NCBI GenBank assembly: GCA_037444445.1
Contig: JBBIMK010000019.1
Coordinates: 1 to 32,000 of the forward strand
Direction of reading: 5' to 3'
Origin: a bacterium
Lineage (GTDB): Bacteria; UBP7; UBA6624; JBBIMK01
Length of the DNA stretch: 32,000 nt
In this document: one piece after another, positions 1 to 32,000 of the stretch
How positions within the stretch are numbered: the stretch's first letter is position 1
How the letters are laid out: each line of letters opens with the position of its first letter
Notes under the pieces: generated by a model
What the model was told of the DNA's origin: nothing
The model's input: the letters and a program-made list of their open reading frames with translations, nothing else
Database searches by the model: none
Made by a program: the position numbers and the translations under genes

Positions 1-88
1 CCAACATTCTCAAGAATATGAGAATATTGGGTGTAATCATGAGATACCTCGGCCAAATCTCCCATTTTGTTAAAAAGTGGAGGATATT

Positions 89-997
89 CTACTTAGGGAA
101 GAATTCCTTCTCTTTTTTTATAGCTATCTCAAGGGTCTGAAAGTGTAATTCCACGAGAGTGGAAAGGGAGGGTGGATAGCCTCCACCCAACGTGGTAGCC
201 ACAGGAATCTTCCGCTGGAAACACTCTCCGATGACCAGTTCATCCCGCCTTCGCAATCCTTCTTTCGTCAAACGAAGCCCTCCCAACTGGTCCTGCTCAT
301 AAGGGTCCACCCCTGCCTGATAGAGAATCAATTCCGGCGTGATGCTTTGAAAAATAGTTTGTAATGCAGACTGAAGATGAGTCAGATATTCGCCATCGCT
401 CACGCCATTGATAAGTCCTACATCCAGGTCGCTATGCTCTTTGGGCATGGGGTAATTCCACTCCTGATGAATGGAGAAAGTGAAGATGGAGGGGTCGTTC
501 TGAAAGTAAAAGGCGGTGCCATTTCCCTGATGCAGGTCGCAGTCTATGACCACAGCCTGATGGAGACTCCCTTCTTTTTTCAATCGCCAGAGGGCATAGG
601 CTAAATCGTTCACATAGCAGAACCCCTCGGCGTGGTCAGGGTAAGCGTGGTGAAATCCTCCGCCGATGTGAAAGCATCTGCCTTCCTCAAGCGCCCATTT
701 CCCTGCCAGATAGGTGCCATAAGCCGAGATTAACTGGCTTTCAATAATGTCCTTTTTCACCGGTAACTCTGAAAGGAAGGTCCGAGAAGTATGCCGGGCT
801 TTCAGCAGGTCCTCCAGATACTCATCCGAGAAAAAACCCTCAAAGTCAACAGGTGGAGGCAAGGTGGGCTCTATCACATCCTCCAGGCGGAACAGCCCTT
901 CTTCCAGTCCTTTCCGATAGAGGCCCTCAAATTTTTCGGTAGCGAACACATGCTCTCCAACATCCACGCCATATTTAGGGGAGTAGATAACTTTCAC
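89..997 (-). CDS. Histone deacetylase / acetoin-utilisation family Zn-dependent deacetylase
   Basis: 302 aa. Characteristic HDAC-family core 'CFHIGGGFHHAYPDHAEGFCYVNDLAYA' and 'VVIDCDLHQGNGT'. Apparent GTG start at 997. Confidence 0.85.
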   Translation of the reverse strand: MKVIYSPKYGVDVGEHVFATEKFEGLYRKGLEEGLFRLEDVIEPTLPPPVDFEGFFSDEYLEDLLKARHTSRTFLSELPVKKDIIESQLISAYGTYLAGKWALEEGRCFHIGGGFHHAYPDHAEGFCYVNDLAYALWRLKKEGSLHQAVVIDCDLHQGNGTAFYFQNDPSIFTFSIHQEWNYPMPKEHSDLDVGLINGVSDGEYLTHLQSALQTIFQSITPELILYQAGVDPYEQDQLGGLRLTKEGLRRRDELVIGECFQRKIPVATTLGGGYPPSLSTLVELHFQTLEIAIKKEKEFFPK

Positions 998-1093
998 ATC
1001 CTTATCCTACCATACCCAATTTGTTTTCCTCCAAATCATCCATTTTAATGGATTTCTGCCTGGTTGGAGTGAAGGAAAATTGGGAGACGAAGG

Positions 1094-2200
1094 CTATTTT
1101 TGTTTTTTCAAGGCGTCTTTGTAGCGTTGCAGGGACTTCTGGAGGGCGGTGTTACCGGGGGATAAAGCGAGGGCTTTCTCCTCGGTTTCTACAGCCTTTT
1201 GAAATTCGCCGTTGTGGAAATAACATTCGGCGAGGGTATCCAGGATGGCAGAATCCTGAGGGGATAGGGAGGCGGCTTTTTTCGCCAGTTCCAGTGCTTT
1301 CAGGAGTTCAAAGTCGTGGAGGCACATATACCAGGCAGCGGCGTTGAGCACCTGCGGGTCGTTGGGTGTAACTTCCGTGAGGATGAGGAGAGTTTGGAAA
1401 GCGCGTTTCATCTCCACTTCAGCGGCCTGGATTTTCCCCCGCTTTTTCCACTGGCTGGCGGTTTCCAGACGGGCACCGATGCCGAAGGTATTGTTCCAGA
1501 GGTTGTATAATCTTCTTAACTCTGCAATGGGATTGGAGTGGTCATCCACGCGGAGGTCAATGAATCGGTCGTTATATCCGGCATATCCGCCGTGTTCTCT
1601 GACGACGAGGAGGGCGGCAGACTGTTTCCCCCGTTTATCGCCGCCGGCTTGCTGACCCGCTTCCAGTGCGGAAAGGAGTTTCTCCGCCAGCCCGCCCTCT
1701 GTTTTCTCGTATGCGGTCGCCATGGCTTGAATCACTTCTTCCCCGGTTAAGATATTTCCTTGCACCGCATAGTGTTTCCCGGTTCTCCCACCCGCCCAGG
1801 CTATCGCACCCTTGCCGGTGTAGGTGACAGCATTACCCCGGGCGTCCACAATTCCCACCTGCCGCTGGTCCTTTTCTTTGTCCTTCTTCGTCAGGAGGGT
1901 AACCACTTCTCTGGGGGTGTGCCCCCGGGAGAGAAGGTCTAATCCCCGGGGTCCGTAGGTAGTATTGCCGAAGGCCTGGGTAGCGATGGCGCCCACATTG
2001 GCTCTGGCATAGGGAACCACGGAGCCAACGGCGAGGAAGCGAGATGCCACCGCCACGCCCAGGTCACCGGTGAGAGGGTCATAGCCCACGATGGAAAATG
2101 TGGAGAGCGGTAGGACGGTTTCAGGCTCTTCGCCAGAAATTCCCACGACACTCAGGAGAAGAAATAATGGAAGAAGCATTTTGAATCCACGCATAACCAT
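1094..2200 (-). CDS. Secreted DUF1028 (Ntn-hydrolase-like) protein with C-terminal TPR repeats
   Basis: N-terminal signal peptide 'MLLPLFLLLSVVGISG'. 'FSIVGYDPLTGDLGVAVASRFLAVGSVVPYARANVGAIATQA' matches the DUF1028 N-terminus. C-terminal ~120 aa is TPR-like ('AECYFHNGEFQKAVETEEKALALSP'). Start set at ATG 2200, 6 nt after GGAGAGG; the track start at 2203 is a GTG one codon upstream. Confidence 0.75.
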   Translation of the reverse strand: MVMRGFKMLLPLFLLLSVVGISGEEPETVLPLSTFSIVGYDPLTGDLGVAVASRFLAVGSVVPYARANVGAIATQAFGNTTYGPRGLDLLSRGHTPREVVTLLTKKDKEKDQRQVGIVDARGNAVTYTGKGAIAWAGGRTGKHYAVQGNILTGEEVIQAMATAYEKTEGGLAEKLLSALEAGQQAGGDKRGKQSAALLVVREHGGYAGYNDRFIDLRVDDHSNPIAELRRLYNLWNNTFGIGARLETASQWKKRGKIQAAEVEMKRAFQTLLILTEVTPNDPQVLNAAAWYMCLHDFELLKALELAKKAASLSPQDSAILDTLAECYFHNGEFQKAVETEEKALALSPGNTALQKSLQRYKDALKKQK

Positions 2201-2588
2201 CACCTGCCTCTCCAGAGTAGTTCAGGTTGAGGTTAGGGCGCTCTGGAAGTATAGCCGGGCTGGTCTTCCAGAAACGGGCTTCGCGTCCGGCTCAGCCCAT
2301 TATACATGCATCTTTGCTTACAGCGAGGAGCGTGACTGCACCACTTTCGCAGGAGCAAGCGGCGTTTGTGATGAAGTGAGGTGCCTATCTCTTTATAGGT
2401 TTTCATCGTGGTAACCAGCCAGCCAGTCCACGAGCAATCATGACTTTTTTTCTCTAACAGTCCCATCTTTGATTCCCCCTTCTACATAGGATTGTAACAC
2501 GAAAATCCTGGATTTTAATAAGGGGTGAACTGGAAGAACAGCCGACCCCTCCTCCACACCAGCCCTTCAGTTGACCCTTTGCATACGG

Positions 2589-4025
2589 TTAAAGGCCTTT
2601 CAGAGAGAAGAAAAGGCTGAAGCCGGCAAAACGGGGAGAGAGACGGGTGTGAATGACAAGCCCGCGATAATGATAAGCCAATTCGTAGACATCACGATAA
2701 AGATTTTTTCGGTTCCAATCATATTCCAGTTCCAGGGAGAGGTTCAGATTTTTGAAGAGGGGATGATGGAAAGAGGCAAAAACTGTATCGCGTTCCCGGG
2801 TGAGAAGGTGGAAGAAAGGCACATCACCCCGACGCTCTGCTGTTAAGTAGCCCAGAGAGAAATCGCCTTTTGAAAGTTTTTGATGAAAGTTGAGGCGAGA
2901 AATCCAGCGAACCCGATGACCGGTCGTAAAATCATCCCATTCCCGGGAAGAGACAACGGAAATGGAGGAGCGTTTGTATGTTAGCACTCGTTTGCTCCCG
3001 AATACCTGAAGATACTGAAATCTCAACTGGGGCAAGTGAGCGGAGGTGGAAACATTCCGTTCCTCTGCGCTCACCCAGCCTATGTGGATGTCCCACTGCT
3101 GGGAGGCATAGCGAGAGGAGGATCGAATGGAAAAAGAAGGCTGGTAGAGAACCTCCACTCCTCTGCCGAATTCATTGATTCGGAAATCCTTTCCATAGGT
3201 GAGACGAATGCGAGTTTCTTCCTGTATTCGCCCGAAGGAATGATGATATTCTCGGTGGAAGGAAAAGGAGGAAAGGTGCCCAATTTTCTGGGCATAAATC
3301 TGGGCGGAAGTGAGGGAAAGAGAGTTGATAGGAAACTCCCAGAGAAAGCCTGCCATTGCCCCGGCATCCCGATGATAACTTAAATAGGGAAGCATTTCCA
3401 TTCCGGCAGCCCTTTCGTCAGTGGGGATGTGAAGGGTATATCCGGGCAGGTAAAACACCTTTTGCCCAAAGAGGTAGACCTGAACTTTTTTCAGAGATAG
3501 GTACCGGCTCGGTCCCTGCTGATAAAGGCGTGCCGAGCGGACAAACATCCGGCTCCCTGCCTTTTTGACCGGCGAAAAATTAGAGAGTTCTGCTTCATCC
3601 AGTATCAAATCCCGTTGTTTCATTTTCCCTTTCTTGCCCGAAAAAAAGAGGGAAAACTCCGGGTTAACCTGATAAGAGCCGGAGGCGGAAGAAAACTCCC
3701 CCTCTTCTTTCGGTATAGAGAAGGATAACTGCCTTGCGTGAAGAGTGAAGTTGGTAGCGGTAAAGGTGAAATCACCGGGGATTTCCACCTCCCCTTCTTT
3801 TTCTTTATAAGTGAGGGAATCTGTTTTCAGGATGCCAGCAGAGAAAGTGAGGGACACCTGTCCTGTGGCAGTGGTTTTTTCTGTCCCTTCGTAGACGATG
3901 TCATCCGCTTGAAGAAGGATTTCATCCGCCTCTGAGGGGTGAGGAGTGAGGAGCAACAGTGTCAGGAGGAGGAAGAAAAAGTTAAGGGGTTTCAATGGGG
4001 GTGTGGAGGCGTTCAGCCAGGGCAA
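2589..4025 (-). CDS. LptD/OstA-N-like outer-membrane protein (putative)
   Basis: Hydrophobic signal-like N-terminus 'FFFLLLTLLLLTPHPSEA'. Followed by 'ADEILLQADDIVYEGTEKTTATGQVSLTFSAGILKTDSLTY', which resembles the OstA/LptD N-terminal jellyroll. The rest is beta-rich with aromatic alternation. Start is uncertain: it overlaps the folD 3' end by 44 nt, and a TTG at 3995 is an alternative. Confidence 0.45.
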   Translation of the reverse strand: MPWLNASTPPLKPLNFFFLLLTLLLLTPHPSEADEILLQADDIVYEGTEKTTATGQVSLTFSAGILKTDSLTYKEKEGEVEIPGDFTFTATNFTLHARQLSFSIPKEEGEFSSASGSYQVNPEFSLFFSGKKGKMKQRDLILDEAELSNFSPVKKAGSRMFVRSARLYQQGPSRYLSLKKVQVYLFGQKVFYLPGYTLHIPTDERAAGMEMLPYLSYHRDAGAMAGFLWEFPINSLSLTSAQIYAQKIGHLSSFSFHREYHHSFGRIQEETRIRLTYGKDFRINEFGRGVEVLYQPSFSIRSSSRYASQQWDIHIGWVSAEERNVSTSAHLPQLRFQYLQVFGSKRVLTYKRSSISVVSSREWDDFTTGHRVRWISRLNFHQKLSKGDFSLGYLTAERRGDVPFFHLLTRERDTVFASFHHPLFKNLNLSLELEYDWNRKNLYRDVYELAYHYRGLVIHTRLSPRFAGFSLFFSLKGL

Positions 4026-4830
4026 CGATATTCTCTAAGATGAGGATAGAGGTGACGGGGCCAACGCCTCCGGGCACGGGGGAAATGAAGGAGGTGAGGG
4101 GGCTCACGGAAGGGAAGTCTACATCGCCCACGAGTTGCCCCTGAACATAATTGGTGCCTACATCCACGACGACGGCGCCTGGCTTGACCATTTCGCCAGT
4201 CACCAGCCCTGCCTTACCTGCGGCGGCCACGAGAATGTCAGCACGAATGCAATGATGTGCCAGATTGGCAGTTTTGGTGTGGCACAGGGTTACGGTGGCA
4301 TCCCGATGGAGGAAAAGAAGAGCCAGGGGACGGCCCACCACGAGGCTTCTGCCGATAACCACCGCTTCCTTACCCCGAATTTCTATCCCACTTTCATCCA
4401 GGATGCGGAGGACGGCGGCAGGCGTTGCAGGCACCACGCAAGGCTTGCCAGCGAACAACCGCCCCAGATTCCCGGGGTGTAAACCATCGGCATCCTTCTC
4501 CCGGGGAATCCGACTGAAAATCGCTTCCTCCTCCACCTGGAAGGGCAGTGGTCGTTCCACCATCACCGCATCATATTCCGGAGATGACGAGACACGGGAG
4601 AGGGTTTCCAGAAATATCTCCCGGTCCATAGAAGCCATATCCAGAAGGTGGAGGGAGATGCCGAGGCGTTCAGCCCGTTTGGCTTTGCTTTTCACATAAC
4701 TGATGACTTCTGGAATGGAGGAGGAGTAAAACACGGCCGCAGACGGGGGCGCCGCCAAACTCCTTAAACGCTCTTTGAGACCGGATTCTATCCGAGATGC
4801 TATCTCCTTACCATCTATGACATGGGTCAT
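3982..4830 (-). CDS. folD: Bifunctional methylenetetrahydrofolate dehydrogenase / methenyl-THF cyclohydrolase
   Basis: 282 aa. 'IDGKEIASRI' N-terminus, 'VERPLP', 'KDADGLHPGNLGRL', 'VVIGRSLVVGRPLA', 'PVPGGVGPVT' are the canonical FolD blocks. Confidence 0.9.
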   Translation of the reverse strand: MTHVIDGKEIASRIESGLKERLRSLAAPPSAAVFYSSSIPEVISYVKSKAKRAERLGISLHLLDMASMDREIFLETLSRVSSSPEYDAVMVERPLPFQVEEEAIFSRIPREKDADGLHPGNLGRLFAGKPCVVPATPAAVLRILDESGIEIRGKEAVVIGRSLVVGRPLALLFLHRDATVTLCHTKTANLAHHCIRADILVAAAGKAGLVTGEMVKPGAVVVDVGTNYVQGQLVGDVDFPSVSPLTSFISPVPGGVGPVTSILILENIVALAERLHTPIETP

Positions 4831-4843
4831 GAGAAATTCATCT

Positions 4844-7015
4844 TCAGGAGGCAGCGAGTCGGGAGGGGGGTGCCAGATGACCGGTTTTCACCAACCTCTC
4901 AAATGCCTCCACCACCTGGGGGTCAAACTGTATGCCCTCGGCTTCCCGAATCCGGCGCACAGCCTCCTGCAGAGGGAGGGCGGGGCGATACTTCCGCTCC
5001 GTCGTCATCGCATCAAAAGCATCTGCCAGCGCCATGATTCGGGCAATCAATGGGATTTCTTCCCCTCTCAAACCATCGGGATACCCGCCACCTGCATACC
5101 ATTCGTGATGAGAGCGAATGGCACTCCGAACGGGCTGTAAAAATTTAATCGGACTACAGATAATATCCCCCTGAACCGCGTGCTTTTTGATTTCGGTAAA
5201 CTCTTCTTCTGTCAAACGGCCGGGCTTTAACAGCACAGATTCCCGAACGCCAATTTTTCCTACATCATGGAGGATTCCGGCAATATTCAATAACTCCAGA
5301 AGTTGGGAGGAAATCCCCATTTCCCTGGCAATCAGGGTGGTATAGCGAGCCACCCGCTCGGAATGACCACGAGTGTAAGGGTCCTTCGCTTCAATGGCTT
5401 CGGCAAGAGCGCGGACTGTTTCTAAGTAACTGTCCCGGAGTTCATAATATAGTTTGGCATTTTTCAAGGCTATGACGGCATGATGGGCAATGGACTGGAG
5501 GAGAGATTGGTCTCGCTCGTCAAAGGGGGTGCCATCTATTTTATCGCTCACATTGATGACCCCAATTATTTCATCGTCCACTTCCAGCGGGACGATGATG
5601 GCCGAGCGGGTCAGATATTGGGGATTTGCCAGCCGCTGAAATAGAGGGTCGGATTGCACATCCCGTATCAAAAGAGGCTTTTTGTTCTGGAACACCCATC
5701 CGGCAATCCCTTCTCCAGGGTGGAGTTTCGCCTCTCGGGCCGCCTCCGGGCTCATCCCGGCACTGGCTTTCACCTTCAGGTAGCCATCGTCATCCAACAG
5801 CATCACGGACCCCCGCCGAGTCTTCAATCCATCCGTCACCGCCAGGATGATGGAATTCAAAGTCTTCTGCAGGTCTAAAGTTGAAGAGACCAGTTGAGAA
5901 GTTTGATGCAGGATGGACACTTCGGTAATCCGTCTGTGGAAACTCTCCGTAGTGTATAGGTTTTCCATAGACAGAGCCACCTGGCGGATAAAAGTGGTAA
6001 TAACCTGGAGATGGCCAGGCAGGAAGGAGCGATTGCTTTCAGGGTTGTCCATATAAACGACGCCGAAGACTTTTCTCATAGAACAGCGGATGAAATCTGC
6101 CTCGTAGATTTTGGAAAAGCCTACATGAACAAGGGTGCGCTCGGGCAAGAACTGGAGGGCGCAGCACCGTGGAGTTCCACAAACCTCGGGTGTTCGGCAC
6201 GGAATCTCGGCGGTCAGGTCCACCGGTATGGCGATGCCCTCCTTCGTCGGGTGAACAATGGACTCAAAAATCCCTTCGGGGGGCAACTCCGAGCCTTGCA
6301 CACATTTCCCTTCCGGGTTCAGTACAGCAGTGGAGAGCAGGCGTCCCTCCTGCAAAGGAATATGGAGTGAAGAGAACAGACCCGCAGAAAACCCCCGGCA
6401 AGCCACCGGAAGAAGTTCCTTCAAATCACTGGAGAAACGGAAGAAAAAGAGTCGCTCCGCGGAAGTCAGACGGGTGAAATGAAGAAGGGATACCTCCGCC
6501 AGTGCTTCCACAGATTGAACTGTGGTGAGGCTACCCACAAACTTTCCATAAGTCCGCATCTGTTGGAGAGATGCATCCAGTTGTGCCTGCATTTCCTGGA
6601 GGAGGCCGTAAGGGTATTCCTCGGCAGGAGCGGTGGGAAGAACGGGTGAGGGAGGCAACAGGTCCAGAATTTGAAAGAAACTGGGCAGGTCAAAGGGCTT
6701 CACCAAATAGGCATCGGCCCCCGTATCCATCTCCGATAGCCGCCTTTTCTCTTCCTCATTTTGAACAATCAGCACCACAGGAATGGCTTTCCACTGGAGG
6801 TTGTTTTTCAGGAGGCGGGCGAAGGAGCCCCCTTCCAGCCTCGGAAGTTGATGCTCAAGGATTAATGCAGAGCATCCCTTCTCCCGGAGAAGTCGGTAAG
6901 CCTCCAACACATCCGTGGCGCGCGCAAACTCATAACCCTTTAAGGATACCGCCTGCTCCAGGAACTGGGCAAAGGTATCATCGGGTGTAGTAAAGATTAG
7001 TCGCCGAGTTTCCAT
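4844..7015 (-). CDS. Response-regulator-like REC - GAF - HD-GYP protein (putative c-di-GMP phosphodiesterase)
   Basis: Start moved to ATG 7015 ('METRRLIFTTPDD...'), because the track's 121-aa N-terminal extension overlaps the yqeG-like gene. REC-like block ends at 'YLVKPFD'. GAF block 'GSVMLLDDDGYLKV...GEGIAGWV...IIVPL..IIGVINV'. HD-GYP signature 'ILHDVGKIGV' and 'HHEWYAGGGYPDGL'. Confidence 0.85.
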   Translation of the reverse strand: METRRLIFTTPDDTFAQFLEQAVSLKGYEFARATDVLEAYRLLREKGCSALILEHQLPRLEGGSFARLLKNNLQWKAIPVVLIVQNEEEKRRLSEMDTGADAYLVKPFDLPSFFQILDLLPPSPVLPTAPAEEYPYGLLQEMQAQLDASLQQMRTYGKFVGSLTTVQSVEALAEVSLLHFTRLTSAERLFFFRFSSDLKELLPVACRGFSAGLFSSLHIPLQEGRLLSTAVLNPEGKCVQGSELPPEGIFESIVHPTKEGIAIPVDLTAEIPCRTPEVCGTPRCCALQFLPERTLVHVGFSKIYEADFIRCSMRKVFGVVYMDNPESNRSFLPGHLQVITTFIRQVALSMENLYTTESFHRRITEVSILHQTSQLVSSTLDLQKTLNSIILAVTDGLKTRRGSVMLLDDDGYLKVKASAGMSPEAAREAKLHPGEGIAGWVFQNKKPLLIRDVQSDPLFQRLANPQYLTRSAIIVPLEVDDEIIGVINVSDKIDGTPFDERDQSLLQSIAHHAVIALKNAKLYYELRDSYLETVRALAEAIEAKDPYTRGHSERVARYTTLIAREMGISSQLLELLNIAGILHDVGKIGVRESVLLKPGRLTEEEFTEIKKHAVQGDIICSPIKFLQPVRSAIRSHHEWYAGGGYPDGLRGEEIPLIARIMALADAFDAMTTERKYRPALPLQEAVRRIREAEGIQFDPQVVEAFERLVKTGHLAPPSRLAAS

Positions 7016-7497
7016 AACCGTGTCAGCCAACCTTCCAGCCGGCGGGCGAACCATCGGGTAATAAAAAACTCCCGGGGTGAAATCGGCCGCACCCAGGCTG
7101 TCCGAACTTTCACCAGCTTCCCCAGTAGGATGTCCGTCAGTAACTGGTCCCCGACGAAAATGACTTTCTCTCGGGGCAAGCGGAGCAGACGCAAGGCTTT
7201 CCAGGTGGCGAAGGGAACGGGCTTTAATGCCAAACGAACCGCTGGCACTCCTAATTTTTCTGCCAGGTCCCTCAAACGAGCCCAGGGTGAGTTGGAAATA
7301 AGAACCATTTTCACGCCTTCTGCCTGGGTTCTTCTCACCCAGTTTTCTACCTCTTTGCTGAAAGAATTCCCGCCCCACGGCAGTAGGGTATTATCCAGGT
7401 CCACCAGCAACCCTTCCACCTTCTGCTCCCTCAGCAGAACAGGCGTAATCTCCGACACACTATTCAGCACAAAATCTGGCTTCAAAAAATCCAGCAT
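6997..7497 (-). CDS. YqeG-family HAD-IIIA phosphatase
   Basis: 166 aa. 'GLLVDLDNTLLPW' (HAD motif I), 'VLISNS', 'VIFVGDQLLTDILLG' (motif IV). Size and order are typical of YqeG-type phosphatases. Confidence 0.8.
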   Translation of the reverse strand: MLDFLKPDFVLNSVSEITPVLLREQKVEGLLVDLDNTLLPWGGNSFSKEVENWVRRTQAEGVKMVLISNSPWARLRDLAEKLGVPAVRLALKPVPFATWKALRLLRLPREKVIFVGDQLLTDILLGKLVKVRTAWVRPISPREFFITRWFARRLEGWLTRLWKLGD

Positions 7498-7568
7498 CCC
7501 ATCTTCCTTTACTTTAATTATACCCCAAAACCACTCTCCTATAGCTTCCCCCGTAGATGGATTTGAAG

Positions 7569-8537
7569 TTAATGCCTGCCTCCGAAATTCTTTTTATACT
7601 GAAGGTGCTGGGCATAAGAGGAGGAGAAAGTGTGGGAGCCGTTGCCCGTGAGGACGAAATAAAGATAAGAAGTGTTAGCTGGATAGAAAGCAGCCCACAG
7701 AGAACTGGCTCCCGGATTCCCGATGGCTCCCGGAGGTAAGCCGTAATACCGGTAGGTGTTATAAGGGCTGTCCACCTGTAGGTCCTCGTAAGACAGAGCC
7801 GACCACTTGTTCAGGGCGAAAGCCACGGTGGCATCAATCTCCAACTTCATTCCCCTTTTCAGACGATTGTAGATAACGGAAGCCACCAGAGGACGTTCTT
7901 CCTGTTTCTGCACTTCCCTTTCTATCAGTGAGGCGATAATCACGATTTCCAGGATGGAGCGATGAAGTTGCTTTGCCCTCTGCTCCGCATCCGGGGGCAG
8001 ATGCTTCAGAAACTCTCTCAGCAGGGTTCCGATAACCTCTTCCGCCGGTAGTCCGGGAGCAAAGGAATAGGTGTCCGGGAAGAGGAATCCCTCCAGAGTG
8101 TTTCCTGCGTAAGGGAACCAGGGAAACCGAGAGGGCTCTACCACTGCTTTCAGGAAGGCTTTTCTGGATGTGATTTGCTGGCTTTCCAGTAAGGTGGCCA
8201 TCTCCTCTGCCGTCATTCCCTCGGTGAAGGTGATACGAACCAATTCCTCTTTGGCTCCGGAAAGGAGTTTTTGAAACACTTCCACCAGGGATTCTCTCCC
8301 GTGGAGCATATACCGGCCAGCCAGCAGACGATTTTCTCGCCTCGTGAGTTTCAGGATGCCCGCCAGAACTGTGGGATTCAGCACAACCCTTTGCTCATTC
8401 AAGCGATGGACGATGTCCGTGGCAGATTCACCTCGGTGTATCGTAAATTCTGATGAGGGGCGGGGAAATGGAAAGAGGGAAAAGAGGACCGCCAGAACGA
8501 ATAACCCCACCAAAACCAGGGTTTCATCCTTTCCCAT
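7569..8537 (-). CDS. mltG: Endolytic murein transglycosylase MltG (YceG family)
   Basis: N-terminal TM anchor, 'IIASLIEREV', 'VIYNRL..GM.L..DATV', 'SPYNTYRYYGLPPGAIGNPG' are hallmark YceG/MltG motifs. Confidence 0.9.
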   Translation of the reverse strand: MGKDETLVLVGLFVLAVLFSLFPFPRPSSEFTIHRGESATDIVHRLNEQRVVLNPTVLAGILKLTRRENRLLAGRYMLHGRESLVEVFQKLLSGAKEELVRITFTEGMTAEEMATLLESQQITSRKAFLKAVVEPSRFPWFPYAGNTLEGFLFPDTYSFAPGLPAEEVIGTLLREFLKHLPPDAEQRAKQLHRSILEIVIIASLIEREVQKQEERPLVASVIYNRLKRGMKLEIDATVAFALNKWSALSYEDLQVDSPYNTYRYYGLPPGAIGNPGASSLWAAFYPANTSYLYFVLTGNGSHTFSSSYAQHLQYKKNFGGRH

Positions 8538-8727
8538 CGGAATTTATCCCCTTCTTCCAGTCATCCGCACAGGGGTGAAGAAGCCCGCCTCCCCCAAAAA
8601 TTCTCACGCACTGCCCACCCCGCTGAAATATAACGAGGCTTTCTTTCAACCCCTATGTATGAAACTACTACCAGCGGAAATCCATTCACTTCAGACATCT
8701 TGAGGCTGGCCACTTACGCGGGTTTGC

Positions 8728-9267
8728 TCAAGTGGCAGAGATGAGACCATAGTTCCCGTCGTTCCGACAGTACAGCACGCTGACCTGAAGGTCTTCCGAG
8801 TTTATAAAAACGAAGAAAGAATGCCCCAGAAGTTCCATCTGGAGGATGGCTTCGTCCGGGCTCATAGGCTTGAGTTCCACCAATTTTCTTCGCACGATGC
8901 GAGGAGAACCGGGAATGGAAGGCCCCGGTGTGGCAGTTTCGGCGCGGGCAACTACCCGTGGCTCGCCCGGCTTTCGGGGTTTATCTTCCTTCAGCGTTTT
9001 ATACCGCTTCACCTGCCGCTCCAGTTTCTCCATCAAGACATCAATCACCTGAAATGCCCCATCCCCGATTTCTTCTGCGCGGATGATGTTGCCGGGAACT
9101 TTTAAAGTAACCTGGGCCCGGAATCCTGCCTTCTCATCCGATAATTCCACATCCGCACTCAGGATTCGCTGGTAGAATCGCCCGAGTTTTTGCACCTTCT
9201 TCCCTACATACTCTCGGATTTCCGCAGGAATATCGCCATTTTTTCTCTGTATACTCACCTGCATCAT
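8728..9267 (-). CDS. hpf: Ribosome hibernation-promoting factor, long form
   Basis: 'IPAEIREYVGKKVQKLGRFYQRI..ADVEL' (S30AE/sigma-54 modulation domain). C-terminal dimerisation domain 'VRRKLVELKPMSPDEAILQMELLGHSFFVFIN'. Start set at ATG 9267, 5 nt after GGGGGTG; the track start at 9273 is a GTG. Confidence 0.9.
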   Translation of the reverse strand: MMQVSIQRKNGDIPAEIREYVGKKVQKLGRFYQRILSADVELSDEKAGFRAQVTLKVPGNIIRAEEIGDGAFQVIDVLMEKLERQVKRYKTLKEDKPRKPGEPRVVARAETATPGPSIPGSPRIVRRKLVELKPMSPDEAILQMELLGHSFFVFINSEDLQVSVLYCRNDGNYGLISAT

Positions 9268-9293
9268 TATCACCCCCTGTCGGGCATATTCTT

Positions 9294-9322
9294 ATTGTAT
9301 GAGATAACCGGCAGGCTGTCAA
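9294..9322 (-). promoter_or_regulatory. Sigma-70-type promoter for hpf
   Basis: Minus strand reads TTGACA (9322-9317), a 17-nt spacer, then TACAAT (9299-9294), about 27 nt upstream of the hpf start. Confidence 0.6.
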
Positions 9323-9564
9323 GAAAGGAGGATTAGGAAAACAGGTTTTGCGGGCTTGGAGGAACCCTGTTTCTCACTGACTCGGCGAATTCTACAACCT
9401 GTTCAGGCAAAACCTATCCTCCAATTCTGAGGTTGTTAGGGTAGTGATGTTCGTGTGGAGATTGTCTCTCCGGGGGAAAGAGGCAGGGTGAGAGGGAAAC
9501 CATCGTTTTTAAGCGGGAAACACCTTGAACTGTGGCCGTTCGCATCCCCTTCACCTCCCGTAAC

Positions 9565-9593
9565 TTGCAACCTGTCTGTTGATATGTTATATT
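9565..9593 (+). promoter_or_regulatory. Sigma-70-type promoter for the Big_2/NHL lipoprotein gene
   Basis: TTGCAA (9565-9570), a 17-nt spacer, then TATATT (9588-9593). GGAGGTG RBS at 9611-9617 and ATG at 9623. Confidence 0.55.
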
Positions 9594-9622
9594 ACCATAT
9601 CAGTAAGGATGGAGGTGAGTTT

Positions 9623-11110
9623 ATGAAGAAACGATTTTTGTTTTACGGCGTAGCAGGTGCTTTCTTGGTTCTCTACCTGGTGGGATGCCAGGGGGAAGAT
9701 ACCCGGATTCTGCCGGTGGAGGGTGGGCTGATAAATAACCCGGGGAAGAAACCTCCTGTGGGTGAAGTCAGCGTCGCCGTGAATCCCCCCATTGCGAGCG
9801 TCCTCACGGGCGATACTCTCCAGTTCTCCGCATCAGTATCCGGAACGGAGGACCAGCGGGTGACCTGGAGCGTGGTGGAAGGTCCCTCCTGCGGGTCTAT
9901 CACATCTGGAGGGCTTTACACCGCTCCTTCTACGGCGCCGGAGAGTGGGAAGTGCCACATCAGAGCCACCAGTGTGGCAGACCCCTCCCAATCCGCCACC
10001 GCTGAAATTACCATCACTTCTTCCGTTGTGGGCTGCGTCGCCCCCACCATTCCCGGCTTCTCTGGATATGTGGACATCTTCAGTGGAAATTCAGGCCAGG
10101 TGGATGGTCCCATTGGACCCAACGGAACGGCAGAGATTGATATTCACCACGCCACGGGAATAGTGGACGATGGCAGGAACCACTTCTTTATTCCAGATAG
10201 CAATGGCGGAGTCCGCAAGATTGACCTGAATGTAACTCCCGGGCAAATGACCACGGTGATTAACGCATCTGACTGGTCAAATGGTGGAGGAACTGGCTCG
10301 GTTACCGGTATTGCCCTCCTGCCCAATGGTGACATCCTCGTCTCCGATGGAGGTGTGTCAGTCATCTGGCGAGTAACGCAATCCGGGCAAATGTCCCTCT
10401 TTGCCGGGGAGTATGATACTTCCGGCTATCAGGATGGTCCCGCCACTGGCGGAGGCGAAGGTAATGCTCTCTTCAACCTGGATGAGGCTGGGCTTACCGT
10501 GGGTCCCAACGGTGAGGTCTATGTGGCAGACGATGAGAACTGCGCCATTCGCAAAATCAGCAACGGGCAGGTCTCCACCGTTGCCATTACCCCGAATTCC
10601 CTTAACGCAAACTGTCCCGTTGTAACCCCTTCCCCGGGTGCTATCGTCACAGACCTGTTAGTGAATCCAACAGGCGTGGCGGTGGACTGCAATGGCAACA
10701 TCCTGGTGGCGGCTGCATCAGCGAACCGTGTCTTACGGGTTATCCTTACCGGTCCGAATGCAGGGCAGGTCGTCACTGTGGCTGGCACCGGGGCAGGCGA
10801 TGATTCAACGGATAACACTGACCCGCTTCAGGCAGATTTTTGCTACCCGATTGCCATCTCCGTGGACCGGGATAACAACATTATCGTCAGCGACCACTGT
10901 GGCACCTTCCGTCGGATAGCCGCGGGGCAGAATATTCCAGGCGCCGATGGCACAGCCCCCAATGGCGAGGTCACTTCTCCGCTGGGCTATAATCAGCCCG
11001 GTTCTCCACTGGAGTATATTGCTTTCACGAAGGATGGCAATCCGGTTCTGGTCATAAACGCTCAGCGGATTGCCCTGACCTATGTGGGGTCGCCCCCGCC
11101 GGGGTATTAA
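9623..11110 (+). CDS. Lipoprotein with Ig-like (Big_2) domain and NHL/six-bladed beta-propeller repeats
   Basis: Start set at ATG 9623: 'MKKRFLFYGVAGAFLVLYLVGC' is a lipobox signal with a strong upstream RBS. 'LTGDTLQFSASVSG..VTWSV...GLYTAPS' is Big_2-like. Repeated 'P.G.A.D..GN..V.D..N..IR' units (e.g. 'GPNGEVYVADDENCAIRKI', 'NPTGVAVDCNGNILVAAASANRVLRV', 'PIAISVDRDNNIIVSDH') are NHL-type blades. Confidence 0.7.
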   Translation: MKKRFLFYGVAGAFLVLYLVGCQGEDTRILPVEGGLINNPGKKPPVGEVSVAVNPPIASVLTGDTLQFSASVSGTEDQRVTWSVVEGPSCGSITSGGLYTAPSTAPESGKCHIRATSVADPSQSATAEITITSSVVGCVAPTIPGFSGYVDIFSGNSGQVDGPIGPNGTAEIDIHHATGIVDDGRNHFFIPDSNGGVRKIDLNVTPGQMTTVINASDWSNGGGTGSVTGIALLPNGDILVSDGGVSVIWRVTQSGQMSLFAGEYDTSGYQDGPATGGGEGNALFNLDEAGLTVGPNGEVYVADDENCAIRKISNGQVSTVAITPNSLNANCPVVTPSPGAIVTDLLVNPTGVAVDCNGNILVAAASANRVLRVILTGPNAGQVVTVAGTGAGDDSTDNTDPLQADFCYPIAISVDRDNNIIVSDHCGTFRRIAAGQNIPGADGTAPNGEVTSPLGYNQPGSPLEYIAFTKDGNPVLVINAQRIALTYVGSPPPGY

Positions 11111-11129
11111 AACAAGGAGGAGAGGAGAA

Positions 11130-11855
11130 ATGATAAAAAGGAAAATTATTCTCTGGGTCGGGATACTTCTGATAAGCGGGGTGATGGCGGCCTCACGGGC
11201 TTTCGGGGCGTCCCTCGTTCAGCCGGGCTTCGGCAACGGCTTCATCAACACGCCCATAGCGTGGAACTCTGCCCACGGCTGGGCTATCGGAATCTATGAT
11301 GCCACCGCAGGAGGGCTGTTAGCGGATTCCATTAAACTGGCTGGCTCTTACTCCTACGAAGATTTAGAATTCTCTGCCGGCCTTGTGGACTACGGCGATA
11401 AGAACGATACCTTCCTTCTGGGCATCTCGGGTCGGTATAACTTCCACGCATCGGAGACAGGGTTTTATGCCACTGTCCTGGCGGGCTTACAGAGGAACCG
11501 GAATGATGTGGCGGATAATTCTACCGCTCTGGGCGCTCTGCTTTTTGGGCAGAAGTTCCGGGGTGGCGGCGTTTCCCTCGGCGCCTTCCTCTGGAGCGAT
11601 GCCGGTGTGGATAACGCTGGAAATGAAGTGAACACGGACTTTGAAGCCACCGGCAATATCTACTACGACTTCAGCGATACCTGGAGCATCTTTGGTGAAG
11701 GCTATTCCTTCGCCGATGCAGATAAAGCGGGCTGGGCATTTGGCCTCCTCTACAAATTCCACGACAACATTACGGGCATGCTGGCGGTCTCCGGCGCCAG
11801 CGACCCGGTGGACGACAGCCAGATTCAGTTGGGAGTGAACTTCCGCCTTCAATAA
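11130..11855 (+). CDS. Putative small outer-membrane beta-barrel protein
   Basis: Start set at ATG 11130 after AAGGAGGAGAGGAG. Signal peptide 'ILWVGILLISGVMAASRAFG'. The remainder is Gly/Tyr/aromatic-rich alternating strands ending '...QLGVNFRLQ'. No family recognised. Confidence 0.4.
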   Translation: MIKRKIILWVGILLISGVMAASRAFGASLVQPGFGNGFINTPIAWNSAHGWAIGIYDATAGGLLADSIKLAGSYSYEDLEFSAGLVDYGDKNDTFLLGISGRYNFHASETGFYATVLAGLQRNRNDVADNSTALGALLFGQKFRGGGVSLGAFLWSDAGVDNAGNEVNTDFEATGNIYYDFSDTWSIFGEGYSFADADKAGWAFGLLYKFHDNITGMLAVSGASDPVDDSQIQLGVNFRLQ

Positions 11856-11956
11856 GGCTTCTGGATTGCTCCGCCAATAAATTGGCGTTAAATCTTTGAG
11901 CGGTGATAAATCCCCGCCTGCACAGGGTGCCGCACTCGGAAAGGGGTGAAGTATTT

Positions 11957-13282
11957 TCAGGCGGGTGGCGGGGCTTCCACAGGAGCCATCTCTTCCTCTT
12001 CCGGCGCCTCCACCACCAGTATTCCTTTATCCACGAGAAACTTCTCAATCAACAGGGCGTTTTCCTCACCCACGCCCTCCAGTGCCGAGAGTTCAGAAAT
12101 CGTGAAGCGGAACAAATCGCCCACCACATTCAACCCATTCTTTTTCAGGATTTCCACCACTCCTGCCGGAAGGTCTGTCTTCTCTAACTCCAGCGCTGGC
12201 AGGGCTTTAAATTCGCTTTCTTTGACGATGTCAATATACCAGCCGGTCAGTTTCCCCGCCAGGCGCACATTCTCCCCTTGCTTTCCGATAGCCTGGGAGT
12301 AAGCCTTATCCGGAACCTCCACAATCATCTTCCGCTTTCCGGGTTCCAGGTTGACGATATGCACCGCATTGATGTCCTGGAGCTTGAGGGGGCTGAGAGC
12401 GTTACTGACGAACTTTTTCGGGTCATCATCGTAGTGAATCACATCAATGCGTTCACCGGAGAGCATACGGACGATGGGGAGGATTCTTCTCCCTTCAGCG
12501 CCGATGCAGGCTCCCACCGGGTCCACATTCGGGTCTTTAGAAATCACCGCCACCTTCGCCCGAACACCGGGAGAACGAACGACCTTCTTCACTTCTACCA
12601 GCCCGTGACGCACTTCGGGAATTTCCCGCTCAAATAGCTTCTTCAGCAGGTCGGGATGGGTTCGGGAAACGCGAGCCAGCGGCACGCCCGTGGGAGTCTT
12701 GGTGATTTTCAACAGTAGCACTTCCAGTTCCTTTCCCCGCCGTAGTTTTTCATCACGGATTCGCTCCCGAAATTCCAGAACCGCATCCAGTTTATTCAGG
12801 TCCAGCCACACATCACCCCGTTCATCCATTTTATAAATTTTCCCCGTGACCAATTCATTCTCCTTCACTTTCATTTTTTGAAAGAGGTTTTCCCGCTCCC
12901 GATTGATGATGTTCTGCACGAATTCTTCCCCGGCTGCCTGGAGGGCGATTCGGCTGAAGTCCTTCAGCGAGATTTCTTCCCGATAAAACTCGCCTGCGCC
13001 CGTATAAGGCTCTTTTTTCGTCGCTTCTTCCACCGAGATTTCCAGAACTGGATTCTCCACCTTCGGCACGACGCGTTTCAAAAGATACATCCTGGCAATC
13101 CCTTTCTGCAAATCCAGTTCTACCCGAAGGTTCTCCGGCGGGCTTTCCAGATGCTTGTCCTTCATATAGCCCACCTTCAGTGCGGATTCCAGCGCCGCCT
13201 CCAGTTCTCCCTTTTCCAGCGCCCGCTCCCGGGAAATCGTTTGAACCAATTCCACAATCTCTGCCTGCCGCTCTTCAGCCAT
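11957..13282 (-). CDS. nusA: Transcription termination/antitermination factor NusA
   Basis: S1 block 'LVTGKIYKMDERGDVWLDL'. KH blocks 'RAKVAVISKDPNVDPVGACIGAEGRRILPIVRMLSGERIDVIHY' and 'AIGKQGENVRLAGKLTGWYIDI'. One C-terminal HhH-like repeat. Confidence 0.95.
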   Translation of the reverse strand: MAEERQAEIVELVQTISRERALEKGELEAALESALKVGYMKDKHLESPPENLRVELDLQKGIARMYLLKRVVPKVENPVLEISVEEATKKEPYTGAGEFYREEISLKDFSRIALQAAGEEFVQNIINRERENLFQKMKVKENELVTGKIYKMDERGDVWLDLNKLDAVLEFRERIRDEKLRRGKELEVLLLKITKTPTGVPLARVSRTHPDLLKKLFEREIPEVRHGLVEVKKVVRSPGVRAKVAVISKDPNVDPVGACIGAEGRRILPIVRMLSGERIDVIHYDDDPKKFVSNALSPLKLQDINAVHIVNLEPGKRKMIVEVPDKAYSQAIGKQGENVRLAGKLTGWYIDIVKESEFKALPALELEKTDLPAGVVEILKKNGLNVVGDLFRFTISELSALEGVGEENALLIEKFLVDKGILVVEAPEEEEMAPVEAPPPA

Positions 13283-13490
13283 CTATCTTCCCTGCCTTCA
13301 TTGAAGGATTTTCAGTTCCTGCAAATTCTACTAATCCAATTGTAACACATCATCCTTTCTATGGACCCGGAAAACCCTCCTGTGCTCACCGCTTCTTGTG
13401 GCAAACATTCGCTTATTTGAATTCGCTCAGAATGGAAGATTCTACATTGGTTTTACATTCACCCATTCCGCATTTATTCACTCCTGCACT

Positions 13491-13952
13491 CTAAAATTCT
13501 ATCGCGGGCTCTATCCGAACGGATTGAATCACTTCCTCTGGAATAAAACGCTTTTCTCCCTCGGAAAACAGCAGTAGCACACCCTCCTGATACTCCCGGA
13601 GTTCCCCTTTATATATTTTCTCATTCTTCAAAATGACACGGACTTTATAGCCTTGATACCGGATGAAATGCTCTTTCTTTTTCAAAGCCCGGTCCACCCC
13701 AGGAGAGGAAACTTCCAGATGGTAGTCCCCTCCGAGGAGTTCTTCTATCATAGGTTCATTTCGGATGAGGTTATTCACCTTCACACAATCCTCAATGCCC
13801 GTTTTCCCTTCTCTTTCAATAAACACCCGAACCTGGGGGTTCGTGGAGAGGATACCGGTGATGGAGATGTCCCACAATTCATACCCCCGTGAAGAAAGGA
13901 TTTTTTCAATTCGCCACTCAATTTCCCGTTTTCTTTCCTCAATATGAGACAA
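13491..13952 (-). CDS. rimP: Ribosome maturation factor RimP
   Basis: 153 aa. 'GYELWDI......VRVFIE...G..IEDC..V......' and 'LEVSSPGVDRALKK..HF..Y.G..V.V' are typical of RimP. Located upstream of nusA. Confidence 0.9.
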   Translation of the reverse strand: MSHIEERKREIEWRIEKILSSRGYELWDISITGILSTNPQVRVFIEREGKTGIEDCVKVNNLIRNEPMIEELLGGDYHLEVSSPGVDRALKKKEHFIRYQGYKVRVILKNEKIYKGELREYQEGVLLLFSEGEKRFIPEEVIQSVRIEPAIEF

Positions 13953-13964
13953 TTTCTCTCCTTT

Positions 13965-14624
13965 CTACGGGAGAAATTTGACCGATTGGATTTTTTCCAT
14001 CATCTTCAATTGTTCCACCACGGTTTGGGGCTGAATTGCTTCCGGCAGGTGAATCTCGTAGACCAGTTCAACGGTGTGTGGGGAGATTTTCTCAAATTCC
14101 ATTTCCTCCACCCCGATGCCTAACTGGTCAAAGAGGCGGTGGATGGACCCTGTTACCGCAGGGTCATCGGTGGTCAGGATGCGGAGAATGCGAGGGGGAT
14201 AAAGGCCTCGGTAAGCAGGCTTCTCTATTCTTGGCACGAGGAAAAGAGTGAACCAGACAAGGACAAAGGCAGAGATGGCGAGCAGGTAAATGCCCAGCCC
14301 AATAGCGAGGCCGAGGCCCGCGGAAATCCACAAAGTCGCCGCCGTAGTCAGCCCTTTCACCACACCGCCGTAACTCATAATGGCGCCCGCCCCGAGAAAA
14401 CCAACTCCCACCACAACCTGAGCGGCAATCCGTGTTACATCCGCACCTTCATTCACTTCACCCATCCATAAAGAAGCCAGAGCAAACAGGCAGGCACCGA
14501 GGGATACAAGAGCATGAGTTCGTGTTCCCGCAGGCTTGCCCACCCGCTTCCGCTCATACCCCAGCAACCCCCCCGCGATGACTGAGAAGAGTAGCCTTAA
14601 AATCCCTTCCAGGGCCCCGGGCAT
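13965..14624 (-). CDS. MgtC/SapB family membrane protein
   Basis: 'IAGGLLGYERKRVGKPAGTRTHALVSLGACLF' and 'RIAAQVVVGVGFLGAGAI' are MgtC-family signatures. Soluble C-terminal ACT-like tail. Confidence 0.85.
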   Translation of the reverse strand: MPGALEGILRLLFSVIAGGLLGYERKRVGKPAGTRTHALVSLGACLFALASLWMGEVNEGADVTRIAAQVVVGVGFLGAGAIMSYGGVVKGLTTAATLWISAGLGLAIGLGIYLLAISAFVLVWFTLFLVPRIEKPAYRGLYPPRILRILTTDDPAVTGSIHRLFDQLGIGVEEMEFEKISPHTVELVYEIHLPEAIQPQTVVEQLKMMEKIQSVKFLP

Positions 14625-14625
14625 C

Positions 14626-15261
14626 CTAAGTTTTCCTCCAGAGAGCCTGCAGAATATCCCAGTACATCCGAAAACGCCAGAGAATTCCCCTCCGGGGTCC
14701 TACCTTCTCTTCCTTCAACCGATGGGTCATACCCTCCAGGGCTACCTTTTGAATCCTCAGGTTCCTCTTCTGCGCCCAGCGGGTTAACGCAACCTCCAGT
14801 TGATAACCAGAGTAGAGATGAAAAGGGAACTCTTTCAACCATTCCCGACGAATAGCACGCTGGCCCGATAGTTCCGGGGCGATTCGTTGAGCCATATCCG
14901 TGGACGCCCGTCCCTTATGAAAAATTCCCACCGTCATATCCGCCGTCCCTAAAAATACCGGCTCCACCAGAGCCTCTATATGCCTGGATGTAAGTCCAAT
15001 CAAATCTGCATCCACCAACAGAAGAACATCCCCACCCGCTGCCATTATTCCCTGATATATGGCCCGGGCTTTTCCACGATTTTCCTCCAGGCGAATGAGA
15101 TGCACCCTTCCGTATCTCATCACCACGCGAGAGGTCCCATCCGTAGAGCCATCATCCACCACAATGACTTCATCCACCACGGGGCAGGATGCCACAACAT
15201 CTAACACCCTCCCGATATTTGCCTCTTCATTAAACGCTGGAACAATAGCTGAAACCTTCAT
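14626..15261 (-). CDS. Family 2 glycosyltransferase (short, GT-A fold)
   Basis: 'VSAIVPAFNEEANIGRVLD', 'VIVVDDGSTDGT', 'NRGKARA', 'LLLVDADL' (DXD). Substrate not inferable. Confidence 0.8.
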   Translation of the reverse strand: MKVSAIVPAFNEEANIGRVLDVVASCPVVDEVIVVDDGSTDGTSRVVMRYGRVHLIRLEENRGKARAIYQGIMAAGGDVLLLVDADLIGLTSRHIEALVEPVFLGTADMTVGIFHKGRASTDMAQRIAPELSGQRAIRREWLKEFPFHLYSGYQLEVALTRWAQKRNLRIQKVALEGMTHRLKEEKVGPRRGILWRFRMYWDILQALWRKT

Positions 15262-15277
15262 GCTATTCGCTTCCCAC

Positions 15278-15760
15278 TCACGAGTATACTCTTATGCCTA
15301 TCCCGGTAATAAATTTTTTTAGAGTTTTCAGCCTTTCGCTTTTGCTCCTCTTTATCGCATTGATGAGTTGTTCAAAATTCCGCAGGTTTGCAGGTTGATT
15401 TATCACCTTTTTGATTTTATTTCCTTCATCCGGCAGGGCGAATCTGGATAAATCTATTTCCGCTTCCGATGCAGTTTTCACAATCCAACTTTCTAACATC
15501 GGACACAATACGATTAAGAGATTTTGCCTTTTCCCATCCTTGCATAGTTTTATTTCGTCTTTGCGCGCAATTAGTTGCATCTCTTTCAAATACCAGGGTT
15601 GGACAGATTCCGGGTCCTCATCTACCAATCCCTTTGAATTCGTGCTATTTCTTAAATGCTTGCACACATTTCCTTTACCGCCTGAATGTGTGATATTCTT
15701 TTTTCTCCCCTCAAGAGTTTTCACCAGGATTTTATCAGGCTTGCACTCCACAAATATCAT
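15278..15760 (-). CDS. Small Toprim/DUF4435-like protein, putative nuclease partner of the upstream ATPase
   Basis: Start set at ATG 15760, 4 nt after the ATPase stop; the track's 20-aa extension overlaps the ATPase gene. 'MIFVECKPD' (Glu5), 'GLVDEDPE' (D47-E48-D49) and 'LCPMLESWIV' fit the E...DxD...E-x-W layout of Toprim-type OLD/DUF4435/DUF4276 domains. AT-rich coding sequence. Confidence 0.55.
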   Translation of the reverse strand: MIFVECKPDKILVKTLEGRKKNITHSGGKGNVCKHLRNSTNSKGLVDEDPESVQPWYLKEMQLIARKDEIKLCKDGKRQNLLIVLCPMLESWIVKTASEAEIDLSRFALPDEGNKIKKVINQPANLRNFEQLINAIKRSKSERLKTLKKFITGIGIRVYS

Positions 15761-15764
15761 TCTA

Positions 15765-16751
15765 TCATGCTTTTTCCAAGAAACGCTCCAGGTTGAAAAA
15801 CACGCTGGAGTCCATCTCAAGTATTTCAGCCAACTCCTCTTGAACGAGAGGCCTCACCTTCGTTTGATAATCACCATAGTAAGTAATAAAAATCTTGATT
15901 TCATCTATGGGTGTTTTTTCTAATACCGCAAGTAGAAAATAGGGATTGTGAGTGGAAATAAAATATTGATTGGAATCATCTATGGCGATATTTTCTGCGA
16001 GATACTTCGTGTAATACGGGAAAGCGTGGGCTTCCGGCTCCTCAAAGATGATGATGGAATCCTTGTTCGTTTCCATGGCTACAAAATGAAAAACCACTCG
16101 CAGTAAAGTATCAGAAGCCAGTGAATAAGGATAAGCAATGAAAGTTCCATCACTCTCTTTCAGAACCTCAATTTTATTTTCTGTTTGTCTTAAGTTAATC
16201 CGAAACCCGTATTCGCGGAAGAAATCTGTTACCCGCTTCCTTAATTCTTTATGGGTTATAAGAATCGTCAGGAGATTTTCTCCCCCAGGTGGTAAAAGAT
16301 AATCTGCCTCCTGGCTTTTGAAACTATCCAACACTTGAAAACGATAGAATTTGAAAGGTAAAGGTTTACTGATAGGTTTTGTGGAAAGGATTAGACCGGC
16401 TTCATTACAGGAAATGTGAAAGAGGGGCTTTTGCCTGGCTTTATCTACTAAACTCAGATGGAATTGTCTATCTTTGTAACTGACTTCGCATCCATACTCA
16501 CCAGCACTGATTCTGATGTTAGAGACCAGATTGTTGTCATAAAACAGGTTCGTCATAGATTCAATTCGGATAAAATCCCTCAGATGCTTATACTCTTTAC
16601 CCTGAATATGTGGAAGTGAGAAGATGCCCACACTTTCCAGGATGTTAGATTTTCCTGCATTCGGTTCACCGATGAAAATGTTGACTCTTTTACAATCCAG
16701 TCTTAAATGTTTGATAGACTTAAAGTTCCTGACTTTTAGGGTGTTTATCAT
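15765..16751 (-). CDS. ABC/SMC-like ATPase of the AAA_15/AAA_21 (OLD/AriA-type) class
   Basis: 'LKVRNFKSIKHLRLDCKRVNIFIGEPNAGKSNILESVG' (Walker A), 'SLASDTLLRV' (signature-like), 'SIIIFEEPEAHAFP' (Walker B/D-loop), 'FISTHNPYF' (H-loop). AT-rich. Confidence 0.8.
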   Translation of the reverse strand: MINTLKVRNFKSIKHLRLDCKRVNIFIGEPNAGKSNILESVGIFSLPHIQGKEYKHLRDFIRIESMTNLFYDNNLVSNIRISAGEYGCEVSYKDRQFHLSLVDKARQKPLFHISCNEAGLILSTKPISKPLPFKFYRFQVLDSFKSQEADYLLPPGGENLLTILITHKELRKRVTDFFREYGFRINLRQTENKIEVLKESDGTFIAYPYSLASDTLLRVVFHFVAMETNKDSIIIFEEPEAHAFPYYTKYLAENIAIDDSNQYFISTHNPYFLLAVLEKTPIDEIKIFITYYGDYQTKVRPLVQEELAEILEMDSSVFFNLERFLEKA

Positions 16752-16761
16752 TTCTACACCA

Positions 16762-17868
16762 TTATTGAATGCCTTTCAGGTGGTCGCTTTCGTTCACGAG
16801 GCTTTTCACCCACTCTGTGATGTGGGCTTCCAGTTGAGAATTAGGCACCCGTTCCACCTTTTTGCCTTTGAAATAAAGGGTGGAGGTGTTCACTCCGCCG
16901 GCGATGCCCAGGTCTGCCATGCGGGATTCACCGGGACCATTGACTTCACACCCCATCACAGCGATGCGAACTAACTGCTCGGGCGCCTTGAGTTCCTTCA
17001 AGACCTTTTTCACCTGCTGGGACAGGAATTCTACATCCACCCTGAGCCTACCGCATCCGGGGCAGGCTATCAGGTCAAATCCCTTCTCCCGTAAGCCCAG
17101 GGCTTTCAGGATTTCAAACCCTGCCTGCACTTCTTCCACCGCCGGTCCTGCCAGAGAGACCCGGAGGGTATCTCCGATGCCTTCCTCTAAAAGGACGCCC
17201 AGCCCGATGGCAGATTTAATGATGGCTTCCATCCCGCTTCCCGCCTCTGTGACCCCCAGGTGAAAAGGGTAGGGGCACTGGCTTGCCATCATCCTGTAAG
17301 CCGCAATGGTTTCCATCACCCGGGAAGATTTCATAGAAATGACAATCTGGTCAAACCCTTCTTCTTCAAAATCCCGGATGTAGAACAACACGGTTTCCAC
17401 CATTGCCTTCGGAATCTGGTCGGCATACCGGATATAAAATTCCGGAGGAAGGGAACCCGCATTCACCCCGATGCGGATGGAAGCCCCTTTCTGCTTCGCT
17501 TCCCGAACAATCTGGCGGAGGATGGGACCGCTTTTCGTATTCCCGGGGTTCAGGCGGAGTTTATCTGCCCCCGCTTCCAGGGCCTTCAGGGCGATGCGGG
17601 GGTTAAAATGAATGTCCGCCACCAGGGGCACCTGAACTTCCTTTTTGAGAAGTTTCAAAAGGGAGGCATCCTCTTCTGTTGGAATAGCCACACGAAGAAT
17701 CTCTACCCCGGCCTGCTCTACCTGATGTGCTTCCTTCAGCATCTTTTCTGTATCTCGCAGGGAGTGCTTGAGCATGCTCTGGACGGCAATGGGATGATTC
17801 CCTCCCAGCATCACCCTGCCCACTTTTACCGGGATGGTTTTCCGCCGGTTCTTCACTTCACTTGTCAT
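16762..17868 (-). CDS. ispG: 4-hydroxy-3-methylbut-2-en-1-yl diphosphate synthase
   Basis: Start set at ATG 17868 ('MTSEVKNRRKTIPVKVGRVMLGGNHPIAVQSM'); the track's 80-aa extension overlaps rseP. 'PLVADIHF', 'LRLNPGN', 'IRIGVNAGSL', 'ACPGCGR', 'VMGCEVNGPGE' are canonical GcpE/IspG blocks. Confidence 0.95.
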   Translation of the reverse strand: MTSEVKNRRKTIPVKVGRVMLGGNHPIAVQSMLKHSLRDTEKMLKEAHQVEQAGVEILRVAIPTEEDASLLKLLKKEVQVPLVADIHFNPRIALKALEAGADKLRLNPGNTKSGPILRQIVREAKQKGASIRIGVNAGSLPPEFYIRYADQIPKAMVETVLFYIRDFEEEGFDQIVISMKSSRVMETIAAYRMMASQCPYPFHLGVTEAGSGMEAIIKSAIGLGVLLEEGIGDTLRVSLAGPAVEEVQAGFEILKALGLREKGFDLIACPGCGRLRVDVEFLSQQVKKVLKELKAPEQLVRIAVMGCEVNGPGESRMADLGIAGGVNTSTLYFKGKKVERVPNSQLEAHITEWVKSLVNESDHLKGIQ

Positions 17869-17870
17869 CC

Positions 17871-19175
17871 TCACCCTCGGATGCTCAAAATCCCCAGAAT
17901 GTCCCGATAGGTCACCCACAGCATCAGGAGAATCAGAAGGAAAAATCCAGCGATATGGAAGGCATTTTCCAGCGTGCGATTCACCGGCTTGCGTGCCACC
18001 GCAAAAAGAATGAGGAAGAACAGCCTGCCTCCATCCAGGGCAGGGAACGGAACCAGGTTCACAATCCCCAGCGTTACAGAAAGTAGAGCCATCTGAAACA
18101 GAAGCCATTTGAAGCCAGACTCCAGGGCTTGAAGCGTATACTTAAATATCCCTACCGGTCCCACAATCTCCGCTTCTTTACGACCGGTGAACAGCCCCTC
18201 GAAAAATTCCCAGAAACCCTGAAAAACGGAAACGAAACGCTCTCCAGCAATCTGAAGCCCCTGAATCAGTCCAACCGGCTCTCTCTCCATCTCAAATACC
18301 ATACCCGGGTGTTGCCTTTCTTCCATCTGTAGTGTAACCTGGAACGGATTCCCCTCCCTCATTCCTTCCAGCCGAATCTGTTTCGGCGGTTCCGCTTCGG
18401 AAATCTGGAGGGATGCCTGAAACAATTCGGGTGGCATTCCATCTATCCGTTGAATTGTATCTCCGACTCGGACACCCGCTTTCTCCGCGGGGCTGTGGGG
18501 CAAAATCTGAACCACTTTTCCAGAGATTTGTGCCGCCTCCGTAAGAAGAACGCCCAGACCCACCATCCGTTCCCCGGGTTGCCCTATCTCTCCCGGCGTC
18601 ACAGAAATCTCCCGGATCCCCTCCCGCCCTTCAACCTTCAACAGAAGAGGCTGGTTGCCTGCTGACTGCACCAAGCGAGACAATTCCATCCTGTTCAGTG
18701 TTTTCCCGTTGACACTCAGAATTAACTCCCCTGCCCCCAATCCCGCCTTCTCTGCAGGAGACCCACGCAGAACTCCCTGGATGAGTGGAATATGTCGTGG
18801 AATACCATAGCCCACTGCTTCCCCATAAAATAACAGGTAGCCAGCCAGTAAATTCATCATAGGACCGGCAACCAGAATGAGGCTCTTCTGCCAGGTTTTT
18901 TTGGTGGCATAACTATCGGGTTCCAAAAGGTTCGCTTCTTCTTCGTCCTCCAGCCCTTTGAGACGAACATATCCACCTAAAAGCAGAAGTCTTAACGACA
19001 GCACAGTGGATTTGAAGGGTTTCTTCACCAGAGGAGGTCCGAAGCCCACGCTAAATTCTTTCACCGCCACTCCCATCATTCTGGCTCCGACGAAATGCCC
19101 CCACTCATGGATGACTATCAACGCCCCAATGAGCAGAGCAATCATCAGGTAACCCAGGAAAGTTGCCAGGGTCAT
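17871..19175 (-). CDS. rseP: Site-2 (M50) zinc metalloprotease RseP with PDZ domains
   Basis: 'VIHEWGHFVGARMMGV' (HExxH), two PDZ-like blocks ('SPAEKAGL..GELILSVNG', 'SPAEKAGVRVGDTIQRIDG'), C-terminal 'NLVPFPALDGG'. Confidence 0.9.
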   Translation of the reverse strand: MTLATFLGYLMIALLIGALIVIHEWGHFVGARMMGVAVKEFSVGFGPPLVKKPFKSTVLSLRLLLLGGYVRLKGLEDEEEANLLEPDSYATKKTWQKSLILVAGPMMNLLAGYLLFYGEAVGYGIPRHIPLIQGVLRGSPAEKAGLGAGELILSVNGKTLNRMELSRLVQSAGNQPLLLKVEGREGIREISVTPGEIGQPGERMVGLGVLLTEAAQISGKVVQILPHSPAEKAGVRVGDTIQRIDGMPPELFQASLQISEAEPPKQIRLEGMREGNPFQVTLQMEERQHPGMVFEMEREPVGLIQGLQIAGERFVSVFQGFWEFFEGLFTGRKEAEIVGPVGIFKYTLQALESGFKWLLFQMALLSVTLGIVNLVPFPALDGGRLFFLILFAVARKPVNRTLENAFHIAGFFLLILLMLWVTYRDILGILSIRG

Positions 19176-20047
19176 CCCGCACCTCCTGCCGATGGCAACA
19201 CCCAGTAACGCAAAAGGTAAAAGCCCACTGGAAGCGTGAAAAGAAAACTATCCATCCGGTCCAGCAAGCCTCCATGCCCCGGGATGAGCCGGGAAGAATC
19301 CTTCGCTTGCACCTCTCGTTTCAAGGCGGACACGCTCAAATCTCCCAGTTGCGCCGCTATCCCGAGAATCCCTCCCAACAGGAGGCAATTCCAGAGCGGT
19401 AGCCCGAGATGCTTCAGCCCGAACCACCACAGGAGTGCAAAGGCGGCGGTCACGCCTGCCAGCCCTCCTGCCATTCCTTCCCAGGTTTTCTTCGGGCTCA
19501 ACACCGGTGTCATCCGAGTTTCACCGAAGAGTTTCCCGCTAAAAAAAGCGGAGGTGTCATACCCCCACGCCCCCACCACAGGCACCAGGATAAGGTAATC
19601 CACCTTCATCTGCTCCGAAACCCCCGTGTAGAACTTTTTATACAGGAAGATATAACTCAACAGACCCGCTATATAGAAACTTCCAAACAGGGTTACAGCC
19701 AGTTCCGGCACCCGATAAGGCCGTCGTCCGCTGGCATTTTGTATCACCTGAATCAGAAACGACAGCAGGATGAATACCGCTACAAGAAATCCCAGATAAT
19801 TTTCTTGAACCTCTTGCTGTTCTGAAAAAAAGGACATCAACAGAATCAACAGAGCGAACGGGTAACCAATCACTTTTGCCGTTTTCGTTCCCTCCCGGGA
19901 TAGGAGGCTGTAAAATTCCCGGAGCGCCTGCCCCGCCACGAGAATCACGCCCACCAGCAGGGCATAGCCACCCCACAAGAGCATAAAAACCGCCGTCGTC
20001 CCGAGAATCACTCCCCAGAACAACCGGCGGACAAGGTCATTTTTCAT
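19172..20047 (-). CDS. cdsA: Phosphatidate cytidylyltransferase
   Basis: Polytopic membrane protein with the CdsA signature 'SAFFSGKLFGETRMTPVLSPKKTWEG' and 'SALKREVQAKDSSRLIPGHGGLLDRMDS'. 4-nt overlap with rseP. Confidence 0.9.
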   Translation of the reverse strand: MKNDLVRRLFWGVILGTTAVFMLLWGGYALLVGVILVAGQALREFYSLLSREGTKTAKVIGYPFALLILLMSFFSEQQEVQENYLGFLVAVFILLSFLIQVIQNASGRRPYRVPELAVTLFGSFYIAGLLSYIFLYKKFYTGVSEQMKVDYLILVPVVGAWGYDTSAFFSGKLFGETRMTPVLSPKKTWEGMAGGLAGVTAAFALLWWFGLKHLGLPLWNCLLLGGILGIAAQLGDLSVSALKREVQAKDSSRLIPGHGGLLDRMDSFLFTLPVGFYLLRYWVLPSAGGAG

Positions 20048-20768
20048 CCGGCACCTGCACTCGCCCGAAGCGCCGCTCCCGCTTCTGATAATTGTCTATC
20101 GCTTCATTCAAGTCTTCCTCCGTAAAATCAGGCCAGAGGGTGGGAGTGAAAAATAACTCGGAGTATGCTACCTGCCACAGGAGAAAATCGCTCAGGCGGT
20201 ATTCATTACTGGTGCGAATCAGCAGGTCCGGGTCCGCCATCCCATTGGTATACAATTCCTTACGGAAGTCCTCCGGGGAAATGGTAGAAGATTGGAGTTT
20301 ACCCTGTTCAACCTTTTCACACAGCCGCTGGGCCGCCCGCACAATCTCTTCCCTGCCACTGTAATTGATGGCTACATTCAAAAGCATGCGCGAGTTGTTT
20401 TGAGTGGCAGACTCCACCTCCTGAAGGTCCTGACGAATTTGCTCTGGAAGCAGAGAACGGTCACCAATCATCCGAAACCGTATCTTCTCTTTCATCAGGG
20501 TGGGAAGTTCCAGGTGTAGATACTGGTGGAGAAGAGAGAATAAAGCCTCAATCTCTTCCTCCGGCCGTCCCCAGTTATCCCGGGAGAAGGCAAAGAGGGT
20601 GAGAATTTTCACGCCCCGGCGAGCGCAGGCTTCCACCACTCGCCTTACCGTTTTCGCCCCTTCCTTATGCCCTTCTATTCGCGGTAAGCCGTGCTGTGTA
20701 GCCCACCGCCCATTCCCATCCATAATGATGGCGATATGCTCAGGTATTCTCTCTCCCTTTTGTTCCAT
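20037..20768 (-). CDS. uppS: Undecaprenyl (isoprenyl) diphosphate synthase
   Basis: 'HIAIIMDGNGRWA', 'LTLFAFSRDNW.RP..E', 'IRTSNEYRLSDFLLWQ.AYSELFF' are canonical cis-prenyltransferase motifs. Confidence 0.95.
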   Translation of the reverse strand: MEQKGERIPEHIAIIMDGNGRWATQHGLPRIEGHKEGAKTVRRVVEACARRGVKILTLFAFSRDNWGRPEEEIEALFSLLHQYLHLELPTLMKEKIRFRMIGDRSLLPEQIRQDLQEVESATQNNSRMLLNVAINYSGREEIVRAAQRLCEKVEQGKLQSSTISPEDFRKELYTNGMADPDLLIRTSNEYRLSDFLLWQVAYSELFFTPTLWPDFTEEDLNEAIDNYQKRERRFGRVQVPDEK

Positions 20769-20969
20769 ATCCCAGTTTCCTCAGTAAAACCTCTGTCGTG
20801 TCAGGAGAGAGGTAGACCCGATACCCTGTCACAAGAGATTGAACCCGTATCACACGCCACCGCCCGCTCATTTTTTCCATTTCTTCCCTCTTCCAGGGGG
20901 CTACTACATACACTTTTTCTACTGCTCTTCCCTCCAGTTCTTTCTCCACCTCTTCCCAGTAACGCCCGA

Positions 20970-21524
20970 TTAACCTTCCAAAATCTCTTTTTCCTTCTTC
21001 TGGTATAAAGTATCCATCTCCTCGGTGATAGAATCCGTTAACTTCTGGATTTTCTCCTGGGTGCGATAGTAATCATCTTCTGTGATTTCTCCAGCTTTCT
21101 CCGCAGATTTCATACTTTCCATAATGTCCCTGCGGATATTTCGGATTCCCACCTTGCTTTCTTCTATATCCCTTTTCACAATTTTCAGGAGATTTCTGCG
21201 GGATTCTTCATTCAGAGGTGGGAGGAAAATCCGAATGCTCTCCCCCTCCCGATTCGGGTTCAACCCCAGATTGGCTTTCAGTATGGCTTTCTCAATTTGT
21301 GGGAGAATGGAGCGGTCGTAGGCTCTGATTTGCAGAGTTCGGGGGTCAGGCACCAGAATGCTCGCCACCTGCTTCAACGGGAGCACGCTTCCATAAGCCT
21401 CCACTTTCACATCGGAAAGGATAGCCGGATTGGCCCGTCCCGTGCGTATCCTGGATAGGGTTTCCTTCAGCACCTCCAGGGTTTTGTGCATCCTCTCTTC
21501 CGCTTCTTTCACAAAGTCTGGCAC
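20970..21524 (-). CDS. frr: Ribosome recycling factor
   Basis: 184 aa. 'L.....RTGRANPAIL..V.VEAYG...PL.QVA.I', 'IRI.LPPL.EE.R..L.K', 'RNIRRD' are typical of Frr. Confidence 0.95.
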   Translation of the reverse strand: MPDFVKEAEERMHKTLEVLKETLSRIRTGRANPAILSDVKVEAYGSVLPLKQVASILVPDPRTLQIRAYDRSILPQIEKAILKANLGLNPNREGESIRIFLPPLNEESRRNLLKIVKRDIEESKVGIRNIRRDIMESMKSAEKAGEITEDDYYRTQEKIQKLTDSITEEMDTLYQKKEKEILEG

Positions 21525-21531
21525 GAGATTC

Positions 21532-22248
21532 TCACCTCCGAACCAGGGTTCCTACCGCAGATTCACCCATCAGCACCCGGAGGAGATTCCCACGAATGGT
21601 GATATTGAACACGATGATAGGGATATTATTATCCATAGACATAGAAATAGCGGTTGAATCCATGATTTTCAGGTCCCGGTCCAGAATCTCTTTATAACTG
21701 ATTTCCCGGATGAGATGAGCGTCTGCGTTGCGTTCCGGGTCGGCGGTGAAAATTCCCTCCACTCTCGTGGCTTTTAACAGGACTTCTGCCTGGATTTCCG
21801 TGGCGCAGAGGGCGGCCGTGGTGTCGGTGGTAAAGTAGGGCCGCCCCGTCCCGCCAGAGAAAATCACCACCCGCCCCTTCTCTAAATGCCGTATCGCTCT
21901 CCGCCGGATGTAAGGCTCCGCAATGGAACGCACCTCAAACGCTGTCTGCACCCTCGTCTGAACCCCCCTCTGCTCCAGTGCACTCTGGAGTATCAACGAG
22001 TTAATGATGGTGGCTAACATCCCGGCATAATCCGCTGTCACTCGCTCCACGCCGTGCTCACTGGCTTCACTCCCCCGAAAAAGATTCCCTCCCCCAATGA
22101 CCACCGCCAGTTGCACCATCTGCGAGGCGGTCACTAACTCATCCGCTATATTGTGAATGGCTTCATAACTGATGCCCCTTCCCTCTTCACCCGCCAGAAC
22201 CTCTCCACTCAACTTCAACAGCACCCGTTTATATCTGGCTTTTTTCAT
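21532..22248 (-). CDS. pyrH: UMP kinase
   Basis: 'YKRVLLKLSGE', 'VVIGGGNLFRG', 'ADYAGMLATIINSL', 'VVIFSGGTGRPYFTTDTTAAL.A.E' are canonical PyrH. Confidence 0.95.
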   Translation of the reverse strand: MKKARYKRVLLKLSGEVLAGEEGRGISYEAIHNIADELVTASQMVQLAVVIGGGNLFRGSEASEHGVERVTADYAGMLATIINSLILQSALEQRGVQTRVQTAFEVRSIAEPYIRRRAIRHLEKGRVVIFSGGTGRPYFTTDTTAALCATEIQAEVLLKATRVEGIFTADPERNADAHLIREISYKEILDRDLKIMDSTAISMSMDNNIPIIVFNITIRGNLLRVLMGESAVGTLVRR

Positions 22249-22268
22249 ACCGGGTTCCCCTCATTCCT

Positions 22269-22871
22269 TTACTCCCGCCCCACCTCAAATCGCGCGAACC
22301 GGCGAATCACCACATTCTCTCCGAATCGTGCAATGGCTTCTTTAATTAAGTCAGACACCGTTCTCTTTCCGTCCCGAAAGTAAGGTTGCTCCAGCAGGCA
22401 ATTCTCCTTAAAGAAGGTTTCCAGCCTGCCCTGCACAATTTTCTCTATGGCTTTTTCCGGCTTTCCTTCTTCAATGGCTTGCTGGCGATAGATGGCTTTT
22501 TCCTGCTCAATGATTTCCGGTGGCACATCTTCCCGACGGATAAATCGGGGTCCTGCCCCTGCCGCCACCTGCATAGCCAGTTCTTGAGCCAGATGCTTGA
22601 ACTCCTCCGTTCGTGCGACAAAGTCGGATTCACAATCCACTTCCACCAGGGAGCCCAATCGTCCCCCCCCGAAGTGAATATACGAGGCAACGGTCCCTTC
22701 TCGGGCTACCCGGGTGAGTTTTTTATCCGCCCGGGCCGCCCCCTTCACCCGCAGAATTTCTACAGCCCTCTGTATATCCCCTCCCGCTTCCTCCAGCGCC
22801 TTCTTACAATCCAGTAGTCCGGCTCCGGTTCGCTCTTTCAGCGCCTTTACGGTTTCCAGAATCTCAGCCAC
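22269..22871 (-). CDS. tsf: Elongation factor Ts (short form)
   Basis: '[34 protein letters not shown]' (UBA-like N-terminus), 'YIH.GGR.G.LVEV.CE.DFVA'. 200 aa, like the short Tsf of some thermophiles. Confidence 0.95.
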
Positions 22872-23640
22872 CTTCGCTCTCTCCTCCCTCGGCAGGGATG
22901 GGGGATTCCTCTGCCCCCACCCCTCCTTCCTCTATGACGCCCTCCCGAAGTTTCTTCCCCTCCACAACTGCATCCGCTATCTTCTGGGTAAATAGTTTGA
23001 TGGAGCGTATGGCGTCATCATTGCCCGGAATCCCATAATCCACCTTATCCGGGTCGCAGTTCGTATCCAGGATGGCAATCACGGGAATCTTCACCTTATT
23101 CGCTTCTTCCACCGCTATCTGTTCCTTGTTCACATCCACCACGAACAGGGCATCTGGCAGGCCGGGCATCTCTTTAATCCCTGCCATCGCCTTCTGAAAT
23201 TTCTCCCGGCTGAGAAGAATTTTTTTGGATTCCTTCTTCGGCATAGCGGATAGGGAGGCTTCATCTATCGCCTCCAGGGCTTTCCACTCATCTATCCTTT
23301 TTTTGACCACCTTCCAGTTGGTCAACAGCCCTCCAATCCACCGCTGGTCCACATAGAACATTCCGCATCTCTGGGCCTCTTCTGCGATGGTCTGCTGAGC
23401 CTGCTTCTTCGTCCCCACGAAAAGAATGATTCCTCCCTCCTTCACCTTGTTTCGCACGAAAAGATAAGCCTCTTCCAGGCTTTTTGCCGTTTTTTCCAGG
23501 TCAATGATATAAATCCCGTTCCTCTTCCCGAAGATGTGAGGCTTCATCTTCGGGTTCCAGCGCCGGGTGGGATGCCCGAAATGAACCCCTGCCTCCAGCA
23601 ATTCCTTCTTATCCACTATCGCTGTTTCCTGTTCAGCCAC
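22864..23640 (-). CDS. rpsB: 30S ribosomal protein S2
   Basis: '[31 protein letters not shown]', '[11 protein letters not shown]', 'PDALFVVD...E..AV.EA.K..IPVIAI.DTN.DP' are canonical S2 blocks. GTG start at 23640 after GAGGGGG. Confidence 0.95.
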
Positions 23641-23671
23641 AACTCAACCCCCTCTTTGCCATTCTATTTTA

Positions 23672-23700
23672 ATTATAGTATCACACCTTCATACTTTCCA
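23672..23700 (-). promoter_or_regulatory. Possible rpsB promoter (-10 element only is convincing)
   Basis: Minus strand has a perfect TATAAT (23677-23672), about 30 nt upstream of the rpsB GTG. The -35 region (TGGAAA at 17 nt) is poor. Confidence 0.3.
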
Positions 23701-23913
23701 CAACCTCCCCCAGTAGAGGTATGTTTGAACTGCGGTATGATTTACTACAATGCTCGGGTTCTGTAAGAGATTGAACAAGGATTCTCAGCGATTCAGCGGA
23801 AGACAGAGGAGCCCGACCGTTCTGCTCAAGTGCCAGAAAAGTCCTATTCAGGATAACTCTCCGTCCTCTGAAATGGAGCGCCCCCTCCTCTCCCTCTCTT
23901 CTCCCCGTTCTTC

Positions 23914-23922
23914 TGGTATAAT
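23914..23922 (+). promoter_or_regulatory. Extended -10 element (TGgTATAAT) in front of the aspartic protease gene
   Basis: 'TGGTATAAT' is read directly at 23914-23922. There is no -35, and the first in-frame ATG (23927) lies only 4 nt downstream, so the mRNA would be leaderless or nearly so. Confidence 0.35.
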
Positions 23923-23926
23923 AGTG

Positions 23927-24289
23927 ATGCCTGCGGGGATGACCGAAGTTACTATAAGCGTAATGGGAGATTCAAGAGAGGTCCGTTTTACGGTTATAGC
24001 GGATACCGCCGCAACTTATCCCGTTTTCCCCAGGCCCATTCTGGAGTCACTGGCCGTGGAGCCGGTAAAGAAAGTGGAGATAGAACTGGCAGATGGTTCG
24101 GTAGTTACCCGACTTATGGGGGATGTGTTGATGAAATTAAACGGTGAAATACACCCTGTGCCCGTTATTTTTGGGGAAGAGGGAGACACAATGGTTCTCG
24201 GGGTAACAGCGCTGGAGATTTTTGGGCTCACCGTGGACCCGGTAAACCATCGCCTCATCCCTGCCCGTATCCTCTGGTTCTCCTCTTGA
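23927..24289 (+). CDS. Retropepsin-like (clan AA) aspartic protease, single-lobe
   Basis: 'VRFTVIADTAATYPVFPRPILESLAV...VEIELADGSVV...VIFGEEGDTMVLGVTALEIFGLTVDP' has the layout of bacterial/archaeal retropepsin-like proteases (D-T-G/A-A active-site loop, C-terminal 'LG...L' flap region). Start chosen at ATG 23927, with 23939 as an alternative. The track's upstream 59 aa is Ser/Pro/Arg-rich and probably untranslated. Confidence 0.6.
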   Translation: MPAGMTEVTISVMGDSREVRFTVIADTAATYPVFPRPILESLAVEPVKKVEIELADGSVVTRLMGDVLMKLNGEIHPVPVIFGEEGDTMVLGVTALEIFGLTVDPVNHRLIPARILWFSS

Positions 24290-24325
24290 AATCCCCCCTC
24301 TTCCGTCCCATCCTTCTCCGCTTTC

Positions 24326-24353
24326 AGAACTAAGATTTTAGAAGTAAGATTTT
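24326..24353. repeat. Tandem 14-nt direct repeat (2 copies, 13/14 identical)
   Basis: 'agaactaagatttt' (24326-24339) is immediately followed by 'agaagtaagatttt' (24340-24353), in the convergent intergenic region between the protease and Crp-like genes. Confidence 0.8.
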
Positions 24354-24364
24354 CAGAATAGATA

Positions 24365-24398
24365 AATCTCCCAATCTCAAAATCCCCCAAATCTCCCA
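24365..24398. repeat. 8-nt periodic array (CTCCCAAT/CTCAAAAT units) containing copy A of a 20-nt exact repeat
   Basis: 'aatctcccaatctcaaaatc' at 24365-24384 is identical to 29819-29838. The array continues 'ccccaaatctccca'. On the minus strand it reads GAGATTGG-type units starting about 13 nt after the Crp-like stop codon. Confidence 0.85.
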
Positions 24399-24410
24399 GA
24401 TGGGTGGGAG

Positions 24411-25022
24411 TTATTTCTCTCGCTCTTCGGCGATGAACTTCCGAAGCCCTTCCGGGTTCTGGACTACGATTTCGTGGCTATGGGATGGCAAATCCACCCA
24501 CCCATTCTCCTTGAACTCTTTGAGAATTCGGAGGGTTTGTTGCCAGGAAAGCCCACAGAAGCGGGACAAATAGGCTTTCGTCAGCCCGGATGGGCAATAC
24601 TCAGGAAAATCCTCAAAAAGGAGAAGAGCGGTGGCAATTCGCTTACAGCCCCTGCCAGGCTTCACACCGAGAATTTTCACCTGCTCCGTCAGGCGGACAA
24701 TCCTGCACGCCAGCCTTCTCAGAATCTCCCTCACCACAGCGGGTTCCTTCTCCAGAAGAAGAAAAAACTGGTCCCGGTTCAAGAACACCGCTTCCCCATT
24801 CCTTCTGGCTATCACTGTGGCAGAGCGAGCCTTCCCCGTGAGAAGCATTGGCCATTGCGGTGCTCCCGATGACGCCAGCCCCACGCCATTCCTGCCATTA
24901 CGTTCCTTCACCAAAGGAACCGGTGATATTACGCTCGGGCCGCCGCCGCAGGCGGTGAGAAGCACGATGAAGCCCAGCACCGCTATCAGCGGTGCGAAAC
25001 TCACGAACTTACGATTTGCCAC
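24411..25022 (-). CDS. Crp/Fnr-family-like protein lacking most of the cNMP-binding barrel, with a hydrophobic lipobox-like N-terminus
   Basis: GTG start at 25022, 9 nt after GGAGG. Residues ~55-203 match the distal part of Crp/Fnr regulators: 'LLTGKARSATVIARRNGEAVFLNRDQFFLLLEKEPAVVREILRRLACRIVRL' (last beta strands plus the long C-helix) and an HTH 'LTKAYLSRFCGLSWQQTLRILKEFKENGWV'. Residues 1-30 are 'MANRKFVSFAPLIAVLGFIVLLTACGGG'. Confidence 0.65.
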   Translation of the reverse strand: MANRKFVSFAPLIAVLGFIVLLTACGGGPSVISPVPLVKERNGRNGVGLASSGAPQWPMLLTGKARSATVIARRNGEAVFLNRDQFFLLLEKEPAVVREILRRLACRIVRLTEQVKILGVKPGRGCKRIATALLLFEDFPEYCPSGLTKAYLSRFCGLSWQQTLRILKEFKENGWVDLPSHSHEIVVQNPEGLRKFIAEEREK

Positions 25023-25395
25023 TTTGAACCACCTCCATATTTTGATTGCGGAGTGCGGAATGATGGATGGGAAGAAAAGGGGAAGCGGTGAAAGGGAATA
25101 AGGGGCAGGAGGCTGGGTTTTGAACCTGAGGGAGATGAATGAACCGAAGTGCTTGCCCCCTGCCCCGGTGTAAGAAGAGGTGTTGGGTGATAAGCCTCCG
25201 GGAGTGGAGGTTGCGAGGGCGGAATGGAAAAGGGGCGGAGATTTCGGGAATTCCGGGAAGCGGGAAGTTTCTTAACCCTGTCCATCATTTCTAAATGTAT
25301 GCCCGATTCTTAAAAAGTGAATAATACATATATGTCAGGTTTTAGGGGGGATGGCAGGTGGCAGATGCGGAGGTTAGAAGAGCGGAGGGCGAGGG

Positions 25396-28300
25396 TTAGA
25401 TTTCCATCGCGTCGGCGAACACCAGCCGACGAGCCCTGGGCACCGGGGCGGCAGTCAACGGAGTCTCAGACGATGGAGCAGTTCCTTCCCCTGCTTTATC
25501 CGCCCTGAACCACTCATATTCCTTGATGACCAATCGGAAGGGCTGGGAACCCCGAGGGGCGGGCAGGATGACCTGACCCGTCCACACATTTTCTTTCTCT
25601 GGCTTCACGGGTGGAGGGGTGGATAGGATGCCCTCCCGGATGATTTCTCCGGGAGCGGTGGATTCAGGAGTGAATCTCTGGATGACTTTCGGCCGGAGTC
25701 TTACGGGTGGAGGGGATGGGCGGGATGGAGCGCCGAGGGTAAAGGTGGCATCGGGGACGGGAACCCAGCCCACATCTCCTTCCACACCCTCCTGCCTTGT
25801 CTCCACGGTCACCTCTACTTCGGAAGGACCTTTGCCCGCTGTCGTCTCCGTGTATGAAATCCCGGAAACCGTGACGGTGAGAACCTTCGGGTCGCCGGGG
25901 TCATAGGAGAGGGTAACAGTGCGGTGGGGTGCCAGCTGGGCAAAATCGGCAAGGACGACCCGGGAAAGATGGGCGTTCTCAATGGAATTGGGCTGATAAC
26001 GGGCAAGGGCAAGACGAACGAAGGGATAATAAGAATCTCCGGGGTCCAGTTCTATGTCAAAGAACCAGAGCCCTCTATCCGGGTCGTAATGAGGCTCGTA
26101 ACCCGCCACAGAAACCTGGTTGGACTCGGGATGGTCAGTTAATTCTTCCAGCGTTAAGCCGGATTGCTTTCTGGCGGTATTCTTAAAATGTGTCAGGGCT
26201 GGGCTGGCAAAAGAAGGGGTGGGGCTGGATTTCCATATAGGGTCCATCCCCCACTGGGTTACATAGGGCTTGAGGATGTCAGGAATTTCTGGCTCGGGTT
26301 GGGCAGGTCTGATGCCGGGCAGGATACCGCTGATGCCTCCACCCATGCCCACCGCTCGGCGGATGGTGGGTGCAACTCCCGGGAGGATGACGCCCAATAA
26401 CTCGCCGTCGCCGGAGGACCACCAGGGACGCTTCACATACACCCGAAGCCCTCCCCCGGTGCGTCGGCTCTCCCTTCCACCCGCCGTCTCCTTCTTCTCC
26501 CACCCAAAGGTGGGAATCACATACAGCACCCCGGGGGCAGAAGGACGAGCAGAGTTGGGTATATCTACCTCAAACTCCTCGCTCTCCCGGGTAATGTTCT
26601 TCGGGTCAGAAGTGATGGCAGGAGAGAAATACTCACGAAATCGGGTGCTGGCTACTGCCCTGTAATAAACCTTTCGGTATTTCGTATCACCGAATTCATG
26701 GCGAGGAGCCACCACAGGAAGCAGAGCGCTAACGACCAACGCAGGGGATATACCACGAATTGCTCCCGTGCCCAGCCCGTCTTCCCGTGGAGGGCTGTAG
26801 GAAGAGCCTTCTCCTTGCCCGAGGATGAGGGCTTTCTTCTCTTCGCTGTAGCGGACGCTTCCGCCGGCTACGGGAACCGCTTTTTCATCCAGTTGAACAG
26901 GGGCTTCAAACGCACGGGCGTTCCCGTATAGCCGGTCTTTATCCGGAATATTGGTAGGGCTGGCTGGCTCATCCACCGGCTCGCTCCACCGTGCCAGAAG
27001 GTCAATTTTCATCGTGCTCTTCCCATGAACATTCACCACCCCATCCAGGCCAGCGAAAGTATCACCGATATTCCTGCCTGGCTTTAATGCAGTAATTTTG
27101 GGGATGAGCAGAGGCTGTTGAACCGCATGAACCAGAGTCAGTTCACGATACGGGGTAAGGAGCCAGAGTTTCCCGATGGCACCCAGTTTTGTGAAGTCAG
27201 CCATGGCTAAGGCTTTGGGCTGAATCGCTCCCATATCCATCTTCGGCGCCGCATAAGAGGGCTGGCTTTCCAGCCTTGCCTCCACCTTCTCCTTCATCCA
27301 CTGCCACATTCCAAAGGTGTTCAAATCCTTTTCATCAAGATGGGCGCTGAGGCGAACCGTTGCCACTTCCGCTTTCGGCAGGTAGACCGTGAGGAGGCGG
27401 GAGGAGGCATTCCACCGGGGCTTTCCAGAGCCTTCCTCCACACGAATGCGGAATGGCAAAGCATCAGGCCAGTTTTCGGGAGTGTTCTGAAAGTCCACAT
27501 CTATCACCTCTCCCGCAGGGGCGCCGGGAAGGCCTTCAAAAGCAGCTTTCCGCGCCAGCGGGTCAGGCAGGTAAGGCAATACCAACTGCTCCTCGCTCTG
27601 AATGGCATAACGGAGGGGCTTGGACGGGTTTTCAGGGTTGGGAAATTCCACCTCCTGGAATCTGCCCACATCCTTCTGGGCAATCATCTGATAGGTGGCG
27701 GGGTCGCCTTTCATTCCGCCAGTGGTTTTATCATCAAATAACCCGTGAGTTTCAGCCATCAGTTGAGAGGTTTTCGGCGGGGCGATGTGACGCTCCGTGG
27801 CTTCACCCGTGGGAATGGCATCTTTTGCAGGGGAGTCGTTGAAGGTGCGAATCACCAATCGCTCTAACGATTCACCTTCTCTGGGCTTTTCACGCAGGAC
27901 GACGGGAGGAGTCTGGATGGGTTCAAAGCGCTGATAGGATTGGGCGGAAGAAGCCAGGGAAGCGTCCGCTTCCTCCAGGGAGAGGCTGTTACCTGCCAGG
28001 TCCACCGCCCTCGCCCTCAGGCGGTAAGAAACACCGAAGCGGAGGCGGGGAAGAGTGCCAGGCACAACGGGCGAAAAATTGACCTCCAGCCCGAAGGCAG
28101 TGACCGCTTTATTCTGTATCTCCCCAGGCGTGTCATCCGGTTTGATAGTCCTGCCCGGCCTGGGAACGCAGAGGCTCCAGCCATCCCATCGGAAGAGGGA
28201 TTCGTGAACAAACAGGTCAGAGTCGGTAGCGCCAGGCACCCGGGTTGCCGCTGAGGAAACCATCCCTTCATCCACGATTTCCACATCCTCGTTGATGGAA

Positions 28301-29730
28301 CTGAAGTGATACTTTCCCTTTCGCCAGCACAGGGAGTGCCATTGATTGGATTGAGAATCCCAGACATCAATCCGGTAACCCCTGACCAGGTCCTCGGCAT
28401 ATAAAGTGATGTCCTGAGAGGCCGAGAGGGCATCATTTCTCTGTTTTGCGGACTGGAAGGATTGATTGAGGCGGTCAGCGCGCCCATTTCTCACTATAGA
28501 AAGCCCGGCAGAGCGCATAGAGGGTAAGCCCTGCCTTTGAGGCGGAGGTGCCTCAGGGGCTCCCGAAGGCTGGTCCACTACGGGTGGAGCGTCGGCTTTC
28601 TTCAGCATCACCATAGCGGGAGCCTTGAAGGTGAGAACTCGTTGCAGGTTGCGGGCAAAGTCCATAACCTTCATTGCCGCCCCGTCCACATCCACCTGCA
28701 CCAGCTCATACATCTCCGGGTCGTTCAATTTCAGCATGCCATCCTGAATCTCGGGATTCTGTGGCCGTGGCTTCGCCAGAAACTTCCCCCCCTTGATTTC
28801 ATACGCAGTCCAGGGGGAAGAGTTGGTGGTAGAGGGCAATTGCGCCGCCCAGTTGGGGATTACTCTCAGAGTGGAAGAAGGGGGAATGGAAGAAGAATAG
28901 GGAATTTCCAGGTCCACCACCAGCCCCAGCATCCGTAACAACTCCGGATATTCGCCAAGGGACGAGAGTGCCTGGTGAAAATCTATCTCCGGGATTTGTG
29001 GGGGAATGGGCTTCATCAGCAGGGGTTGGTGGAAAAACTGAACCTGCAGGAAGTCCACGGGTGTGTTTCTAACCGGACTGAAGGGGATGGCTTTCCTGCC
29101 CTTGAATTCCTTCTCTAATTCCGAGGGCATAGGGCGCACTGAAGATACGGGCGCATCCACTCCCGGAGGCGCATGCCCCACAGAAGAGCGAAGTTGCGGT
29201 ATAGAATGCAGGACGGTGGGACCCAGCCCAACTGTGGCATCCTTCGGATTTATCAGGGTTTGAATCTCCGGCAACTCCGTAGGTGAAGAGATAGCCACAT
29301 TCTGATAGGTCTCTTTCAGGTATGAGAGGACATGCTTCACAGGGAAAGAATGGATTTTCCGCTCCGAATAATCCTCAAACTTGTGAGGGCGAACAAAGGT
29401 GGATTCATTGAACAGGGCTTTCCAGAGGCTGGAATCCGGGTCCGGACTCGTCCGGGGAGCGGGAATGGGAGCCCCGTTTCCGAATTGAACCGAGAACTGG
29501 ATGGATTTCAGAGTGGCGGGCAAATCCAGAAAATCCGGAAATTGAGACAGAGTCGGCTTCGGCAAGCCAATACTCGTATCCAGGCGAGGGGAAAGAAAGA
29601 CAGAAAGCCGAAGGCGCTGGTCGCCGCCAGAACCGGTGATGCCTGCAGGCAGAGCGGTCCAGAGGAGGAGTTGCTTCCTCTGCCCCGTTAGAGCCACAAC
29701 CGGTGGAAGTTTTGGAATCATCACGCCCAT
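25396..29730 (-). CDS. Very large hypothetical protein (1444 aa), no recognisable domain
   Basis: Uninterrupted 4.3-kb ORF. ATG at 29730 lies 8 nt after GGGGG. Host-like base composition. No signal peptide, TM segment, Walker A/B or metalloprotease motif seen. Pro/Gly/Ser-rich and appears beta-rich. Confidence 0.85.
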   Translation of the reverse strand: MGVMIPKLPPVVALTGQRKQLLLWTALPAGITGSGGDQRLRLSVFLSPRLDTSIGLPKPTLSQFPDFLDLPATLKSIQFSVQFGNGAPIPAPRTSPDPDSSLWKALFNESTFVRPHKFEDYSERKIHSFPVKHVLSYLKETYQNVAISSPTELPEIQTLINPKDATVGLGPTVLHSIPQLRSSVGHAPPGVDAPVSSVRPMPSELEKEFKGRKAIPFSPVRNTPVDFLQVQFFHQPLLMKPIPPQIPEIDFHQALSSLGEYPELLRMLGLVVDLEIPYSSSIPPSSTLRVIPNWAAQLPSTTNSSPWTAYEIKGGKFLAKPRPQNPEIQDGMLKLNDPEMYELVQVDVDGAAMKVMDFARNLQRVLTFKAPAMVMLKKADAPPVVDQPSGAPEAPPPQRQGLPSMRSAGLSIVRNGRADRLNQSFQSAKQRNDALSASQDITLYAEDLVRGYRIDVWDSQSNQWHSLCWRKGKYHFSSINEDVEIVDEGMVSSAATRVPGATDSDLFVHESLFRWDGWSLCVPRPGRTIKPDDTPGEIQNKAVTAFGLEVNFSPVVPGTLPRLRFGVSYRLRARAVDLAGNSLSLEEADASLASSAQSYQRFEPIQTPPVVLREKPREGESLERLVIRTFNDSPAKDAIPTGEATERHIAPPKTSQLMAETHGLFDDKTTGGMKGDPATYQMIAQKDVGRFQEVEFPNPENPSKPLRYAIQSEEQLVLPYLPDPLARKAAFEGLPGAPAGEVIDVDFQNTPENWPDALPFRIRVEEGSGKPRWNASSRLLTVYLPKAEVATVRLSAHLDEKDLNTFGMWQWMKEKVEARLESQPSYAAPKMDMGAIQPKALAMADFTKLGAIGKLWLLTPYRELTLVHAVQQPLLIPKITALKPGRNIGDTFAGLDGVVNVHGKSTMKIDLLARWSEPVDEPASPTNIPDKDRLYGNARAFEAPVQLDEKAVPVAGGSVRYSEEKKALILGQGEGSSYSPPREDGLGTGAIRGISPALVVSALLPVVAPRHEFGDTKYRKVYYRAVASTRFREYFSPAITSDPKNITRESEEFEVDIPNSARPSAPGVLYVIPTFGWEKKETAGGRESRRTGGGLRVYVKRPWWSSGDGELLGVILPGVAPTIRRAVGMGGGISGILPGIRPAQPEPEIPDILKPYVTQWGMDPIWKSSPTPSFASPALTHFKNTARKQSGLTLEELTDHPESNQVSVAGYEPHYDPDRGLWFFDIELDPGDSYYPFVRLALARYQPNSIENAHLSRVVLADFAQLAPHRTVTLSYDPGDPKVLTVTVSGISYTETTAGKGPSEVEVTVETRQEGVEGDVGWVPVPDATFTLGAPSRPSPPPVRLRPKVIQRFTPESTAPGEIIREGILSTPPPVKPEKENVWTGQVILPAPRGSQPFRLVIKEYEWFRADKAGEGTAPSSETPLTAAPVPRARRLVFADAMEI

Positions 29731-29785
29731 AATTTCAACCCCCTATTCTTTAGTTCGCAGTAGCCCTTTTTTCATTATTCGGATG

Positions 29786-29846
29786 TGAGATTGCAGATTT
29801 CATATTTCCCAATCCTCCAATCTCCCAATCTCAAAATCTCAAAATT
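29786..29846. repeat. Intergenic inverted repeat plus five tandem 8-nt units, containing copy B of the 20-nt exact repeat
   Basis: Five consecutive octamers ttcccaat/cctccaat/ctcccaat/ctcaaaat/ctcaaaat span 29806-29845. 'aatctcccaatctcaaaatc' lies at 29819-29838. 'tgagattg-c-agatt' (29786-29799) is complementary to 'aatct-cc-caatctca' (29819-29833), giving an 8+5 bp hairpin with a 19-nt loop. Confidence 0.85.
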
Positions 29847-32000
29847 TTATCCTCCTGCAAGGGCGAAGGCAGAGCAGTAAGAAAGCCAGTGCCTGTCATC
29901 CATCAGGTCGGCGAAGGAAGGTGGAGGTGAGCCGGCAAACTCCCTCCGAACCGTCAAATCCACACTCGTGCTGAAGAAGAGAATTTCAATCTCTACGGTG
30001 AGGGTGGCTTCGCCCCAGACTTTTTCCGGGGGACCTTCGGCGTAGGTGAGAGCCATATAGAATTCTACGGAGATGGTGATGATGCCGAGGACTTCCAGGG
30101 AGCCCCCACATCGCAGGTATCCGGTGAGCAAAGCGGAATCGTTCTCTAACTTGAAGTAGATGCCCGCCATGACATATATCCCACCGCTGGCAACCCCGAT
30201 GTCCAGCGACACGCTTCCGCCGAATTCCAGCGATGCCTCCAGGAGTTCCACGCCATCCAGCCCGAGGACAATCCCGAAGAAGCCTCCACCGCCGAACATG
30301 GAAACGGTGAGCAGGAAGGGATTGTGCCGGTCACAGAAATTGAACCGGAGGCGCGCGGGGTCGCCAGTGAACGGCAGGTTCAATTCCCCGAACAGGCTGA
30401 TATTCTGAAGGCTGAAAACGCCAAAAGCCACCGTCGGTATGCCGAGAGAATAACTCACCTTCACTCCCTTCGCGGTCACATCCAGGCTGGGCGGGTCGCT
30501 GAAACCTTTCGCCGGTATATACTTCTGTAACTCGTTGATGAATTTCAAAGGACCCTCAAATTCTACATCCTCTATGTCCGTATCTACATCTGGCTTCTTC
30601 CCGTCTCTGGCAAGGAACGAGAGTTTGTTGAATTTAACAATAATGAAATCCATCACGGGATGGAAAAGACGAACCTGAAAGTTCTTTAACTCACCCTTCA
30701 CTTCATACTGAATGTCCGTGCTGGCATCCAGTTTCTTCACGAGGGTGGAGGAAACCTTTAAGGTGGCATTCGTGCCGTTGAGTTTGGCAACAAAGATGCC
30801 CGTGGGGTCATCCTGCAACTTCGGCTCCCATTCCAGCGTGGCTTTAATTGCCTTCGGAATTTCCATCTCCTTAATCGTTTCGGTAATCAACCTCGGAACC
30901 CGCTTCAGGTCATTCTGGAAGTTGCTGACTGCCTGGATGATGTCCCAGAGGGTAATTCCGCCAAGAATTTTGGCATCCTTCAGAGCGCCCTGAAAGAACT
31001 CTTTCGGGTCGAAATCGCCAGCAAGAATTTTATTCAGGTCGCCCCCCACGGGTCCTGTCAGGCGTGATAGCCCTGAGATAGCCATATTCGGCGTCACCAG
31101 TCCACCCGCTTTGTCGCCATTGTTGTTCGCCCCGAAATCCAGCTGAAGGGCGTCCACCAGTTGAGCGAACACCTCACCCTTGTTGGAGTTGGAGGAAAAG
31201 CCATCCTTCAGGTAAGTATCGTGGAACTGGATTTTAGCCGTTTCAGCCGAGCCCAGCAACTGCTTTATGGCGGGGATGTCCACCCACGCTTGCTGGACGG
31301 CGGGATAGAACCAGGGCTGGTCAGCCTTCTCCAGAGTTTCACTGATGCCCTGCTGGTTAGCGGGAAGGGTGGAAATGACGGCTCCGAAGGAGATAAAAGA
31401 AGTATTCAGGGTGGTGTCGCCCGCCTTCTTACTTTCGGCGAAAGCCACTTTTTGACCGCTCATAGAGCGTTTTCGTTTTTCGTCATCCACATTCAGAGTG
31501 TTATAAAACTGAACGATTTGGCTCGCCTGGGTTTTATTCTTTGACCGGGAATTCTCCACGAAAATGAGAGGGATTGTAAATTCAGAGACTTGCCCGTCGC
31601 CATCTCTTGCCACCATATGGAAGAGGAAGGGCTTTCCGCCCACGGAAGGCCAGAAGGCAGATTGCCCCAGGTTTGTGGGATGGGGCGGGAACCCACTCAC
31701 GACCTCCACCCCGCTTGCTATGGGGTTATCCAGATTCGGCGTAACGAGTGTGGTGATGCGGACAGTCTGGAAAGGCATCTTCCTGCCATCATCCGGATGC
31801 CCCGGTGCGGGATAGTCTTTCACCGGCTGACGCACCACGACGAACATCCTCTGGCGAAGATAGGCGGCGATGCCCCCTTCTGGTGCAGGCTGAAATTTCC
31901 GCTCCGTAATCTTAACCAGAGAGGCTTTATGCCCGAAGGGAAAGAGGTATCCTTTATAGACCACCCTGACATAATGGTCTCTTCCCATCGTGGCTTGGTG
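29847..32000 (-). CDS. Large hypothetical protein (at least 713 aa, probably 5'-truncated by the window edge) with a Gly-rich amphipathic C-terminal module
   Basis: ORF is open from the TAA at 29847-29849 to the window end. The first Met is at 31988, with no stop in the remaining 12 nt. The product starts abruptly with 'RDHYVRVVYKGYLFPFGHKASLVKITERKF'. No domain recognised. Confidence 0.8.
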   Translation of the reverse strand, partial: HQATMGRDHYVRVVYKGYLFPFGHKASLVKITERKFQPAPEGGIAAYLRQRMFVVVRQPVKDYPAPGHPDDGRKMPFQTVRITTLVTPNLDNPIASGVEVVSGFPPHPTNLGQSAFWPSVGGKPFLFHMVARDGDGQVSEFTIPLIFVENSRSKNKTQASQIVQFYNTLNVDDEKRKRSMSGQKVAFAESKKAGDTTLNTSFISFGAVISTLPANQQGISETLEKADQPWFYPAVQQAWVDIPAIKQLLGSAETAKIQFHDTYLKDGFSSNSNKGEVFAQLVDALQLDFGANNNGDKAGGLVTPNMAISGLSRLTGPVGGDLNKILAGDFDPKEFFQGALKDAKILGGITLWDIIQAVSNFQNDLKRVPRLITETIKEMEIPKAIKATLEWEPKLQDDPTGIFVAKLNGTNATLKVSSTLVKKLDASTDIQYEVKGELKNFQVRLFHPVMDFIIVKFNKLSFLARDGKKPDVDTDIEDVEFEGPLKFINELQKYIPAKGFSDPPSLDVTAKGVKVSYSLGIPTVAFGVFSLQNISLFGELNLPFTGDPARLRFNFCDRHNPFLLTVSMFGGGGFFGIVLGLDGVELLEASLEFGGSVSLDIGVASGGIYVMAGIYFKLENDSALLTGYLRCGGSLEVLGIITISVEFYMALTYAEGPPEKVWGEATLTVEIEILFFSTSVDLTVRREFAGSPPPSFADLMDDRHWLSYCSAFALAGG

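Follow-up and report, generated by a model that had tools for sequence, protein, structure and literature searches.

An AT-rich ABC ATPase gene pair between ispG and a GT2 gene as a candidate minimal two-gene conflict module

What is the role of two AT-rich genes placed between ispG and a GT2 gene, in the middle of an essential-gene array? This question is raised by a locus on the minus strand of a bacterial contig (JBBIMK010000019.1), of which the first 32,000 nucleotides were analysed here (the window). A first-pass annotation, made from the nucleotide letters and their translations, had read the pair as a minimal OLD/PARIS-like defence module consisting of an ABC-type ATPase and a Toprim-type nuclease. 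Pairs of an ABC ATPase and a nuclease are among the commonest designs in prokaryotic immunity. The two genes and their borders are as follows:

15278..15760, minus strand: 160-aa partner protein whose family is unannotated, proposed metal-dependent nuclease-like effector; ATG start
15765..16751, minus strand: ABC-type (AAA_15/AAA_21) ATPase of 328 aa (Pfam, PADLOC), proposed sensor/regulator
16752..16761, minus strand: 10-nt spacer separating the ispG stop from the ATPase start; no promoter-like site on the minus strand
15262..15277, minus strand: 16-nt junction between the stop of the small ORF and the GT2 start; no terminator-like site

Both open reading frames, their coordinates and the three spacings (10, 4 and 16 nt) were found as the first-pass annotation had given them. 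The two genes are separate ORFs in different frames, with a gap of 4 nt between them in the window. An alternative TTG start would extend the small ORF to position 15820, which overlaps the ATPase gene and differs from the conserved start. Both genes are real, as judged from homologues at E-values of 1e-80 to 1e-205 and from the conservation of the pair. Promoter- and terminator-like sites occur no more often than in shuffled sequences, and on the minus strand the cassette borders are free of any; no tRNA was found around the cassette, and the search for flanking direct or inverted repeats returned only short two-copy matches, none above chance. These empty border searches agree with the earlier description of a cassette that is wedged into an essential-gene array and has no promoter, terminator, tRNA or flanking repeats of its own. 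Its expression would probably depend on read-through from the rpsB...ispG array.

The composition of the pair is foreign to its surroundings. The G+C content of the cassette is 39.1%, compared to 53.1% for the remaining window, and no other 1474-nt stretch of the window is as low in G+C. At third codon positions the two genes reach a GC3 of 0.41-0.44, against 0.54-0.63 in the neighbouring genes. The contrast that had first suggested a foreign origin, 30-35% G+C in sampled lines inside the cassette versus 52-62% in flanking ones, was reproduced and is supported by the whole-cassette G+C and GC3 values.

The ATPase belongs to the class that had been proposed for it. It exceeds the Pfam gathering score of both AAA_15 (PF13175; 1.6e-16, 61.4 bits at a cut-off of 32.1) and AAA_21 (PF13304; 1e-6, 29.5 bits at a cut-off of 27), and its top PADLOC matches are AriA (4e-18), GajA (1e-15), NsnB (4e-15, over the full length), AbiLi (1e-14) and HEC-01A (1.5e-14). 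Four motifs typical of the class are present, and they are conserved in 46 family members:

16644..16670, minus strand: Walker A/P-loop GEPNAGKSN (residues 28-36); G.PN.GKSN.LE at least 95% conserved in the 46 family ATPases
16095..16124, minus strand: ABC signature-like motif SLASDTLLRV (residues 210-219); core YPY..AS.T..R conserved in the family
16017..16055, minus strand: Walker B/D-loop IIIFEEPEAHAFP (residues 233-245); FEEPE...FP.Y conserved in the family
15942..15959, minus strand: H-loop ISTHNP (residues 265-270); STHNPYF conserved in the family

The signature-like motif corresponds to SDGTLRF in neighbouring AAA_21 ATPases of two other loci (L046 and L056).

The small partner protein has no match among the Pfam, PADLOC, NCBIfam and PHROG models, and yet its family comprises at least 1312 clusters, counted as 50%-cluster representatives. 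Across 137 diverse sequences four residues are invariant (E5, D47, P87 and E90), all of them within the three motifs that had been picked out beforehand; like those of the ATPase, these motifs are present at the quoted sequence:

15734..15760, minus strand: motif 1, MIFVECKPD (residues 1-9), at the C-terminal end of strand 1; E5 invariant, C6 and D9 at least 90% conserved
15608..15631, minus strand: motif 2, GLVDEDPE (residues 44-51), DxD-like, at the C-terminal end of strand 3; D47 invariant, E48, D49 and P50 at least 90% conserved
15479..15505, minus strand: motif 3, CPMLESWIV (residues 86-94), between the last core strand and the next helix; P87 and E90 invariant, W92 at least 90% conserved

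The AlphaFold2 (AF2) model of the protein (mean pLDDT 90.4) has the secondary-structure order b1-a1-b2-a2-b3-(hairpin)-b-a, in which a beta-hairpin is inserted ahead of the last strand. E5 follows the strand formed by residues 2-4, the DED sequence lies at the end of strand 43-47 and E90 comes after the last strand. The small protein is thus modelled as a compact alpha/beta protein with an acidic cluster (E5, D47 and E90 together with the near-invariant E48, D49 and W92) at the C-terminal ends of its core strands.

Is this a Toprim domain? In the Toprim layout a Glu follows strand 1 and a DxD follows strand 3 (PMC12065111), and both are matched by the small protein, with E5 at the end of strand 1 and D47 and D49 after strand 3. 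The Toprim fold is further defined as a three-layer alpha/beta arrangement with a parallel sheet of order 2-1-3-4, with which the b-a-b-a-b...b-a order of the AF2 model is compatible. The Glu/DxD/E-x-W residues that the first-pass annotation had taken as Toprim-type make up the invariant core across a large family, and the order of the motifs and of the secondary-structure elements fits as well; the fold itself, however, was recovered neither by Foldseek nor by HMMs nor by hhalign. Searches with Foldseek returned no match at E<1e-3 and no Toprim protein within the top 50, both for the full AF2 model against PDB and BFVD and for a core-only model (residues 1-103) against PDB; the best matches are generic Rossmann-like sandwiches (SAH hydrolase, CinA/gephyrin) with TM scores of 0.38-0.52 and E>0.01. 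HMMs of the Toprim clan, DUF4435, DUF4276 and RloB do not match the small protein, a Pfam scan of the 137 members assigned no family, a PADLOC scan of the same members gave noise-level matches only (AbiLii and mad4), and a PDB sequence search with the small protein and a profile search with the family alignment (A1) yielded nothing relevant. Using hhalign, comparisons of the family with canonical DUF4276 (A4), a divergent DUF4276 subfamily (A5), a merged alignment and single partners stayed at probabilities of 2-9%, with 3-6% for the two DUF4276 alignments; the alignment with A5 is collinear over all three motifs (P=0.0067), which is suggestive only. PIN and PD-(D/E)xK readings of the acidic residues were considered as well and rejected, because neither accommodates a DxD behind strand 3 or the b-a-b-a-b order. 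The Toprim assignment is hence unproven. Along these lines, the small protein may be no nuclease at all but another effector or adaptor, such as a nucleotide- or metal-binding regulator or a small-molecule hydrolase with a fold unrelated to Toprim. The exclusively Rossmann-like Foldseek matches and the non-significant DUF4276 profile comparisons speak for this alternative, in which the logic of an ATPase and its partner would still hold; we consider it rather improbable.

Irrespective of the fold, the two genes form an obligate and co-evolving pair, which is translationally coupled in most cases. Among 49 loci, the ATPase gene lies directly upstream of the small gene wherever the upstream sequence is long enough, with a 4-nt overlap of the two in 36 of 43 loci, and the mirror-tree correlation between ATPase and partner (r=0.80) was not reached in any of 2000 permutations. 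With identities of 33-51%, the 49 loci are scattered patchily over many phyla of both bacteria and archaea. In 42 of 43 loci the flanks are less AT-rich than the pair, and several other loci hold decayed or pseudogenised copies. Searches of plasmids (tblastn) and of IMG/VR viral contigs found no copy of the family. The cassette moves between distant bacteria and archaea and is inserted, promoter-less and co-directional, into host operons.

For a pair that is predicted to be co-transcribed with essential genes, a housekeeping role in the lineage has to be weighed, for example RecF/Rad50-like DNA repair or RNA processing that is co-regulated with the translation and isoprenoid array. In line with such a role, the cassette is intact at the same ispG/GT2 site in three related genomes, and weak N-terminal matches to RecF and Rad50 were seen; these scores, however, are far below the cut-offs. 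Conservation throughout the lineage together with host-like codon usage had been named beforehand as the outcome that would imply housekeeping. The first part is partly borne out, since the cassette is kept in three related genomes. It is absent from a distant relative (L059), in which the GT2 gene directly follows ispG; this genome emerged from a metagenome scan with IspG for close cassette-free relatives, in which no relative exceeded 45% identity. At the same site in a close relative the cassette is just 51-60% identical compared to 82-96% for the flanks, as would fit exchange or diversification on site, and its GC3 is foreign there too. For the allele of locus L137, four-fold-site divergence is only slightly raised, at 0.54 versus 0.41 in the flanks (p=0.016), driven by the small gene, and a neighbour-joining bootstrap of 101/300 does not separate vertical descent from allelic replacement. 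The proteins of the cassette diverge 3-8 times as much as those of the flanking genes and the codon usage stays non-host-like, so that a housekeeping role is not suggested. The pN/pS values of the two genes (0.50 and 0.87, 4-8 times those of their neighbours at 0.08-0.23), the patchy distribution across phyla and domains, the pseudogenised copies and the persistently foreign GC3 argue against it as well, and we regard it as very unlikely.

Which known system does the pair resemble? PARIS is also called 'class 4 OLD', and its AriB is a DUF4435 Toprim nuclease. The likeness lies in the split ATPase/effector design and in AriA being the best PADLOC match of the window ATPase (4e-18). However, the best-scoring AriA stretch covers only the N-terminal ~48 residues (1-48) of the window ATPase, the window partner lacks a DUF4435 (PF14491) or AriB match, and phages and satellites often carry PARIS, whereas the present family was found in no IMG/VR contig. 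At ~38 and 18 kDa, the two window proteins are, as had been noted at first sight, shorter than the canonical versions, and much shorter than AriA (55 kDa) and AriB (35 kDa) (PMC11464382). With OLD and Gabija the pair shares the ATPase clade (PADLOC matches to GajA and Old) and the acidic Glu/DxD/Glu logic, and 6P74 is the only sequence match in the PDB (E 0.008). Yet ATPase and Toprim are fused there and split here, and the window pair has no Toprim_OLD match, no GajB helicase as partner and no dimerisation insert of similar size. Of the proposed OLD/PARIS-like module, the kinship of the ATPase and the split design stand; the tests with HMMs, Foldseek and hhalign place the pair in neither PARIS nor OLD.

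AbiL consists of proteins of about 460 and 300 aa, the second of which, AbiLii, is RloB/Toprim-like. Both AbiL (AbiLi/AbiLii) and the restriction-linked RloA/RloB likewise combine an ATPase with a small Toprim-like partner, and some copies of the present family lie in restriction-modification loci. While the window ATPase matches AbiLi (1e-14), its partner matches neither AbiLii nor RloB, and the AbiLii matches of 3 of the 137 family members (best 3e-4) are at noise level, like those to unrelated models in the same scan. HEC-01, the PADLOC Hma-embedded candidate 01, pairs an ABC ATPase (HEC-01A) with a DUF4276/TOPRIM protein (HEC-01B). The likeness here is that a small acidic alpha/beta protein, encoded on its own, comes after an AAA_15/21 ABC ATPase; the window ATPase matches several HEC-01A models (1.5e-14 to 4e-10), and family members in L010 and L046 occupy the same Hma-embedded slot (HmaB/HmaC), with the window pair being located elsewhere. 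Neither the window partner nor the 137 members match HEC-01B/DUF4276 (PF14103) at E<=1, as opposed to 1.6e-51 for bona fide DUF4276 partners in L046. Moreover, the proteins are shorter (partner ~150 aa compared to 170-240, ATPase 328 aa compared to about 360-460), and canonical DUF4276 keeps a single Asp, whereas the present family has a genuine DxD (VDEDP) there. In a published test, HEC-01 did not protect against phage (bioRxiv 10.1101/2024.01.29.577857). For MADS and Menshen, the window ATPase matches NCBIfam MAD3 (1e-8) and, over its full length, NsnB (4e-15), although it scores far below the family cut-offs (34.6 vs 420 bits). Two family members weakly match mad4 (1.4e-3), Mad4 being a DUF4276 homologue (PMC12065111). 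In contrast to both systems, the window pair is accompanied by no methylase, NsnA (DUF262) or NsnC; its neighbours are ispG and GT2.

A defence role is unproven and would lean on context in other genomes rather than on the window itself. In L010 and L046 the pair sits exactly between HmaB and HmaC, and the Hma island of L046 also holds a canonical HEC-01 pair (ATPase and DUF4276). It adjoins a type I REase in L012 and a type ISP enzyme in L037; L022 has the same layout and DEAD_assoc helicase neighbour as L012, and by this layout its upstream 976-aa gene is a putative type I REase. One further pair is located on an archaeal pleolipovirus provirus. Across the 49 loci, most immediate neighbours are housekeeping genes, not defence genes.

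We consider it somewhat probable that the cassette was acquired horizontally and acts as a self-contained conflict module of two genes, in which an ABC ATPase is combined with a small nuclease effector, following the design of PARIS, AbiLi/AbiLii, MADS Mad3/Mad4 and HEC-01. The mechanism that we propose is borrowed from PARIS, where the nuclease is sequestered by the ATPase until a trigger sets it free (PMC11464382, PMC13064643). The acidic cluster would bind a divalent metal and cleave nucleic acid in a Toprim-like manner, while the ATPase, probably as a dimer, would keep the effector inactive and sense a trigger, such as a phage protein or a lost host function. ATP binding or hydrolysis, or release of the effector, would then free the nuclease onto tRNA or DNA, upon which the infected cell would stop growing. 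Because the biochemistry would match, only the selective benefit distinguishes this module from a selfish addiction module, in which a small toxin and an ATPase antidote or regulator persist by post-segregational killing or by embedding in essential operons and offer no anti-virus benefit. Such selfishness would suit the predominance of insertion sites in housekeeping arrays over those in defence islands, the lack of copies in IMG/VR, the several decayed copies, the negative defence result for the analogue HEC-01 (bioRxiv 10.1101/2024.01.29.577857) and the formal behaviour of PARIS as a type II TA pair (PMC13064643). However, that the pair recurs between HmaB and HmaC and next to restriction enzymes is a signature that has been used successfully for defence discovery, and known pairs of an ATPase and a Toprim-like protein are defence systems; we give the addiction module rather little weight.

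The pair may represent a widespread and so far undescribed family of minimal conflict systems (at least 1300 clusters in bacteria and archaea). Its effector fold, which has no solved match, would be a new nuclease fold or an extremely reduced Toprim, and the family would spread as a promoter-less, repeat-less cassette that enters densely packed housekeeping operons co-directionally and is later exchanged or diversified on site; we put this forward tentatively, as a possibility that is still doubtful. The family is common in little-studied groups such as ANME and Methanophagales archaea, Dehalococcoidia and Zixibacteria, and is missed by Pfam, PADLOC 2.0, NCBIfam and PHROGs. Discovery based on defence islands would likewise miss it, because the copies sit in essential operons, away from such islands. 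It raises the question of how a cassette without integrase, repeats or promoter enters a site, and how divergent alleles come to occupy one and the same site. With ~38 and 18 kDa, this would be the smallest such two-protein system to date, and the minimal pair would be attractive for studying how an ABC ATPase gates a nuclease.

Within the window, the cassette is part of a one-strand array (rpsB-tsf-pyrH-frr-uppS-cdsA-rseP-ispG-pair-GT2-mgtC-rimP-nusA-infB), with 10 nt separating its start from the ispG stop and 16 nt its end from the GT2 glycosyltransferase gene. It comprises two genes:

15765-16751, minus strand: ORF of the ABC ATPase, 328 aa
15278-15760, minus strand: ORF of the small protein, 160 aa, with its ATG at 15760, opening 4 nt past the ATPase stop, and its end at 15278

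With a G+C content of 39.1%, compared to 53.1% in the remaining window, the cassette is the lowest of all 1474-nt stretches there, and the GC3 of its genes (0.41-0.44) is below that of the adjacent genes (0.54-0.63). The G+C values of sampled lines and all motifs quoted by the first-pass annotation held on rechecking, as did its statement that the cassette has no tRNA or flanking repeats and no room for a promoter or terminator of its own. Here, a search of the window found no tRNA, Rfam gave zero matches across its whole length, and no flanking repeats of the cassette rose above the background of short two-copy matches; promoter- or terminator-like sites were absent from the cassette borders, and their counts did not exceed those of shuffled sequences. 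A far milder dip in G+C than that of the cassette is seen for rimP (13491-13952, minus strand; G+C 45%, GC3 0.51), which is below its neighbours and is likewise low in G+C (46%) in L137, a 19-kb contig with the same gene order. Upstream of the ribosomal/translation gene array lies a very long ORF (25396-29730, minus strand; 1444 aa).

Using an alternative TTG start at 15820, the small gene can be read as a longer protein of 180 aa (15278-15820, minus strand) that overlaps the ATPase end. Since every homologue begins with MI[FY]VEC, this TTG is not the conserved start. Both the extended reading and an opposite-strand ORF of 170 aa inside the cassette (15411-15923, plus strand) look like by-products of AT-rich sequence rather than genes.

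With the small protein as query, loci were retrieved from several metagenome contigs and 49 genomes of GTDB. The pairing is obligate: an ATPase homologue (E 1e-60 to 1e-118) is found directly upstream of the small gene in every locus with enough upstream sequence, 36 of 43 intact pairs show a 4-nt overlap between the two genes, and the pairwise distances of the two proteins are correlated (r = 0.80; none of 2000 permutations was as high). The pair has spread horizontally among bacteria (Zixibacteria, Ignavibacteriota, Dehalococcoidia, Spirochaetota, Bacteroidota, WOR-3 and Calescibacterium, among others) and archaea (including Halobacteria, Syntrophoarchaeum, Methanophagales, Methanosarcinales, Baldrarchaeota, Aenigmatarchaeota, Archaeoglobaceae, Nitrososphaerota, Thermoplasmatales and Bathyarchaeia), with 33-51% identity to the small protein of the window across all these hosts. 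Compared with its flanks, the pair has a higher A+T content in 42 of 43 loci (L002-L050), with a mean difference of 7.8 points; this holds whatever the host G+C, the pair itself having 26-56% G+C, and could reflect either transfer that is always recent or an intrinsic constraint on the family.

One copy resides in an archaeal pleolipovirus provirus, Geoglobus ahangari pleomorphic virus 1 (BK065157.1, gp14-gp17; L007:5020-7174), where it is flanked by two winged-helix (wHTH) regulator genes near a RelE/ParE toxin gene. Searches of plasmids and of IMG/VR returned no copy of the family. Decayed copies occur as well, with the ATPase split by a frameshift in two loci (L014, L030) and the small gene truncated in four (L051, L053, L054, L056). 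The last of these carries two tandem ATPase-partner modules (L056:7274-10153), the first consisting of a 392-aa AAA_21 ATPase and a 195-aa partner without Pfam match (motifs PEDPD, IDRDCD and EEVEMW), the second of a family ATPase followed by the truncated small gene.

The ATPase exceeds the Pfam gathering scores for both AAA_15 and AAA_21, in agreement with the earlier assignment. Its top PADLOC matches are conflict-system ABC ATPases (AriA 4e-18, GajA 1e-15, NsnB 4e-15 over the full length, AbiLi 1e-14, HEC-01A 1.5e-14). Matches in NCBIfam are all sub-threshold (retron-Eco8 effector, MAD3, RecF, PtuA), and the sole match among PDB sequences is the Thermus OLD nuclease (E 0.008). Walker A, the signature-like motif, Walker B with D-loop, and the H-loop are kept across 46 family ATPases, and judged from its sequence the protein very probably has ABC ATPase activity. 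Compared with its 328 aa, AriA of PARIS is much larger (55 kDa; PMC11464382).

No model of Pfam, PADLOC 2.0, NCBIfam or PHROGs is matched by the small protein. Its relatives numbered only 14 when a word-indexed search was used; with a profile run against 1.84 billion cluster representatives, 1312 pass E<=1e-3 and 828 pass E<=1e-10, nearly all of the best 150 of these 1312 being stand-alone proteins of 145-170 aa. In an alignment of 137 diverse members, none of which matches any Pfam family, E5, D47, P87 and E90 are invariant, and C6, D9, H25, E48, D49, P50 and W92 are kept at 90% or more. The AlphaFold2 model is confident (mean pLDDT 90.4, pTM 0.85) and consists of b1 (2-4), a1, b2 (23-25), a2, b3 (43-47), a short helix, a beta-hairpin, a strand (80-85), a helix (89-99) and a helical C-terminal part. 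In this model, b1 leads into E5, b3 into D47-E48-D49, and the last core strand into E90. The modelled acidic layout is that described for Toprim domains, in which strand 1 is followed by a Glu and strand 3 by DxD (PMC12065111).

The Toprim assignment made in the first-pass annotation is compatible with the motif layout, but finds no counterpart in Foldseek, PDB profile, Pfam or hhalign similarity. Neither the full model (against PDB and BFVD) nor a separately predicted core model (residues 1-103, pLDDT 86; against PDB) gave a Foldseek match at E<1e-3 or a Toprim protein in the top 50, the top matches being generic Rossmann-like sandwiches (TM 0.28-0.52), and a profile search of PDB sequences with the family was empty. 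Besides L056, two fetched loci hold another ATPase-partner pair, whose partner is a bona fide DUF4276 protein in L046 (1.6e-51) and belongs to a divergent 175-aa DUF4276 subfamily in L048 (2.4e-4), for some members of which PF14103 is annotated. By hhalign, the family reaches Prob 3% against canonical DUF4276 and 5.7% (P=0.0067) against the divergent subfamily, with the motifs VEC/VEG, VDEDP/DIDERP and LEeW/IEAW in the same register; these comparisons, based on shallow alignments without secondary structure, are low in power, since the two DUF4276 alignments reach just 59% against each other. Membership in the Toprim superfamily is not demonstrated. A Toprim-like metal-dependent nuclease is the most likely chemistry, at somewhat better than even chances, the rival reading being a non-nuclease effector.

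The ispG-GT2 site can be followed in three further loci. L001, a 6.6-kb contig, is collinear with the window, 96% identical and contains the cassette; pN/pS ranges over 0.08-0.23 in the six genes at its flanks and reaches 0.50 in the ATPase gene and 0.87 in the small one, with all catalytic-type residues kept. L137 (JGI Ga0137716_10009344) has flanking proteins 82-96% identical to those of the window and a cassette at 9029-10459 in the identical junction, overlapping both ispG and GT2 by 4 nt (GC3 0.40-0.48). Its ATPase and small protein are 60% and 51% identical to the window's, no closer than cassettes from other phyla. This contrast suggests either that the junction is a hotspot at which a divergent allele replaced the cassette, or that the cassette descended vertically and diverged very fast, with 3-8-fold faster protein evolution. 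Two tests do not separate these readings: in a neighbour-joining tree, window and L137 form an exclusive clade in 101 of 300 bootstraps and are not resolved as sisters, and four-fold-site divergence at identical residues is 0.54 for the cassette vs 0.41 for the flanks (p=0.016), that of the ATPase alone (0.48) being inside the range of the flanks. In L059, a distant relative (IspG 41% identical), ispG is directly followed by a GT2 homologue (42% identity, E 3e-56) without the cassette, which fits insertion into a pre-existing junction.

Conservation at this site throughout the lineage, together with host-like codon usage, had been named beforehand as pointing to a housekeeping role. The cassette does occupy the same site in L001 and L137, but its GC3 is foreign and it is absent from L059. 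Given this foreign GC3, the patchy distribution, the high pN/pS and the pseudogenes among the copies, a housekeeping role of the pair is unlikely.

The immediate neighbours of the pair (n=93) are very heterogeneous and mostly housekeeping genes, e.g. purL (twice), a MutL-family protein, transketolase, trpA and 2-oxoacid dehydrogenase. The adjacent gene runs in the direction of the pair in 40 of 47 upstream and 35 of 46 downstream cases, and at 11 of 42 loci both flanking genes are within 40 nt of it; promoter-less operon insertion is therefore a family trait and not an oddity of the window. Besides the ispG-GT2 site of the window, a housekeeping junction with such an insertion is that ahead of purL: two different genomes of Dehalococcoidia (L029:10482-13016, L045:10472-12697) carry the pair immediately upstream of this gene, the gaps being 0-7 nt.

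In some genomes the pair is embedded in defence systems. In L010 (Syntrophoarchaeum) and L046 (a bacterium), HmaB (DUF1156 methylase) and HmaC (DUF499 ATPase) of the Hma system directly bracket it. It adjoins a type I restriction enzyme in L012 and is near a type ISP enzyme in L037; L022 shares the gene layout and DEAD_assoc helicase neighbour of L012, the restriction-enzyme neighbour having been scanned for L012 alone. Payne and colleagues used Hma embedding as criterion for predicting HEC candidates, of which 7 of 9 were validated; HEC-01, which pairs an ABC ATPase with a TOPRIM/DUF4276 protein, was among the two without protection (bioRxiv 10.1101/2024.01.29.577857). Its canonical pair shares one Hma island with the family pair in L046, whose two ATPase-partner pairs are arranged as follows:

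L046:2614-4376: canonical HEC-01 pair (ATPase and DUF4276), upstream of HmaB
L046:4373-7360: HmaB
L046:8979-10453: family pair, between HmaB and HmaC
L046:10453-13278: HmaC

In conclusion, the cassette is best supported as a mobile conflict module of two genes, from the class that pairs an ABC ATPase with a nuclease effector. In PARIS, AriA sequesters AriB, and a phage trigger frees this tRNA-cleaving nuclease (PMC11464382, PMC13064643). By analogy, the ATPase would keep its small acidic partner inactive in a complex and, upon a trigger, release or activate it; the freed effector would then cut nucleic acid and growth would stop, possibly to the host's benefit against viruses. A purely selfish addiction module would share this biochemistry and differ in the benefit. 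For the conflict module, the architecture of ATPase plus effector is already of a known kind. Judged against four libraries (PADLOC models to 2023), so that the family may have been named recently, new here are the effector family with its absence from these libraries, its minimal size and its insertion behaviour.

Follow-up and report, generated by a model that had tools for sequence, protein, structure and literature searches.

Two giant genes at the edge of the window

The end of the 32,000-nucleotide stretch of bacterial DNA that we analyzed (hereafter the window) holds two adjacent giant genes, raising the question of whether they are a system in their own right or the visible edge of a larger one, and of what their proteins might do. 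Both lie on the minus strand, to which the coordinates below refer. The downstream gene, B (25396–29730), starts with ATG and is complete, encoding 1444 aa without a signal peptide. The ORF upstream of it was listed at 29847–31988, and its reading frame (translation HQATMGRDHYV...) runs without an upstream stop to base 32000, so this gene, A, is open at the window edge. Its visible C-terminal part, 717 codons plus the stop (29847–32000), is 81% identical to the A protein of the closest relative, L001, and aligns to residues 750–1455 of that protein. Because the alignment starts at residue 750 and L001 A has an additional 29-codon leader at its start, about 770 N-terminal residues of A lie beyond 32000, giving a full protein of about 1480 aa. 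A 116-nt spacer (29731–29846) separates the genes. An earlier note on this DNA had described two minus-strand ORFs 116 nt apart, the upstream one open to the edge, and both the ORF listing and the translation agree. Its remark that base composition resembles that of the surroundings also holds, as A and B stay inside the range of neighboring genes in GC, GC3 and codon usage. The locus is surrounded by housekeeping genes and does not sit in a defense island. Elsewhere in the window is a low-GC gene resembling AAA_15/AbiEii.

A and B form a self-contained, mobile module

At least 564 homologues of B were listed, and with the conserved blocks of its C-terminal half as search patterns we counted at least 584 genomic places among species-representative genomes; the family of A comprises 4185 cluster representatives. 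At every locus having sequence upstream of B (79/79), an A homologue lay directly upstream on the same strand. This fixed order bears out the proposal that the two proteins stay syntenic in other genomes and, together with the ORFs, shows the operon-like pair of giant proteins to be real. The operon was also thought to extend past 32000, which we did not find: gene A alone crosses the edge, and in relatives neither flank holds a conserved third gene, any given neighboring gene cluster occurring in 6 of 85 loci at most. Since that third gene is missing, the pair alone makes up the system. The two proteins have diverged in step, with a Pearson correlation of 0.83 between their similarity matrices, and at 43 of 59 loci both have the same nearest neighbor; no homologue was found in which A and B are fused. 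Their nearest relatives cross phyla, their spread is patchy, and members of the Bacillus cereus group, B. bombysepticus among them, carry the module on megaplasmids. Bacteria that lack an outer membrane (Bacillus, Paenibacillus, Streptomyces and Saccharothrix) conserve it too, A C-terminal domain included. From the strict pairing, the lack of a third gene, the in-step divergence and the cross-phylum relatives, we conclude that A and B are a complete, self-contained, horizontally mobile two-gene module rather than the margin of something larger. Hundreds of unrelated bacteria carry the two genes side by side in this order, and the proteins match no described protein family.

Searches against known families and structures

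Pfam and NCBIfam returned no family for window A or B, PHROGs and PADLOC none for B or full-length L001 A, and single-sequence and profile searches of PDB sequences nothing for either protein. Foldseek found no close structural relative of either model, BFVD structure matches were weak, and the module was matched by none of 50,697 phage records and by 1 of 2.9 million viral contigs. A motif scan of window A and B found no Walker A, HExxH or CxEQ motif and no NTPase, nuclease or protease motif. The earlier note had been unable to name either protein and had seen no catalytic motifs; curated libraries, solved structures and the scan leave both statements standing. Its claim that known families do not match the pair fared equally well, as searches for Tc, eCIS, T6SS, baseplate, adhesin and polymorphic-toxin proteins gave nothing confident. 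We rejected an eCIS, T6SS or phage tail or baseplate module (no conserved neighbors, no PHROGs match, weak BFVD matches), a known anti-phage defense system (PADLOC empty for A and B, housekeeping flanks) and a Tc/ABC or RHS polymorphic toxin (Pfam and NCBIfam empty; no Tc, RHS or teneurin among the top 50 fold matches).

Conserved regions and predicted folds of B and A

Protein B has a conserved N-terminal domain at about residues 18–155 (29266–29679; WTALPNG...LRLSVFVSPRL), defined from the consensus and homologue N-termini, which formed a separate BLAST segment and lies outside the structure model. A Pro-rich linker at residues 371–395 (28546–28620) is predicted to be disordered (pLDDT <50, model residues 127–151). 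A beta-sandwich region (27985–28392), delimited by the alignment and model strands, contains the consensus blocks DLVRGYRIDVWD... (28309–28392) and PRLRFGxxYRLRARAVDLAGNS (27985–28050), with D455, R470 and D577 invariant. The C-terminal half of the core (25933–27141) carries the consensus blocks LTLVHAVQQPL (27109–27141), HEFGDTKYR (26668–26700), RPWWSSGDGELLGV (26389–26430), VTQWGMDPIW (26233–26262) and YYPFVRLALARYQP... (25933–26031), and invariant H868, D1015, T1016, E1110, D1163 and R1244. The extreme C-terminus, RRLVFADAMEI (25399–25431), corresponds to a consensus, RRLVYADxLxL, at or close to the C-terminal end of most homologues. All four B blocks that had been quoted as family-conserved are present in the consensus of 93 homologues, and the core of roughly 1200 aa is non-repetitive, with 43 invariant columns in the alignment of homologues.

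The AlphaFold model of B (pLDDT 84.9) consists largely of beta-sandwich domains with short helices only, and B is accordingly modeled as a string of FN3/macroglobulin-like beta-sandwiches. The earlier statement that Ig- or adhesin-type repeats are lacking is therefore true of the sequence but not of the predicted fold, which is one of Ig/FN3-like sandwiches. Fold matches were exclusively multi-beta-sandwich ectodomains (IGF1R, with probability 1.0, alpha2-macroglobulins and mastigoneme). The top ones were mostly alpha2-macroglobulin, A2ML1, C3, TEP1 and E. coli ECAM, over about 900–1230 alignment columns, with TM-scores to alpha2-macroglobulin-type structures of 0.07–0.11. Some homologues of B carry fused pAdhesive_15, fn3, Laminin_G_3, Big_3_5, PG_binding_1 or PLDc domains, the phospholipase D domain being on one homologue.

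In A, the most conserved block, HxATMGRDxYVRVVYxGYLFPFGHxASLxKxTERKF (31893–32000), has invariant R, D, G, P and R columns in the alignment and forms long beta-strands in the model (E328–370). An insertion hotspot lies at approximately residues 365–380 (30861–30908): the matches of many homologues fall into two stretches, interrupted at query residues ~370–380, and long homologues show BLAST gaps there, some with PF04513 and PF01442 matches. The inserts are mostly about 100–300 aa (the longest ~560 aa), and some are helical. DSSP of the predicted model places a C-terminal amphipathic, glycine-rich beta-meander at residues 505–688 (29937–30488), with strands of 10–17 residues and tight turns between them; mean hydropathy across the family is about +2 to +4 on one face and -0.2 to -2 on the other. 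A also contains GxxxGxxxG-like runs (FGGGGFFGIVLG). A conserved tail, FADxM..W..YCxAFA (29850–29915), was delimited from homologue ends and the model helix 1001–1017; 101 of 120 homologues end in alanine, and most of those shown finish ...YCxAFA(A). The AlphaFold model of A (pLDDT 85.2) gave weak Foldseek matches to porins, LptD, the ushers PapC and FimD, BamA, SprA and lipid-binding sheets, all with TM-scores of 0.3 or lower (best to a porin, 0.30). As TM-scores for the two models are only 0.08–0.3, we take their fold matches to reflect general beta architecture, not homology. Both proteins are, as modeled, almost entirely beta-structure. In a database record, one A homologue is labeled a putative outer-membrane channel.

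A Tat-type leader on A but not on B

We scored a Tat-type leader as RR followed by at least 12 uncharged hydrophobic residues near the N-terminus. It was present in 95 of 206 complete A homologues (about 46%), on long and short architectures alike, and in none of 115 B homologues. Tat-exported proteins begin with a motif like S/T-R-R-x-F-L-K, after which comes an h-region of mild hydrophobicity. Window A is cut off before its N-terminus, and the 81%-identical L001 A starts MRRNRLNLSGLRKNRLSQASGRWAFTRREVLGLAGIAAAG and carries the Tat-like motif FTRREVLGLAGIAAAG; for A, the visible part says nothing for or against the earlier reading of the pair as free of signal peptides. TIGR01409 (TAT_signal_seq) scores were borderline (14.6–17.0; cut-off 16.7, passed by one of eight A sequences), and the leader has an extra conserved N-terminal motif, RLNLxALR. 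About half of the A homologues have no leader, among them those of Streptomyces, Saccharothrix, Bacillus, Paenibacillus, Bradyrhizobium and Geobacter. Inspection of N-termini revealed no Sec-type signal in A or B homologues and, with a motif scan, no sortase, T1SS or autotransporter export or anchor element in B.

The Tat hitchhiker pairs known so far reach about 150 kDa at most and are either redox enzymes with cofactors or small pairs of chaperone and enzyme. Unlike these, A and B are each about 150 kDa and all-beta, with no recognizable cofactor-binding family or motif. The A leader adds RLNLxALR, and roughly half of the family lacks the leader; at about 300 kDa, an A-B complex would exceed every Tat cargo that we know of. 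Like A and B, HybO/HybC of hydrogenase-2, DmsA/DmsB, PaoABC and Streptomyces MelC1/MelC2 are encoded by adjacent genes. That a protein without a signal can be exported together with a partner bearing a Tat signal is well established (PMC10924467, PMC4273604), and A-B resembles such pairs in having one partner with a twin-arginine leader and the other without a signal. B shows the signal-less, adjacent behavior of a hitchhiker, with a leader in none of 115 homologues and a place beside A at 79 of 79 loci. By analogy, the likeness would imply cytoplasmic folding and assembly ahead of export.

A proposed surface complex and its alternatives

We tentatively favor the possibility that A and B are a hetero-oligomeric extracytoplasmic complex, folded in the cytoplasm, exported by Tat via A and acting at the cell surface. 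The two proteins would fold and associate inside the cytoplasm, and the Tat pathway would carry the complex over the cytoplasmic membrane, the leader on A alone serving both and B traveling along as a 'hitchhiker' with no signal of its own. Once outside, the C-terminal meander of A may touch a membrane or envelope surface, and the B rod of FN3/macroglobulin-like sandwiches may be an exposed binding or effector arm, which in some lineages bears lectin, Ig-like, adhesive, peptidoglycan-binding or phospholipase D domains. Candidate roles are adhesion, envelope protection and attack on other cells. Strict synteny, close spacing and in-step divergence speak for A and B working as a pair; the leader on A only, beside a signal-less B, supports Tat export; the B fusions, the ectodomain-like folds of B, the weak barrel matches of A and its amphipathic strands support action outside the cell. 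This reading is weakened by the off-window N-terminus of A, the borderline TIGR01409 scores, the ~300 kDa size, fold TM-scores of only 0.08–0.3 and the lack of an A-B fusion; the leaderless A lineages, which would use another export route or act inside the cell, also count against it. B resembles fibrillar adhesins, in which a stalk of repeated beta-sandwich domains carries an adhesive tip, in its FN3/Ig-like chain and in homologues that add pAdhesive_15, Laminin_G_3, Big_3_5 and PG_binding_1, but its core is conserved and non-repetitive, not a variable repeat array, and signal peptide, sortase, T1SS and autotransporter elements are all missing from it.

The long amphipathic hairpins, GxxxGxxxG-like runs and weak porin-like matches of A would also suit a binary beta-pore-forming toxin against competitors, predators or invertebrate hosts, in which A inserts hairpins and B binds or is enzymatic. 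Equal conservation of the module in bacteria without an outer membrane fits this too, since the meander cannot then serve the producer's own outer membrane, as do the patchy cross-phylum spread, the B. cereus group megaplasmids (B. bombysepticus) and the phospholipase D domain on one B homologue. Very large size, multiple subunits, the lack of classical signals and plasmid carriage in insect-associated Bacillus likewise recall Tc (ABC) and binary Bacillus toxins. We nonetheless consider a toxin unlikely. Each subunit of a known beta-pore former supplies one or two hairpins, whereas the A meander is a preformed sheet of at least 10 strands; the loci revealed neither an immunity gene nor any other conserved partner; RHS/YD repeats and the TcA, TcB and Binary_toxB Pfam domains are absent and Pfam/NCBIfam toxin families unmatched; and toxin structures, Tc included, are missing among the A and B fold matches. 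A complex remaining in the cytoplasm, as a new phage-defense or conflict system or a large scaffold with RR as a lineage-specific membrane tether, would explain why B is always signal-less and about half of A homologues are too. The patchy cross-phylum and plasmid spread is typical of accessory conflict systems, and the low-GC AAA_15/AbiEii-like gene in the window points the same way. This idea is improbable given the absence of a PADLOC match and of NTPase, nuclease and protease motifs, the housekeeping setting outside any defense island, and an all-beta FN3/MG-like build with peptidoglycan-binding, lectin and adhesive fusions typical of extracellular proteins.

Bacterial alpha2-macroglobulins are giant, patchily distributed and found in two-gene units with pbpC, and A-B shares this size, patchiness and layout. 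Like ECAM/YfhM with PbpC, B is a giant multi-beta-sandwich protein with a fixed partner, and this is its best-ranked fold class, dominating its top matches over about 900–1230 columns. Envelope protection of that kind, with B as trap or shield and A as anchor, is nevertheless quite improbable: TM-scores are 0.07–0.11, B has no CxEQ thioester motif and no Pfam A2M or MG-domain match, its model lacks a helical thioester domain, and its partner A is neither a penicillin-binding protein nor related to PbpC. An alpha2-macroglobulin/thioester protein as such was rejected on the missing CxEQ motif, long helical region and A2M Pfam match and TM-scores of about 0.1. That A is an outer-membrane transporter and B its passenger, in the style of two-partner secretion (TpsB/TpsA) or chaperone-usher systems, is very improbable and already disfavored, even though the genes form a unit of two in which one product is large and beta-rich (B a long exoprotein candidate), the A sheet weakly resembles outer-membrane barrels (LptD, PapC, FimD, BamA, SprA, porins) and one A homologue is recorded as a putative outer-membrane channel. 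The module is kept in Bacillus, Paenibacillus, Streptomyces and Saccharothrix, all without an outer membrane. Outer-membrane proteins and their cargo need a Sec signal, which A and B both lack; most A homologues end AFA with no terminal aromatic, and A TM-scores are 0.3 or lower. We rejected two-partner secretion and usher systems for want of POTRA, ShlB, Usher, Haemagg_act and other TPS domains in Pfam/NCBIfam and of Sec-type signals, and an integral outer-membrane beta-barrel for A on its monoderm hosts, porin TM-score of 0.30 and AFA(A) ends.

A repeat around B and a Crp-like gene

At 116 nt, the A-B spacer is unusually long, the median gap across family loci being 15 nt. It contains an octamer tandem repeat, GAGATTKK (29811–29846), and a G-rich ribosome-binding site (29740–29745). 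A repeat search located a second copy at 24365–24386, 25 nt past the stop of a Crp-like gene; the two share a 20-nt repeat with a chance expectation of 0, and the octamer repeat is absent from L001. The earlier note had taken this shared repeat to bracket the pair and the Crp-like gene to go with it. The Crp-like gene is not conserved in relatives' neighborhoods. The repeat itself is real, but with its copies in the spacer and past the Crp-like stop it encloses B and the Crp-like gene instead of the A-B pair, and the second copy is a local genome repeat outside the module.

A conserved pair of adjacent genes

The minus strand of the window carries two consecutive genes: B, a complete open reading frame of 1444 aa (25396–29730), and directly upstream of it A, of which 717 residues are visible and whose frame stays open from 29847 up to the edge of the window. 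An unusually long spacer of 116 nt separates them. A word-indexed search yielded 564 homologues of B among the matches listed, all of them unnamed or 'hypothetical', and when one genome was scanned for every GTDB species, B turned up at no fewer than 584 sites, including Symbiobacteriaceae, Armatimonadota, Aminicenantes, Chloroflexota, Actinomycetota (Streptomyces, Saccharothrix), Paenibacillus, Geobacter, Bradyrhizobium, Burkholderiaceae, Verrucomicrobiota and one Nitrososphaeraceae bin. With the window fragment of A as query, an exhaustive phmmer search recovered 4185 representatives of 50%-identity clusters, 2429 of them at E ≤ 1e-30. The pair also spans Bacillota, Actinomycetota, Pseudomonadota, Acidobacteriota, Chloroflexota, Armatimonadota and others, and lies on megaplasmids or chromids in the Bacillus cereus group, Streptomyces, Rhizobium and Cupriavidus metallidurans CH34.

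The earlier note had proposed synteny across genomes as a check. Upstream sequence was available at 79 loci, and in every one an A homologue directly precedes B on the same strand, with a median gap of 15 nt; eight other loci, on contigs that start inside or at B, were left out of this count. Clustering the open reading frames of 85 loci revealed no other family in more than six loci, and those six were mutual close relatives. Pfam scans of the lineage-specific neighbours returned nothing informative, and even L001, the JGI contig that carries the closest relative of the pair, has other flanking genes than the window. The absence of a conserved third gene indicates that the system is the A–B pair itself, with nothing reaching past gene A, contrary to the earlier suggestion that it extends beyond the window.

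The similarity matrices of A and B are correlated (Pearson 0.83), and in 43 of 59 loci the two proteins share the same nearest neighbour. These neighbours cross phyla, for example linking Bradyrhizobium with Chloroflexota and Actinomycetota bins, so the pair is co-inherited and horizontally mobile as a unit. A phage or prophage origin was rejected, as the pair is absent from 50,697 phage records and occurs on one of 2.9 million viral contigs. A complete pair also lies on a contig binned as a Nitrososphaeraceae archaeon (L066, JBIOZE010000092.1); its nearest relatives are Acidobacteria and Chthoniobacterales pairs, and it reflects either cross-domain transfer or a binning error.

Neither protein matched Pfam or NCBIfam, and neither found a match among all PDB sequences by phmmer or by hmmsearch with family profiles. 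B and the full-length A from the closest relative were likewise without a match in PHROGs and PADLOC, and a full-text literature search yielded no description of the family. Simple motif scans of the window proteins found no Walker A, HExxH or thioester CxEQ motif. These results bear out the earlier reading by eye, in which neither protein had a Walker A or HExxH motif and neither could be given a family name. Profile-profile comparison detected no domain shared between the two families, so A and B are not paralogues, and a search for an A–B fusion protein found none. Across Pfam, NCBIfam, PHROGs, PADLOC, the PDB (sequence and fold), BFVD and the full-text literature, the pair is undescribed and unassignable to any known kind of system. 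Domain databases and solved structures leave undescribed some 3000 residues of strongly conserved protein, which are encoded at no fewer than 584 places and fall into thousands of sequence clusters.

Architecture of A and B

Much of A lies beyond the window. In L001, a B relative 78% identical to ours sits directly behind a gene of 1456 aa, residues 750–1455 of which are 81% identical to the window A; from this alignment, about 770 residues of A are off-window. The core of A is about 1000 aa (residues 406–1456 of the L001 protein). Saccharothrix, Halalkalibacter and others encode the core only; an extra N-terminal domain of about 350 aa is present in many lineages. The AlphaFold2 model, made for the core-only homologue P0222, is confident (pLDDT 85.2, pTM 0.72) and almost all beta, and the window fragment corresponds to its residues 333–1018. 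This fragment opens in the most conserved block of the family, WRHxATMGRDxYVRVVYxGYLFPFGH. Near residue 370 lies an insertion hotspot, where most inserts measure about 100–300 aa, the longest reach about 560 aa, and some are helical. Towards the C-terminus, residues 505–688 form a glycine-rich meander of strands of 10–17 residues joined by tight turns, and family-wide these strands have one strongly hydrophobic and one polar face. Behind the meander comes a conserved terminal helix; the last residue is alanine in 101 of 120 homologues, most of those shown ending in YCxAFA(A).

Foldseek searches of the A model against the PDB showed weak likeness to outer-membrane barrels and large lipid-binding sheets, including SlpA, LptD, PapC, OmpT (probability 0.98, TM-score 0.30), MTP and ApoB, all with TM-scores ≤0.3. 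Against BFVD, the matches were phage J or tail-fibre proteins and porin-like proteins, again generic beta-architecture at TM-scores ≤0.3. The meander domain is equally conserved in bacteria that lack an outer membrane, so it cannot be an ordinary outer-membrane protein of its producer.

The model of B (residues 245–1444) is likewise confident (pLDDT 84.9, pTM 0.69) and shows numerous beta-sandwich domains and a few helices, together with four disordered linkers rich in Pro and Gly. Its PDB fold matches were strings of FN3, Ig or macroglobulin domains at TM-scores of about 0.1, among them the alpha2-macroglobulin family, a Chlamydomonas mastigoneme and the IGF1R/insulin-receptor ectodomain (probability 1.0). 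The core of B is not a repeat array: 43 invariant columns are common to 93 homologues, including, in full-length numbering, H252, D455, D577, H868, D1015/T1016, E1110 and D1163. The four sequence blocks picked out earlier as family-conserved are all conserved in this set. Some homologues carry additional domains, namely pAdhesive_15, fn3, an inserted Laminin_G_3, Big_3_5, PG_binding_1 or phospholipase D, which are types typical of extracellular proteins.

Targeting signals

Homologues of B begin directly at M..QTI.WTALPNG, and none of 115 has a leader. Many A homologues start with a conserved M.R.RLNLxALR motif, followed some 25 residues later by [ST]RRx[ML]LGLAGxAA..P, which is a twin-arginine motif whose h-region is short and mildly hydrophobic. 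The short-form A of Aminicenantes carries a Tat-like signal directly (..SRRKFLSYAGILGATPV..). A test for RR plus an uncharged stretch was passed by 95 of 206 complete A proteins, and the NCBIfam TAT_signal_seq model scored A leaders at 14.6–17.0 against a cut-off of 16.7. In the 81%-identical relative, the true start lies upstream of the called GTG and reads MRRNRLNLSGLRKNRLSQASGRWAFTRREVLGLAGIAAAG; the window A very likely bears the same leader. The Tat-type signal is absent from A of Bacillus, Paenibacillus, Bradyrhizobium, Geobacter, Streptomyces and Saccharothrix. A motif similar to M.R.RLNLxALR persists without the RR and h-region in A of Bacillus, Bradyrhizobium and Actinomycetota. Such a conserved n-region element in a Tat signal, seen in the N-termini of A homologues P0126–P0233 and in L001 (5445–5531), is unusual.

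A candidate export route and its rivals

The A–B pair is real, large, widespread and experimentally tractable, and the function proposed below is inferred. The most economical reading, which we hold tentatively, is that A would fold and bind B in the cytoplasm, and that the putative complex would leave via the Tat pathway on A's signal and act at the cell surface or envelope, where A would contact the membrane or envelope and B would be the exposed arm. Pointing this way are the strict pairing and tight gene spacing, a Tat-type leader on one partner only, the predicted all-beta architectures resembling ectodomains, and the extracellular-type accessory domains on B together with the amphipathic sheet on A. 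Its weaknesses are the leaderless half of the A family, the borderline Tat model scores and a cargo size without precedent; a complex of about 300 kDa is, to our knowledge, far above any known Tat cargo. We regard as doubtful the fuller proposal that this folded complex is exported whole on A's leader alone and constitutes a new adhesive or membrane-attacking surface machine, spread horizontally through most bacterial phyla. The proposed export of A and B on the signal of one partner corresponds to the 'hitchhiker' Tat route known for hydrogenase, DMSO reductase and PaoABC (PMC4273604, PMC10924467).

Other readings would assign the two proteins a different role. A binary beta-pore-forming toxin is rather unlikely, and a cytoplasmic conflict or defence complex is less probable still. 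An alpha2-macroglobulin-like protective device, a family found among the fold matches of B, seems to us improbable. Least credible is an outer-membrane transporter with its passenger: despite the barrel-like matches of A, the pair is also present in monoderms and lacks POTRA, usher and TPS domains, which disfavours this reading. Were Tat co-export to hold, it would raise the known size limit of the pathway and establish a cell-surface system of a new kind; were it to fail, a large, strictly paired protein family would still call for explanation. Carriers include the cultured and tractable Cupriavidus metallidurans CH34, Bacillus cereus group (on megaplasmids), Paenibacillus, Streptomyces, Bradyrhizobium and Geobacter, so the function of the pair is directly testable.

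Neighbouring genes and non-coding features

Several lineages have further genes beside the pair. In four loci from Kapaibacteria, Balneolaceae and one alphaproteobacterial bin (L031, L037, L040, L074), two more Pfam-less genes flank it, one of about 370–400 aa upstream (downstream in L037) and one of about 650–710 aa directly downstream, which may be a lineage-specific extension of the module. Hydrolase genes just upstream of A differ by lineage: a patatin in L001 (4212–5009), a weakly matching trypsin-like peptidase in Saccharothrix (L003:5935–6924), and a papain-like cysteine protease and DUF1906 in Bacillus bombysepticus (L086:2936–3685 and 4200–4628). None is conserved, and a role in processing or release is conceivable.

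Downstream of B in the window lies a Crp-family regulator gene (24411–25022) with a clear HTH_Crp_2 domain; at E ≤ 0.001 Pfam gives it no cNMP-binding match. In the N-terminal part, only weak PADLOC matches to PycTIR and TIR effector models were seen (E ~1e-3; residues 62–116), and the gene is not conserved beside the pair in any other locus. Beyond it are the housekeeping genes rpsB, tsf, pyrH, frr, uppS, cdsA, rseP, ispG and nusA. The window comes from an uncultured lineage: apart from two near-identical clusters, its RpsB is at most 66% identical to other clusters, and its best named matches are thermophilic Bacillota at about 64–66% identity. In GC, GC3 and codon usage, A and B stay within the range of neighbouring window genes, which lends no support to a recent import, as base composition had already suggested; the deviant GC skew of both genes probably stems from their Pro-rich composition.

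The A–B spacer contains 4.5 copies of the octamer GAGATTKK on the minus strand (29811–29846), and the repeat recurs at 24365–24386, 25 nt beyond the Crp-like stop codon, with a 20-nt stretch shared exactly. Each copy follows a minus-strand gene (A in one case, the Crp-like gene in the other), either at its stop codon or no more than about 25 nt beyond it; no further copies were found in the window or in L001. Because this closest relative lacks the repeat, we reject it as a component of the module. Scans of the region for Rfam families, promoters and terminators gave nothing above background.

Inside the housekeeping cluster (GC ~0.53), between ispG and a glycosyltransferase gene, an AbiEii-like AAA_15/AAA_21 ATPase gene (15765–16751, GC 0.39) with an adjacent ORF (15278–15820) has the look of a small foreign insertion of defence type. 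The longest ORFs of ispG (16762–18108) and rseP (17871–19175) overlap by 238 nt; the GcpE Pfam match begins at residue 92, and ispG therefore probably starts further downstream.
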